A stretch of DNA of 63,972 nucleotides, filler included, from Craspedostauros australis (Eukaryota), in assembly GCA_030167865.1 (NCBI GenBank). It is 6 parts of 6 records of this genome, joined end to end, with 100 filler letters (N's around TTAATTAATTAA, not from the genome) between each part and the next. Parts side by side here need not be neighbours in the genome. Positions count along the whole stretch, not along the records: positions 1 to 24,251 come from JALAGF010000196.1; 5 more parts are not named here. The stretch is one strand, 5' to 3'. The notes under the pieces are model-generated. The model was given only the letters and a program-made list of their open reading frames with translations. It ran no database searches and had not been told where the DNA came from. Positions 1 through 63,972 of this stretch are shown piece by piece. A program made the translations under genes and the position numbers. Numbering within the stretch: the first letter of the stretch is position 1; every line of letters starts with the position of its first letter.

Positions 1-759
1 ATCCAGCACCCGCTGCGGTTTGCACTGCGTGAGGCTCTTGGCCTCTTGGAGCACCCTCTTGGCGATGGCGTAGTTGGAATCGAACCGGAAGGTGAGGTCC
101 GCGAGAGTTTGGTCCGGCCCATAATACACCGGCGGGAACTTGGCAGGATCAAGCTGGTGGTTGCTGGCACTGCTTTTGTCACCAGGATTGACCATGGCAC
201 GCCGGTCGCGTTCGCGGAAGACCGACAATCTGCGCTGCGTCTTGAGCACACGCTCGTAGTTGCGTCGCAGCTGGCGCTTTGTGCGCTGTCCGTCCTTGAG
301 AATGTCAGCAATGGTGGATTCCAGATGTTCGGGCAGCTTGGGATCGGAGGCCCTCCACGATGCTCTGGCTGACGGTCCGAGTAAGTTCCTCCACGTGTAC
401 GCAGCGGCAACGCCGGCGGAATTTGTGCGCGTGACGGACGCCTCTTCATCGGACACCAAGGCATCACCTCCACCTACATCCGTCCCGCGCGGTGCCATCG
501 TGCTCATGAAAGTGAGCGTGGTTGTGTTCGACGGCAGCAACTGTGGTGTCATAGTCATGGTCGTAGTCCGACGGCAATGACGACCCATTGAGAAGGAGCG
601 TCGGCAGTATCGATGATGATGATGGACTCTCAGCCCCTCCCTTGCCACCGCTGCTTGCGCAGATCTCGTCGCGCATCGTCGCATCCATGGCGTCGATCGT
701 ATCGTCCTGTCGACAGAATGAGCACTGAATGCGTTGCTGCCACTTCGAATCATCACCAT
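1..759 (-). CDS. RSM22: RSM22/METTL17-like mitochondrial small-subunit methyltransferase-family protein, 3'-truncated by the window edge
   Basis: Not in the ORF track because it runs off the window. The minus frame is open from ATG 759 (context cacaATG) to base 1. It has an Arg-rich mitochondrial-type N-terminus and ends ...PVYYGPDQTLADLTFRFDSNYAIAKRVLQEAKSLTQCKPQRVLD, matching the Rsm22 'Y..R...Y.....VL.E.....P..VLDFG' segment just before SAM motif I. Confidence 0.75.
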   Translation of the reverse strand, partial: MVMIRSGSNAFSAHSVDRTIRSTPWMRRCATRSAQAAVAREGLRVHHHHRYCRRSFSMGRHCRRTTTMTMTPQLLPSNTTTLTFMSTMAPRGTDVGGGDALVSDEEASVTRTNSAGVAAAYTWRNLLGPSARASWRASDPKLPEHLESTIADILKDGQRTKRQLRRNYERVLKTQRRLSVFRERDRRAMVNPGDKSSASNHQLDPAKFPPVYYGPDQTLADLTFRFDSNYAIAKRVLQEAKSLTQCKPQRVLD

Positions 760-1295
760 TGTGTTCTTCGTCGTGGTTGGAGTTGTTGGCGCGGTTGTTG
801 CTTTTGTGGTGATGGTCTTTTCTTGTTGCTGGGGTGTGGGAAATTGGAACAGAATTCCAACAAATGCCTCCAAACCTTCACCACAATTCTTGAGTCTGGT
901 GAGTCCAGGATGAATTTCTGTGAAAGCTACAACCAGTGACGTCACCAAACAGGCATTGGTTCTAGAAACTGTTGTGTGAAGCGAATTACCAATATTCCCG
1001 GGATCATCCAAACACGAGTCAATCTGACCAGAAAAACAGCAACAATTCGACAATAAGCGCTATCGGTTTGCCGAGTGAGTGAACTGTAGTAGTACCATCC
1101 ATTCGATTGGACACGAGTACCAGCATCCGCACTTGGTCTTCGAACACACTGGGAGTGCAATTTGCTATTTGATACTATTATTCTTAGCGGTGCACCATGC
1201 CACACTCCACAGTTGTGCCGCACTGGCACTGGGACTGTTGCGAGTACAAGTACAATAACTCTACACGTTGCACGGCCCACATCGTGCCGTGACAC

Positions 1296-2738
1296 TTAGT
1301 TGGGCTTTGGTCCGAACATCATGTTGTACGCAATGGGCGTTCCAGTCTTGATGACGAGCGTCGTCAAGCATACGTGCAGTAACCTGGCCTCGAATCCGCG
1401 CAGGTTGGACTCGCGAAGTCCCTTCCAGCCGGTCTCGTTGAATTCGTCCATGAAGAGCTTGATGGGGGAGACCTTGACACCGGCCTTCTTGGCATCCTGC
1501 GTCTTGGCCACCAGCACATCGAGCGGCAGCGTGAGGATGGTGGAGGCGACGCCACCGAGCAGGGACGAGGCTCCCTTCTCGACGGTTGTGAGGGCGGCCC
1601 CCTTGAGGCCGACGAAGAAGGTCTCGAAGAGGTCGGAGAAGAAGTAACGCGTGGACCAGTCGAAGACGCGCTTCGTGGCGAAGACGTTGGATCCCTTCAT
1701 GAGAGTCATGAAGCCTTCCTTCTGCACAACCTCGAAACCGATGAGGAGACTGAGCCACGTGGTCTTGAGCAGGGACATCTGCTCGCGGAAGACGGGGTTG
1801 GTCATGACGCGGGTCTTCATGAGGAGGGTGGGGGAGAGGACGTATCCCTGAAATCCTCCCCCGATACCACCGGCCATGGTGAGAGCGAGAGCCATTGGAA
1901 GCTTGCCCTCCTTGGCCATCGGAACGAGGTATTTGGAGGCGGTGGCGTGCGCCAATCCGAAGACTCCACCCTTGAGGACGGACTGGATGACACCCCATGG
2001 AATGAATCCGTCCCACAGCCCGGTGATTCCCTTCTCGGAGGTGATGTCGTTGTAGACCTGGCCGTAGGTGGTTCCGGCCGGCGATGTCTGCATGACGATT
2101 TTGAAGAATTCCAGGACGTGTCCGATGCATCCCTCGAAGACCAACGTGACGATGGCGGAGACCAGCAGCTTCTTGGCCAGTTCGTTGCCGACGGCTGGTG
2201 CCGCGGCTCCACCGCGCACCAAGAGCGCCTTGCTGGCAGCGCTCCCCTGCGGCTGCTGCTTCAGCGTGATTTCCGACTCGAATGTGATGCCGCTGGATGG
2301 GACGAACGCATTGGACTTGGCAGTGGAGAAGGATGGTGCTGCATCAGCACGACCTGCCGAGACGTGCACCCGTCGCGAGCGATGCAAGGAGGCGTTGGAG
2401 AGCATGGAGGAATGACCATCGTTGTCATCATCATCATCATCGTCCTCGTCCTCCTGTTCATCGTTGACATCCTCGTCGAAGTCGGTCTCGACGTAGAAGT
2501 CCGAGATGTACGCTGTCTCGTCGTTGTTCTTGCCGGGAAGGTCTCCTCCGCCACCTTGGCACATCAACGCTTCGGAAGAAACGAAGCATCCACCTTCATA
2601 CGCAAGGGCGCTGGACACGACGGATGGCGCATTGCTGCTGCTGCTGCTGCTGCTACCGGCATGGGCGGCAGAGATGGCCGATGCTGTGGCTAGAAGCAGC
2701 AACAGGTTGCCGCATCGTTGGCTTGTCATGGATGGCAT
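1296..2738 (-). CDS. Mitochondrial carrier family (SLC25) protein, YHM2-like citrate/2-oxoglutarate carrier, with N-terminal signal peptide and long acidic extension
   Basis: 480-aa ORF with three carrier repeats (HVLEFFK, PTLLMKTR, PLDVLVAK). GLWDGFIPWGVIQSVLKGGVF resembles Yhm2 [20 protein letters not shown]. Hydrophobic N-terminus LLLLLATASAISAAHA. Confidence 0.85.
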   Translation of the reverse strand: MPSMTSQRCGNLLLLLATASAISAAHAGSSSSSSSNAPSVVSSALAYEGGCFVSSEALMCQGGGGDLPGKNNDETAYISDFYVETDFDEDVNDEQEDEDDDDDDDNDGHSSMLSNASLHRSRRVHVSAGRADAAPSFSTAKSNAFVPSSGITFESEITLKQQPQGSAASKALLVRGGAAAPAVGNELAKKLLVSAIVTLVFEGCIGHVLEFFKIVMQTSPAGTTYGQVYNDITSEKGITGLWDGFIPWGVIQSVLKGGVFGLAHATASKYLVPMAKEGKLPMALALTMAGGIGGGFQGYVLSPTLLMKTRVMTNPVFREQMSLLKTTWLSLLIGFEVVQKEGFMTLMKGSNVFATKRVFDWSTRYFFSDLFETFFVGLKGAALTTVEKGASSLLGGVASTILTLPLDVLVAKTQDAKKAGVKVSPIKLFMDEFNETGWKGLRESNLRGFEARLLHVCLTTLVIKTGTPIAYNMMFGPKPN

Positions 2739-3779
2739 AGTTCTGATTGGATGAGACGGGATGGGATGAGATGGGATTCAATCTGTGGCAACACACTCAA
2801 CCAAAAGTATGTGATGTATTGATGAGTATTTGGTGGGGCTCATCCCATTGTTCACTTTTCTTCACATGGATACCAACAAACAACGCACGCCGATGAAAGG
2901 AGGAGACGCCACCGACGTCCGCGCATGTGACGCCATCGTCATCACATGGGTGTCATCGCCCCAGACGCTCCAATGGTTGGCTTTCCACGCATTTTCGGTT
3001 CAGGATTCGTCATTCACAACAAAGAGATGCGAGGTGCCTGCCGGATGGAAGGAAGGACGAGTGACACAACTTCGAGAACCAAGAACAACAGGAGTGATTT
3101 GTCCTTTCCGGATGACGTCATGTGATTGAATCTGATCCCCAGATACATGACTTGGAAGATTGATCTTGTGGGAATGAGCGTTGACTTTCCAGTCCCGTTC
3201 TTGTTTGATCGTGAACATCATGTCCATGACTCGTGCATCAGTTGCGTGACGTCGATCGTGAAATCTGTGTTCTGCTGACGATGGGCAGACTGTATCAGTA
3301 GGAATTGTACGACAGGGAGAAAAAGAACTCTCGCAAAAATGACGAACAAAAAATGGGAACAAGAAGAAGGGAAGCAAACGAAGAACACAAGAGAAGAAAC
3401 AGTCATCGAAGAAGGAACCTTGGGAAAGGATCACCTGTTGGAGACATGACACGATGACGATCTGCGAACCGAAGTGCAACGTGATGTGCACCCACACGAG
3501 AGGAGGCACCTCACAACCTCAACGCAAACAGATCAACACAAGGGGGGAGCCACAGGAAGATTGCGACGAGAGAGGAGAACGAAAGTCGACCTCCAACGAG
3601 ACGAGACGAGACCAACCGACTCTGCATAAAATTGCAAAGCTTCCGTCATCGTCGCAACTGAGCAACTCCGCAATCGCAACTCCACAAGACAATCAAATCA
3701 AAGCGATAGATCAACATCAATAGAAGAACAGCAATAGATCAATACTCGTACATACAATATTATACGAAAGCAATAGAAG

Positions 3780-4898
3780 ATGTGCCGCGACACAGACAAC
3801 GGACCGGTCCTCAACAGCTCTCACCTGCCCTACCGTGTGGCAGGGAGCTACCTGCTGGAGCGGCTGAAAGATGCAGGCATCGAGATTCCCAGCATCGGCG
3901 TCATCTGCGGTTCCGGACTCTCCGGTCTGTCGGCGACCTTGGACGGCAAGACTCTCACCGTCAAGTACTCCGAGATTCCTGGCTTCCCAGCACATTGCAC
4001 CGTGGCGGGGCACAAGGGCGAGGTCGTCTTTGGTCTGCTCAGTGGAGTGCCGGCCATGTGCTTCCGCGGACGGTTCCACTCCTACGAGGGACATGACATG
4101 AAGACGGTGGTGCTGCCCGTGCACGTCATGCGATGTCTCAATGTCAAGGCGGTCATCATCACCAACGCCGCCGGCGGTCTCAACCCCACCTTCAACGTCG
4201 GAGACGTCGTCTGCATCACGGACCATCTGGCTTTGCCGCACTTGGCCGGCAAGAATTCGTTGGTGGGACCCAACGATGACGAGCTGGGACCTAGATTTCC
4301 ACCCACCAGCAACGCGTACAACCCGCAGTTGTGTCAAGCCGTGCTGGAGGCGGCCAAGCGCATGAAGGCGGACTTTATCGTCCCGCACGGCACCTACTGC
4401 TTCGTGTCCGGGCCCATGTACGAGAGCAAATCGGAATGCCACTTCCTGCGCTCCGCTGGCGGGGATTGCGTCGGCATGAGCACCATCCCAGAGGTCATCG
4501 CTGCGCATCACTGCGGCATGCGGGTCCTCTGCCTTTCCCTCATCACCAACAAGGTCGTCACCAAGGATAATGACGGGCCCGCCGCGTCTCATGCGGAGGT
4601 GCTCGAGGCCGTCTCCAACCGTTCCGTCCAGATGCAGCAGCTCGTCAAGGAGATCATCGTCGCGCTCAACAAAAAGATCCTGCCGCAGATGCCGGATCTG
4701 TCACCCATCGAAATGAAGTACGCCAAGATGCAATACGAGCGGGAGCAGAAGGGCGGGGACTTTGCCATTGGTGCTGATGGCAGTTCGGGTGGTAGCCCTG
4801 CGAGTGGCGCAATTTCCATGCAATCAGTCGCAACTGGCGCATTGCTCTTCGTCGCTGGATCGTTGGCAACTCTGCTCATGCAACAGCAACGACGGTGA
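3780..4898 (+). CDS. PNP: Purine nucleoside phosphorylase (trimeric PNP-I, inosine/guanosine type) with C-terminal hydrophobic tail
   Basis: Motifs GVICGSGL, IPGFP..TVAGHKG, GRFHSYEG, ITNAAGGLN, GPRFP, GPMYE, VGMSTIPE, SLITNK, SHAEVL. Intronless 372-aa ORF. Confidence 0.95.
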   Translation: MCRDTDNGPVLNSSHLPYRVAGSYLLERLKDAGIEIPSIGVICGSGLSGLSATLDGKTLTVKYSEIPGFPAHCTVAGHKGEVVFGLLSGVPAMCFRGRFHSYEGHDMKTVVLPVHVMRCLNVKAVIITNAAGGLNPTFNVGDVVCITDHLALPHLAGKNSLVGPNDDELGPRFPPTSNAYNPQLCQAVLEAAKRMKADFIVPHGTYCFVSGPMYESKSECHFLRSAGGDCVGMSTIPEVIAAHHCGMRVLCLSLITNKVVTKDNDGPAASHAEVLEAVSNRSVQMQQLVKEIIVALNKKILPQMPDLSPIEMKYAKMQYEREQKGGDFAIGADGSSGGSPASGAISMQSVATGALLFVAGSLATLLMQQQRR

Positions 4899-5225
4899 AC
4901 GCTGCATTATATCTGGGCGATGATGCGACACGACACTGACGACTCATGTGTCGGCTGGAATGGAGTAAGCACACACAGCGATGGCGGAACAAGGGCGGTG
5001 TCCTCTTACTGGTATAACAACTATTATACTCTTTGGTCATTGACCAGGAGGACACACGGCTACATGAAAATGAACAATACAAAATGAACAAAAGATGAAT
5101 GAACGAACGCAAGAGGACACAGGCAGACAACAAGTCCATAAAAATAGAGCACATGTGGGATCTTGTTCATATTTCTTATTACCCCACGCTGTCTCCCTTT
5201 ACTCCACTCTGAATTTCAAGTGATG

Positions 5226-8200
5226 TCAGCAGATGGCACCATCGACAGCGGTTGCATCGGCTTCCTTCTTTTCTTCGTGGATGCAGTCGACGTCCCCTGG
5301 TCCATGGTCGCGTTCACTTCGGCGTTGCTTCACAGGAGGTGGAGCTTCTGCAAATTCGCCGAACAAAGCCAATGCCTCTTTCGCCAATTCTTTGCGCAGG
5401 GTGTGCCGCGAACGATCCAGGTACTGCTGCACGATCAGGCAGGACCCGCCACTCTCAAAGCGCAACGCCATGTTCCCGTTACGGATCAGCTTGGGCACGT
5501 CATCGTGCTTCACGGCGACGTGCAAGTTCTCACCGTCGGCGGCGGCAGCAATTATGTTCAGCAAGGAGATGGACAGCACGACGGTGCCGCGGTTCGACTC
5601 GATCTGCTCTGTGGATGGTTGCACGATGTAGATGTCGGTGGGATCCAGCACCAGCAGCAGGAAGTTCTTCGGCCGGAACACTCCAAGCTCTTCCGAGAAA
5701 CTCTTGGCGCGTCGGATGGTATCCTTATCGGATGCAAACACCTTGGACTGCACCATGCGGTTCGAATCCTTCTCCTGTCTGGGTGCATGGAAGCGGAACG
5801 TCATGCGTCCTCGGAGGTCCAGATCCGTCCCATTCTCTTGCTTGGCGACGAAGCCTGCGACCTTGCGACACACTGCGTCTGCTTCGTCCCTCACCAACAG
5901 CGTCTTGCCGTGCTTGTCGAGCAGCCGATTGCCTTTGGCAGAGACGGCACGTTCCGCCATCGTCGTCATGGCTCGGCAAATGGCGCGGAAGTGCAATGCC
6001 ATCTCCACGTAAAACCGAGTTATCTCCACGTCGTTGGTGCCGACGCCTCGGAACTTGCGTACGAGCAGCTCCGCGATGCCGGCCATGTTGGAGTACTCAC
6101 GTCGTGACACCTGCGCCGTGTAGACACAAACCCCCGAATGGTTGCGATGCATCTTGTACCGATCGATGATCGCCGATTCTGTGATGTCCAAGAAGATCTC
6201 GGAGATGCCCGTGGCGTTCTGACACTTGAGCACCTGGGTGCAGAAGTACCTTCGCGCTCTGCAAAGGCCCTTCCACACCGCCGATTGCGCCAGAACTTCT
6301 GTGGGTATCATCGATGGCGCACCAGCCGCTGTTGCTGTTCCTACTGCTACGGTTGGTCTTGTTGTTCTTGTGCGCGTTGCAAAACTGCACACCATCGACC
6401 GCACGAGCATCCGCGCCGACACCGACCCCACCGTTTCCAAGGCCGTCTTGGACACCGGCGAATGCAGCTGGTGGTTGCGACACAGGTAGGTCGCGATGCC
6501 TCGTTCCACGGGTGTGGCTGGACCAGCATGCCCATTCGCATTGAAGATGGTGTCGACCGCCGCCAAGGTTTCATTATCGATTGCCTCGCATTTCAAGATG
6601 CTCTCAACGAGAACGGCCGTGGAAGCGACGCGCCAGCCACCGTACCGGCCTTCAATGCACTTCATTAGCTCTTCCTTGAAGCTGTTGTTCTTCATCTTAC
6701 CTGTTGATGCTTTGCTTCCATCGGCCTCCGAGGACTTTTCCCGGTTGCTGGATTGAATCAGGCCATTCAAAGCCGGCATCAAGATGTATTGGGATGATGC
6801 TGCATCCACTTGAGAGGAGCGGTTCTTGATGGCGACATCCTCCCATGCGCTCGTGCTGTTTGGATGCAACAGAGCAACAGCGAGCATGCGTTGGAATGGC
6901 GCGTAATTGGCGTGGCTGAAAATCGATGATAGACAGAGGGTCGCGAGCTGCGCCAACGCCTCCGGTTCGGGGATGCAATCGACATCGTGCGTTCCGACAT
7001 TGAGGAACTGCGAATACTTGCGTGGCAGAAGATGATGCAGCATGACGGAAACAACCCGCTGCAGGAAGCATTCGCAGATACGAACATTCAGATTGCTGAC
7101 CCCGCTCCACACAACTTCGTTCACCATGTCGATGCTGATGCGATAGGTCGAGAGCTGTCCAGCGATGGCGTTGCAGCGCACCGAATCGACGATCGGTCCA
7201 GTGCTCAAGCTTGCGATCTTGGTGAAGCGGTAGTTGAGTCTCTCCGACAGATGATTGGCTATTCTTTGCTGCTCGAAATCCGCGTGCGCCACCCACTCTT
7301 GTATTGCCGCTGAGGGGAGCTGGACGATGCTGATGATGGCATTGATGCAGACTGTGTATATGTGGGAATCGGAGCTGGCAAAGTTGCTTGTCGCGATATC
7401 CAGAGCAGCATTGAACAATGGGAGAGATGCCGTGGAATGCTGAGTGCTTTCCTTTGGCTTCTGCGATTGGTCATCTGTTCCGGAATGATTCTGAACCTCC
7501 TCGTTTTGAGAGTGCCCGTCTTGCCTGCGTCGCTCCTCTTGTTTTTGTTGCTGCTGTTCTTTTAGCATTATCTGTGCGGGTTGCGCCAATGATGACGATG
7601 CCGAATCTGAAACCGACGATGTCGTGGATGAGAGTATCAGGAATGGGAAGATGTCGGGATTCGATTCCAACCGTATGACCAAGTTGTCCAGCAAGTCGAC
7701 GTAGGCAGGCATCATCTCCTCAAGTGCTGGATGGGTCCATCGATGCATCGGGGTGATGGAAGAAAGGAGCTCGTTGATGCTGCCGTTGGAAAGCAGATAG
7801 TACAGCACGGAGGAATTTCTCGCAGTCTTGATCAAGTGTGCTGTAGTTCGGAATATCTGCGCTTTGACTTTCGGGCTCCATACGACGCCATGGAAGTAAC
7901 TGAATGGTTTGGCAATGCTGCTGTCTTGGTGGCAAGGCACCTCCTTGGCGATGTCGACGAAGAGGGATAGCATGTTCTTCTCGCAGAAGTATTCGAAGAC
8001 GGAATCGCTTCGGATGTTGGATTTGGCGTAATTGCGATCGCAGCTGGCTACCAGTTCGCCCAATCTCTGGATGGACCGCACGACGCGAGTCTCAATGCCA
8101 CGCGCGGTGGACAACGCAGCTACTGAGGCGTCGTCTCGGATGGCAACCGCGCCCAAGTTCCGTCCCTCCTTGTCTGCCGAACGCGTGGCGGCCATGATCC

Positions 8201-8905
8201 GAAATGCCGCCGCCAAATCCTTCGCCTCCACCTTCGTTGATTGGGGAGGAGGTTGCGACAAGGATCTGGACCGGCTTTTCGAATGCGATGATAACGATGG
8301 GCCGGATGATCGGATGCTAACTGCGCTGGGGGATGATGAGATGTCGTCCGCTTCTATCCGACGGCTGGCGCTGCTGCCAATGCCATCAGCATCTGTATTC
8401 AAAGCAGCAGCGGCAGCAGTCTGGAATTTGGAAAGCAGCGATCTCGAGAAGATGTTCCGCAACGACTTCTGCCTGAGTTGTTCGTCGCTGTCATCGATGC
8501 CTCTGCGCCCCAGCAAGTCGTTCGACACGTCGATGTGATGTAGAAGGTCTGAGGAGTGGAGGTGAGCGAAGTGAGGATGCAGGGTCGTGGAGCATAGTAC
8601 GTGAAACGGGGAAAAGAGTTTGTGAGCGCAGAGAGATGTGTACCAACGTTTGCATGTATGTGATGAGATGTGGGACAACAATGACATGCAAAGCCAACAA
8701 CAGACTCGACCATGTCAATACATGCCTACTCTGCAGTCTTGTTCGAATGATCTCTTTCTCTGTCGCTGTCGCTGTCTCTGTGAAGAGAGAGAGATAGCAG
8801 TGAGAACTCACCTGCGTACAAGCGGCGTGTATTGTCAACAGACGCACGGTCGCGAGATTTTGGGAACAGCATTGCCCCCACCACGGATTCTCCCATGCCC
8901 ATCAT
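5226..8905 (-). CDS. CLEC16A: CLEC16A/TT9 (FPL-domain) endolysosomal/autophagy protein; exons 8905-8812, 8548-5226
   Basis: FPL motifs VFEYFCEKNMLSLF, VKAQIFRT, YYLLSNGSINEL, EEMMPAYVDLL, LPLF. Donor GCAG|GTGAGT at 8812/8811 and acceptor ctcctcag|AC at 8549/8548 join in phase 1 to give RRLYA-D-LLHHID. The start codon choice is tentative. Confidence 0.8.
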
Positions 8906-9793
8906 CGTCAACAGGATACTCAAATCTGCTCTGCTCTGCTCTGGTATTCTTTGTCTTGCTCTTAGATATCCAGTTGCTTGATTGTTGCTTGATCGTTGCT
9001 GTTGTTGTTGTTCTTTGGAGTAGAGCAGAGTCGTCTGAGGGAGGCCAGTCCTCGGATTTGGGAGTTGTGTTTTCTCTTGGACTCCGTGACGAGCGTCGCG
9101 CGCAGTGGTGTTGATTGTTGTCGGATGGACGCAAGTTGAGCAAAGACACATCGACACGGACAAAATCCCGGAGGTGTTCAAGTTCCTTGCTTTTTTGTGG
9201 GAACGAGTTGGTGAGACGCAAATGCTCATTGGCGTTAATTTCCGTTATTTCATCCGTTGAGATGCCAAAGTCTAACGAAGGGGAATCCACTATAATGGAT
9301 ACTGTGATAGTCCCATTATTCCATAACGTTCATCGTGGACTCGATGTCCCCCGATTCACGAGTCATTAATCCCAATCGTGGGCGCAAGGCAGCGAAACAA
9401 CACGAGACAAAACGGAGTCGCAAGTCAATCACAAAGTCTCCAAACCTCACACCAACAACAAGGAGAGGAAGCAGAAGATCGCCACCACCCGGCCAATCTT
9501 GCATCACCCAACAAGGATGACCCATCACATCCACACGCACATACTACCTCGTGCGACCTACGACTACCGGTCCACACGAGCACTTGCAGCTGAGTGGAAC
9601 AAGAAATACGTGCATTCCTGCAACCAGCAACGAAGACTGGATTGGCCCTTCCCCGACACTCGCACAGCCACCCTCCTGGTCGAGTGAGCAATTCCGACGG
9701 TTCCTCCCAGAGTGGGATGCTGTCAGAGAGCCTTCTACCAAGAGGCTCGGTACATTCCACGTGCCCCAGATGGTCATAATCTCCAAAGCAAAC

Positions 9794-11332
9794 ATGCCAT
9801 CCGCAAGAGAAACAGAAGGGCTGCTGGGTGGATGCGGCCGAGGCAGGGACAGCGAAGTCCAGTCTGGGCGCAACAAGATCAAATTCAAGATTGCATGGGG
9901 TGCCCACATCCTCCTTTCCGTCGCGATCCTTGTGATAGGCATCATCGCCAATGGTGAAGACAGGTGGGTGTCTCGCGTGCCATATGCAACGACCACGTGC
10001 GGATAGTATAGAATGGAAGAAACGAGAGGAGAGGAGAGTGTGATGCAGAACAGTATGGGAGAGGGGTGGTAGAGCGTAGACGTTCCTCTGATCGCTGTTC
10101 CATTCTTTGCGTTGGTGGGACACTTCGCAGTGCAGTGCAGTGTGAGGCCGCGCAATTCAGCTTGGCCTGATTGTATGCGCATGCGCATGTGCTGTTGATG
10201 TTTCACAAGGGCACATCATCTCACATGCTAACTGCTCTCTAACTTGTTTCTCAAATACCATGCAATATATTCGACACTCTGTCGTCATTCATACATGTCC
10301 ACGTTCATGCGCTTGCCATAACAACACGTTTGCCATGACAACACTCGTATCCACCCGACATCGTATCTCCATGTTGACAGAAAGCTCGTGAAAGCTGGCA
10401 ATCCTGCCAGAATCCCTGCCGATTGCAACAAGTTATACGTCAATGTCCTGGTGGATTCCATCGATGACGATGAAGCGACGATATGCTGTACCTCCGGCAG
10501 TGATGATCATCCGCTTCTCTGCGGTTCACTGGTACGTTGGTTGTCGCGCAGAGTAGTCGTAAAGAAGTTACTATTTCAAGAGAAAATGTTCTTCTCCACC
10601 CACTCCACCACTCACCACGCTTCAATCTCACTCTCGCATTCATTTTCACTTTCACCCCCACTTCCACCTCTACCACAATGTTGAATGCAGCTCTCCAATC
10701 TGCCCCTGGCGACGAGGCTGACCAAGTTTCCAGACGCCTGGTTGCTTCCCCTATTCCCACTATTCATTCGGTATATTTCGGATGCTGCGCACACGATCGC
10801 CAGAGAAACATCGCACTTCACCGTATTCAGCAAAAAGAGCTTCTTCCGACTGGCGCTGTACGTTGCGGTCCTCTTCCTTCGCGGATTCGTGCTGTACCTT
10901 GGTGTCAACGCTATCGAAGGCGCAATCATCAAGGATGCGCCTGAAAGCTGCTGGCACGATGACTGGATGAAGGAAGGGACCAGCTCATGTCGCGGATACG
11001 AATTCGATTATTCCGATCACGTAGTCCTGTACTTCGGGCAGATGCTGGCGTTACCGTTGGCGGAAGTCATGCATTCGCTGTACATCGATCAGTTTTGGGG
11101 CGAGAGCACCAAGGTGTGCGGGACGAGGACGTGGTATCCGAAGATCCTCGTCGTTGTGCTGGTCTACCTGTACTTCATCACATTTTTGAATGCCTACCTG
11201 ACAGCGTCGTACTTCCACACTGGGCTGGAAATTGCTGTGGGCTACTTCGTCAGCTTGCTGATTCAGATCCCGCTCTACATGCTGCAAGCCACGCACGTGA
11301 TACCAGCCGTGTCGGATGTCTTCTTTGGATAA
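9794..11332 (+). CDS. FIT/Scs3-like (fat-storage-inducing transmembrane / acyl-CoA diphosphatase family) multi-pass membrane protein; exons 9794-9963, 10381-10531, 10691-11332
   Basis: In-phase GT..AG introns (AG|GTGGGT...gacag|A; CTG|GTACGT...tgcag|CTC). Motifs CRGYEFDYSDHVVL and TASYFHTGLEIAVG resemble the FIT 'GFDISGH' and 'TxxYFHTxxEKxxG' His motifs. Several TM segments. Confidence 0.65.
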
Positions 11333-11555
11333 CGCTATTGCCTATAGAGTACGCAAGTATATGTGCACAGAGCAGAATAGAGTAGAGTAGGAGTACCATA
11401 CATGTTCCATGATCCGTTCAGAGCGGGCGAATCAGATTTGCCTCTGTGCGTCGCGAAATCTGTCATGATGGGGTATGGGTTGGCAGCAAATACTTTCTTG
11501 TTTTGCCGATCGTCGTCGTATTCTCCCGTTGCAACAAAACAGAAGCAGCATGTGA

Positions 11556-11583
11556 TGCCATGCCATGCCATGCCATGCCATGC
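11556..11583. repeat. (ATGCC)n pentanucleotide microsatellite
   Basis: atgccatgccatgccatgccatgccatg between the convergent FIT-like and Gemin2 3' ends. Confidence 0.8.
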
Positions 11584-11653
11584 GAGAGACTGGCCTCCTT
11601 TGTGTTCATTCGCTCAATGAGCCATTCGTTTCATTTTGCAAAGATTCGTTCAC

Positions 11654-12787
11654 TCATTCACTCGCTCCTTTCGCGGTCGATCCCATGATGGTCATCCTGT
11701 CGCTCTGACCAAAGTACAAACCAACGATAACGATGAGAGTGTTGATGGATGCCAATTTGTTTCGTTGTTCGCGTTCTTGCTCGCTTCCATGATCATCGTC
11801 GTGGCCGCCGTCAGCCTTTGCGACAAGCTTCAATTTGCTGCGTTCCAACGTCAGCGCCTTCAGCAGTCCGTACAGCGTCGCCGCATCATCCCTGTGAATG
11901 GGTGTCTCCAACCGCGCCAGCAATGAATATAGCCACATTGCGCGCTTCTCTCTGCCCGCCTCCCACCCGAGCTGCACAAAGTGGCACATGTGCGACAAGA
12001 CCCGACGGTTCAGCACGGCATCCAGCTGCAGCAAGAGTGCGACAGTGGGATGGTGGCCATCCTTCGGAAGATCTGCCATCCATGCTGGTTGGTCGGGAAC
12101 CATGTCGCTGCTGGCAGTTCCATTCGGCATGTGGGTGGCGCATGTTCCGCCCGCTTGCTGTTGCGTGTTGCCGCTCGCTGAACTTGATGCAGCAGCTCCT
12201 GTTGCTGCGCCATTGTCGTTGTCATCATCCCCGAAGTAATCATCTTCGTTGCCGTGAGCCTCATTCTCGCCCACGCAGAAGATGTGCCAACCCGGCCGAT
12301 CCTTCATAGGAGGGACACGCCATCTCCGCGTCAGCTTGCCACCCACACCCAGCTTCTTGCATTCCTTGAGGTATTGCCTCAACTTTTCAAAGTTCTGCAA
12401 CGTTCCGTCCACCCAGTTCGGATTGCGCGGCAGGTAGAGCTGCGATGGCAGCGGCGTGATGGATGCGCGCGGCGATATCAAGTACTGCAAACTTGCTGCG
12501 GATCCGTCGATCGGTGTCACTCTTTCCTTCGATCGTGTGCTTCCGGATTGCGGTCGCTCTTCCTCTTCTTTTGTTGCTGATGCTGTGTCGTCAGTTGGTG
12601 CGGACTCGAAGAACTCCGGCATCTTGCGGGCCTGGTTGGAGACGGCCGCGAGGTATGCGGAAGCATCCATGGATTGGATATCCACCGTGCCGAAGTCGAC
12701 TTCATCCTCTTCTTCGTTGTCGCCATCATCTCCGCGCTTCCGCTTGGATTTCTTGCGTTTCGGCACGGTCAGGCAAGCTTGGGACAT
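11654..12787 (-). CDS. GEMIN2: Gem-associated protein 2 (SMN complex, Gemin2/SIP1)
   Basis: DASAYLAAVSNQARKMP, PTVALLLQLD, WLYSLLARLETPIHRD and LIVIVGLYFGQSD match the Gemin2 consensus. The likely ATG is 12787 (cacaATG), because the upstream ORF extension reads as AC-rich 5'UTR. Confidence 0.85.
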   Translation of the reverse strand: MSQACLTVPKRKKSKRKRGDDGDNEEEDEVDFGTVDIQSMDASAYLAAVSNQARKMPEFFESAPTDDTASATKEEEERPQSGSTRSKERVTPIDGSAASLQYLISPRASITPLPSQLYLPRNPNWVDGTLQNFEKLRQYLKECKKLGVGGKLTRRWRVPPMKDRPGWHIFCVGENEAHGNEDDYFGDDDNDNGAATGAAASSSASGNTQQQAGGTCATHMPNGTASSDMVPDQPAWMADLPKDGHHPTVALLLQLDAVLNRRVLSHMCHFVQLGWEAGREKRAMWLYSLLARLETPIHRDDAATLYGLLKALTLERSKLKLVAKADGGHDDDHGSEQEREQRNKLASINTLIVIVGLYFGQSDRMTIMGSTAKGASE

Positions 12788-13274
12788 TGTGCTCCTCTCG
12801 TTCGATTGGTTGAGATCGATGGATGAAGGGGTTGATTGATTGCTTGTTTGATTGTTGTGATGGCTTCTGAAGTTCTGTTTGGATTTTGTGGTTGACACGG
12901 AAATGAATGGTTGATTGGTTGGTTGGTTTGTTGGTTGGTTGGAGATGGAAGAACGAGGATCCATGGTCTCTTGTGTGCACAAGAGTTCCCAATTCGCCAG
13001 CGGCACCCACGCCAACTCATGGTATACACTCAGCACGGTAGCCTAATGAAGCAACGGCACACATGGGCAGAACATAAGAGTCTGCCGTCCTCTGCTCCTC
13101 TCCTCCGCAGATATGTGATGTTGCATTACCAATGGAACGTGCGGTATAATAGCAGACTGCTCTATTCTAAGGGCAATGCGATTCAGTTGATCTTATCGAT
13201 TTGAGTGGTGACCAACGCCGCCAGCACCAACACGCATTCAATTCCAAACCCAAATCAAGCATACGGAATGAAGT

Positions 13275-16190
13275 CTACGCCAACACTTCGAACCTGCCAT
13301 CCGACTTCTTGATCAGCAACCCGTTGCTTCGCATGTCATCGATCAGAGTTTGGAATTCGCTGATGGAGCATTCCACCCGGTCCGCGACTCGGCGCAGATC
13401 ATCCATGGTGCACATGCCGCCGACTCCGATGATCCTGTGAACATGCTGGATGAAGAGCTTGCGCATCTTGCGGTTGGAAAGGCCTGCAGCGCCTCCGCGG
13501 GATCTGTCCACTATGCCGAACTCGTCGGTGTGCACCTGCTCAACGGAGCATTCCAGAAGCTCCACAACATCCAGCGCGTCCTCTCTTAGCACGAATTCAC
13601 GCAGGCACGCCTTGGCGCGGGCCTGTGACAATCGGATCAACGCCTCCAGCTGCCTGGTGGTGATGGGCACTGTGTCGTACTTGTCTTGAGCACCACCGGG
13701 GTACCGCAGCTTGAGGTAGTATTCCTTCAGCACGGCGGCTGCTTCTGGCGTGAGCTTCGGCTTGCAATACTCCCTCGCGTACGAGATGTATTCGCGGACC
13801 AAACTGGCCGGCAGCGGTTCGTTGAAGCTGGACACCCACGCCAAGCGCTTGCCCAAAGGTACTCGATTTGCGTGCCTACCCACCGTTCTCTGTCTGCCAC
13901 TCCCACCATTGGCATTGCCATCGCCACGTTCCTGCTGCTCCTGCTGTTGCTGCGCAATCTGATCTTGACGTTGCTGTTCAAGTTCCATCATGAGGTTGTT
14001 CGTGCTCGCGGCGACGTTGCTGCGGCCGTTGCGGTACAAGTTCATAATATTGCTCGAAACCAACCGATCCTGTTCCTTATCTGCTCGGTCACGCAATATG
14101 AACACCAGATCGAAACGTGAGAGGATTGGGCGTGCCATGTTCAGATTCTCCGCCACTGTCTTGCTCAGACTGTAGCTGCCGTGCTTGGGATTGGCAGCAG
14201 CGACGATGCTGCAACGCGCAGGCAACGAAGCCACTGCTCCCGCCTTCGCGATTGAGACCTGCTGCTGCTCCATAGCCTCGAGCAACCCGTCCAGATTCTT
14301 GCACTTGTCCAGTTCGTCGATACATGCCACGCCTTGATCGGCCAGCACCAAGGCTCCCGCTTCTATTCCGGTTTCTCCACCCTCTTCCTTCGTCAGCGTC
14401 ACGGTGAGACCTGTCGTTGACGCCGTCGTCCCTCCAACGTACACACTGCGCGCTGCCAATTGCGTCGCGGCAAGCAGCATCTGACTCTTCCCCATACCTG
14501 GATCGCCCACGATGAGGATATGGGAATTGCTTCTGATGGAGTTGCCGCGATCGAAGGATTGCGATGAAGGCGGGGTGCCACCAAGCAGACACAGCAATAT
14601 CCCTGCCTTGACCTCGTGATGACCAATGATGGAAGGGCACAAGGACCGCACCAGCAAGTCGAAGGGGAATGCCCGGCGCTCCACCAAGCTGAAGCATCGG
14701 TGATCTGCGTGGCACAGCTGCGTTATGTTCTGCATTTGTTGCTTCGTGAAAAGGATCTGCTTGCCCTCCTCGCTGCTTGAGTGGCCTGGGCGGTTGCTTT
14801 CTGACGTTGTCGTGATGGAGTGCGCTTGCAGGAAGAGCTTGTAAGTGCTGGTTTCCATGGCGCGCTTTCCTGCCCTCCCAGCAGCCAAGGCTGTGTTGAC
14901 GGCATCGACGTAGCATGCCAGCAGTATTGTGTCACCAGGCCGGCAGGCATCGATGAGGTCATCCTTGATCTCCACTTCGATCTGCCTTGGTGTCCTACCT
15001 GCATGCATCGTGCTTTCCTCCTGCACTTCCTGCAACCGCAGCTCCTGCACGTTGGTGTACCGTGCTGTGCTTCTTTGCAATGTGAAGGTCCTGGATCTGC
15101 ATTCCGGCCCCGTACATTTGGTGGGGAATGAAAACCGGCCCTGATGGAATGCATGCGTCGTGACTTCCCCGCACTTGCAGCATGTGAAGTCCGCCGTCAC
15201 CACACGCAGGCGCTTGTGACGTGCCTTGACCACGTGCCCCTTCACGGAGATGAACTTTTTGAGCAACCCTGTTTTGATGTCCGCCATCTTTAGCGGCGGA
15301 GTGACCCTCAGCAGCCGGATGGTGAGGCGCGATGAATCCAGGTACCGTTCCAGCCGTGCCAGGCTGGCTGTGTCAGGTTGTGTTGACGGGGGCTGTATGT
15401 CTCTCCACACCGACACGATCGCCAGTGCCATCGAAACGTTGAGCACAGGAATGGCATCAATCGGGAGATGATGCTGCAAGCAATTAGAGAGTACGCAAAT
15501 CATGCGGGGGCATTTGGTGTTGGAATGTCGAGATGTTCACACCGCGACAATGGAGCGAGTATTCGCAGATGATACGTGTGCAGAGCAGAAGAGTTGATGA
15601 GAAACAGCGTCAGTCTGCGTGCTTCAATGATCGCCGCGACGCAATCAAATCTCACCTTTTCAAGAGCAAAGAGACGCACTTGTAGCAGTGTTTGCAAGAC
15701 GCACCAGAAAGGCCCCGAAGGAAAGGTTGCGCCTCTGCTCATCGGAGGCTTGCCCTTTGAACTCGAAGTGATCTATCTCGGCCATGATCTCCCCGTACTG
15801 CACCTGGAAGATGCGCCTGCCGCCACGCAGACGCACGATGTCGAACGACCCATCCTCGTTGCGGGTTGGGATGAAGAACCGCGCAAAGGCCTTGAGGCAG
15901 CTCTGTCGGAAATCCTTGACGTACGACATCTTGTCGTGATCGAGCCGCAGTTGGAAGTCTTCGCTCATCTGAAAATTCTCTTGCAGGACCTTCTTGAGGA
16001 AGTGAAGGAAGAAGTTGTGCAGCCGCAGAATGTGGCCGTAAGTACGCTTGCTGGAGAGCACCGGCCTGTCCTTCGATTCAGCCTGCGAAGCGACCGTGAC
16101 ATCCAGCATCTCTCTCGTTTGCACATCCCACAGGCGCTGCAGATCCGCGCGCTGGATGGGGTCAAAATCCCTCAATCCGTCTGAATTCAT
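13275..16190 (-). CDS. MCM8: DNA helicase MCM8; exons 16190-15705, 15473-13275
   Basis: Zn finger CCKC...CTGPEC, Walker A GDPGMGKSQML (MCM8-type), GLTVTL, EAGALVLADQG, Walker B IDELDK, arginine finger SRFD, sensor II PITTRQLEALIRL. Phase-0 intron CTG|GTGCGT...ttgcag|CAT. Confidence 0.88.
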
Positions 16191-16193
16191 CCT

Positions 16194-16277
16194 GTGCTTG
16201 TGGAGGTGCTTGTGAAGGTGCTTGTGGAAGTGCTTGTGGAAGTGCTTGTGAAGGTGCTTGTGGAAGTGCTTGTGGAA
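16194..16277. repeat. 12-bp tandem repeat, 7 copies (GTGCTTGTGGAA/GTGCTTGTGAAG), abutting the MCM8 start codon
   Basis: Units counted directly: GGAG, GAAG, GGAA, GGAA, GAAG, GGAA, GGAA endings, forming a 36-bp higher-order duplication. Confidence 0.95.
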
Positions 16278-17094
16278 GCGTCAAGCGATAGACACATGCG
16301 ATGGCTTTCCAGATGTTACTGTTGTTGGTGGTACTATTCTTGATGCCGATGTTGTGCGTAATTGTATGTCCTCGTCTGTGCAGGTGTGGTGTCTCCAACA
16401 TTGCCATTGTCGGTCTTCTTGTGTTGGTTTCTTGTGTTCGCGATGTTGGTGATCTTTGTTGGCCTCGACACCTCATCACATCTCCATTTGTGGCGATCAA
16501 ACTTGCCACCATTTCAGCGAATGACTACTGCGACTAAAAACATCATGCGATCCAATCACAATCGTCCCTTCGGGCACCCTCCAGCACACCATCTGTTCCG
16601 TGCTCGTTTGGGCGCTTGTGCGTTGTCTTCGCCACGTCGCTCCTTGTCAGGAATTGTTCCGCGGAGTACTCGCGCTCTGCACCGCCGTGTTCTTCGCGGA
16701 GGAAAAGGACAATTCCGCGTGCCGAATTCACAAAGGAACGCCAAGAGAAACATCAAACAGGTCAGCATTTGGTCCGCTGCGGTAGCGCTCGACGCAAACG
16801 GTACACACACACACACACACGCCAACAAAGGGCGAGGGAACAGACTCCCAGGAGAGGAACAAAGCAGTCAACACAACCTCAACACACAGAGAGCATCTCA
16901 GGAGGACGACGAGCGAAAGCACACACACACACACACGCATACACTCATTAATTCATTCGTCCCCTCCTTCGTTCTTGTGTTTGGCCAGTCAACCATCACA
17001 AACACTTCAAGCGACACAACTCCGTACACACAAAGCGCGACCAGCTCTCCTCTCTGCCACTCTCTTCCCTGTCTCTTTTGAAGCAATTGCGACA

Positions 17095-19277
17095 ATGGCC
17101 TTTGAGCAGCCCATAGAGGCAGACCAGATCGGCGGAGACTTCAACGTCCTCTCTGCATTTGTGAGAGCGCCTCTGTGGATCCTGGGTGGAGTGCTGGGCG
17201 GAGCGCTCAGCAATGCTTCCAGCAAATCTCTCTCATCCTCGGCTCCATCATCGTCGTCATCATCGTCTTCGTCGCTGGCATCTCTGGACAACGCCAACAA
17301 CCTTCATGCGTGTGACAACGATGGACAGTCCTCATCCAGAGACGGCGCTGCATCAGCGGGAGAAGAAGAAGAACATGAATGCTATCAAACTGGTGCAGAT
17401 GCGGGCACCACACAACATGCCCACACGCCGCAAGGGCGCAACGGGAGCCGCTTCCCGCCAAGACCACGGGCGCTGTCCACGAGCGACGTCGCTCAGCGTA
17501 TCTGCGGATCACCTCCACGCGTCCTCCGGCGCAGCAGACGAAAGCTCAGCTGGTCCGATCAGAGAGGCGAGAACTTGGTGGAGTTTCAAGAGCAGGTAAG
17601 CGGCAGCAGCGGCTTGACGATTGCATTTGTATCGCGCTCATTGCAGGATGTGCGTTGCCTTTTCTTGTTTTGGATCGCGTTTTGGAAGAAGCAAAGACAA
17701 GGAATGGCACACAAGAGCCAAACACGAAGTGGAGAGGAAGATCACCAAGAGAGACTGCTTCAAGGTGTCATTCACAAAACAAGCCAAGTTTGTGTCAACT
17801 CTGCAGAGTGCAAGAATGCGAACTTTTTGGTCCCAAGACAAACTTCCAACGCTCGGTTGAGTCGAGGGGAGACGACCACAAAGAAGCCAACAGACACGAA
17901 AGAATGACGGGTGTCACATTTATTGGTGACGCTCCGTCTCGCCAGTGTCAAAGGCCATCTTATTTCTGTGGCCACTGGCGCCCCATGAATGAATTCGGTG
18001 AGGTCCGTGGTGATGGCGGGCGGCACAAGAGCACTTTGTTGATGCCGTTCTGTCCGCGCACCACCGACCACGTGATGGGCCATCGCCTCATGTCGCGTCG
18101 CGCCATTCATCAAACTTCGCAAGAGATCTGAACCGTGATAGCCTCCGTTCGCTTTCCTCACGACCAGACAAGGCTGTCCACAACACCACAACATCAGCAG
18201 CCAGAGCAACAGAATCACTCGCACAGTTCATCTGGGAATCTCTCTCACCCACCCACTACCGTCTCCACTGTCACTGTCACCATCATCACCGCCCTGGTCT
18301 TTGCCATCCCTCGTTCATTCTCATTCTCCCATTCATCTCTACTTTCCGGTCGCTGCTTCATCGATTGCGGAACTACCAACATGAATCCGAACATGCTGAC
18401 ATTCGCTGCGTTGCAACACCAACGTCTGTCGCAACACGCACATGCGCACGCCCACGCGAATCAACACAATCGGTATCCCTACCACTTCCCAAATCCATTC
18501 GTTCCGCAGAGAGACAGCGGGTTCAAGCATGCGGAACGACCGCCACCAGGCATCAGCGCCAAGCCCGTCAAGTCGGCCTTGAAAAGGACAGAACGGACCA
18601 TCAGCGAAGAGCAGGGATCGTCTGTGGAAAAGTCAATGGCTCAGTCTGCATACGCATCCGCATCATCAGTGGCGTCGGCGGCGTCATCTTCTGACGAGGA
18701 CAACACGCCGAGATACATTCCACGCATGCACACGGCGAAGAACAGCTCGCTTGTGTTGTCCCAACGATCGTGCACCAAATCGAGCGTTGAAGATGAGAGC
18801 CCGCAGTGGGGCTTCTACACGACGCTCACACCACCGACTCCGGAGATGTACCATGGCCATTCGCACGCCACGAACCCTGCATCAGCCATCGGTGTCGGTG
18901 TGGGGCAGGTACATCACCAGTTTGGTTCTCACAATCACCAACTACAGAATCCTGGCCCGCACGCGCTCCAGTGGCATCAACACCAGCATCAGCTTCCGCC
19001 TGCTTCGCTTCTTGCTGTTGCAACTGATGGTAACGGCAGCAGCAGCAACGACGGTGATCGTGATCGCACTCGTGATTGTGCTACGGATGGTAGACAAATG
19101 GAATCTACGGAAGAGTCGCAAGACATTGCCGCCACTGATGCGTCCTCGGGCATCGGTGGGATGCAATCGGCGCAGCACGCCGAACGATGGCAGCACAAGC
19201 CACACCAAAACAAGATCTTTCAAAGGTTCCAAGCGAACAAGACGGCTCCAATGGGTTGGACGAGCGTGCCCATCTGA
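17095..19277 (+). CDS. Hypothetical intrinsically disordered protein with PP1-docking-like motifs; probable exons 17095-17595, 18510-19277
   Basis: acaATG at 17095. Strong donor CAG|GTAAGC at 17595/6 and in-phase acceptor ttccgcag|AGA at 18509/10. Low-complexity Ser/His/Gln sequence with short motifs RRKLSWSDQRGENLVEF, KSALK, SPQWGFYTTLTP and terminal GWTSVPI. Confidence 0.55.
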
Positions 19278-19845
19278 AGTTGCAGTCGCAGGAGTGCTGC
19301 GTACTGAAGGAGGTATTACGTGCATGTGGCGGTTGTAATACAGCGCAACAATACCCCATAGCAGCGACGTGACATAGAGCGAGCGAGGAGCGCGACGAGT
19401 GAAAATGAATACTCTACGCCGCCTGCGCCTTACCTCCTCCATCAGAATCATGGAAGTCGATGCCCATGATCCGATTGTCAGTGCAATACATGAAATCAGG
19501 CATTTTTGAATCAAACCAACAAACACACGCACAAGCAACCAACCAACCAGTTGGTGTCAACCCGGTTGCGAGCCAAGCGACAATTCGCACGAAGAAGAAT
19601 CAAACAATCATGCACAATAATGTTAGAGCGCATTCGAATACGAGTAGAATAACTTATTGATAAAGTATGGTACTCGACAAACATGATCACAGAGACATAC
19701 GCAAACAGCGTGCGAACATCAAACATTACGAGCGCACACTCCACCAAACAAGTGTCTTGAAATGAGCTGTTCTACTGCTTTATTCAGAGCAATTCAGAGT
19801 AGAGTCGAGTAGACTATGGCCTTTCGCAACTCTCGTATTTGTTTC

Positions 19846-22440
19846 TTAGAGGTCCTGCTCCTGCTCCTGCTCTTTCGTTGATTCTTCATCATCCAGGTTG
19901 GTCTCCTCATTGTCTCCGCTGGCGTTGGCATCTTCTTCCTCCTCTGACATTTCCGGCCATTCGTGTTCGTGCAACACCTCCGCACCGTACTTGTTCTCCA
20001 GATTGATCCAAAGCTTCTCCTTCTTGTTCCTGTACTTCCACACCAAGTACCGGGCATTGTTCAAATCACCGTCGGAGATGGAACCCGGAATGACGTGTTT
20101 GTAGTAAGCCAGCAACCGTCTCGTGTCGCGCTCGAACACCCTCTCCTCCCAGTACGACTTGATGAGGAAGCCTCCAAAGAATGCGACGGCCAAGAATACG
20201 CCGATGTACCACTGCAACGCAGAATTGCGCGCCGTTTTGACTGCTTGGACCACCGATTCGCTGCAATACGTGAATGTATGATATCCATGGCGTTGGGTGG
20301 ACGCACGAGTATGGAGAGTGCCGTGATTTATGGTGAGAGTGCATGCATTTTGGGTATCGTCGAATAACAACATCAATGCATGGTGACAAAAGGAATAACA
20401 AATCCATCATTAGTACGGCACAGAACAGTACAGAATCGGACAGCGCAGCGCAGCACAACACAAACGCCACATGGCACCCCGCCCCCACGGAACGTACCGT
20501 TCTCCGACCAAGGCATGGGAGATCTGACCAGTCGATCCCATCGTGAGTTCCAATGCCACGCGCTCGCAGGCGATCTTATTCTCGTCCTTGTCCTTCTGCA
20601 CGAGCGGTGACATGACATCGCCAACCGTCTGCCATTCCCCATCGCGCGTGAGCTTCTGCAGGATTTGCACGCGCAGGTTCAGCGCAGCCTCTTCACGTTT
20701 CGGGATGTGCTTGGAACCTTCGTTGGCCTTGATGGCCTTGAGCAGAGCCTCCTCGTTGAGGTCGAGCTTACCGTCGCGGTAGACGGCGCATTCGGCCGCA
20801 TTGAGATCGATCGCGTACGGACCAGCTGGCACGCGTCGATCGAAGTCGAAGATAGTCTTGACCGGTTGCCACTTGTCCGAATTGCCTCCGTGGTAGTTGA
20901 TCTTCACGCCCAAAGCAACGGGCGCGACGTTCTGCACCTTGATGCTGAGCTGCGCCTTCGGCTTCTTGCCTTGCATTGTCACCGTCCTGTAGATTCTGCC
21001 ATGACTGACGCCTCCGAGGATGGATGCACCGAGGCTGATGCATTCAATCTTCGTCGAGAAGGCGAGCAGCTTCTCCCAATCCTCCAACGTCAGCTGCAGC
21101 TTGGACCACTTGTCTTTGATCGCCTTTTGCTCGGCGACGGTGCCGTACGTGATGAATCCAACGGGGTTGTCTGCCTCCGGGAAGAGCGTGTCGAGGTTCT
21201 CGTACACCTCGCTGATGCACTGCTCTATTCTGGACATGGGGTCCTCCGTCCTGTACGAGACTGTGGTGAGCACGTTGTAGTTTCCGTACACGCAGGAGAG
21301 GTTGTCGGGTTGCGGCGAGGATATTTGAATGGCAGTGCACTCCGCGGTGTCCTTGGTGACTCCCGCTAGCACAAGAATGACCTCCTCGTTGAACTGCGCG
21401 TCGGGATTCTTGACGAGATCCCGTTGGTAGGCCTTGTGCATGGCCTGCATGACCTGATTGAGATGCTCCAAGAGGTTGTTTGCCTTCGATTCCGTTCCAG
21501 GCAGCAAGGCACCGGCCAGAGCGCAGGTGCTGCGTTGGAAGACGACGCCCGTACCATCAGTGGCCTCGATCAGGGCCTCGACGCAGGCATCATGGCAGTA
21601 CGCAGCAGGAACGGGGATTGCGCACGGGTAATCGACGAAGGCTTCCTCCTCCAGGCCGATCTTGGTCTGCTTCGCCACGTGGTACTGTGCCTGATTGAGG
21701 ACAAGCTGCAGGGACTCCTCCGGGAACATGGAAAGGGCCTTCTTGGATTCATTGAGGCGGACCTTCGTGACGACACGGTCGTAATCATCACCCTGAGGGG
21801 TGGAACCATCCAGGGTCCCGTTGGACATGGTCACGCCGACGGACAGGCTGGATTCCTCGGCGATGACGGGCGTGATGGAGTCGTCCTCCTTGACCTTGCT
21901 GCGAAGGTACGCCGGTGCATCCGACAGACGCCGCAGTCCGATCCATCGCTGCGGATCTTCGATCGTCACCGTGCCTTTCTCGCCGCTCTTGCCCAAGGTA
22001 TCCTTCTGCACGTCGCTGTAGGTCTTCGTCTTGGACAGCCACTTGCGCAGGGTCTTGTGCGATGCCTCGGATGCCTTCATCACGACGCTCGACTTCATCT
22101 TGCCGATCAGTTCCACGCGCGGCTGATTCGCGGGATCCTCCGGTTTGGGCGGAAAGTACGCCACGCAGGGCTCCGATCCGTACAGATCCACCCCCACGAG
22201 CGGGTACTTGGACAGGTCGCGGGCCTGCTTCAGCGACAGGTTCTGCTGCTTATCCACGAGGTCGGCACCCAACGCTGCGGCGGACGGAGGCGGGGCGGAG
22301 CCGAAGGCGCTGCTGGCCTGCGGTGGTGGGGTGGGCTGGACGGGCTGTCCCACGGCATTGGCCTGATGGGCCATCACGAGGCCGCCTCCCATGGCACCGG
22401 CTCCGGCGCCGCCGAGTCCTCCTGCTGTTGCTAACGACAT
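19846..22440 (-). CDS. Degenerate Hsp70-like protein with a transmembrane helix and small C-terminal 'KYG' domain; exons 22440-20498, 20260-19846
   Basis: Hsp70-ordered degenerate motifs VGVDLYG, IPVPAAY, RSTCALAG, ECISLGASILG, QNVAPVALGV. Phase-2 intron CG|GTACGT...ttgcag|C joins to RESVVQAVK..., then TM WYIGVFLAVAFFGGFLI, then RLLAYYK...KYRNKKEKLWINLENKYG. Confidence 0.75.
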
Positions 22441-22900
22441 GCTGCCTAACGAATCGATGAGTGGGCTTGGGCTTCGAGTCAACTTTTGGATGTGAATGTG
22501 AGCGTAGTCGCAGTTGCAGTTTCCGATGATTGTGATCCTATCTTGAAAGATGCGTTTGCCTCCATTGTTTTGTGTCCGTTGCGTTGGGTTGTGTCGTGTT
22601 GCTTTCTCTTCTCGTTTGGTTTCACGTGGAACGCAATACCATCGAGAAAGTTGCAAATCGAGTACCTTCGATACAACGGATCTGATACTACGAGGCTGCT
22701 AGCTACTACTTCCGCACGGAGCTAGAGAGGGGCTCTGCTGCTACTCCGACACCTTGTCCACACCTCCAAATTTTTATTGCACGTGGATAGGACACGCAAA
22801 GTACATGTATTATTTCACATTCTAAACGAAGTTACGATACGATGCGAAGGGTCGATCTACCATGATCGCGAGAGGGAAGGATGCATTCCGCCAGAGTTCC

Positions 22901-23539
22901 CTAATCTCGTTGCGATCCTTGCTGCTGTTTGGAGCGTCGCGATCGCTTCTTGCGTTCACGTCGTGCCGATGATGAACGCTCCCGAATGACTTCCGGCTCG
23001 CCTCTCTCTGCGTGCTGGTTGTAACTCTCATCGAAGTCGTCGTAACCGTAACCGTATCCGTCGCCGATGTACGACTGCTCTTTACGTACCAACGACACCT
23101 CGCGCAGGAACGTCTGGAACTCTCGATCTTCGAGCCTGGACTGTCCCACGTGCACAAAGTCGACAGAGTACTTCTTCGCCGCCTTGCAAATCTCGCATGC
23201 GGCAGACGCGCACTTGTGGACATCGGTGTTGCCATCGTCGTCCGTGCTCCTGTTGTTGTTGTTTTCCTCCGTGAGCGCCGATTCCACAATTTCCGCATCG
23301 TTCATGATGACATCACGTGCCGATTCGTTGTCGGTGGAGTCGTCCTCATCCGTCTCCTCCTTCACCTCCTTCACGACGACGCCATCTTCCAGGTCCCTGT
23401 CTTGTATGGCCGCCCGTGATTGCGCCGCCAGCTTGTCCGCCTTCTGCGCCCTGGCTCTCTTTACCAATTGCGCAGCATACCAGACCAAAAGCACTGCTGC
23501 GAGGAATGATCCGATCAGTGCGATCGCTCCTGCCACCAT
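22901..23539 (-). CDS. Hypothetical single-pass membrane protein with a VHxCxSxxCxxC motif
   Basis: 212-aa ORF with N-terminal hydrophobic helix, acidic middle and VHKCASAACEICK. Coding-like codon usage. Confidence 0.65.
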   Translation of the reverse strand: MVAGAIALIGSFLAAVLLVWYAAQLVKRARAQKADKLAAQSRAAIQDRDLEDGVVVKEVKEETDEDDSTDNESARDVIMNDAEIVESALTEENNNNRSTDDDGNTDVHKCASAACEICKAAKKYSVDFVHVGQSRLEDREFQTFLREVSLVRKEQSYIGDGYGYGYDDFDESYNQHAERGEPEVIRERSSSARRERKKRSRRSKQQQGSQRD

Positions 23540-24251
23540 CTTCGATGTTGCCTATCGTGTGCTTCCTGAGGGTGCGAGAGTGGAGGTGAGTTATTCGTTG
23601 CTTTGGATGTGGTGTCTTGTTTGTGTTCTTCAGAGTCGCCGATTATTTTGGGATTTGCAATCAGGATGGGGATGAACAATGAACGTTAAGAATGGAGAGG
23701 ATGACGCGAGATCTCGCCGATGCCGTAACTCCTCTCTCTTCTGTTCCGTTGAGCAACACGATCGTTTCTCATTCGGTTTTGGCGGAGATGGTTGCTGTCG
23801 CTTCCTTTTCTCCTGTTTTGTGATGTGCAGAACGGTCGCGGAGAATCCCCAACAGTTATACGACCTCCGCTTTCTGTAAACATCAGCGATCGGAGCCGTC
23901 ACGCGGACTTCCGAAGCGACGCTTCACACATGTATTATGTATGTCATTTATTCGGTACGTCCAACGTCCGCTGATAGGCTCTTCAAACATTTCATTCGAT
24001 TCCTTGTGCTGTCCGTGTTGGTCTTTGGTTGTTCGAGATTGGATGGACATTTGAGCACAAACACAGAAAATATCATTTTCCACATGACAAATGACCGCGG
24101 AGATCGTCACAAGCAAAAGATGTGATGATCGGGAGACGATACGGGATGTGTTGTGTGTGTGATGATGTTATTGTGATTATCTCCGACCGTGCAGAGGCTG
24201 TGAACATGGGATTTGCTGCTGCACCGTCTGTCATGGGACCGTATACCAACA

Positions 24252-24351
24252 NNNNNNNNNNNNNNNNNNNNNNNNNNNNNNNNNNNNNNNNNNNNTTAAT
24301 TAATTAANNNNNNNNNNNNNNNNNNNNNNNNNNNNNNNNNNNNNNNNNNNN
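24252..24351. other. Artificial contig linker (N44-TTAATTAATTAA-N44)
   Basis: Exactly 100 nt with a six-frame stop 12-mer, identical to four other linkers in the window. Confidence 0.97.
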
Positions 24352-24810
24352 ATCTCGTTTTCCTCTCCAACCTTCAACCAAAACAATCTCATAAAAACAA
24401 CAATCTTACAAAACTCAAGCTTTACAACCACCAAATCAACTCAAAACACATTCTCAATCGTCTCATCTACGTTCGTGGTCACACTACGTTTAACCGNGCT
24501 GACGTTGGCAGTTTCACTTCCCCTTTTGACCTGCCAAAGTCCGACACTGGAAGGCAAAGCCGGACACAACCGGACTTCATTTGCCCTCTATTCTCGCTAA
24601 CATCAACACCTGCCCAAAACAACACGATGCTGAGCGATCGAGTTCGAGCAAAGATACGAATCTTGAACGTGACATGAAATCGCACGATCGCAAGAGACGA
24701 GGAAAGAGAAAGAAGAAACAAGTCACAAAAGACCGAGGTGCACAACAACATCGACATTAACATCAACATCGAGATCCGTATCACAAGACCAACATCAAGA
24801 AAGCATCACC

Positions 24811-26553
24811 ATGAACGCAGTTGCAGCATCCTCCCTTCGATCCGTGTCAAGGACCCTCGCGTCTTCCGGCGCCGCCAAGCGATCCTTCGCGGCCGCAGCT
24901 GGCAGCGAGAACTTGGTCAAGACCGCCCTCAATGACCTGCACAGAGAACTTGGCGGTGAAATGGTGCCATTCGCTGGATACGAGCTTCCAGTCCTCTACA
25001 AGGGAGACAATGGCGGCGTCATGAACGAGCATCTCTGGTGCCGCGAGGAAGGCAAGGCGGCCATGTTTGATGTCTCGCACATGGGGCAGGTGAGTATCTT
25101 CGCGACGGACTGGACACACTGGACGAACTAGTTGGGCGATCGCCTTTTGCAGGACTGTTGGATGTGCGTGGGTGATTCTATTTTAGCAAGGATCATTCTC
25201 CTCGTACGTTGCGTCATATTCCGTTGCACAATCCTCGTGCTCACCCGTTTTCATGCACCTTCTTCCTCGTACAATTCGCCAATCGCACGAATATCCAACC
25301 CATTCTTCGTGCGTATGTGTGTGTACTCCATGACAGATTCGCTGGCACGGAAAGGACCGCGTCGCATTTTTGGAAAAGGTCGTCGTGGGTGACATTGCCG
25401 GCCTCACGCCAGGCAGCGGTCTGCTCTCCTTGGTCACCAACGAAAAGGGTGGAATCCTGGATGACACCGTCATCACCAACGCCGGTGACTTTGTTTACAT
25501 GGTCGTCAACGGTGCCACCAAGTTCGGTGACATGAAGCATTTCCAGGAGCAGCTGGATCAGTTCGATGGCGACGTCACCATGGAGTACCTCGAGGATACG
25601 ATGCAGTTGCTTGCGATCCAGGGACCTGGTGCTGCCGCGGCCATCGCCAAGATCCTGCCGGAGGGATTCGATTTGACCAACATGGCCTTCATGACAGGAA
25701 CGGACACCACCTTGGATGGTGTGGAAGGGTGCCGAATCACGCGGTAAGTCGATTGCTTCACACCGATTTGTTTTGTCATGTCAATTGCCGTTGTTGTTGT
25801 TGTTGTTGTTGTTGTTGAGTGGAAGTCTGCCGCTGGTTGAGGCGCAACACCTCACAACCAACACAAGCCAGTCCGTGGGAAGACGAACAAGCACTGACCA
25901 AAATACCATCGCCTCCCATGCACGATCACATTCTGTGCCTTTCCCATCCACCATACTCGCACGCCAAACCTGACATGACCGAAAGATGCGGCTACACCGG
26001 AGAGGATGGATTCGAAATCGCCATGCCAGAGGCAAGCGCGAACTCCATCGCCTCCAAATTGCTGGAGGATCCAGCTGTCAACCCAACAGGTCTCGGTGCC
26101 CGTGATTCGTTGCGACTCGAAGCTGGTTTGTGCTTGTACGGCAACGATCTGAACGAGGAGACCAATCCAATCGAAGGTGCTCTGGGATGGACCTTGGGCG
26201 GAAAGGGAGGCAGACGCCGCACCGAGCAGGGCTTCCTGGGAGCAGAGACCTTTCTGACCCCCGAGGGCAAGTTCCGAAAGCAATCGCGCAAGCGTGTTGG
26301 CATCTTCGGCATGAAAGCGCCCGCCAGAGATCACACGGAGATCTACGACGCCACCGGCGAGAATCTGATCGGAGAAATCACATCCGGAACCTATTCGCCG
26401 TGCCTCAAGGCGCCCATCGCCATGGGATACGTGTCGAGCGCAAATGCCAAGGCTGGTACAGAAGTCATGCTCAAGATCCGAAACAAGATGCAGAAGGCCG
26501 CCGTCACCAAGATGCCATTCGTCGAATCCAGATACTACCGTGTCCCAGAGTAA
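24811..26553 (+). CDS. gcvT: Mitochondrial aminomethyltransferase (glycine cleavage system T protein); exons 24811-25089, 25337-25743, 25986-26553
   Basis: Mitochondrial presequence. Motifs MVPFAGYELPVLY, FDVSHMGQ, GGILDD, LLAIQGP, ITRCGYTGEDGFEI, GLGARDSLRLEAGLCLYG, ITSGTYSP, IAMGYV, KMPFV. Introns in phase 0 and phase 2. Confidence 0.96.
25790..25816. repeat. (GTT)n microsatellite in gcvT intron 2
   Basis: About 9 GTT units read directly. Confidence 0.85.
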
Positions 26554-26751
26554 TGCGGATGCCGACCTGCAGGTATTATGTGCAACGCAGCGAAGCTTTT
26601 CTAGCCTCCATTGCACCCGCAAAACGAAAATAGCATTAAACATCATCGTCAGGCAACCAATATTATTCAAGTACTGCAGAGTGCTCCATGAGCTGCTCCC
26701 AAAGTTGTCGCAAACGATGTGCTGTGGTGTTGATTGGTACTTCTCTCCTAT

Positions 26752-27879
26752 TTACAAGTACTTTTGTATTGCGTTGTATGCCGCCAGCTGGCGTTTGACA
26801 TCGCGGTATTGCGACGAACCTGCATGTCTCCTCTCGCATTGATCACCCACAGGACCAGTCGCTCCGTTCGCCGACGCAACGTAGGTTCCAGAAGCGTACT
26901 GATCGTATCCGTTGATGCCCAGAATAGCGTCGACGTAGCGCTGCGCACCGGTTGGCAGGTCGTGCATGAAGCCAATGAACCTGAAAAACTTCATGATTGG
27001 CTGGCCTGCCATGCGAACGAATATCGGCAAGGCTTTGTGAGATTGAGCGGCCGTGCCTGTCGTCCCGCCTGGGCTGACGGTCAGCACGACGTAATCTGGA
27101 TTCCGCCTGGCCCACTCCATGAAGTACAAAGCGGCGATGCCCTTGACATAACCGTAGTGTGCGACGACATCAAGCCTCGTGACGTTGGCACCGGTGATGA
27201 ATGCCTGCATACCGGCCTCATCCTTGGGCATCTTCGGTGCGGCGAGGGCAATGATGGGGATTCCGCGGGCTGCTTCCGACCCCGAGAACATGATGCGAGA
27301 TACACCAGGCTTGAGCCGTCCAGCAGCTTCCAACGCATTCAAGAGGTGCAGATTTCCAATCAGATTTATTTGGATTTGATCCACGATATGACACACTCCT
27401 CCTGCATTCAGAATGACGCCATCAACTCGTTCGCCCCAACTTAGTGCTGACATGGCGTTTGCAACGAGCGTTGCCTTGTCGTCTTCTGCATCGAATTTCA
27501 TGAAAGCCAGCTTGGAGGCGGCGATTCCATGTTGCATGACGAGCGCGTTTATCGCAGCCATAGCCTTGTGCTCGTTGCGGCATGCCATGTACACCTTCTT
27601 CGTCTCCGGCATCGCAGCAAGCTGACGCGTTGTTTCAAAGCCAAGCCCAACGTTGGCTCCAGTCACAACGTACACTTTCCCTGCTGCGCCGTTCCAACGG
27701 CGAGTTTGGCCAAACGGGAACCTCCATCCTGACTTCGCCTCGCTGGCTGCTCCAATAGAGCTCGGCATTCCGAGTTGGCCTTCTGACTGTTCCACTGTTG
27801 CGTGCGCAACGCACGTCATCAAGAGCAGCACCAGTGCCAACAGTGGCAACGGCGATTGAAGCCGCCACATGTTGCCCAT
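26752..27879 (-). CDS. Short-chain dehydrogenase/reductase with signal peptide (tandem paralog 1)
   Basis: Signal peptide LPLLALVLLLMTCVAHA, Rossmann VTGANVGLG, ILNAGG, SGSE, catalytic YGYVK, VSPG. Intronless. Confidence 0.9.
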   Translation of the reverse strand: MGNMWRLQSPLPLLALVLLLMTCVAHATVEQSEGQLGMPSSIGAASEAKSGWRFPFGQTRRWNGAAGKVYVVTGANVGLGFETTRQLAAMPETKKVYMACRNEHKAMAAINALVMQHGIAASKLAFMKFDAEDDKATLVANAMSALSWGERVDGVILNAGGVCHIVDQIQINLIGNLHLLNALEAAGRLKPGVSRIMFSGSEAARGIPIIALAAPKMPKDEAGMQAFITGANVTRLDVVAHYGYVKGIAALYFMEWARRNPDYVVLTVSPGGTTGTAAQSHKALPIFVRMAGQPIMKFFRFIGFMHDLPTGAQRYVDAILGINGYDQYASGTYVASANGATGPVGDQCERRHAGSSQYRDVKRQLAAYNAIQKYL

Positions 27880-28433
27880 CGAGCGCTTCAGCTGGATCTT
27901 CGATCTGCTTGTGACCTTGTTGAGGTTTGGTTGGACTGGATTGGATTGGATTGGATTGGATTGTTTGGAAGTGATTCACCACCTGATGCTTGCAACTATG
28001 ATGTCAACAATGACGATGACGATGACGACGAGAAAGGATGCCTTCTCTGACTGACGATGGTCAGTGCAACGCAGATTGTGTGGAAAAGATACGTTTGTGT
28101 CTCTCAGCGGAAGTCGTCTGAAGGGAATCTTTGGTCACAAATTCCTGTTTGGTTGGGCCACTCCAAGTTCGCCAAAATTGTGACGAACACGCCAACATGC
28201 CAACATGCCAACAAAGCTTCAGAAGGAGGCTAGAGATGTACGACTATGACCTGGGTATGAGTACGAGCTGCTTCATAGAATAAGATCTATCTGTGGTCTG
28301 AATCAAGTTTTGTATCACATTCGTACACTAATGATGTTGATGTCCATCTGTGTTTACTCTAATGAGCTTTGACTTCGCAGTCGACTCTCCACCAATGCTG
28401 ATGGGAACGCCATTAACTCAATGCACCCACCAT

Positions 28434-29408
28434 CTACATGTAGGCCTGGATCACTTCGTACGCTGCGACCTGCTTGTTGATGTCGCCGTACTGGGATGCG
28501 CGAGGTTCCTTGCGCAAGGACTGGTCGCTGACGGGACCAGAGAGTCCACTGGTGGAAGCGACGAAGGTGCCGGAAGTGAATTTGTTGAACCCGTTGATGC
28601 CAAGGACTCCATCGACGTAGCGTTTGGCGCCCTTGGAAACACCGTGCGCCATGCTGAACTTCTTGAACACCTTCATCATTTTCGGTGCCATCACGCGCAT
28701 GTGTGCGGGGAAGGCCTTTTGGGCTGGGGCTTTGGTGCCCGTGGTGGCGCCTGGACTGATGGTCAGGACGAAGTACTCAGGGTTGTGTCGAGCCCATTCC
28801 GAGAAGTAGAGAGCCGAAACGCCTTTGGCGGTCGCGTAGTAGGCGACTGCATCGAATTTCTTGGTGTGGGTTCCCATGACGACTTTCTGCATATCCTTGG
28901 AAGTGCTTGGCAGCTTGGGCGCTGGTACACCGAAGGTCGGGGCACCGCGGGCTGCTTCAGAGCCGGCAAAGACGATACGGGTCTCGTTGGGCTTCAGCAT
29001 GTTGGCATCCTTCAGACCTTCCACGAGGTGAAGATGACCGACCAAGTTGATCTGGATCTGATCCATGATGTTGTTTGGTCCCGTTGGCTTACCAGCCAAG
29101 TCGGATCCCGGACCCCCGGCGTTGAGGATAATGCCGTCGATTTGTTCGCCATCAGAGATTGCGTGCATGGCATTTGCCACGATTGTCTCCTTGTCGTCCC
29201 CTCCGACGAACTCCATGAATGCCAGCTTGGACGATGGAATGCCATGCTCGTTGATGAGCGTGCTTATGGCTTCGTTTGCCTTCTCGCTGGTGCGGCAAGA
29301 CATGTAGACTTTCTTGGTCTCGGCCATGAGGGCCAACTGTCGCGTGGCTTCCAGTCCAAGTCCGCTGTTGGCTCCGGTGACGATGAAGATGTTCTTGTTG
29401 GATGGCAT
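28434..29408 (-). CDS. Short-chain dehydrogenase/reductase, no presequence (tandem paralog 2)
   Basis: VTGANSGLG, ILNAGG, AGSE, YATAK, ISPG. Collinear with paralog 1 (e.g. DQIQINL, GAxRYVD, GINGF/Y, GPVxDQ). Confidence 0.92.
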   Translation of the reverse strand: MPSNKNIFIVTGANSGLGLEATRQLALMAETKKVYMSCRTSEKANEAISTLINEHGIPSSKLAFMEFVGGDDKETIVANAMHAISDGEQIDGIILNAGGPGSDLAGKPTGPNNIMDQIQINLVGHLHLVEGLKDANMLKPNETRIVFAGSEAARGAPTFGVPAPKLPSTSKDMQKVVMGTHTKKFDAVAYYATAKGVSALYFSEWARHNPEYFVLTISPGATTGTKAPAQKAFPAHMRVMAPKMMKVFKKFSMAHGVSKGAKRYVDGVLGINGFNKFTSGTFVASTSGLSGPVSDQSLRKEPRASQYGDINKQVAAYEVIQAYM

Positions 29409-29512
29409 GGTGCTTTTTCCTTTTGTTTTGTTGGGCTGGATTGTTGTGTCTTTGGCGTTTTATGCTGTGCTGTATTTGTTGCTTCGTTTGTGCCTGGCTG
29501 TGCTTCGTTGAA

Positions 29513-29568
29513 TGTGAGTAGTTGTGAGTAGTTGTGAGTAGTTGTGAGTAGTTGTGAGCAGTTGCGAG
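29513..29568. repeat. 10-bp tandem repeat (GTTGTGAGTA), about 5.5 copies, upstream of SDR paralog 2
   Basis: gttgtgagta x3 plus degenerate flanking copies read directly. Confidence 0.9.
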
Positions 29569-30191
29569 ATTGATTTTGTGAGCTGATTGATGTCACAAGA
29601 ACCCTTTGGTGGTGAGATTCAGGGGGGATGGACGACAGAACGAGAACAGTACGCGTACTTGCGAGAAATCGAGGAATGAAGCAAAGGACACCCGGATTTG
29701 CGATCATGCGTGGAGGCGCATGGAACCAGATGCGGGCGCGTTGCCGCATCCGCGACTCTGCGCAGCTCTTCGCGAGTTTCGATGTTGTTCATGGATGTTT
29801 TGGGAAGAACGGAAGTGAACAACTGCATGCTTAAGAGTGTCCTAGATGATCCAAAGGGTGTCCTCATTGGGCTTTGCCTCCAACAGCGATACCAGGAGAG
29901 GAGCTCTGTGTGCGGTCTCGATTACCATCTTTATCGCAATACCCGCCTGCACGTAGTACATCGAGCGAGACGTCTTCATTCTATGGTTATAATTAATGCT
30001 CGTACTTTCTTGTCACCTGAGGCTCCGCTGAGCCGAGATGATGATAGCAGGAAGCAGGCACCGTGCACCAAGACCAACAACCAGAACAATGGCTGTTATT
30101 CTCGTGACCGGCCGCAGTTGCCACAAAGACAAGGAGCTGGCGTGCGATTCACAGAGGTAGTCACAACGTTACGTTCATGCGCCATGGTAGC

Positions 30192-31469
30192 TCAGCTCCT
30201 TGCGTTGTTCCAGCCCCAAATGACCGTCTCCTTGGGGTATAGCGTGTTCTGGTAGCTGCTGCGTTCTGAGAAACGAGAAAAGTAGGCATCGAGCGATGGG
30301 TAGTCGCCGATGGCAGGCTTGCCCTCCTTGAATTCCTCCACGGCCACGGTCATGTGGTACAGCTTTGGAATGAGGGAGCAGTCGATCAACGAAACATCCG
30401 TGCCGCACAAGTATTCCGATCCCGATTCCGCCAGATGGGTCTCCAATCGCGACAGGCACTCCTCGAGATATTCTCGTTCCCCACTGTCTTCTCCGGTCTG
30501 CTTGATGTATCGTGCCATGGCTGGGAAGAAGTCGCCGATGGCATCCTCCGCTTCCTCCCCCTTCTTCTTCGGTGCTTTCAGCGATGGATCCGGAAAGAAG
30601 AAGTCGAGGTACTCGCAGATGATCTCCGATTCCACGTAGCATTCTTTACGATGTCTCAGTGCTGGCATCTTGCCTTCGTAGTGCTCAATCAACCAATTCG
30701 GCTTTGTGGCTGCAACCGCTGGCTGCAAGTCGTATTCCAATCCCTTCTCTTCCATAACCTACCGAAGAAGAAGAAGACGAAGTTGGGCCAAGTAATCACG
30801 AAGAGTGATTTTGTGAGATGCAAGGAACAGATAATCGGATGCATGCTGTGTGCCATGTGCTGCTGTTGCCATCGCAAAAGAAACACGGCTGTCTCTCATC
30901 GCAAGCATTCGCACAACCAGCAGAGTTTCGCACGTACCAATCTGACAAAGTGAGCAAATGGGCAATCGCCCACGTCGGTGCCTTCCGGTCCTGCCTTGAG
31001 GTAGAGAAGCATACCACCGGCTGCGGCAATATTGAACAGCATTGTGATTGTCACGAGCGTGGAGTCAAGAGATTACAACCAGTCACAGCAACAGAAGCAA
31101 GACGGTGAGCAAATGATGTACGTGCCACTCATTACTGCAATCCGCGCAGGGCATCGTGCGCCGACATATTCGAACGCAGAGCAGCAACACCAACAGTAGC
31201 AGTAGCAACACGCAATATCCTTCCATGCCATCCATGCCCATTCCCAATCACTGCCATCAAGTCGGAATCTCACCTTCCGGTGTGGCGGTCTCGCGCCGTC
31301 TTTCCAAACCGCGGTTGCGTGGGGACATGTTCAGCGCAGTCGGCGTCGAATGCCTCGCTGCGGTTGACGCCAGTGTGTTGAATCCGCGTGTCGTCTGCTG
31401 CAACGAAAATGCCGATGCGACTTGGCACAGCGATGCCATGTGCACTGCGGAACGTAAGAATCGTCTCAT
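30192..31469 (-). CDS. DHAR: Plastid-targeted dehydroascorbate reductase (DHAR/CLIC-type GST); exons 31469-31274, 31020-30938, 30758-30192
   Basis: Spliced product has a bipartite presequence (..QVASA|FSL), LYLKAGPEGTDVGDCPFAHFVRL, KPNWL, EGKMPAL, ESEIICEYL, SLIDCSLIPKLYHM and VIWGW. Both introns are GT-AG and in phase (phase 1, phase 0). Confidence 0.88.
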
Positions 31470-32048
31470 CGTGATGATCGGAGTTGCAACGAAAAGTGAT
31501 GGGTTTGGGGTTCCTCGACAGAGTTGGCTGATGAGGCTCGGCGTCGTGGGATACTTGCGGTTCGTCTGGTATGTTCGTGTGCGATTGTGCGTGAATGCGG
31601 TGGTGGGTATCTGATCTTGATGGGTGATGCCTGTCTGTGTGGTGGCAGAGCAGGTTGTTGTGTTGATGTGTGTTCGTGGTTTCCTTCGTTTGGGTCGTTG
31701 GTTGTGGATGTGTTAGTCGACGGAGTCGAACGTGAGCAACGTATCCACGATCCACGATTCGGTGACAAAATCAGTGACGCAATCGTGGGCTTTGCCTGTT
31801 GCGTGTCGGATGGATTGCCTCACATCAATGGAAGGAGGCGCCTCTCTGACGAGGTTGGGCGAAGGTGGGCACAGGCGTGAGCAGCCTGGACGCCAAGCAG
31901 CAGGCCTTCATCAACTACACGCACCATAGGTACGATACTGGTACGAAGACATCAAGCCAAGTATTCTATCATTCGAGCATGGTACGATACGAGTACGAGA
32001 TCTACTAGAGTCGCACGAAATCTCACGCTCGAGTCTCACAACATAAAC

Positions 32049-33578
32049 ATGAGCACGGAATGGCTGATCTACAAGATCGGCACCAACGATGAGAGCCTCA
32101 CATCTGCGGTGCTGGACGTTGGATACTACGACACCGATCAATGGCGACGCCTCTGCTCCTGCCTCGCAATCAACGAGCACCTGCGCTCCATTCAGATCGA
32201 GTACTTTGCTTCGAGGGCGGAGTACGACGTCAGCGAGGAGCAATTTGGCGCACTTGCGAATGCGATGGCAGCAATTCCATCGCTCAACACGCTTGAGATC
32301 ACTGGCATTCCGCTGTCCGCTCTGTCTGCCCTCTTCATTCCTCGCGGTCGGGCTGGAGCACCTCTCCATCGCAATGGCCGCATACAATCAGTGCCGTACA
32401 GGTGCTTGCGCAGCATCGAGCTGTCCAACACGACGGAAGGCACGATCAGTCACCAGTTGCTGCGGCACATTGGTGCGGTGCCTGGACTGCGGCATGTCAA
32501 GATAGAGTCCCCCCGCCCGGAAGAGATCCATCCCCTCTTACTGCATGCTCGTGAACTGGAGACGTTAACGGTGGAGCATTCCGTTTCGTTGCTGTCGATG
32601 GGAGAGGATTATCTCTTCCAGGACAGGAACATGTCCCGCTTGCTCGAGCCAATTGACTACGGATGCACGTCACTACGTCAGGAAATGGCCCTGACAGTGC
32701 TTGATCTGGACACCCCCATCAGCCTGTCATCGATGCTGAGTATAAGCCAGCTGCTGACTCGCACCTTAAGGGAGTCCACCTCCGGCAGGCTGACGTTGCG
32801 GCGATTTCGATTTTCTTGCGACGGGACGAAGAAGGCAAGCCGGGAAGGCTTCGTGAGCGACACTAGCTTTCTCTGTCCGACCCTTGTCGTCGAGACCTTG
32901 CTGAGGGCGCTGCGGCCGATCATGCTTCCAGGAACGCAGCAAACAGATGCTGCCAATGCCGCACCAACGCACAACTTGCTGGAGTTTCGCAACTATCGCG
33001 CAATCGATCTGGAGCACTTGGCGCACGAAGATCCGGACCTGTCCACGGGGACACGTGCGGAACGGACGCGGAGGGTGGAACAGCTGGAGGAAGAAACGAT
33101 CACGAACAACTTCATGCTGGAACGGTATGCTCTGTTCCGACAACCGACGGAGAAGATCAAGCTGCATCTCAAGCTGAATGAAGTTGGGAGGAAGCGGTTG
33201 TTTCGTGAGCACGGCAACGTGGATCAGTCTGAGGAAGGCGATCTAGTTGATGATCAGCGTGATGTCGTTGCACAGATCATCCTGGAGCAGCGAGATGATC
33301 TTGACTGTTTGTATTACTTTCTGAGGCAGTGTCCTGTCATTTGTCAGGTACGGCCTGCCGCAAGTGAGAATTCCGACTTGACAGCAGACGGTGCAAGTAA
33401 AATCGAAGGAAAGGGGGACAACAACGCTTGTCGCAAGCAAACGAAGTGTTCGAGGGATGCCAACACCGGTGCTGACGTTTTGATGGATGCAACGTATGCA
33501 TCGTTCCAGCGGCATTCAAAGAGATTGAGAACAGATGACGACTGGCCTTCAATTGGTGGCGGTGATGATAGTGCTTAA
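32049..33578 (+). CDS. Hypothetical RNI-like/leucine-rich protein of a diatom-type family
   Basis: 509-aa intronless ORF with LRR-like LxxLxI/L units and the C-terminal 'LKLNEVGRKRL...DLDCLYYFLRQCP' motif typical of this family. Confidence 0.7.
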   Translation: MSTEWLIYKIGTNDESLTSAVLDVGYYDTDQWRRLCSCLAINEHLRSIQIEYFASRAEYDVSEEQFGALANAMAAIPSLNTLEITGIPLSALSALFIPRGRAGAPLHRNGRIQSVPYRCLRSIELSNTTEGTISHQLLRHIGAVPGLRHVKIESPRPEEIHPLLLHARELETLTVEHSVSLLSMGEDYLFQDRNMSRLLEPIDYGCTSLRQEMALTVLDLDTPISLSSMLSISQLLTRTLRESTSGRLTLRRFRFSCDGTKKASREGFVSDTSFLCPTLVVETLLRALRPIMLPGTQQTDAANAAPTHNLLEFRNYRAIDLEHLAHEDPDLSTGTRAERTRRVEQLEEETITNNFMLERYALFRQPTEKIKLHLKLNEVGRKRLFREHGNVDQSEEGDLVDDQRDVVAQIILEQRDDLDCLYYFLRQCPVICQVRPAASENSDLTADGASKIEGKGDNNACRKQTKCSRDANTGADVLMDATYASFQRHSKRLRTDDDWPSIGGGDDSA

Positions 33579-33696
33579 ACCGAGAACTGCAGATAGAATA
33601 GAACTGTGTCCATCAACCCGTAAATCACAGTAGAAAACTCTCTCGACCTAAAATACCACATTCAAGCTCTCGCTCCAGCTCTCTCTCTCTCTCTCT

Positions 33697-35213
33697 CTAG
33701 ATGCAACCCTCCGCGAAGGGTGTTTTGAAATCATTCTGATGCACCCACGAATTCGCACCGTATTTGATTCCCTTGATGACGGGCAGTGCCTCGTGGTCTG
33801 TGCGGGAGTCCTTTCGGTTGGGAAACTGATCGGAGACCGATGGCCAAAGAAGGACGCGGCCACGTTTCGGCATCACTGTGATTCCCAGCTTGTTGAACTT
33901 GGTGCCGCCGCCTTCTTCGACGTCGTTCAGGTAAAAGAAGACCGTGAGTATGCGCGGGCCTTGTGGGCGTGCATTGTGGTGCTGGATGAAATCGTGATGC
34001 TGGCCGTAGCGCTGCCCTTCCGTGTACTTCAACAGCTGGAGGTACTCATTGTTTTTGTCAGGTATGCCGGTGATCCATGCCTGCTTGTCCAGCACAGACT
34101 GCGTGACCGTATGATTGTAGCAGTCCTTCACGCACCAAGCGTTGCTGGATGTGCGAAAGTCGCTCTGCACTGCATCATACGTGCCATCAAACTTCTTTCC
34201 GCCAACATCCTTGGATCTTTCGTACCCTTGCTTGGCTCCCAGCTCGATGAGCGCATCGCACTCTTCTTGCGTTGCAACATCATCCAAGGTGACAACCCAG
34301 GGGCCCGGCTTGTTTGGGTCGTTTGGACTGGAGTAGATGGTGGGCGAGTACTTTTGGAATTCCTCACTCGTCGTGATCCGTTCAAACATCTTGTTCAAGT
34401 CACCTTTGTCCCATGCCGTCGGGGCGTCCTTGCTAAATGGACATCGGGTTTCGTACGAGAGTTGGTCGCAGGTTTTGCATGCTGGCGCACATTGCAGTTT
34501 CATGTAACTGCAGTCGAAATCATGCGGAAATGCGGATATGCATTGTATGATATGTTGGAGAAGTGGATTGCGACCATACCATAGCATGCCATACCGCATC
34601 GTATATACCGCATCGTATGTACCATACCGTATATGCCATACATGTCGATGTGTGACAGTGGAAAGGGAGATGGGAAGGAGATTGATGTGAGAACAGTTGC
34701 TGGTCGCGCTCCACCTAACATGGGCAATGTTTCATGGACATACGGACACTCGTACTTGACGCACCTCGGATTGACTTTGCATTCGCCGATGGCAGCCCAA
34801 AAGGCGCACAGCTCGTTGCGGACCTGGCATTCCGACGCAACGTCCTGCATGTTGGTGTTGGCGTAGACGGTGTCGGTCATGTACTCCACCATCTCTTCGA
34901 TGATCCTCATTGTTGTGACGGAGTCCACACCAGTCACCTTTTGGTTCTCTCCAAAGCTGATCCCGACCACCTTTTCGTAACCCGGCGTGGTCATGGTGCG
35001 CCCTCGGTCATCGAGGTACCATGCTCTGTCATGCCTCCATACGTGTTCCTCAGGTGACGGCTCGGCACCGTCGGACTGGCACGTGCTGGTTCCATCCGCG
35101 CCGACTGTGCAGGTCTGTTCTTCTGCGTTGGACAGTACTGTCCGCAGCTGAGAGCAACCCAGCAGCAGGCATAGGACCACGCCAAGATGGATGCGTCCGC
35201 CGAATCGATGCAT
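33697..35213 (-). CDS. Secreted/ER prolyl 4-hydroxylase (2OG-Fe(II)) with ShK domain; exons 35213-34765, 34507-33697
   Basis: Signal peptide. The ShK motif CQVRNELCAFWAAIGECKVNPSYMKLQCAPACKTC is formed across a phase-2 intron. P4H motifs RTSSNAW, LQLLKY, HHD, RILTVFFYLNDVEEGGGT, HEALPVIKGIKY. Confidence 0.92.
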
Positions 35214-35607
35214 TATGTGGGTATTATAGTATGTAACAGCACTGGTTGTGATAGCAGCTGTGTCCGTGTCCGTCTATTCGAGAGCGTCAGTGAGCAAATT
35301 CTTTGTAGTCGTATGGTGCGACTACGACTATGGTACGCCTTGTTGATGTTGCTGATGTTGTGGATTCTGTTGGTGAGAATGAAGTGCTCTTCCACACACG
35401 TGTGTGTGCTCTCGTGTCTTTTGCGACGAGGTTGTTGGTGGTGGTCGCATTGGGCAACAGCGTCGTGTCTCGTTGTGTTGCCTGTGATGGCAGATGCGAA
35501 CGGTTGGTGGAGGTGGAATGGTCATTGTTGCGAATCCTTCGTGACCTTTTTTGACACGGACGATCAAGGACAAAAATCCGAACGATCATATCGATTGACC
35601 CAACCGA

Positions 35608-35849
35608 CCAATCGTGCGAAAACCGAATCACTCGCCGACGAAATACAGACGGAAGATTTTCCGCTTTCCATTTGCCTTGGCGAAAACCTGTGATTGGTTG
35701 TCTCGGTCGTGATTGGAATGATGCGGAACCAATCGGAGCAATCGCCCAGTTTGTTCCGAAGATCACGAACGGAAGCGAAATGGTATCGCCAAACCTGATT
35801 GGATGTCGTTCCGATTGCTTCCGCTTCCTGGGCGACTGGTCGTCATTGG
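35608..35849. promoter_or_regulatory. CCAAT-box cluster upstream of the P4H gene
   Basis: CCAATC/GATTGG at 35608, 35692, 35711, 35729 and 35797, plus ATTGG at 35845. Confidence 0.45.
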
Positions 35850-38191
35850 TTGAATTGATGGAAGGATACATGCTGGCTTGCTCGCAATCAAGCGCCCGTC
35901 AATCTTGTTTGTTTCAACGTCATTCTGCCGTTCTTCGCTTTCGCGACAACGTTGTCGTCATGACGAAGTTGTGCTAGCGCAATCTGCAATGCTCTGCGCA
36001 CGAGAGGATCTTTCTCATTGTTCTGCGCAGAAGACAGAAAGTTCTCGGAAGGGCAGGTCGTCCAACGGTTGAGGTAAACGCTCGTTCGGCTGGCTGCCTT
36101 GCCATCGTTAGTTGTGACGCGCGCCGGCAGCTGTTTGATTTTGACAAAGTGCGCGAAGGAACATCGAGGAACGTAAGCACGAGTCACACGAAGACAGCAG
36201 GGCCATTGACGCACGCGAACATCGTAAATTGCACACAAGACAGCATCACGCGTTGAATCTCGTTGGCTGTCGCGTTGGCGTACTGCATATGCCCCTTTAT
36301 TGATGACGTTTGTTGCCCCCCTTTTTATTTTGAAGCAGCCGTCGCGTTGACCGCATTGCTTTTTGAAAATTTGAGATCTGGTGTGTTGTGCGTATACCTG
36401 TCGAGCCGACCGCGCCTCTGTTTACATGCTTCTTGATCTCATTCATTCGACCAGGATACGCCCCTAATTTCAGCGATGTGAATTCCTTCAGTCAATGGTC
36501 ATCACATCTTCGGCATTAGGACAGTTGGACATCAACGCCGGTTGCTCTGCCAGTACTTTCGGCAATGATGCGTGGCTGTGGAAGGGTAGGATGCTCTCTG
36601 GCGTTAATGGAGAGCGGCACGTCTTGCTCTTGATCTTCAAGTGGCGTCAAGGCTCTTCCGTCGCAGCATTGGCATCAACATGAACATGGACATCACCATC
36701 GACACCAAGGTTTGATTTGCAGGGTTGTGTTTGCGTCGCGGAGATTCAGCTCAGAGTCGGATTTGGTTCCGATGTTGTGTCGTGCGCTTCTCGATTGTTC
36801 ATCGCGTCGAGGTACAAACAGAGCAGACGCTGTTGTCTCCAACAAAACCGACGAATCTCAACTATACAGACGCGCATCGCCTTCACTGTTTGTTCCAACA
36901 ACTTCATGTGTCCGTGTTGAGCGGTTTGAGCTGCTACAGTCCATCAACGTAGAAGTAGTAGCAGTGCGAGCAACAGCCTTTGCAGTAGCCGCAGAGCTGA
37001 ATGGCGTAAAACAACTGAACAGTAAAAGACAAACGAAACAAACGAACAAACTTGAATTTCATTGTGTGTCCCACCCCCAAAATGCGACGTTTTCCACCAA
37101 TTGGATCACCCTCCTGCTCGCGCTGGTTCTTGGTTGCTCACGGACTGAACGCACCACGCAACGTCCCCAAGGGGGAGAAAAAGGAGGAACAAAGAGGTGG
37201 GGCGAAAGTGCCGACCCAAAATCTGCACCTTCGACAACGGCAGATCATTGGCAGTAGTTGGTGCACGCAACTGCGGGCTGGCTTGACAGATCGCTGCGAA
37301 CGCAAATTGGCTGGTACGTGCTTCGACAATGCCACCTGCGCGACTTTTCGCTTTCGTCATCATCTTTGGTTTGACTTCGCTTGTTGGGGGTCACGGAGAT
37401 GCCAGCATTGCGTGTGTGGTTGCAGCGTGGCGGCAAAAACCGTTGTTGACCATCTCAACCGCAACAACAACGACAACAACAACAACAACAAGAGCATCAA
37501 CAACGGTACCTACGGATACCAACAAAAGCAACACCAAGGAGATCATGAGACAACAGCGCAACTGAAGTGCAACTGAAACACATCAACCATCCGCACTCAT
37601 CACAAAACGAAAGCCCGAATAGTCATCGCATTGGTCTTAGCTATCATCATCCTTGGCGCGCCTCCTCTCTCTTGGCGAAGCTTGGAACGATCCGTTTGCC
37701 GCAATCCGTCGCTATCTGCCGATCGTCGAATCCAACTCGTGAACTTCGCGCGAAATCAGCAAAGTGAGTGGCGCATGCCAAGACCGCCTGAATCGTGCTG
37801 TTGGTCATCCACGAAACACCACCGTCCGCTCATCACAACAACACACAAGACACAAAACGCAGCAGACCGGAGCATTGCTTCCACGTTCCTCTCTCACTTC
37901 CAGAGCAAGAACGACGATCGCAATACTGATCTTGCGCCTCCGCATCTCTGACTCGTGGAACTCTACCACACAGCACCAGCTTCGTCATCATCCGCAACTG
38001 CACCATCGCGATCCCTTGTGGTCATTGCGGGAGTCCACACCTCAGGACGCTTTGAATCTTTCTTCCCAAACCGTACTCTTGCATTGAATTGCATTGCATT
38101 GTAGAATACAGCAACACCAGCACTTGCAGACACTCTCGCTGCAACGCGCAGAACCGGAATAGAGCACATCAAAGCACAACAAAGCACAGCA

Positions 38192-40591
38192 ATGATCCGA
38201 CTTCGTTCACAAGCCAACCTGGAGGCATCGCCAGCTGAGACCGTTGGTCTGCTGGATTCGCCATCGAAGCGACATTCCCCTTGCCACCACAGCCACAACA
38301 ACAGCAGCAGAAGTAACAGAAGCAACATAAGTAGCACCAGTGCCAGTGCCAATGCCACCAACAGGAGGAGAAAGAGCAGAGGCAGCTCATCAGTCAGCGA
38401 TTCACAACGGTGCTCGGCATCAGCCTCTGGTCAGCGATCTCCATCAACCCTCAACCCCAGGAGCCTCATCCACAGCCAGTCTTTCCATCGCACGCGCCTG
38501 CCATCGATAGAACTCTCCAGGAGCTCCAGATCGCTGTCCTACCTCGACAACGAGCAGAAGCAGCAGCACAACGATAGCGGCAACCGGACTGATAAGCAGC
38601 AGCGAGCACGGGGCGACGATCATCTGAAGACCGGCGCTTCCAATGACGCGTCTACGCCTCCATTCTCCATCTTCTTCCCCATCAACCCGCCATCCATCGT
38701 ATCCACGGCCGCCTCTCGCAGGCCCCAGGCCAGGACCAACAACAAGCTCATGATCCGCAGCGGCAGCAACTTCAGCAAGGGCAAATCGGACAAGAGGGCA
38801 GCCAGGAGATCGTCCAACACGCGCCGCCATCCGCAGCATCACCAGCGGTTCAGCGATGATGACTTCGACAACGATTACCTCCACAACAAGCTCGGCTGCA
38901 CCCACAGCCACAGCCAGAACTGTCTCACGTACGAGCACGCAGACTTGGCCAGCGACTTCAACGGCAGCGCCAGCAACGGCAAAGCGCACATGGAAGACGG
39001 CATCTACTCCGACCTTTTCGATGGCGAGGACCTCACTGACACGGAAACCGAGGATGATTGCTTGTACATCGCAAGCGACAATGACGAAGCGGATGGAGAT
39101 GACACTTCCGATGATGGCAGCACGCGCAAGCGGGTCATACACGATCGCGCGATGAGCAACAAGCGAACCTGCCACAAGTGGTCCGCGCGCGTCCTCTACC
39201 TCATCCTCTTCCTCATGCTCGTGGCATTCATCACCGTCAAGGTCATCGCCTTCTTCCGCATCAGGCTGCGCAGCCGGCCAGCCTGGCTCTACGGCAACAA
39301 ACCCATGCAGGAGACCCACGTGGAGACCTGCCTCAAGAAGATATACAACATCGATCCAGACGATCCACCGCCCGTCCTCTCCAAGTACGACGACAAGGTC
39401 TACTGGGAGTGGCAGATCTACTCCAACGCAACCGACGGAGGCCTGCCACGAGGCCAAACACAAAAATACAGCACCTACCCCAGCTCACGCGCGCAGCAAC
39501 GGAAACGTGAGAAGGAACGCAAACGACAACGTCAGGAACTGCAACGCATCAAGGAGGCACAGGAAAACAACGCCGGCGCATCCGACGACACCACCCACTC
39601 ATCGCACTACCTCAGGCTGCGTGGCAAGCACAAGAAGCGCAACAACAACGACGAAGATGATGCCGACGCATCCATGGACGACTTCGCGGATGACATTGCA
39701 TCATCCGGGCAACGCGGCAAGCGTCCATACAACTTCCGCCAACCACAGACGGAGGAGCCCAAGGAACCCAAGAAGGTCCTCATCGCGCAATACACCGGCT
39801 TCGGATCCTACGCAAAACTACTCGATGCTGTCGCGCCGGTCAACAAGGCATACGCGCAATTCTGGGGATACGACTACGTCAGCTTGCAGGGCACGTCCTT
39901 GCTGTGGCATGGTCTGGACAATGCCGATCCATCCGCCACGACAGCGAAGGAGACCGTAAGAAAGGATGAAGGTGACGTCGATGCCAACGACTGTTACTTT
40001 GCACCAGGCCCCCGTGCCACCTTCGATAAGGTTGCGTTGCTGGAAGCCGCACTCGCCAGAAATACATCCTACGACTACCTCCTCATCCTCGACACGGATG
40101 CCATGATCGTGGATTTCGATGTCGACATCGCCGATCTCATGCCATCCGACAAGGCGCTCATGGCGCAACGAGTTTGGCAGTGGGATGTTCCGCACACCTG
40201 GGATATCAACGCTGGTATCACCCTGTGGAACCTGCATCACCCCACCACGCAAACCATCTTCAACCAGTGGAACGAATACTCCTCCACAGAGCTCACCAAC
40301 GTCCTCGTCAACAATGACGACCAATACTTCCTCCAGACCATCCTTCTCGACCTCGGCGAGGCGGAGCGCAAGCTCGCCGTCGCATCCGCGCGACATGAAT
40401 TCTTCTACTCCAAGGCCACCATCATCAAGCATTTCAAACGCGAGACGCGCAGCTGGTCCAACACCGGCCTCGATGATCGTATGCAACGCATCGATGAAGC
40501 GATCGAAGATATCTGCTTGACATGGCCGGAATCATGTCCCAAGAACATGACCGACACCGTCCTCTATTCCGAACGTCCGCCATTGCAGTAA
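38192..40591 (+). CDS. Type II membrane glycosyltransferase, GT34 (GMA12/MNN10)-like, with long cytosolic low-complexity N-terminus
   Basis: TM VLYLILFLMLVAFITVKVIAFF, followed by NKAYAQFWGYDY, RATFDKV, DYLLILDTDAMI (DxD), INAGITLW, DDQ and IIKHF. The start codon is uncertain. Confidence 0.78.
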   Translation: MIRLRSQANLEASPAETVGLLDSPSKRHSPCHHSHNNSSRSNRSNISSTSASANATNRRRKSRGSSSVSDSQRCSASASGQRSPSTLNPRSLIHSQSFHRTRLPSIELSRSSRSLSYLDNEQKQQHNDSGNRTDKQQRARGDDHLKTGASNDASTPPFSIFFPINPPSIVSTAASRRPQARTNNKLMIRSGSNFSKGKSDKRAARRSSNTRRHPQHHQRFSDDDFDNDYLHNKLGCTHSHSQNCLTYEHADLASDFNGSASNGKAHMEDGIYSDLFDGEDLTDTETEDDCLYIASDNDEADGDDTSDDGSTRKRVIHDRAMSNKRTCHKWSARVLYLILFLMLVAFITVKVIAFFRIRLRSRPAWLYGNKPMQETHVETCLKKIYNIDPDDPPPVLSKYDDKVYWEWQIYSNATDGGLPRGQTQKYSTYPSSRAQQRKREKERKRQRQELQRIKEAQENNAGASDDTTHSSHYLRLRGKHKKRNNNDEDDADASMDDFADDIASSGQRGKRPYNFRQPQTEEPKEPKKVLIAQYTGFGSYAKLLDAVAPVNKAYAQFWGYDYVSLQGTSLLWHGLDNADPSATTAKETVRKDEGDVDANDCYFAPGPRATFDKVALLEAALARNTSYDYLLILDTDAMIVDFDVDIADLMPSDKALMAQRVWQWDVPHTWDINAGITLWNLHHPTTQTIFNQWNEYSSTELTNVLVNNDDQYFLQTILLDLGEAERKLAVASARHEFFYSKATIIKHFKRETRSWSNTGLDDRMQRIDEAIEDICLTWPESCPKNMTDTVLYSERPPLQ

Positions 40592-40883
40592 ATAAAATAA
40601 GAGTGCCAATGCCGAAAGCGAATGGTTTCCGTGTCGACGTCATCAAAGATTGACCTCTTTGATCGTGTTATCCTTCCCAAGACTGCGAAGGACTTCGCGG
40701 GAGTATTTCTTGTGTTTTGGAAGCGAGCGAACGTTCTGCGATCACAATAACCAATAACGCTTCTAGAGTACAGCAGTATGATACCAGAGAGCACGTGATG
40801 CGTAGGTACTCTATTCTATGATACGATAGTATGCCAAGAGAGTAGCATTGCTCCGGATTGCCCAGCACGTGCCCATACTCAAC

Positions 40884-42026
40884 TCATTTCCCAACGCTCG
40901 GTGCTGCCCGATCTTTCAGCCAAGCCAGGTATCCGCTCAGATCGATCTGGGTAGCGATTTGGATTTGCGCCGACTCTTTCGTGCCTTCATGCAAACAGCC
41001 ATGTTCATCGACGACCACATGCCGAGTATCCCACTGCGCGACGTCGGGATATTCCATGACGTAGGCGCACACGGGGTCCGAGAACAACCCGTAATCGTCC
41101 CACTGCAGGATGGATCTCAGGTCCACCGTCGCAGCATCGTCGTGGTGTGGCAACGTCGCAATGAAGTCGTCCATGTCGCCGAGCTGCCGCATCACGTAGG
41201 CTCGATCGCTGACCTCGCCCGGAATGAGACGGATCTTGCAAGCGACGGCGGCATCGAACACCTGTTGCACGGCATGGGGGTCCCAGCTGAAGTTGAATTC
41301 GGCGACGTCGCGATCGCCCAGGTTGCCACCCAGCATCCATATCGCTGCGATATGTTCGTCATGCGAATTCATCAGCTGCATCCACGATGCGAGGTTCGTG
41401 AGCGGTCCCAAGCACAGGATGTCGACGGGAGGGATGGGTGATTCGTTTCTGGAGTTCCCCGCAGGCGATGCGGTATCGCCACGGCCTGCATCATCTTGCA
41501 CTGCATCTTCCCACTGTCCCAAGAAGGATGCGAACTCAGATTCGCAGGGTCCTGCGCATCCTCCTCCCTTGTCTGGGCTGGATAGTAGTACATCGGCTGA
41601 TCCTGCATCCGATTGATGCTTTCCTTCCATCGTCAGAGTATCCTCCTGTGGCGTCTCGGTGAGACTTCCTGCCTTGTTCTGCCGCTTGTCAGATCTGCCC
41701 GTTGTTGCTACTGCGCCCGTTTGGGAAGATCGGTGCTTGCGTGCAAAGTCCTGAAAGCTGCGACGGCTGCGCGGCAGCCACTCTGGTTCGTCTCTCGTGG
41801 AACTGCTGGTCTCCAGGCCCTTCAGGACGCTCTGAGTGGCAGGCAGGAAGGAACGCAACGCGGCTGCACCATCGTTCGCTGTGGACACTCCGCCTACCGT
41901 CGAGATCTTGACGTGCGTGGAACGAATGCCTCCTGCCAGGACGCACCAGATGGCAACCAAGTCATCAAAGCCGACATCCGTATCGATCCACAATCGTTTG
42001 CGGATGTTGCGGCTGGCCAGTATCAT
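40884..42026 (-). CDS. Inosine-uridine-preferring nucleoside hydrolase family protein (divergent)
   Basis: Ca-binding WIDTDVGFDD (DxDxxxDD), LGPLTNLA, MLGG, AEFNFSWDPHA and DP near the C-terminus. Confidence 0.85.
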   Translation of the reverse strand: MILASRNIRKRLWIDTDVGFDDLVAIWCVLAGGIRSTHVKISTVGGVSTANDGAAALRSFLPATQSVLKGLETSSSTRDEPEWLPRSRRSFQDFARKHRSSQTGAVATTGRSDKRQNKAGSLTETPQEDTLTMEGKHQSDAGSADVLLSSPDKGGGCAGPCESEFASFLGQWEDAVQDDAGRGDTASPAGNSRNESPIPPVDILCLGPLTNLASWMQLMNSHDEHIAAIWMLGGNLGDRDVAEFNFSWDPHAVQQVFDAAVACKIRLIPGEVSDRAYVMRQLGDMDDFIATLPHHDDAATVDLRSILQWDDYGLFSDPVCAYVMEYPDVAQWDTRHVVVDEHGCLHEGTKESAQIQIATQIDLSGYLAWLKDRAAPSVGK

Positions 42027-42449
42027 GGCTTTCGGCAGTGCTTCTGGGAATACTCAGAGTTTTGGTCATTGGCATCCTCGTTGTTGACATGGATGTTCTG
42101 CAGCTGTGCAGAATTTGGCTCTGTTCTTGATGTGACTGGACTCGCGGTAAATGTGTATTATTCGTAATAATGTATGTCGACATCGATATCAATACTAACG
42201 TATTGGATAATATTCTTTATATAAAATTACACTTAACTCCATATCCACACCAGAAAGAAACACGAAAGAGTCACAACCGTGAACAAACCAACAAGCACAA
42301 AAACACGAATGAAGGTTTGGAGCGGATGTTGCTGATTCTCTGCGTGCTGCCTCCAACGAAGAATGCACTGCGCCGTGTGGGGATCTGCCGTTCACTCGCT
42401 CAATCATCCACCCACCAATCATTACGCACACACGAACAGCGATTTGACA

Positions 42450-44189
42450 ATGCCATATCCAGCGATGCTGTCGCTGAATGAACACGAGGAGTACCATGAG
42501 CACAATGATCAGGAGGGTTGGGACGGGCCTCAGCTTCAGCAGGTGCAACTGCGGCATCCATCAGAAGCTGCCAGGATGGAGGCACCTGGGGGAATCGAGA
42601 TGGATAGACAGGCAGAGGCGCAAACAGAAGCACAGGCAGAAGCACAGACGAAAGTACGAGAAACCCCAGACATCCCGATCAATGTCATCGTCGCTTTCAT
42701 CGTCCCCTTCCTGCGACGCCCGGAATGGAATGCCATGTGCCTGGCCAACAGGGAGCTCAACGCCTACATGTGGCGGAACAAGACCGCGGTGCCACCCTGG
42801 CCTCGTACCCGCGTGCGCGTGCGCCAAGCCATAGTCTCTCTATCAGTCTCGCCTGACAATGGCATCGCTGCGTTTGGCGATCGTCAGGGCCGCGTTTACC
42901 TCATGGACAGTCGCAAGGGCGAGATCGTCCACGTCGGCGAGGGACACTTCGGCGACGTCTCCAAGCTCTGCTTTTCACCGAACGGCGCCTGGTTGGCATC
43001 GGCCGGCACGGACAGATCCATCGTGCTGTGGAATTTGGTGGACTACAAGAATCCCTACCGCTCGCAAAGGGGGCTGCCGCTGTGGGAGAAGCTGCTGGAT
43101 GGCGGACACACGGATGCCATCACCTCCATTGCATTTTCGGCGGACTCGCAGGTGCTCGTTTCGGGCGGATACGACCGCGTTCTGCGCATTTGGGATGTGG
43201 GTACTGGCCAGCAGATACAGTGTCCGCAAGGATGGGAGGGTGCGACACGCGGCTACGTCCAGGAGTTGCAATGGTCTCCCTGCATCAACACCCTGCCAAG
43301 CATGCATCCGCCGAAGACAAAGCCGGGTATGACGTCCAAGGAGACGACCAAGCAGTACGCACTGCTGTCGGTGGAGCTGGGATTCCCCGTCCATGTCTGG
43401 GAACTCGAGCTCTCCACCACCACATGCACACCGACGATATCGAAGCCAAGAGAAATTGCCAATACCATACCTTCGACTGCAGTCACAGCCGCAACCTCCG
43501 CCACCGCAAACCCCAACGAGACCACCGTGGAGCATTCTATCGGCAGGTGCGATTGCATCAAGTACGGTAGCGACGAATCCAGGGTGCAGGCGGCATGTTT
43601 CAACAACGATGCCACGACCATCGTCATTCTCTATCAACACTGTTACCTGGAGATTTGGGACAGGCAGACGAGGCAATGCCAGCGCACGATCCCAGTCTTT
43701 CGGGATGCAGCATACCTGGTCCCATCGCTGCATCCCAGAACAACGGTATTGCACTCGCTCATGATGACGCAGGCGCCTGACATGCGATGGGCCATCGCCA
43801 CGGCAACTACCAAAACCCTGTTTTATTGCAAAGGCGGTGTGCGCAGCGTTGATCGGAAGGGCACCCGCTTGTCAGCAAACCGAGTGCTCGACGCCGACGG
43901 CACCGGCGTTCCCACAAGCACTACCGACAGCACAGCTGGGACAGGCAAGGGCAGCAATAGCAGCAGCAGCAACAATGGTCACAGCAACCACAGCAAAAGT
44001 ACCGATCACACCCCTGCTCGACACCCCAAAATGAAACGCCGATCCACGGATATCCTATCGCGAGAACGGGAGACCGTCCAGTGCCTTACCGTCACGAACA
44101 ACCATGCGACGGTCTTCGCCGCCATTGGTGGATCTCTCAGCGGTCCCAACACCGACTCCAAGTACATTTGCATTCGGCATGCGCCTTGA
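42450..44189 (+). CDS. WD40-repeat protein with F-box-like N-terminal motif
   Basis: GHFGDVSKLCFSPNGAWLASAGTDRSIVLWN and GHTDAITSIAFSADSQVLVSGGYDRVLRIWD. IPINVIVAFIVPFLRRPEWNAMCLANREL is F-box-like. The start is taken at acaATG 42450. Confidence 0.8.
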   Translation: MPYPAMLSLNEHEEYHEHNDQEGWDGPQLQQVQLRHPSEAARMEAPGGIEMDRQAEAQTEAQAEAQTKVRETPDIPINVIVAFIVPFLRRPEWNAMCLANRELNAYMWRNKTAVPPWPRTRVRVRQAIVSLSVSPDNGIAAFGDRQGRVYLMDSRKGEIVHVGEGHFGDVSKLCFSPNGAWLASAGTDRSIVLWNLVDYKNPYRSQRGLPLWEKLLDGGHTDAITSIAFSADSQVLVSGGYDRVLRIWDVGTGQQIQCPQGWEGATRGYVQELQWSPCINTLPSMHPPKTKPGMTSKETTKQYALLSVELGFPVHVWELELSTTTCTPTISKPREIANTIPSTAVTAATSATANPNETTVEHSIGRCDCIKYGSDESRVQAACFNNDATTIVILYQHCYLEIWDRQTRQCQRTIPVFRDAAYLVPSLHPRTTVLHSLMMTQAPDMRWAIATATTKTLFYCKGGVRSVDRKGTRLSANRVLDADGTGVPTSTTDSTAGTGKGSNSSSSNNGHSNHSKSTDHTPARHPKMKRRSTDILSRERETVQCLTVTNNHATVFAAIGGSLSGPNTDSKYICIRHAP

Positions 44190-44490
44190 GATGGAACTGG
44201 CTTCAGCTTCGCAACATTCCCGGATGTGCGTGACTCAAATCGTATCTGACGAAGATACGACGTTCCTCCCATCAGAACATCACCACAGCTGAGAACAGAA
44301 TTCAGAACAGGTCAACCGTGAGAGGAAGCGCAATGCAGCCGAATGAGCAACACCCATACCTCCGCAGAACTAACGGAGGAGAACGGGAGGGAGCACACAG
44401 AGACGGCGAAGTCGCACATCCAGCATCTCACATCACGCAACGCTCATCCGAACAGCGGCCACGACGGCGAAGAAGAAGCGCTCTGCATCC

Positions 44491-45321
44491 ATGATGTGCT
44501 CAGCACTGCGCGCCGTCTTGGCGATGGCATGCGTGTTGGGTAGCGCTCTTTCATTCCAACCTGCACCCTTCGTGGAGTGCAAGGCAGAGTGCAGACCCAA
44601 CATCTACTCGCCGAGACCGTTGTCGGCATGGCGCGGTTCTCATCCTGAGCCGAACTCCCTTCACGGCGACGATCACGATCGCGATGACAGCTCTCTGCAT
44701 GGGCGCGCCCACAGCGATTCTTCGCATGATAGCAGCAGCCAAAACGAGATTGAGCAACGCACTTCATCGGATTGGGCCGAAGCCGAGCTAACGTTGCTCA
44801 AGGCTCCCACGGAACCTCATCCGGACATCCCACCCGAAACGGTCGCCTTGACATGCGTCCGCAGCCTGCAATGGGTGGATCATCCTGCTCCCCTCACGGG
44901 GTTGAAACGCTGTTTCGATTTCTTCACGTATGATTGTCGCAAATGCGTGACGGCGCGGCAAGGCGGGGGCACGGTCGAACGGTTTTGTGAGCACGGCGTG
45001 CTGTCACCCGCATTGCAACCCTTCATGGGAGCACATCGCGTGGAGCTGGGCGAAGCAACCTACACAGATGCGCGACCGCCGTTGCGAGGTGCGATGATGT
45101 CCTACCCTGTGCTGATCCGTGGTGCGCCGATACTGGCCTTGCAGCATCCATCGGGCATGGTGAGGCAGGGCATCGTCAGCGAACCGCCAGAAGTGCGCAT
45201 GGTGATGCGGTTGGAACAGCAGCGACGTCCACCGAACCAAGGGTGCTGGCTGGTCAAGGAAGTCCTCGATGTCCGGCATGCCTTCGCTGGCGACATGGGG
45301 AATTCAGGCGTCGGAGGTTGA
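44491..45321 (+). CDS. Hypothetical plastid-targeted protein
   Basis: Signal peptide ending GSALS|FQP (Phe at +1), Arg/Ser-rich transit region, and a globular domain ending QQRRPPNQGCWLV. Confidence 0.72.
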   Translation: MMCSALRAVLAMACVLGSALSFQPAPFVECKAECRPNIYSPRPLSAWRGSHPEPNSLHGDDHDRDDSSLHGRAHSDSSHDSSSQNEIEQRTSSDWAEAELTLLKAPTEPHPDIPPETVALTCVRSLQWVDHPAPLTGLKRCFDFFTYDCRKCVTARQGGGTVERFCEHGVLSPALQPFMGAHRVELGEATYTDARPPLRGAMMSYPVLIRGAPILALQHPSGMVRQGIVSEPPEVRMVMRLEQQRRPPNQGCWLVKEVLDVRHAFAGDMGNSGVGG

Positions 45322-45696
45322 CCGATTGTCTCACGAGAACGAGGATGGCGGAGCACAAGACAGTACGTACAAAGGGAATCGTTCTACCAGAGTCATGGCA
45401 ACCAAAGAGCGATATCTGTGCCATCACCCATGCCCACGTCTTTGCTGACCCATCAACCGCTGCGATACAGGCAGGCAAGGCAGACAGGCAAAGATGGGCA
45501 TGAATGTAAGAAGCGCGCGTGTCGTCAGACTTGCGAGATTAATGAGATAATCCCGCCAACATCCTTTTCATTGTGCGAGCAGCTGTTCCTCTACGAATAC
45601 TCGAAGCTGCTCATCAAAACTGGAATGCTGGAATACGACCAGTTGGTACTATCATGCGTATTACGACTGCTTCGTTTGCTTGTGGCACGGTATGAG

Positions 45697-47508
45697 TCAT
45701 GGTTCAAAGCCAGGAGCCTCGAGCAATGCAAGCACCAACCCCACGCCGTAACCGGTGCCTCTCTCTTCCTTCGTTCCAGGCCCCGCCATATCGACATGCA
45801 ACCAGCCACCTTGGTACGCCTCATCCAGATGAGATTCGATGAAGTGTCCCGCGCACGATGCCTGCGCGTTGCTCCTGTCTTTCACAGAGTTCTTCATGTC
45901 GGCAACCTTGCTTTTGAACTCATCCATAAGGATCTCGGGACAGTAGAGCATGGGGTAGACCAGATCACCGGATCGCATACCAGCCTTGACGGCACGCTGC
46001 TCCAGCTCGTCGGAGTTGGCCAGCACTCCGGCGTGGCGTTTGCCGGTGGTGACCAGCTGCGCCCCCGTCAAAGTCGCCATGTCCACAACCAAATCCAATC
46101 CATCGACGTGCTTCGTTGCGTGGGCCACGCCGTCGCCGAGCACGAGCCGTCCCTCCGCGTCGCAGTTGTTGACTTCGACCGTCTTGCCAGAGTACATGCG
46201 GATGATGTCATCGTTTCGGAAGGCAGTTGGTCCGATGGCATTCTCCGCCAAACACAACAGCAACGTGATCTTCTTGGGCACGTTGAGCGATACTGCTGCA
46301 GCGAAGCCACCAAACATGCCTGCGGCTCCACCCATATCATGCTTCATACCGCACATCCCGGTTTTGGGTTTGAGGGACAGGCCGCCAGTGTCGTAGATGA
46401 TGCCCTTTCCGACCAACGCGATGGTCTCTGCGTCGTCATCCGCGCCGACGGGGGTGTACTCCATCTTGACCAGCCGTGGAGGCTCCACTCCGGCCTTCCC
46501 GACGCTGTAGATGCCACCGTACCCTTGCGACTCCAAATTCTCGCCAACGATCTCGGTGAATTCAACGGTTTCGCATTCACGTGCAAAGGTTTTGCACTTT
46601 TCGGTGAAGTAGTCCGTGTTGAGCTGGTTGGGTGGCATGTCGACCAAGTCGGCCGCAACCTTGACGAACCTGGACACAACGCTGGCGTGCTTCAACGCGT
46701 TGCTGTCAGCGATGAATGCCTGATTGGGTGCATCGAAGAAGAAAACACTGATGTTTGAGCCATTGATCTCCTCGTCAACTTCAGCTGTGCTCTTGGACGT
46801 ACCATCGAATAGCGGGAACGATTTGGCGAGAGCCGAGGTTACCGGTCCAATATCCGCATCCGGTGAATCTACAAGCGCCACGACTGTGCAGGACTTCTTC
46901 CCATTGCCGCAATTCTTCGCCACCATGTCTGTCATGGAATGCGCCGCCAATGCATGATTATTGCGCGAGAGCTTGGTGGGCGTCGCGCACAGGACCAGCT
47001 GCTGTGCCACGCCGCCGTTCACATCCGCAACAAACCAGGTGCTTGCCGTGCCGCCTTGATTCGAACTGATAGCATCCAGCAACGATGCCTTGATGGGTTC
47101 TGGAACAACGTTCGATGGCTGCGACGACATGGAGGCAAGAATCGCGTCGAGGCTGTCCTCAATCTGCGCCTTCTTGCCCACGATGATAGTGATATCAGCT
47201 GCGCCGATGGTGGGTGTCTCGACGACTCTTGCAAACTCCTGTTGTATCCCCAAGCCTCGGAACACGCTGCCACCTGATGCGGATGAAGCGCTGAAGCACA
47301 AAGGACTTGGCTTCCTCCCACTCTGGTAAATGCTGCGGCCACCCTTTCCGATATCGCTGACGCGAGAGCAACTGCGGAAGGACTGCCCTGATGAGAATGG
47401 TGCAACGAAGGACGATGCCAAGGGAGATGGCTGGAAGATCGCCAGCATCGTGGCAAGCGGCACGAGCGATGCCCTCGTTGAGGCGACGGCTATTCGTTTT
47501 GCAATCAT
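45697..47508 (-). CDS. NPEPL1: M17 leucyl aminopeptidase, NPEPL1-like, with probable bipartite plastid presequence
   Basis: LSRNN, VGKGIIYDTGGLSLK, MKHDMGGAA, NNCDAEGRLVLGDG, DMATLTGAQ, ADMKNSV, WLHVDMA, TGYGV. The N-terminus from ATG 47508 has ..LASS|FVAP. Confidence 0.88.
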   Translation of the reverse strand: MIAKRIAVASTRASLVPLATMLAIFQPSPLASSFVAPFSSGQSFRSCSRVSDIGKGGRSIYQSGRKPSPLCFSASSASGGSVFRGLGIQQEFARVVETPTIGAADITIIVGKKAQIEDSLDAILASMSSQPSNVVPEPIKASLLDAISSNQGGTASTWFVADVNGGVAQQLVLCATPTKLSRNNHALAAHSMTDMVAKNCGNGKKSCTVVALVDSPDADIGPVTSALAKSFPLFDGTSKSTAEVDEEINGSNISVFFFDAPNQAFIADSNALKHASVVSRFVKVAADLVDMPPNQLNTDYFTEKCKTFARECETVEFTEIVGENLESQGYGGIYSVGKAGVEPPRLVKMEYTPVGADDDAETIALVGKGIIYDTGGLSLKPKTGMCGMKHDMGGAAGMFGGFAAAVSLNVPKKITLLLCLAENAIGPTAFRNDDIIRMYSGKTVEVNNCDAEGRLVLGDGVAHATKHVDGLDLVVDMATLTGAQLVTTGKRHAGVLANSDELEQRAVKAGMRSGDLVYPMLYCPEILMDEFKSKVADMKNSVKDRSNAQASCAGHFIESHLDEAYQGGWLHVDMAGPGTKEERGTGYGVGLVLALLEAPGFEP

Positions 47509-48084
47509 CGTTGGCACAGAGTATCTGCTGGTCCTTCCTGACTTTGTGCTTCGTATAATACAATACGATCGAATACGACCTGTTATAGATAATAGAATAG
47601 TGTGGTATTGTATTATATTATAGAATGGTAGGTATGATGCGGAATGTGACAACACTCCGACTGCATGGTTGTGGTTGATTGATGTGTCGTCCCGCAGATT
47701 CTTCTTGGAAAGATCGCGCTCAATTTGAGTCTTGGATCCGATGAACGACATTCAGTCCCGTCAAATAGCTTGTCTTCCGTGGTATCTAGTTTCGATATCT
47801 AGACAATCAAGTCCTCCAGCGACTCTTTTCGATGTGCTCGTCCCTTATTCTCGCCAAATCACGGCATGATACCAATACTCTACACCAGCGTACTTCTCTT
47901 TGGTTAATTCGTTGCTGTAATGGTATACTCTCTATTTCACTAAATTGTGTCGTCCCACATCATGGCTTCGCACCGCAGTGTGTTGCGATGTGGTGCAACG
48001 GCCATGCGAAACAAAAGCAGCAAACGCCTTTGCCTCACGAGCACACGTATGGTGGGACTATTTTCCACCATGCTCTATCAAAAT

Positions 48085-51000
48085 CTATTCGATACCTTCC
48101 CAGCCGTCGTCATCGAACAGCTTTCGGATTTCTGCCAACTTGAACGGTTTGGGAATGAACCCATCACCTCCGGCCTGCTCGGCCTTGTCTTTGAATTCGT
48201 TGAGCGCGTGCGCTGTCAGGAAGATGATCTTGGGGCAGGCTGGTTGCGCTTGGGTGTGTTGGTCTGCGCTCGTCTTCTCAGTCTGTGCCGATGCTCTGGC
48301 CTTGATGATGGTCGTGGCTTCCAAACCATCCATGACTGGCATCTGCATGTCCATGAAGATCACATCGTAGTGCTCCCTCTCGGAAAGATCGACAGCTTCG
48401 ACGCCGTCGTTGGCAAGGTCGATGGATTGGACGCCCACCCGTTGCAAGGATTTGATGAGAACTGTCAGGCCAAGGGAGGAGGATATGATGAGGCGCCATT
48501 AGGAGGAGGTGCGGCGACAAGGAGATTGGGACATCGCGTAAGGAGTGAAGTGGGGTGAGTGATGCGCTGGGGACGATACGCCTGCTTCACCATGAAAAGC
48601 GTTCACACATGGGACCACCAGAACAAGAATATGCATCGGTGTTTCGTACCTTTTTGGTTGATCCTGTTGTCTTCGGCAACGAGTACCCTCACATCCTGGA
48701 TGGATCTGGATCTGGATCTGGATCGATTGGTGGCGATGTTGGTCGTGCTCGCGCAGTGCTGCAGCGTCCGGTCATGAACAGGGTTTGGCTTGAAATCGGG
48801 TGCGAGAGAAAGATGCGAGAATGATGCCTCGTGCTTTTCGGATCTATCGATGTCGTGTGCTGAGGCATTCATGGTCAGTGTCGTCGCTGTGGTCATCGTC
48901 CGCGTGGATGGCAGCTCTGTTTGCAGCGCAGTCTGGTCCTTCATCAGCTTCGATTCCATCTCAACTATATGATACCTCATGGAGGATATAGATGACGAAA
49001 AGTCATTCCCAAACGCAGATTCTGTTGGAAGCTGCATGAAGCTCCGTCGTAGATGTGCCATGTCAAACCCAGGATCGCTGTCGTATGTATCATCGACAAT
49101 GCCGGCGGCAGTGGTAGCCGCGGCAACATGATTTTTCGCCATTGCATCGCATGCTTGATGTTCTGGATTGGATTCCTGAGAAGAAGTGACGTCAACCAAC
49201 GGCAATCGGACGATGAACTCGGTCCATTTGCCAACTTCTGACTCCACGTGGATGGTCCCGTTCAACCTGTGCACCAATCTCGATGTGATTGCCAATCCCA
49301 GGCCGGTGCCGCCGTATCCGGGATCGATCACAGCATGCGACCGTGACTGGGTGACGAAGGAATCTGAGTGGGCCTGCTGGAATGGCTGGAAGATGTGTTC
49401 TCGGTTCTCCTCCGATATTCCTGGTCCGAAGTCTTTGACGGAGAACTGGATGAAGCGGTCAGCGTCTTTTGAGAGCCCCTGGTTTGTTTGGGAGCTGGTG
49501 GCTATATCTTCCGATTCCGTCACATGCAGAGAATGGAGTGACGATCGTGACAGCACCGATTTGATGGGTGTGCCGCAGTCGGAAGAATCGTCGCAGTTTT
49601 CGTCTACGACACTGTTGATGTTTCCATCGCCCGTGGACACGTGGAACTCCACCCGATCCCCATCTCTGCCGAATTTGATCGCATTGCCAAGCAGATTGTA
49701 CAGAATTTGCTGCAGCCGGCGGCCATCCATCTCCACCAACATCGAGGCAAGTTCTTGGCAGTCGCTGTCCTGATCGGTCGTGCATTGCCTGTGCACATGC
49801 GAGAGGCTGTCGAGATTGGAGACGATGCGGAGTGGGCCGCTGCGTTCGTCGCTACGGCGCTCTTCAGACTGCTGGGAAGCCTTGATGCGGATGCTCTCCA
49901 GCACCACCTGAACAACTTCAACCACGCTGGTTGGTGCCACGACTAGCTCCACCTTGCCCGCTGCCAGCTTCGAGTAGTCGAGCACATCGTTGACGATGGC
50001 GAGGAGGAGATCGCCAGACTGCGCGATCATCTGCATGCTCTCTGTGCTGGAGCTGAAATGCTGTTCTAACCGTGCATTGTTGTTGCCGTACGAGTCGGGG
50101 AGCTTCTCATTCTCAGCATAGCAGTGTGCGCCGGTAGAAATGGAGTTGTTGTGCCGTTCCTTCTCTTCTTGCCACAGTTCCAAAAGCACGTTGGACAAAC
50201 CAACGATGCAATTCAAAGGCGTTCTGTGATTCATGTTGCGTTCGTAGAATGTGAGATGGAGGTACAGCAAGGAACGAATGGACGAAGCATGTCAGTACGG
50301 TCATTGGTGGGTTGGCGGGTTGCGATGCATTGCTTGGTTTGGTTTGGCTTCGGTCATGAGGGAACACAAACACACGAGTAGGTTGTGGAGGTATGTGAAC
50401 TGCACTTACCGAATTTCATGGGACATCATGGCGAAGTGGGCCAGCTGCAGCTGTGCCTGCTGCTTCACTCGTTGATTGGCCTCTTCCAGCCGTTCGTTGG
50501 CCTGTGCCAGTTCTTTTGTCCGATCTCGCACCTCGTCTTCCAGGTACGTCGTCAGTGTGTGTTGGATGATGTCATGGGTGTGCAGCTGAAGCACCATCTG
50601 CAGCGCATTCAAAGACTCATGGATCCGACGGATGTGCGACTTGGTGAAGCCACCTCGGCGCTTGGTGCACCACGCAATAGCTCCGTTGAATTCGCCTTTG
50701 TGCAGGATCGGCAGTGCCAGGTAGTCCTGGAAGCCACCATCGATGAACCAAGAGCAACCTGGCGGACAAGATCGTTCACTGCCGTCTTTGTTGGCGTTGG
50801 TGGTAGACTTGGTTGTGCTGGGGTCGTAGTCCCATTCCATATCATCCCTCGTGATGATCTTAAGGGTATTGGGAGCCGCTGGACTGACATTTGCATCGGC
50901 ATTCGTGCCAGTTTTCGTCTTGGCGTTGGTGGTGGTGGTGGTGGTCGTGGTGTGACTGGCCGGGATTATTTTCATGCGAAACTGCTTGGCCCGTCGCTCC

Positions 51001-52172
51001 ATCAATGTGGCAAACGGTTCATTCGGGTCGTAGTTGGGTGCAAAGAAGAACTGTCGTGGAATTTCGAACTCCTCCCAGTCATAGTCATTGTTGGTGTTGC
51101 TGCTGTCATTGGCGTCGTTGTTGTTGTCGTTGTTGTTGTTGTCGTTGTCGTTGCCGTTGTGGTTGGCATCCTTCTCACGGTGTTCCCACTTCCATGCGTA
51201 CGCAGATGACTGAGGATGCAAAAGCATGCCCGCAATGAACATGCGATCTACTGGGATCATTCCATCATCAGCGTCATCGTTGCTGCTATCAACCTCTGAG
51301 GTATTGGCACATGAGGAAGCAGTCGGTGATCTCGCCATCTTGCAGTAATCGCTGATGAGCGATTCGACGGTCGGCAGTTTGCCACCCTTCAACAACACCC
51401 ATTTTTGTATGGCGTCCAAGATGGTGTCCATGCTGCAGTTCGATTGATTGTCATCATCGTCGTCACCATCGGCGTCACCATTGCCAATGGATATGCTGAT
51501 GCTGGCGTTGCTATCATCAGTGTTGGCAAGCCCGTCGGCATGACTCTCCTTCGAAGTGCACATGTGATCCCTGGCGCTGCCGTGAATGATGCTCTCAAGT
51601 AGTTTACATTGCGAAGTTCGATTCACAAGGCGTTCCTTCGATTGACCACCGCATGGTTGGTTTTGTTGCTGTTGTTGTTGTTGTTGCTTGCGGCAAAGTT
51701 CCGGTTGTCCTTGCTGATTCCAATCACAGGAGTGCGTCCTCATCGACTCAGGTGTATTCTCAGTCGCCACTTCAGTCTTCTCCAATCGCAGCAATCGAAT
51801 GGTGTCATCTCGCTCTCTCAATTGCTCTTCCAATTGTTTTATCCTTGCCTCGAGACTCTCCACGTGATCATTGCCCGATACCAGCGGTTCATGACTGCGT
51901 GATGGACAAGCCGAAGTGCTGTTGAGACATCCGCATGCACATCCCTGACAACAGTTCTTGCAACAGCAGCATGAAGTTGATGGCGATGGAAGGCGCTGTT
52001 CATGCTTCACCAGTATCGCCGTTGTCTTCCTTGTCGGCTGCCAACACTCATCGAACCTCGTGTTCGAAGATGCCATGAGATCTCCAAGCGAAAAGTTACT
52101 GCAGCTGCTGTGGTTGCTTTCGACATCAGTTCTTGTATTGTACCGTGTGAATTCGAGCGCTGAATCGTTCAT
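48085..52172 (-). CDS. Hybrid sensor histidine kinase (GAF-like, HisKA, HATPase, receiver); exons 52172-50410, 50223-48650, 48461-48085
   Basis: H-box MSHEIR|TPLN is reconstituted across a phase-2 intron. N-box QILYNLLGNAIKF, G1 DFGPGI, F-box FQPFQQ, G2 GGTGLGLAI. Receiver VLVAEDNRINQK|V, FMDMQMPVMDG, TAHA, KP. No TM seen. Confidence 0.92.
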
Positions 52173-55100
52173 GGCTGACGAAGTCTTGTCTCCCTCTTTA
52201 GGTATGGTATGTATACTATTATAATACGAGCAGAACAAGGAAATGTCTCTGACCCAGAGTGAATGATCGTCCTTCAGTTGAGTATAGTACTTGCGTGGTG
52301 ACTTCTACTCTTGTGTGTGTTCGGATGGTGCGAATGTGTACGGCCAAGGCTGATGTGTACAATACGATTATGGTTGAGGCTGAGGCTGAGGCTGAGGCTG
52401 TGGTTGCGGGTGAGGAGGTGCGTCTTTTCTTGCTTCTCTTCGACCTTCATACAACCAATGTACGTATTGGAACGAGGACTCCTGTTCTTCGTCCTTGCAA
52501 TCGCCCAAACACAGTTGCTTCGCGTTCAGACTTTTCCGACTTCTTCCGATCCGCGGTTCCTTTGTTTGTATTTCGCCTCGCTCTCTCGCGCTCTTTCTCT
52601 GCTTGATTCCTTTGCTTTGCTTTACATCGCTTTCCTGTCCACGTCAACCGCCATGGATCAACCCCTGAGGTTTGCTACCTTTTGGCGCGCCACGAAGACT
52701 ACACGTACATATGAGTACCATACGACTACGAGGAGGACCAGGAGGATGCGCCGGTCGACCAGACCCGCAGCGCAAACCACGGGGAAACACTCCCGCCATT
52801 TCGCCATCGTTTGGTAGCATCGCTCCGTAGTATTCCCAGATATCATTCGGGGAATGTTGCTGCCCAGTGAGAATGTCGATAGCACCGAAAGAATCCCATG
52901 GAACAGCAATATCTCCGAGGCCTTAAAGTTCCTCAGCTCCTGAACGAACAGATCGGACCATGTAATTCTTCCGTATTCGATATCGTGAACATCAACATAC
53001 CTTTGACCAACTCGATCATTGGCCTCGGTAGAATTGTGGTCGTGATTGTATCATGTGTCCTTAACATCGGAGAATTGATTCGAAATGACCCAGCCGAATG
53101 AGCGAATTGGTGCCACCACAACTTTGTCCTTGTTCGAAGCCGCTTTCTCCGAAGATTCGAGACAACAGGCATTTTTGTTGGGATACCTGAAATGATATAT
53201 TCGGACACTCTATTCGGAAAATGAAAAGTTGAAGTCTATACATTTTGTCTAGTTAATATATTGTCCGATATCACTGTTGATAAACGGACAGACGAATCAT
53301 GTCGAATTGTCCGTGAAACTATTCGGACAAAACATATCAGATGTACAAAGGTCAATGTACCGTGTTTGTGTGTTGGTGTCACACCCCCAATTGGTGTACG
53401 CCCCCGAAACTTCTAGGCTGTCATCTAGTGAATCATCAACTCTGCCCATCCTGTGGCACCACATGCAACGATGATTTTCACAACCAGGGACGCATGGTTG
53501 GGAAGAGCTCATTGATCCATGATACTATGTTGAAGAGAAGAGAAAAAGAAGAGAAGGTGATCCATCTCACAGTGTTAGAATATTGATGGGAAACCGGCTT
53601 TGCAATGACCAATGGTGACGAACATCAGGGTTCTGGCTAGCGGCGTTGTAACATCTATTGGGTGTGTGCGAATAGGGCAAGCTTCAGGCCAGGACACAGC
53701 GAATTCTGAAGTAGCAGATGGCGATATGGACCGTAACGAGGTGCTTGGCACTGCAGGGTCAGCTGATCGAACGCCAGTCCATGATGTTGATCAGGAAGGC
53801 ACCTTGTCTGGAATGGGCGAACACAGCGAATTGATTTTCATCCGGTTTGATCTAATCCAACAAGTCGATTCGTTGATGTTCGTGAATGCAACCTGGAACG
53901 CAACAACAGACAAATCCAGTTCGTATCTTTCCGCTCGTCTGGCAAACTCTGTGAGAATTCCACCCGATTTGATACAGATCTGCTCTCAAACCCCCCACCA
54001 CAAGAGAGAGAGAGGGAGAGCCAACGAAGGCACAGGAGACGAAGGGCTGCCTCCGTGCACGGTTGTCTCTGGCACCTCTGCAGAGATTGGTGGCAACAAA
54101 GAAACCTGAAGGCCGCCAACGAAAACAAGAAAGATGTGTTGCTATTGCGGGGAGGCTCGCTCCGCTTTGTAAAGCGGACAGAGATGAAGAGAGTGCCAAC
54201 CAACACGAGGAACAAGCACGAGCTGCAATTCAAGTTGATGCTGCAGCCATGCGAGGTGGCTTGGATACCATAGCTCGTACTCGCACAACACTGCGCTCAG
54301 AAGCGTGCGGTCATCTCATGATATCATCACAGTGCTGCTCGTACTTGGAGCCGAGATACCATTTCAGCTAAGACCATGGATGGCAGTTGATGCAGCATGT
54401 TTCGGATCCAACAGCAGCGGCTGCGTTGCAAAAGAGCCTTCGCGTCGGAGCCATGCAATGCGAATGTGGAAGCGCTAGAGGCTCAGCGCTGCGTATTATT
54501 GTGCAACGTACTTGGTCGATCGCTGCATGCTATCATTCAGGGGATTGCAACAATGACAGAAGAGGCCTGCTCCCATCCATCGATGAAAAGTCGAAAGAGC
54601 CAAGTACAGGCTGCGTGTCATCGGAGCCCAGCGAATGCAACGGCACGGTAGAATAGGGCAATCGTGCAAGCTTCCTGCCTTCCTCGCTTGCGTAGGCGTA
54701 TCCATCAACTGTACGAAACCAGAAGCCCCATCGTCTCAATCCACGTCGCAGCTTCGCATGAGTTCACAAGGGCGCTATTATACTCATGAATCATGAAGGC
54801 ACAAAGTCCCTCCTTCGCGCACAATGCGATTCATACGAATCACGGCGCATATATCGCCAAAGTACTGCCACATCACTACATATTTCCCATAAGAGCCCCT
54901 CGAGTGAGTCGACCAACACTTTGAAATGGACATTCTAACTTTTCATCTGCGATATCCAAACCAAGCACATATTCGTAATACCTATAGTCTCTTTATACAT
55001 AATTAACCGTTACATTTTTTGTTAGATCCTTATTTTAAGTTTTATGGAGTGATCTATGTGTGCATTGCAGTCGCGTTGATCCAACAGCACAAAACCCGTT

Positions 55101-55332
55101 GTTGTTGGCAGAAGGTTCTATCATNNNNNNNNNNNNNNNNNNNNNNNNGATCAGTCACGGACTTGCTTCCGAAGGTGTCAGTCGTTTGGTACGCGTTAAT
55201 TACACGTTAGCATGTGGCACCTGATTCCACATTCTGCTCGTCACAAAGCACATGACACAAAACACATCACACAAAACACATCATCGCCATCATTTCGCAA
55301 ATTTGTGCCATGCTTCGGCTCCATTCACAACT

Positions 55333-55432
55333 NNNNNNNNNNNNNNNNNNNNNNNNNNNNNNNNNNNNNNNNNNNNTTAATTAATTAANNNNNNNNNNNN
55401 NNNNNNNNNNNNNNNNNNNNNNNNNNNNNNNN
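55333..55432. other. Artificial contig linker (N44-TTAATTAATTAA-N44)
   Basis: Same 100-nt structure. Confidence 0.97.
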
Positions 55433-58400
55433 GGTGCTGAAAGACATGATGATTCCCAATTCAGGAGGGCTCCTGAGGAAGACTGAGATCACCATTGTGC
55501 GGAGAGCGGCTGTGAATGTGTTGGGGTCACGGTACCCTGACATCACGTTCGTTCCCCAAGGCAAAGATGCGGTAATGGGGGAAACCGAAAGCAGCATGAT
55601 GAGCACAACCGCAGAAGGGAGCGGAAAGAAGNGAAAGACNAGAGATAGCGACATCGTCCAACCAAGAAACCTCAAGCAGAAGAAAATCAAATTCATGANC
55701 AGCACACCAACCGCGATAGAGGTGGAGGGACAGCGTTTGGCAAAGGCGATGGAGCACAACACAAGTAGTGAGAGTGAGGAGTCCGATGAGGATGAGGAGT
55801 CATGCAAGAGTGAAGGGAGCACAAGCAGTGCGAAAACGGATGAAAACAGTGATAGCGATGCATCCGTGGAGAGCAAGACCACGCATACGCTGAAGAAAGG
55901 CATGGTAGTGAAGAGATTTGACATGACAGTACTGGTCAAATCAGGCGGCAATCCAGTGAAGAGGTATCTGAAGCCACTTAAAAATGGCTAGGGGCGCTCA
56001 AGGATCACGACGACACAATCTTTCTCATGGTGTGGAAGGTGCAAGACATCACCGAGGTGATCGGCAATGCCAACCAATTTCCAACAACTGAGAAGGAGCT
56101 GATGGTGTACATGAGCACAACGAAGGCAACATTGAATGGTCGAATGGTGGCGGCACACATGCGTATTGCTATGACATGTGATCCAAAGGACATCGTGTCA
56201 AAGTCAGGATCGCAGCTGAGTTTCTTCTACCAGCCGACTGGACAGACTCTGTACAAGAGACTGCTGGATGAAGCGGAGTACACAAAGCAAATTGGAATGC
56301 TCACCTACACGAGGAACTTTTCCAATGGACCTGCTATATGCGCCATCATCAACAAGCGTCTGAAGGCTGCAGGAGTCGAAGGCGAAGTTGGGGGGAGAGT
56401 CAGGGCGGACGGAATGATCAACCAGGAATGGCAAGATGCTCATAAAGCTATGGGGAGGAGTTTCAAGGTGCAACCTTGGCAAGTTCTCAGGCTTGAAGCT
56501 GACATCTGCTTACATGTGAGAATCGCCGAAATCCTCTGTGAGATGTTCAATGACATCTCCAAGATTGGGCCAGGAGGACTCTGCAACAGATTCATCCCCC
56601 ATCCAATGGCAATGACGTTGGGCCCAGATGGAGTGGCAGCCATGAAGATGCTACGGAAACACAAAGTGGTAATGGGAAGGATAGTGGAAGTGCGAATCAG
56701 AGGGGTCGAAGACCTTGATGAGCTGGACACGACGGATCCAAGGAACCACTGAGATCGAACCTTGCCAATCAGGTGCATCTGATCACAAAGAGGCTGGTGT
56801 TTATCCACGTTGACAAGCAGGAGGTGCCCTGGAATGGCAAGACCGACATCGCCTACGCATACATGCTCCCAGAGCATCTGGTGAGGGCAGAGGCGATCGT
56901 AAACACCCTGGCAGCGAGGTGCACGTGGGAAGTGGGAGCCACCAGCGCGAACTGGTTCACTCTGACTGAGCAAGCCAAGGTGCATCAGGTGCAGTATGAC
57001 AAGGAGACTTGGAAGGACGTGGTGCTTCAGATCGAATCGATGTTGATGGTGGCAGACGAATTTCCGGATGTCGAGATCAAAGGACTCGAAGTGGTGGAAG
57101 GATCGTTATTTTGACTGCTGGCGCTTGACGACAAAAATGCATACTCGTTCACAACGCACACCAGTCGAAAAGGAACGGCGCTCGACAAGCCTATCAAGTC
57201 GGTCATGAAGCGATGCATGGTGGAGGCTCCTGCGAGCATCCTACCAGGCCGTGGCGACAAGTGCAGGTATGATGCGAATCTTCCAGGCGGTAGGAAGCAA
57301 GTGGTCAATGGTGGTTCCACAGTCGTGGTGGGCAAGTGTGGCTGAATAAGCATCTGCAGCACAGCTGGAAGTGTGAATGGTGGAGGATCTGATACAACCG
57401 AGGAGGCAGGGTGATCGCCCGATAATGGAAGCCATTGCGGAGCTGTGCAACAGGGAGGAAATGCAACAAGTGAATCTGTGTCAAAGGTCAATGAAGTTGT
57501 TCTGGATGTCTGAGATCGTTACGGCGGACGGAACAGGCATTCTGAAGGCGGCCCTTGAAGATGATGGAGCGATGGTGGAAGCCAGTGAAGTGAACGTGCC
57601 TACAGTTGGGCGGCTCAAGCAAGCGTATTGGGCAACATGGAGGTCCAAGCTCAAGGAGATGCTGGGTCGGAATAGTGTGCTTCAGGATCGTTTACGGCTG
57701 GGCAAGTGGAGCAGTGCAGGCAGTGCGGCCTCCATGAGGTAGAATGAGCAAACTGGGAGGCTTCAGGTCCATGGCGATGGATGGATGGGATGGATGGATG
57801 GATGGAATGGGGGGAGGGAGGTTCCGATGAAGTCAAGAAGGAAGCTGTTTTCGCAAGTGCCGGGAGTGGTGGGAAATGGAGAAGGGTCCCCGTGGATGGC
57901 TACAAGCAAGGAGATGGCATACTGATGCTGACAGTTGGCGAATGGGATGATACCGTGGTGGCAGATACCCAGGGGATGGAGAATGTCTGGGGAGATCTTG
58001 GCAAGGCCAAGTCATGGGCTGGGAAACACATCCAATGCGAGGTCGACTGGAGAGATATGGCCCAGAGTATACGAGAAGAGACGGCGGTTGGCAGAAGTAA
58101 CGAGTCTGCCAGAAATGGCAAGGGAATGGCGGCATGGGCGATGGCCACTGATGAGACTCTGGAGGTGATGGTGTTTGGAACCTTTGAGGCTCCGCGGAGG
58201 GAGGGCCTGACATCGTCCCAGCNAGCGGAGTTGGCGGGAATCTACGGTGCGCCAATGAAGGTTTGGGAAATGNAGGAGAGGTTTGGAATACAAGNNGGAC
58301 GGGGGCGCTGAAGCTGTGACAACCTGTAAGCCCTGAAGGTGCTGGAGTGGGTACATGAACCGGATCTGGCGAGTCCTGGTCACGACATGATGGTGGCTGC

Positions 58401-59460
58401 CATGAGGGTCCGAAGCCAGCTGAGTACAACATTTGTGGGATGACACGTGCGTGGGCATCAGGCCGAGCACAAGAAGCCTGACGAACTTGATGTGTGGGAG
58501 CATATGAATGCCATTACGGACCGGATCGCAGTACAGTGATGACGAATGCTCGAAGAGGGCGATGCGTGGAGCTCTCACCAGAACACAGGGACGTGATCGT
58601 GGCACATTGCAAGACAAGGCGTTCGCAGGTCGAGCATCATGTATGCCAGTGTCGTTGGAGATGTGGTGGAGGCGGACATGGCGAGGGTCAGGTGGGAGCG
58701 AGGCATGAAGGTGATCGGTGGTGATGCCAACAAAAGCGTGCAACGACGGGTGGCGGGCAAGCTCACCAATACACAGAGGGTGCTCACCATGGAGCTCACA
58801 ATACAGGAGGTGGCTGTGGGAATGCAGATGGTTTGGTAGAAGGCAAGGACGAGTGACAGCTGCCCCAGGTGCGGCAAGATGGAAACTCATGGCCACCTCT
58901 GGATCTGCTGCTCACTGGAATCGATGGCATTTTGGAAAGTGCAGTGGAAACGGCTGAGGATCACGATGTGGAAGATGCCAACTCATCCTGCCATTGCAAA
59001 AATACGGTTGAGCAATGTCAAGCAAGTGTTGAGAGGGCTGGGACCTGTTGGACGCATATGCGCGAACTGGGCTGAGGCAAAGCTGATGGACGATCAACAG
59101 GAGGCGGGATGGGATTGGCTGGTCACGGACGTGATCGTGGGGTCATGGACCGAGTTACAGGAGCAGTACTACGCGCAAATCGGTCGCAGGCTGTCCACAG
59201 CAAGGTGGGCGGCACGGATCGTGCACAAGCTCTGGAAGGTGGCATGGGAGCATTGGCACCAACGCAATCAGGCGATGCATCGCACTGATGAGGGGCCAGA
59301 GGCTCACATGAGGCAGGTGGTGCGAGACTACAGCTCAACCCTGCAAGATGCAGCGCAACTACGAGGGGCAAGCATGGCTATGTGGGCCCAACTACAGCTG
59401 TCAGGCAAAGGAGCCACAGCTATGGGAACAGTCGCAATATGGTTTGGACAAGTGCACTGA
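55433..59460 (+). mobile_element. Decayed non-LTR retrotransposon (diatom Ambal-like): ORF1-like region, post-RT segment, RNase H and C-terminal Cys/His domain; RT core not found
   Basis: Fragmented ORFs. Post-RT PRRQGDRPIME..VNLCQ..MSEIVTADG. RNase H GMAAW, AELAGIYG, CDN, HVRGHQ..N..D..A (about 58080-58535). CPRCGKMETHGHLWIC, DQQEAGW, RWAARIVHKLWKVAWEHWHQRN. Many stops and frameshifts. Confidence 0.8.
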
Positions 59461-59899
59461 GTGCTGCAGATACCAGGCAATAAAGTTCCCGTTGAAGCCC
59501 GAACTTGGCTCCGCCGATGGCGGTACCTGGCCATCGTGAACGAGGCTGTCCCTGGATTTCCCTGCATGAGTACACAAATACATACACCTTACATATTACC
59601 AGAGAGCCACGAATAGTGGAGAGCAGGATAGGTGGAGGCCGTCGTGATCCCCTGAGCGTGCATACATATTGACTTGATAGCCGTTCTGCCTCGTGCCCTA
59701 CACGAGATAAAAGCGGGTGGCGTAAAAAAGTCTACAGTGCAGGCTGGGCACACACTAATCAGCTTAATCCATGAGTTATATGTATAGTGCAATGGAGCAC
59801 AGTGACTTATCCTTCGGTATGCAAAATATAATTTTGTTGAACACTTAGGTTTGTTTGTAAATACAAAGTCCTGCTGAACCTGCTTTGCTCCCATGGACA

Positions 59900-59999
59900 N
59901 NNNNNNNNNNNNNNNNNNNNNNNNNNNNNNNNNNNNNNNNNNNTTAATTAATTAANNNNNNNNNNNNNNNNNNNNNNNNNNNNNNNNNNNNNNNNNNNN
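59900..59999. other. Artificial contig linker (N44-TTAATTAATTAA-N44)
   Basis: Same 100-nt structure. Confidence 0.97.
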
Positions 60000-61259
60000 G
60001 TGTTGCTCTCTCTTCCTTTGAGTTTGGCTTATTCATTGTCGCTGCGATCAGCCGGTCAATCATTCGTTCGTTTGATGCGTCGGTTTCCGTCTGTGTTGGG
60101 AAGCGCAGACTTAGCTGCCTCTTCAAAGTCACCGTGTTCATGGCCATGAATCTCCGCCTGAGCTTGTCTGGTTCGTCCAGGATGTTTCCAAGCATCGCTC
60201 TCAGGGTGGAGGGTTTGCGCCTGTTCCGACTTCCATAGAATAAGTGCATCATGGCGGTGAGCACTTCAATGGGCATCACTTCATCATCACCGTCTGGTTC
60301 GTCGACGACGGTACGCATGTATTGTTCCAAATCTTGGGAGTCATACGTAGGATCGGTCAGCTTCGTGTGAAACTTGGACGCTACAAATCCGTGTTTCTGC
60401 TGAGCTACATCCACTGTGTATGCTTCTTTCGTCCCGGCGATATCGAATCCCATGTACCGCCCAACGTCTTCCCACACTTCTCGGTTGAAGACATGGCCGC
60501 TGTCTGGGCTGCTCCACTCACCACTCTTGAGGACCTCCTGGATCATGGCGAACGTTGATGTCGATGTGAATGAGTACCTCCTATGCACGAACCAGAGATG
60601 GTCTCCTTGTTCGCATGTCAATCCATCAACCTCCAGACTCCACAGCTTCTCTTCCCATGCCAAGCGGGTCTTGTCTTCATTTGTTGTGTTTGTGATCCGA
60701 GAAGGCGTGGAAGATTTCTGGAGCCGGCGTGTGGTAGGAATATCATTCGCAAGTGCAGCAGTTGGAGGTGCTGCTGGAATGTTGGAGGAAGGGGACGGTG
60801 TGCCAGGAGTACCACTGTGGGCACGACATGACGCCGTCCGGTATGTTGATGAACACTCCTGCAAGGGGAGGCATTGCTGAAAGAAACAAGGATATGTTGC
60901 TGATCTTGGATCATCTCCTTCCTTCCTCTTTGTCATGTCTTGGTACATTTGTTGCTCTTGTGAGCTCTTGAGATTGATGTCCCAAGCAAAGGAAGGAGTA
61001 TCTGTGGACATTGCAAGGACAGCCTTTTGTTTGTTTCGGTATGCATACAGTCCTAATTGGCGTCCAGACATGCTTGTGGTCGTCGCGATGGACAAGCGTC
61101 TTGGGCCTGGCTTGCCAACATCAATCTGCCGTTTGCTGCTTCCATTGTACTGATTGAAGGTGAATGGGAGATGGCCGCTGCGCATGTGTGTGCCCTCGAT
61201 GTCTGCGCTCTTGGACAATAACTCACGAGTGATGGACTCGTTGAGATAGCCTCGGTCGG
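60000..61259 (-). mobile_element. Partial ORF (open across the whole contig) with a piggyBac-like transposase C-terminal catalytic segment followed by a YqaJ/lambda-exonuclease-like N-terminal motif
   Basis: Frame extended to the contig edge reads DRGYLNESITRELLSKSADIEGTHMR...YAYRNKQKAVLAMST, then later EQGDHLWFVHRRYSFTSTS. Confidence 0.5.
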
Positions 61260-61359
61260 NNNNNNNNNNNNNNNNNNNNNNNNNNNNNNNNNNNNNNNNN
61301 NNNTTAATTAATTAANNNNNNNNNNNNNNNNNNNNNNNNNNNNNNNNNNNNNNNNNNNN
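61260..61359. other. Artificial contig linker (N44-TTAATTAATTAA-N44)
   Basis: Same 100-nt structure. Confidence 0.97.
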
Positions 61360-62534
61360 CCAGCACCAACCACAACAACAAAGCGCGAAGCAACGAACAA
61401 CGAGAAGGGCATTGTGGATGCCATGGGATCGTTGGGGTTGAGAACTGTTGATCGTGCCATGAGCCCTGCTCTGGACATGGTGAAGATGGGTTCATTCACA
61501 GAGCGTGCCTTCGATCCGCTCACAGCCGCCAGTGGACATGGTCGCTATCGCGAGGGGATTCACGTGTTTGTGGTCCTTGACCCGAAAGTTGATCCAGAAT
61601 CAGTGACACTCAGCACAGAAGATGAAGGATGGACGCTCAAGCTCACATACAAGGTACCACGGATGTATTTTACAGCTGAATGCATCTATGGCGTTTATGG
61701 TTACAATGCAGGCTTCTCAACCAGCCTTGCTGCTGCCAAGAACTACTTCCAGGACCTCGCTCGCAAGGTCACTGACGAAGCAGGAGAGCTCGTAGTCACC
61801 TGCCACTTCAACCTCCCCCGCAAGATTGACAGCCTCTTCCGCAACGTCTTGACGAAGGAGCTCGAAGACACCAACTTCGAGGTAGTTGAGAACTACCTCG
61901 GCACGACCTCTTTGGTGACCTTCTGTTTCTTCCAGGAGCATCACAACCAGCTGCAGTTTGGGACAGTCGGTCGTCGCGGCGTCAAGGGGCTGGACGGATC
62001 TGTCCGTGCCTTCTCTTCAGCCATGCCTCCAAAGCCTGCAACTGTGCCAGCAGCAGGCTTTGCCCATCCATTTGGTGGCCCAATGCCACCTCGGCCTCAT
62101 GGTGGTACAGCCGGTGGTCCTCAGCCTGCTCCATTTGGCTCTCCGACTCCCAATCATGGCGCCTTCGCGACTCCTCCTGCTACCAACCACTTCGCTGGGC
62201 AGGTGGACGCCATGCGGCAGCAGATGGAACGCGAGGCCGCAGCACGCATCGCACAGGCCCAAGAGGAAGCCCGGAAGACCCGCGCCGAATGTGAGGCTCT
62301 CCTGCGTCAAGCAAAAGAGCGCTCTCACATGGACGCCCAAGCGAAGGCGCAGTTGGAGCGCGAAGCGACGGCGAAGTTTGCGCAAATGCGCAACGAAGTT
62401 GCTGCGCGTGAGTTTCGCGCCAACTCGCGGATGGCGGTGCTTGAGGAGCAGCTGCGCACGGCTCGGAACTTGGAGGCCATGGCAGCTGCCAATCTTGGCC
62501 TGCGGTCTCCCAGTGGGAGCATCCCCGATGCCGC
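61360..62534 (+). CDS. Partial hypothetical protein (beta-rich domain, Pro/Gly linker, coiled coil), open across the entire contig
   Basis: No stop from 61360 to 62534 in this frame, with coding-like codon usage. Both ends are truncated by linkers. Confidence 0.6.
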
Positions 62535-62634
62535 NNNNNNNNNNNNNNNNNNNNNNNNNNNNNNNNNNNNNNNNNNNNTTAATTAATTAANNNNNNNNNN
62601 NNNNNNNNNNNNNNNNNNNNNNNNNNNNNNNNNN
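62535..62634. other. Artificial contig linker (N44-TTAATTAATTAA-N44)
   Basis: Same 100-nt structure. Confidence 0.97.
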
Positions 62635-63972
62635 GATCGCATTGGCAAGGATCTCTTCGATTGATTCGAAGTGCTCGGATAGGATGGATCCCATCATGTT
62701 CACCCATATTGGCATGAGCGCCCCTCGTGTGGTTTCTGGGAACAGTCGCATCCCCGCTTCCATTACAGCGTCAAAGATGAGCTGCTTTTGGATTGTCAAT
62801 GCTGTTACTGTTGCATCTGGTGTGACAGTGTGACGGAGTAGATAGTCGACACTGTTGGGATCCGCAATATCCGGGAAGTCGATATTCGCTGGATAGACGA
62901 CATGCTCGTTTGGATTGAAGCTGTCGTTTGGATGATTGNCGTCCTCGGATTCGTCGCTGTCATCCTCGTCGAAGATGCCCGATCTGTTGTTCCCCGCCGC
63001 TGGAGGAGGTGGCGCCGCTGCGCGGTTCGTTTCGCCTTGGCCTTGATTGATGAAGGTTCCCGTTCTCTCATATCTCCCAACTTGAGGAGGAGGCATTTCG
63101 TCGCGGTTTGCCTCGTCGTCTTCATCTGTGCCGTCCTCGTCGGCGTCGTCGTCGTCATCACTCATGGCCTCTTCGATGTCGTTATCGTTGGCCTCGTCGT
63201 CCATCTCAGCTTCGTCGCTGTATGAACCGATCAGGTCGTGCGCGTTGAAGCAGCATTCGTAGCTCACCTCGCGTCTTGGATCCACCTCGTGGATGATTGG
63301 CTCNNNNNNNNNNNNNNNNNNNNNNNNNNNNNNNNNNNNNNNNNNNNNNNNNNNNNNNNNNNNNNNNAAGTTATCGAAGAAGGAGTCTTCGATGTAGTCG
63401 TCGGACACCAACATGCAGAGCGGCATGTCCTTTGCAGAGAGTACCATCTCGTGCCCGTTCTTGTCGTGTCCTTCCGTAGCCGCGTTGGCTTGTTCGTTGT
63501 TCTTTTTGCTTTTGTTGAACTTCTTCTTTCGGCACTCCGCCTCGCGGTGTCCAAAGATGCCGCAGTAGTTGCACTTGCCCTTGAAGCCGCTTCCCTTGTT
63601 ACGCTTTCCGTTCATTTTGTTGTTGTTGTTGTTGTTTTTCTTGTTGTTCGATTTCTTGCNNNNNNNNNNNNNNNNNNNNNNNNNNNNNNNNNNNNNNNNN
63701 NNNNNNNNNNNNNNNNNNNNNNNNNNNNNNNNNNNNNNNNNNNNNNNNNNNNNNNNNNNNNNNCTGTCTTGGAAGTCGTCGACGTATGCCTTGCCTCCTC
63801 TGTGAGTGGCGTATGCAGTGCGGAGTACTCCTCTGATCGTGTTGATGGTGACCAGTTCCGGATTGAACGTAAGTTGGTGTTGGAAGTTTGTCAGGAATCG
63901 GGGGTACGACTTTGCAAAGATACCCTGTTCTACCGCAGCTCCCATGAGGACTGACTGGAACCGGAATGGTAT
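62635..63972 (-). mobile_element. Ty1/copia-like LTR retrotransposon gag fragment
   Basis: Zinc knuckle FKGKCNYCGIFGHREAEC (CX2CX4HX4C), followed by EQANAA, EMVL and an acidic spacer. Interrupted by N gaps (63304-63367, 63660-63763). No protease, integrase or RT within the contig. Confidence 0.65.

Follow-up and report, generated by a model that had tools for sequence, protein, structure and literature searches.

To our knowledge, few protein machines have been studied as closely as Hsp70, whose relatives are soluble and bind ATP. Subdomain IIB of Hsp70 holds adenine and binds exchange factors, and all Hsp70/Hsp110 exchange-factor contacts known to us use it. Hsp110 has a docked SBDbeta carrying an insert, and during exchange it embraces Hsp70 with its long lid and with its own NBD, which has ATP bound and includes IIB. 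We analysed a window, meaning here the whole stretch of 63,972 nucleotides of Craspedostauros australis DNA, and describe a gene in it whose product differs from these proteins in the nucleotide site, in IIB and in the lid. The reading that we favour, with a probability of roughly 0.7, is that it encodes an Hsp70-derived single-pass protein that has lost the ATP-clamp parts and would act as a nucleotide-independent scaffold or receptor at the ER surface.

The diatom protein shares with canonical Hsp70 (DnaK, BiP, Hsc70) the overall fold and domain order, the D8 equivalent, and strings resembling KRLIGR, VPAYF, EAVAxGAA and DVTPLSLG. Unlike canonical Hsp70, it has no IIB, no equivalents of K70, E171 and DLGGGT, and no lid, it is membrane-anchored, and PF00012 does not detect it; it also has an extra helix, an enlarged IB and a helical SBDbeta insert. 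With Hsp110/Sse1/Grp170 it has in common an NBD and SBDbeta docked as in the ATP state and an insert in SBDbeta, and neither would be a classical foldase. Hsp110s, however, have IIB, ATP binding, a long helical lid, solubility and PF00012 recognition, and the absence of IIB and the lid places the diatom protein outside the Hsp110/Grp170 subfamily. Ssz1/HSPA14 (RAC) similarly uses the Hsp70 fold as a structural partner rather than an ATP-driven clamp and has a reduced C-terminal part, but Ssz1 has ATP and Mg bound (title of 4gni), keeps IIB, is soluble and ribosome-bound, and has neither a TM helix nor a lumenal tail.

The nearest clusters by language-model score (0.90-0.91) are atypical Hsp70s, HSPA12A/B-like and bacterial DUF5716/Hsp70 proteins, a lead in feature space that involves no alignment. 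Their NBDs, too, are very divergent and their C-terminal parts non-canonical, but 45% to 100% of the members of these clusters match PF00012. We know of no TM, KYG module (see below) or xDEL tail in such proteins. The proposed layout is similar to that of yeast Sec20p and Sed4p, which have a large cytosolic N-domain, one TM segment and a short lumenal KDEL-type end (PMC2140024, retrieved portion); these two have no Hsp70 fold, and the likeness is limited to predicted topology and retrieval logic.

In the retrieved portions of the literature on Hsp70-like, atypical, membrane-anchored or pseudo-ATPase proteins of diatoms, of membranes or of the ER, no paper on this protein was found, nor was one found there under the locus tags of named orthologues. 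With 0 Pfam matches and nothing relevant in those portions, the earlier sequence-only reading, which did not recognise a described family, holds, and a dead, membrane-fixed Hsp70-shaped design is, within that literature, not described. Because Pfam does not detect the family, its members are at present annotated as 'hypothetical' or 'transmembrane protein'. The combination would be unusual in three respects, namely a docked ATP-like body without the nucleotide residues, no IIB, and a membrane anchor in place of the lid, and the family may show which uses the Hsp70 scaffold can still be put to once its cycle is gone.

Gene structure, transcript and family range

Open reading frames and splice signals define a gene of two exons, encoded on the minus strand, with a product of 785 aa (Table 1). 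The N-terminus of exon 1, MSLAT..GG, is common to the orthologues, and the codon split by the intron (CG before it, C after it) encodes Arg. In a publicly available run of this organism, tentatively taken as RNA, one 718-nt contig with a depth of 30.6 and 0 mismatches joins 20498 exactly to 20260 and omits precisely the 237 intron bases; the ends of the gap read CT..AC along the plus strand and GT..AG in the direction of the gene. The run covers 19795-20749 only, hence the 3' part of the gene, and the transcript extends 3' at least to 19795. The same junction is present in transcript-derived sequences, as full-length orthologues, two of which are MMETSP transcripts, are continuous across it ('...LVGERESVVQATKSARNS...'). 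These results agree with the gene limits (19846-22440) and the 20498/20260 junction that had been proposed from the sequence, and both the contig and the orthologues place the TM exon on the same transcript as the Hsp70-like exon, not on a separate one.

An MCM8-like helicase, a short-chain dehydrogenase and a glycine-cleavage T protein are encoded by the neighbouring genes, which, as is usual in a eukaryote, offer no clue to function.

Named family members come from diatoms and Parmales only, and the BLASTP match of the Triparma (Parmales) member is confined to the C-terminal 267 residues. A firefly match (E 9.4e-5) was a six-fold repeat, weak over a 70-95-residue stretch, and was rejected as a family member. 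Diatoms are major primary producers of the sea, and the family is conserved and expressed throughout them and in the sister group.

Table 1. Features of the gene and its product; positions count along the window and residues along the spliced protein.
Feature	Position	Strand	Residues	Details
Whole coding region	19846..22440	-	1-785	785 codons + stop; ATG 22440, stop 19846-19848
Exon 1	20498..22440	-	1-647	also two bases of codon 648; open frame
Intron	20261..20497	-		237 nt, GT..AG; donor GT at 20497, acceptor AG ends 20261
Exon 2, coding part	19846..20260	-	648-785	plus stop
Gly/Ala/Pro-rich N-terminus, predicted disordered	22264..22440	-	1-59	pLDDT <50; not signal-peptide-like
Hsp70-type NBD (predicted)	20995..22209	-	78-482	IB enlarged (about 123-238), IIB absent
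Extra long helix	21409..21477	-	322-344	between EPTAAA-like helix and domain II strand 1; DSSP of model
IIB branch point	21241..21252	-	397-400	3 residues here, 83 in DnaK
Linker and SBDbeta (predicted)	20500..20991	-	484-647	docked on NBD in model; VIA alignments to model 647 = DnaK 491
Three-helix insert within SBDbeta	20677..20799	-	548-588	DSSP
TM helix	20155..20217	-	663-683	LQWYIGVFLAVAFFGGFLIKS; Kyte-Doolittle 19-residue mean 1.93
'KYG' module	19960..20154	-		TM helix continuation and two short helices; conserved columns RDTRRLLAYYKHV..PGS..DGD..ARYLVWKYR..K.KLW..LE.KYG
Acidic disordered tail	19849..19959	-		ends EQDL; tail pLDDT <50 in orthologue model
GVDLYGSE			83-90	this and the strings below: string search of exon-1 product (20500-22440, minus)
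VPAAY			277-281	
RSTCAL			303-308	
AGVTKDT			359-365	
YNVLTTVSY			388-396	
DPMSRIEQCI			400-409	
FITYGT			429-434	
ECISLGA			466-472	
NVAPVALG			504-511	

Likeness to Hsp70 in sequence and predicted fold

Sequence and profile searches did not recognise the protein as an Hsp70. PF00012 (HSP70) was absent from the Pfam matches of the window's protein at E <= 10, where the search with the two exon products gave a single sub-threshold match, to MTRES1_C (E 0.081). It was also absent in 43/43 family members at E <= 1; Pfam returned 16 families for these members, each matched by a single member and none of them HSP70. Neither phmmer nor the family profile found Hsp70 among PDB sequences, the best match of the profile being a designed protein (E 0.013). 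A chemosensory-protein match on the KYG part was weak (E 0.43) and was taken as chance.

In profile-profile comparison with hhalign, the first family alignment against DnaK alone reached a probability of 17%, and a larger alignment of 68 family members, compared with one of 74 DnaK/HscA/HscC sequences, reached E 8e-5 and a probability of only 61%, with anchors on DnaK at 4-18, 139-180, 337-380 and 391-400. In language-model feature space, each of the ten closest clusters that bear a family carries Hsp70-clan families. Every Hsp70-like string quoted in the sequence-only reading was present in the exon-1 product, in the order given there (Table 1), and across the family the Hsp70 signatures are kept in order with DnaK-like spacing: DLxxxxxxVA, RWIGLRR (for KRLIGR), VPAxY, the QRSxxAL helix, YG (for VGG), xCVAxGxxxLG and NVAPVAVG (for DVTPLSLG).

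The predicted structure did match Hsp70 chains. An AlphaFold2 (AF2) model made without templates (pLDDT 83.1, pTM 0.84) matched BiP-ATP in Foldseek at E 8.9e-14, and 202 PDB chains reached E <= 0.001. VIA aligned 386 residues of it with BiP-ATP (6asy_A) at Z 26.8 and rmsd 3.4, covering model residues 71-647, and ATP-state BiP, DnaK and Sse1 all scored Z 26-27 with both the NBD and SBDbeta covered; for the ATP-bound DnaK/BiP chains 4b9q, 4jn4 and 6asy, the rmsd was 2.8-3.6 over 374-390 residues. VIA aligned about 375-390 residues in ATP-state chains, as against about 279 in undocked, ADP-state or NBD-only ones, and NBD-only chains scored Z 22-24, with an alignment of about 278 out of some 380 residues. 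A scan of 48,161 chains that was independent of Foldseek placed Sse1, Hsp110 NBD, BiP, Ssb1, Ssz1 and RAC at ranks 1-6 (Z 26.3-20.2), followed by BeeR (Z 18.2) and MreB (16.6). The AF2 model of an orthologue repeated the Hsp70-superfamily match (Z 26.7). The Hsp70 fold suspected from the strings is therefore found in the model as NBD plus SBDbeta at Z 26-27, and by its modelled structure (two-lobed actin-like NBD, linker, SBDbeta sandwich) the protein belongs to the Hsp70 superfamily. The docked NBD/SBDbeta arrangement could reflect a bias of AF2.

Could the protein be something other than a derivative of Hsp70, such as another actin-like (ASKHA) domain with an unrelated beta domain attached, or could the model be misleading? 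The missing HSP70 matches in Pfam and PDB sequences would fit such an origin, as would the matches of MreB, ParM and actin to the NBD at Z 12-18. Nevertheless, Hsp70-superfamily chains scored Z 20-26 and other ASKHA chains 18 or less, only Hsp70-superfamily chains covered both domains in the same relative arrangement, the signature strings keep their order and DnaK-like spacing, and two independent models, of the window's protein and of the orthologue, agree. We consider this explanation extremely improbable. The large N-terminal part would instead have descended from Hsp70, with a two-lobed NBD and an SBDbeta joined as in ATP-bound Hsp70/Hsp110.

The identity of the best structural neighbours suggested a further explanation, that the protein is an Hsp110/Grp170- or Ssz1-like co-chaperone of cytosolic Hsp70 at the ER, acting as an exchange factor or as a J-protein partner that recruits Hsp70. 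Sse1 (3d2e_A, Z 26.3) and the Hsp110 NBD (6gfa, Z 23.5) were best or tied-best matches, Ssz1 (4gni) and RAC (5mb9) followed at Z 20.8 and 20.2, the structures 3c7n and 3d2e were among the matches, and the docked SBDbeta with an insert is as in Hsp110. On the other hand, the IIB and the long lid that Hsp110 needs are both missing here, and we regard a co-chaperone role as quite unlikely.

Within the SBDbeta region the most conserved block is FDFDRRVPAGPY (residues 531-542; invariant columns), and in the SBDbeta insert I579, R582, E583 and A586 are conserved (invariant columns). The extra long helix lies between two motifs that are 50 residues apart here and 17 in DnaK, and nothing like it occurs in Hsp70.

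Subdomain IIB and the nucleotide cleft

In DnaK, 83 residues (225-307) separate FEVLATNGD from the helix LVEDLV.... In our model, the strands 354-361, 365-376 and 385-397 are followed directly by the helix 401-419, so that domain II is a bare beta-beta-beta-alpha-beta-alpha-beta-alpha core with 3 residues at the IIB branch point, and about 100 of the about 380 NBD residues of the VIA target chains remained unaligned. IIB is thus absent from the model, as judged from secondary structure and motif spacing rather than from residue-level superposition. The absence had been noticed from the sequence with a size of roughly 100 aa; the deletion stands, but the counts of 3 and 83 residues bring its size nearer to 80 than to 100. 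A middle stretch of the hhalign alignment placed family residues 346-397 on DnaK 250-300, that is, on IIB, which contradicts a deletion; it was of low confidence and was overruled by secondary structure and spacing.

We then compared the residues of the ATP site, mapped by sequence through the hhalign anchors and motif spacing. DnaK D8 corresponds to D85, which is kept in 68/68 family sequences. The neighbouring G10/T11 are replaced by Y or F (61/68) and by G, A or S. K70 corresponds to Q164, and the position holds H, Q or E in 56/68, with K absent among the six commonest residues (66/68). E171 corresponds to R303, and Arg is found in 67/68. LAGVTKD stands for DLGGGT, so the glycine-rich phosphate-2 loop is gone, and so is the Thr pair of the phosphate-1 loop. 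Among D8, K70, E171, D194/T199 and the phosphate-1 Thr pair, only D8 survives. The family-wide counts, within this sequence mapping, bear out the degenerate ATP site of the sequence-only reading and suggest that ATPase activity has probably been lost.

A divergent but working Hsp70-type ATPase chaperone, tethered to the membrane and with a rebuilt site in which, for example, helix 322-344 replaces IIB, would account for the invariance of D85, for the good conservation of G360, T362, D364, E367 and G433 around the cleft, and for the resemblance of the model to the ATP-bound state. Some ASKHA ATPases do work without an IIB-sized subdomain. Nonetheless, Q/H/E stand in the place of K70 and a near-invariant Arg in that of E171, the phosphate-2 Gly-rich loop and the phosphate-1 Thr pair are gone, IIB is absent, and a client could not be clamped for want of a lid. 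These features make a working ATPase very unlikely. In the reading that we favour, the parts of the clamp would have been lost by deletion of IIB and by replacement of the catalytic Lys/Glu and both phosphate loops, leaving, on the surface of the ER, a permanently 'docked' scaffold or receptor to which a partner or client may bind and which would not be a folding machine.

The C-terminal region, predicted topology and compartment

Alignments to the lid-bearing structures 4b9q, 5nro and 6asy stop at DnaK 491-493 or BiP 514-517, so the lid is absent. In its place, the orthologue model has the helices 664-717, 727-736 and 741-752 (pLDDT 85-90), and residues 664-717 form one 54-residue helix that contains the TM segment and is not superposed on the lid helices. 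The TM segment was the global hydropathy maximum in 9/9 orthologues tested. The model and the ends of the alignments support the earlier proposal that a TM helix and a KYG module take the place of the lid; the lid would have been swapped for a TM helix that runs into the three-helix KYG module and the acidic tail. The residues after the TM segment number about 100 in the window's protein, with a median of 102 and a minimum of 82 in 69 members. The protein is not a tail-anchored protein, that is, one with the TM segment within roughly the last 30-40 residues and no large translocated C-terminal part.

In the Atlas, the KYG module was found in two diatom clusters only (scores 0.88 and 0.76). A word-indexed search among proteins of 75-240 aa found no other architecture with KYG, as 126/126 matches belonged to the same family; among the 120 listed of these 126, identity was 58-88%, and the matches were exon-2 pieces called as separate genes.

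We examined the C-terminal ends of the family for a targeting signal. All 82 distinct family proteins that have the TM segment and KYG end in [DE][LF] (80 in [DE]L, 2 in EF), including KDEL, RDEL, QDEL, GDEL, KEEL and HDEF; the window's protein ends in EQDL and the Triparma member in DDEL. A strict fit to the PROSITE pattern [KRHQSA]-[DENQ]-E-L, which EQDL does not match, was found in a minority of the 82 (QDEL 5, KEEL 2, KDEL 1, RDEL 1, AEEL 1). In the retrieved portion of PMC2140024, a human reporter system tolerated D at -2, more weakly than E, and took F or L at -1, and was inactive with Pro at -3; this broader accepted code, which applies to an extreme C-terminus facing the lumen, is that of human cells. 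The [DE][LF] ends of 82/82 members agree with its last two positions, and 18/82 members have the Pro at -3 (EPDL, EPEL). In yeast, retention of type II membrane proteins depends on a lumenal HDEL (PMC2140024, same portion), and DDEL has been appended to proteins made in Phaeodactylum to retain them in the ER (PMC3229587, in part). The conserved end looks like a KDEL-type ER-retrieval signal, and its presence in 82/82 tails would imply a cytosolic Hsp70-like part and a lumenal tail. The suggestion that the protein links the cytosol to an organelle lumen, still conjectural, thus gains an argument that points to the lumen of the ER.

The rest of the sequence was examined for features that bear on this orientation. 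A hydropathy scan agreed with the earlier remark that there is no signal peptide, since the best N-terminal 19-residue window scored 1.11 and the TM segment 1.93, and no K or R occurs before residue 64. The net positive charge is larger on the N flank of the TM segment in 64/69 members. The same architecture could nevertheless have another topology or compartment, with the Hsp70-like domain lumenal or extracellular, or with the anchor in another organelle membrane, and with [DE][LF] as a cytosolic export or binding motif. When K and R alone are counted, the C-terminal flank has more of them in 56/69 members, EQDL and EPDL fit the mammalian KDEL code poorly, with Pro at -3 not accepted (PMC2140024, in part), and an N-x-[ST] sequon at 207-209 (N-G-T) is kept in 55/68 members, which could hint at a lumenal large domain. 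Against these observations stand an N-terminus that is not signal-peptide-like and 660 folded residues before the only hydrophobic segment, the net flank charge, which favours a cytosolic N side, and the many textbook xDEL, KEEL and HDEF ends, with DDEL in the Parmales member. We therefore hold another topology to be unlikely, and the favoured arrangement is that the Hsp70-like body most likely lies on the cytosolic surface of the ER, with the KYG module and the tail in the lumen.

A bolder extension of this arrangement, which we regard as speculative and rather doubtful, is that the protein is a trans-ER-membrane receptor or tether of a new membrane-integrated Hsp70-fold class restricted to the diatom and Parmales clade. 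One continuous helix would rigidly link the small three-helix module in the lumen with a cytosolic body that is free of nucleotide and permanently 'ATP-like'. In diatoms, the nuclear envelope and the outermost membrane of the plastid are continuous with the ER. If the extension were true, information would be passed, or partners held, across the membrane of an ER system wrapped around nucleus and complex plastid, and the protein would be a lineage-specific invention tied to the peculiar cell biology of the clade. Transformable diatoms that carry an orthologue make the family tractable for localisation and knockout.

Gene structure, transcript and family

The protein encoded by this two-exon gene is an expressed, conserved, single-pass membrane protein, whose body is an Hsp70 nucleotide-binding domain (NBD) and beta substrate-binding domain (SBDbeta) that lack subdomain IIB, the helical lid and the catalytic set. 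The intron splits an Arg codon (CG|C), and the spliced product has 785 residues. A 718-nt contig from a publicly available run of this organism (tentatively taken as RNA; depth 30.6) maps without mismatch to 20749-20498 and 20260-19795 and omits exactly the 237 intron bases, whose ends read CT..AC on the plus strand. Because this deletion is a precise GT-AG, the contig fits a spliced transcript. In full-length orthologues, two of which are MMETSP transcripts flagged as complete, '...LVGERESVVQATKSARNS...' runs across the same junction and the same tail follows. The 20498/20260 junction, with the transmembrane (TM) exon on the same transcript, is thus as the sequence-only reading had predicted.

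A word-indexed protein search returned 141 relatives at E <= 0.001; among the 120 listed, the best had 63% identity and none carried a precomputed Pfam domain. Scanning 1.84 billion cluster representatives exhaustively with HMMER gave 92 matches at E <= 0.001, 43 of them at E <= 1e-30. Most members are metagenome proteins without an organism name, and within the named minority all are from diatoms (Cylindrotheca, Nitzschia, Seminavis, Pseudo-nitzschia, Stephanopyxis, Discostella, Fistulifera, Mayamaea and Epithemia) except two proteins of Triparma (P0412 and P0413). Triparma belongs to the Parmales, the sister group of diatoms. In BLASTP, a Triparma protein matched with 30% identity across the 267 residues that comprise SBDbeta, the TM helix and the following helical "KYG" module (E 3e-27), but its N-terminal half was too divergent to be detected. 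Both Triparma proteins (C-terminus DDEL) and the relative P0213 (EPEL) share the same SBDbeta-TM-KYG-xDEL layout. An insect match was rejected as a repeat artefact. Many relatives come as separate products of ~650 and ~100-220 residues, because prokaryotic gene callers cut the gene at its intron. Three long members, P0147 and P0391 (Epithemia clementina) and P0157, of 1137-1235 residues, matched in 6-7 separate stretches and may contain read-through introns or genuine insertions.

Public entries label the orthologues as 'hypothetical', as 'expressed unknown' or as 'transmembrane protein', and our literature search found no relevant paper, including for four orthologue locus tags; proteome tables from studies of diatom organelles might list orthologues. 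Together with the silence of the Hsp70 profile PF00012, these results agree with the view that the family had not been described, and we rate the protein as a lineage-restricted, membrane-integrated pseudo-Hsp70.

Hsp70 fold, subdomain IIB and the ATP site

Kinship with Hsp70 is not demonstrable from sequence alone. PF00012 matched neither the window protein at E <= 10 nor any of 43 family members at E <= 1, and the PDB, searched by sequence with both the protein and the family profile, yielded nothing relevant. The hhalign probability was 17% against DnaK alone and 61% (E 8e-5) when 68 family sequences were aligned with 74 DnaK/HscA/HscC sequences. A language-model feature search, a weak lead, returned atypical Hsp70 clusters, and its ten best family-bearing matches were all in the Hsp70 clan (score 0.91). 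In contrast, the predicted structure makes the kinship clear. An AlphaFold2 model built from the family alignment only, without templates, had a pLDDT of 83.1 and a pTM of 0.84, with residues 1-59 disordered. The top Foldseek matches were BiP-ATP (E 8.9e-14), DnaK-ATP, Ssb-ATP and Sse1, and 202 chains matched at E <= 0.001. VIA-align placed model residues 71-647 on BiP 24-512 (Z 26.8, rmsd 3.4, 386 aligned), and NBD-only chains aligned over ~278 of ~380 residues (Z 22-24). A scan of 48,161 representative chains, independent of Foldseek, ranked Sse1, Hsp110-NBD, BiP, Ssb1, Ssz1 and RAC at the top (Z 26.3 to 20.2), followed by BeeR (18.2), MreB (16.6), ParM and actins. The full-length fold, computed on the natural orthologue P0006 rather than on the joined exon products, gave the same picture (DnaK-ATP: Z 26.7, rmsd 2.9, 375 aligned). 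The Hsp70 fold previously proposed is therefore confirmed in the model. A non-Hsp70 origin or an artefact of the model, to which the silent profiles might point, is extremely unlikely against these matches. ATP-state (docked) chains aligned over ~100 more residues than undocked chains, indicating that SBDbeta is docked on the NBD in the model.

DSSP of the model reduced NBD domain II to a bare actin-fold core (table). In Hsp70 and actin, IIB is inserted after the third strand of this domain, ahead of its first helix. At this point the window protein has 3 residues, whereas DnaK has 83 (225-307, FEVLATNGD to LVEDLV...). The absence of IIB thus stands, but its size had been overestimated at ~100 residues. 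The register of the mapping is supported by the remaining motif spacings, which are near those of DnaK (VPAxY to EPTAAA-like helix, 25 against 28; helix to VLVGG-like strand, 29 in both). An hhalign placement of family residues 346-397 on DnaK 250-300, that is on IIB, speaks against the deletion but was set aside as a low-confidence middle stretch, because the model has three long strands there and the hhalign confidences are near zero. Relative to DnaK there are ~58 extra residues in the IA/IB region, a 33-residue surplus that follows the EPTAAA-like helix, precedes the DLGGGT-like strand and contains a long helix (322-344), and ~13 extra linker residues; SBDbeta holds an internal three-helix insert (548-588).

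ATP-site positions were mapped across 68 family sequences by hhalign anchors and residue counts. Only DnaK D8 is kept (D85, 68/68). G10 is Y or F in 61/68, T11 is G, A or S, and the T12 position is variable. The K70 position (Q164) is H, Q or E in 56/68, and lysine is not among its six commonest residues, which cover 66/68; Q164 lies inside a recognisable 'RWIGLRR', the counterpart of 'KRLIGR'. E171 is replaced by R303 in 67/68, 'DLGGGT' reads 'LAGVTKD' with the catalytic-position Asp gone and a single Gly remaining, and 'VGG' reads 'YG'. In Hsp70 the adenine contacts are carried by IIB. The degenerate site noted earlier is thus borne out, and these replacements and the loss of IIB make ATP hydrolysis very unlikely and ATP binding doubtful. 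D85, R303 and E367 are near-invariant, suggesting that the old cleft is a site still under constraint. An active ATPase with a rebuilt site is nonetheless highly unlikely.

Membrane helix, C-terminus and topology

Alignments to lid-bearing Hsp70s end at DnaK 491-493, and beyond this point the orthologue model shows a single 54-residue helix (664-717) that contains the hydrophobic segment, followed by short helices at 727-736 and 741-752 (pLDDT 85-90) and a disordered acidic tail. The lid has therefore been exchanged for the TM helix and the KYG module, as had been supposed. The segment scored 1.93 on a 19-residue Kyte-Doolittle window and was the global maximum in 9/9 orthologues checked, whereas their N-terminal maxima were <= 1.25, in line with the reported lack of a signal peptide. 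Pfam, the Atlas cluster search and a word-indexed search of proteins of 75-240 residues found no KYG module outside the family. In all, the window protein falls within the Hsp70 superfamily by fold but fails the sequence profile. It also departs from the family in four defining features, having lost IIB, the lid and the catalytic residues and not being a soluble protein with a nucleotide cycle.

A feature unmentioned in the sequence-only reading is the C-terminus. Among 254 family-related proteins, all 82 distinct proteins that span the TM helix and KYG module end in [DE][LF], after a variable, low-complexity tail. The tetrapeptides include EQDL (16), EPDL (15), EQEL (6), GDEL (5), QDEL (5) and EEEL (4), with KDEL, RDEL, NDEL, TDEL, KEEL and more; only two, HDEF and GNEF, do not end in L. 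In Phaeodactylum, DDEL has been appended to recombinant proteins as an ER-retention signal (PMC3229587). PMC2140024 describes, for human cells, a preference for E at -2 with D tolerated, L or F at -1 and any residue except Pro at -3, and, for yeast, two type II membrane proteins held by lumenal HDEL. A C-terminus in the ER lumen is therefore the best reading.

Also in favour, the N-terminus has no signal-peptide character, the sole TM helix comes after 660 folded residues, and its N flank is the more net positive in 64/69 members, which by the charge-difference rule favours a cytosolic N side. However, raw K+R is greater on the C flank in 56/69 members, EQDL of the window protein lies outside the PROSITE pattern, Pro is at -3 in 18/82, and an N-x-[ST] sequon (207-209) is present in 55/68. 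Another topology or compartment, which these four points would favour, is rather unlikely; the proposed topology and ER residence, taken jointly, have a probability of roughly 0.6.

We propose that the Hsp70-like body would be held in the docked form without nucleotide on the cytosolic side of the ER membrane, where it may act as a binding platform, with the KYG module and tail on the lumenal side. As candidate binding surfaces, SBDbeta offers its invariant block FDFDRRVPAGPY and its conserved helical insert (IP.RE.AAL), and the NBD offers the enlarged IB with NGTLDGS.P.GDDFDR. Few stretches of the family are as well conserved as this last block, in which L210, D219, D221 and R222 are invariant and which includes the N-x-[ST] sequon of 55/68 members. 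The closest systems in logic are Hsp110, itself docked and not a foldase, and Ssz1, itself a structural Hsp70; a similar co-chaperone of a canonical Hsp70 is an unlikely role. In layout, the closest analogue is Sec20p.

Neighbouring open frames

The middle part of GCV_T must lie in at least one further exon between 25128 and 25819.

Features of the pseudo-Hsp70 gene, its product and neighbouring frames (window positions unless marked as residues)
Feature	Position	Strand	Description
Exon 1 (P0001)	ATG 22440 to GT at 20497	minus	open frame; 647 residues
Intron	GT at 20497, AG ending 20261	minus	237 bases; splice signals
Exon 2 (P0002)	20260 to stop 19846-19848	minus	137 residues after split codon
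NGTLDGS.P.GDDFDR block	~21775-21822	minus	P0001 residues 207-222
NBD domain II strands	residues 354-361, 365-376, 385-397		model DSSP
NBD domain II after third strand	residues: helix 401-419, strand 428-432, helix 435-451		model DSSP
NBD domain II end	residues: strand 459-462, helix 467-479		model DSSP
MCM-family helicase, MCM8-type winged-helix end	13278-15536	minus	PF00493 E 1.4e-75; MCM_OB, MCM_lid, WHD_MCM8
Glycine-cleavage T protein (aminomethyltransferase) gene	24673-25128 + 25819-26550	plus	GCV_T first 55 and last 79 positions; GCV_T_C
Hydrophobic N-terminus, weak short-chain dehydrogenase match	26755-27975	minus	adh_short E 1.3e-6
216-aa open frame	22904-23551	minus	immediately upstream of the gene
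Open frame	15660-16280	minus	

The 216-aa frame had no match in a Pfam search; it is hydrophobic over an N-terminal stretch and acidic in its middle part. The frame at 15660-16280 starts with a run of HKHF/HKHL repeats.
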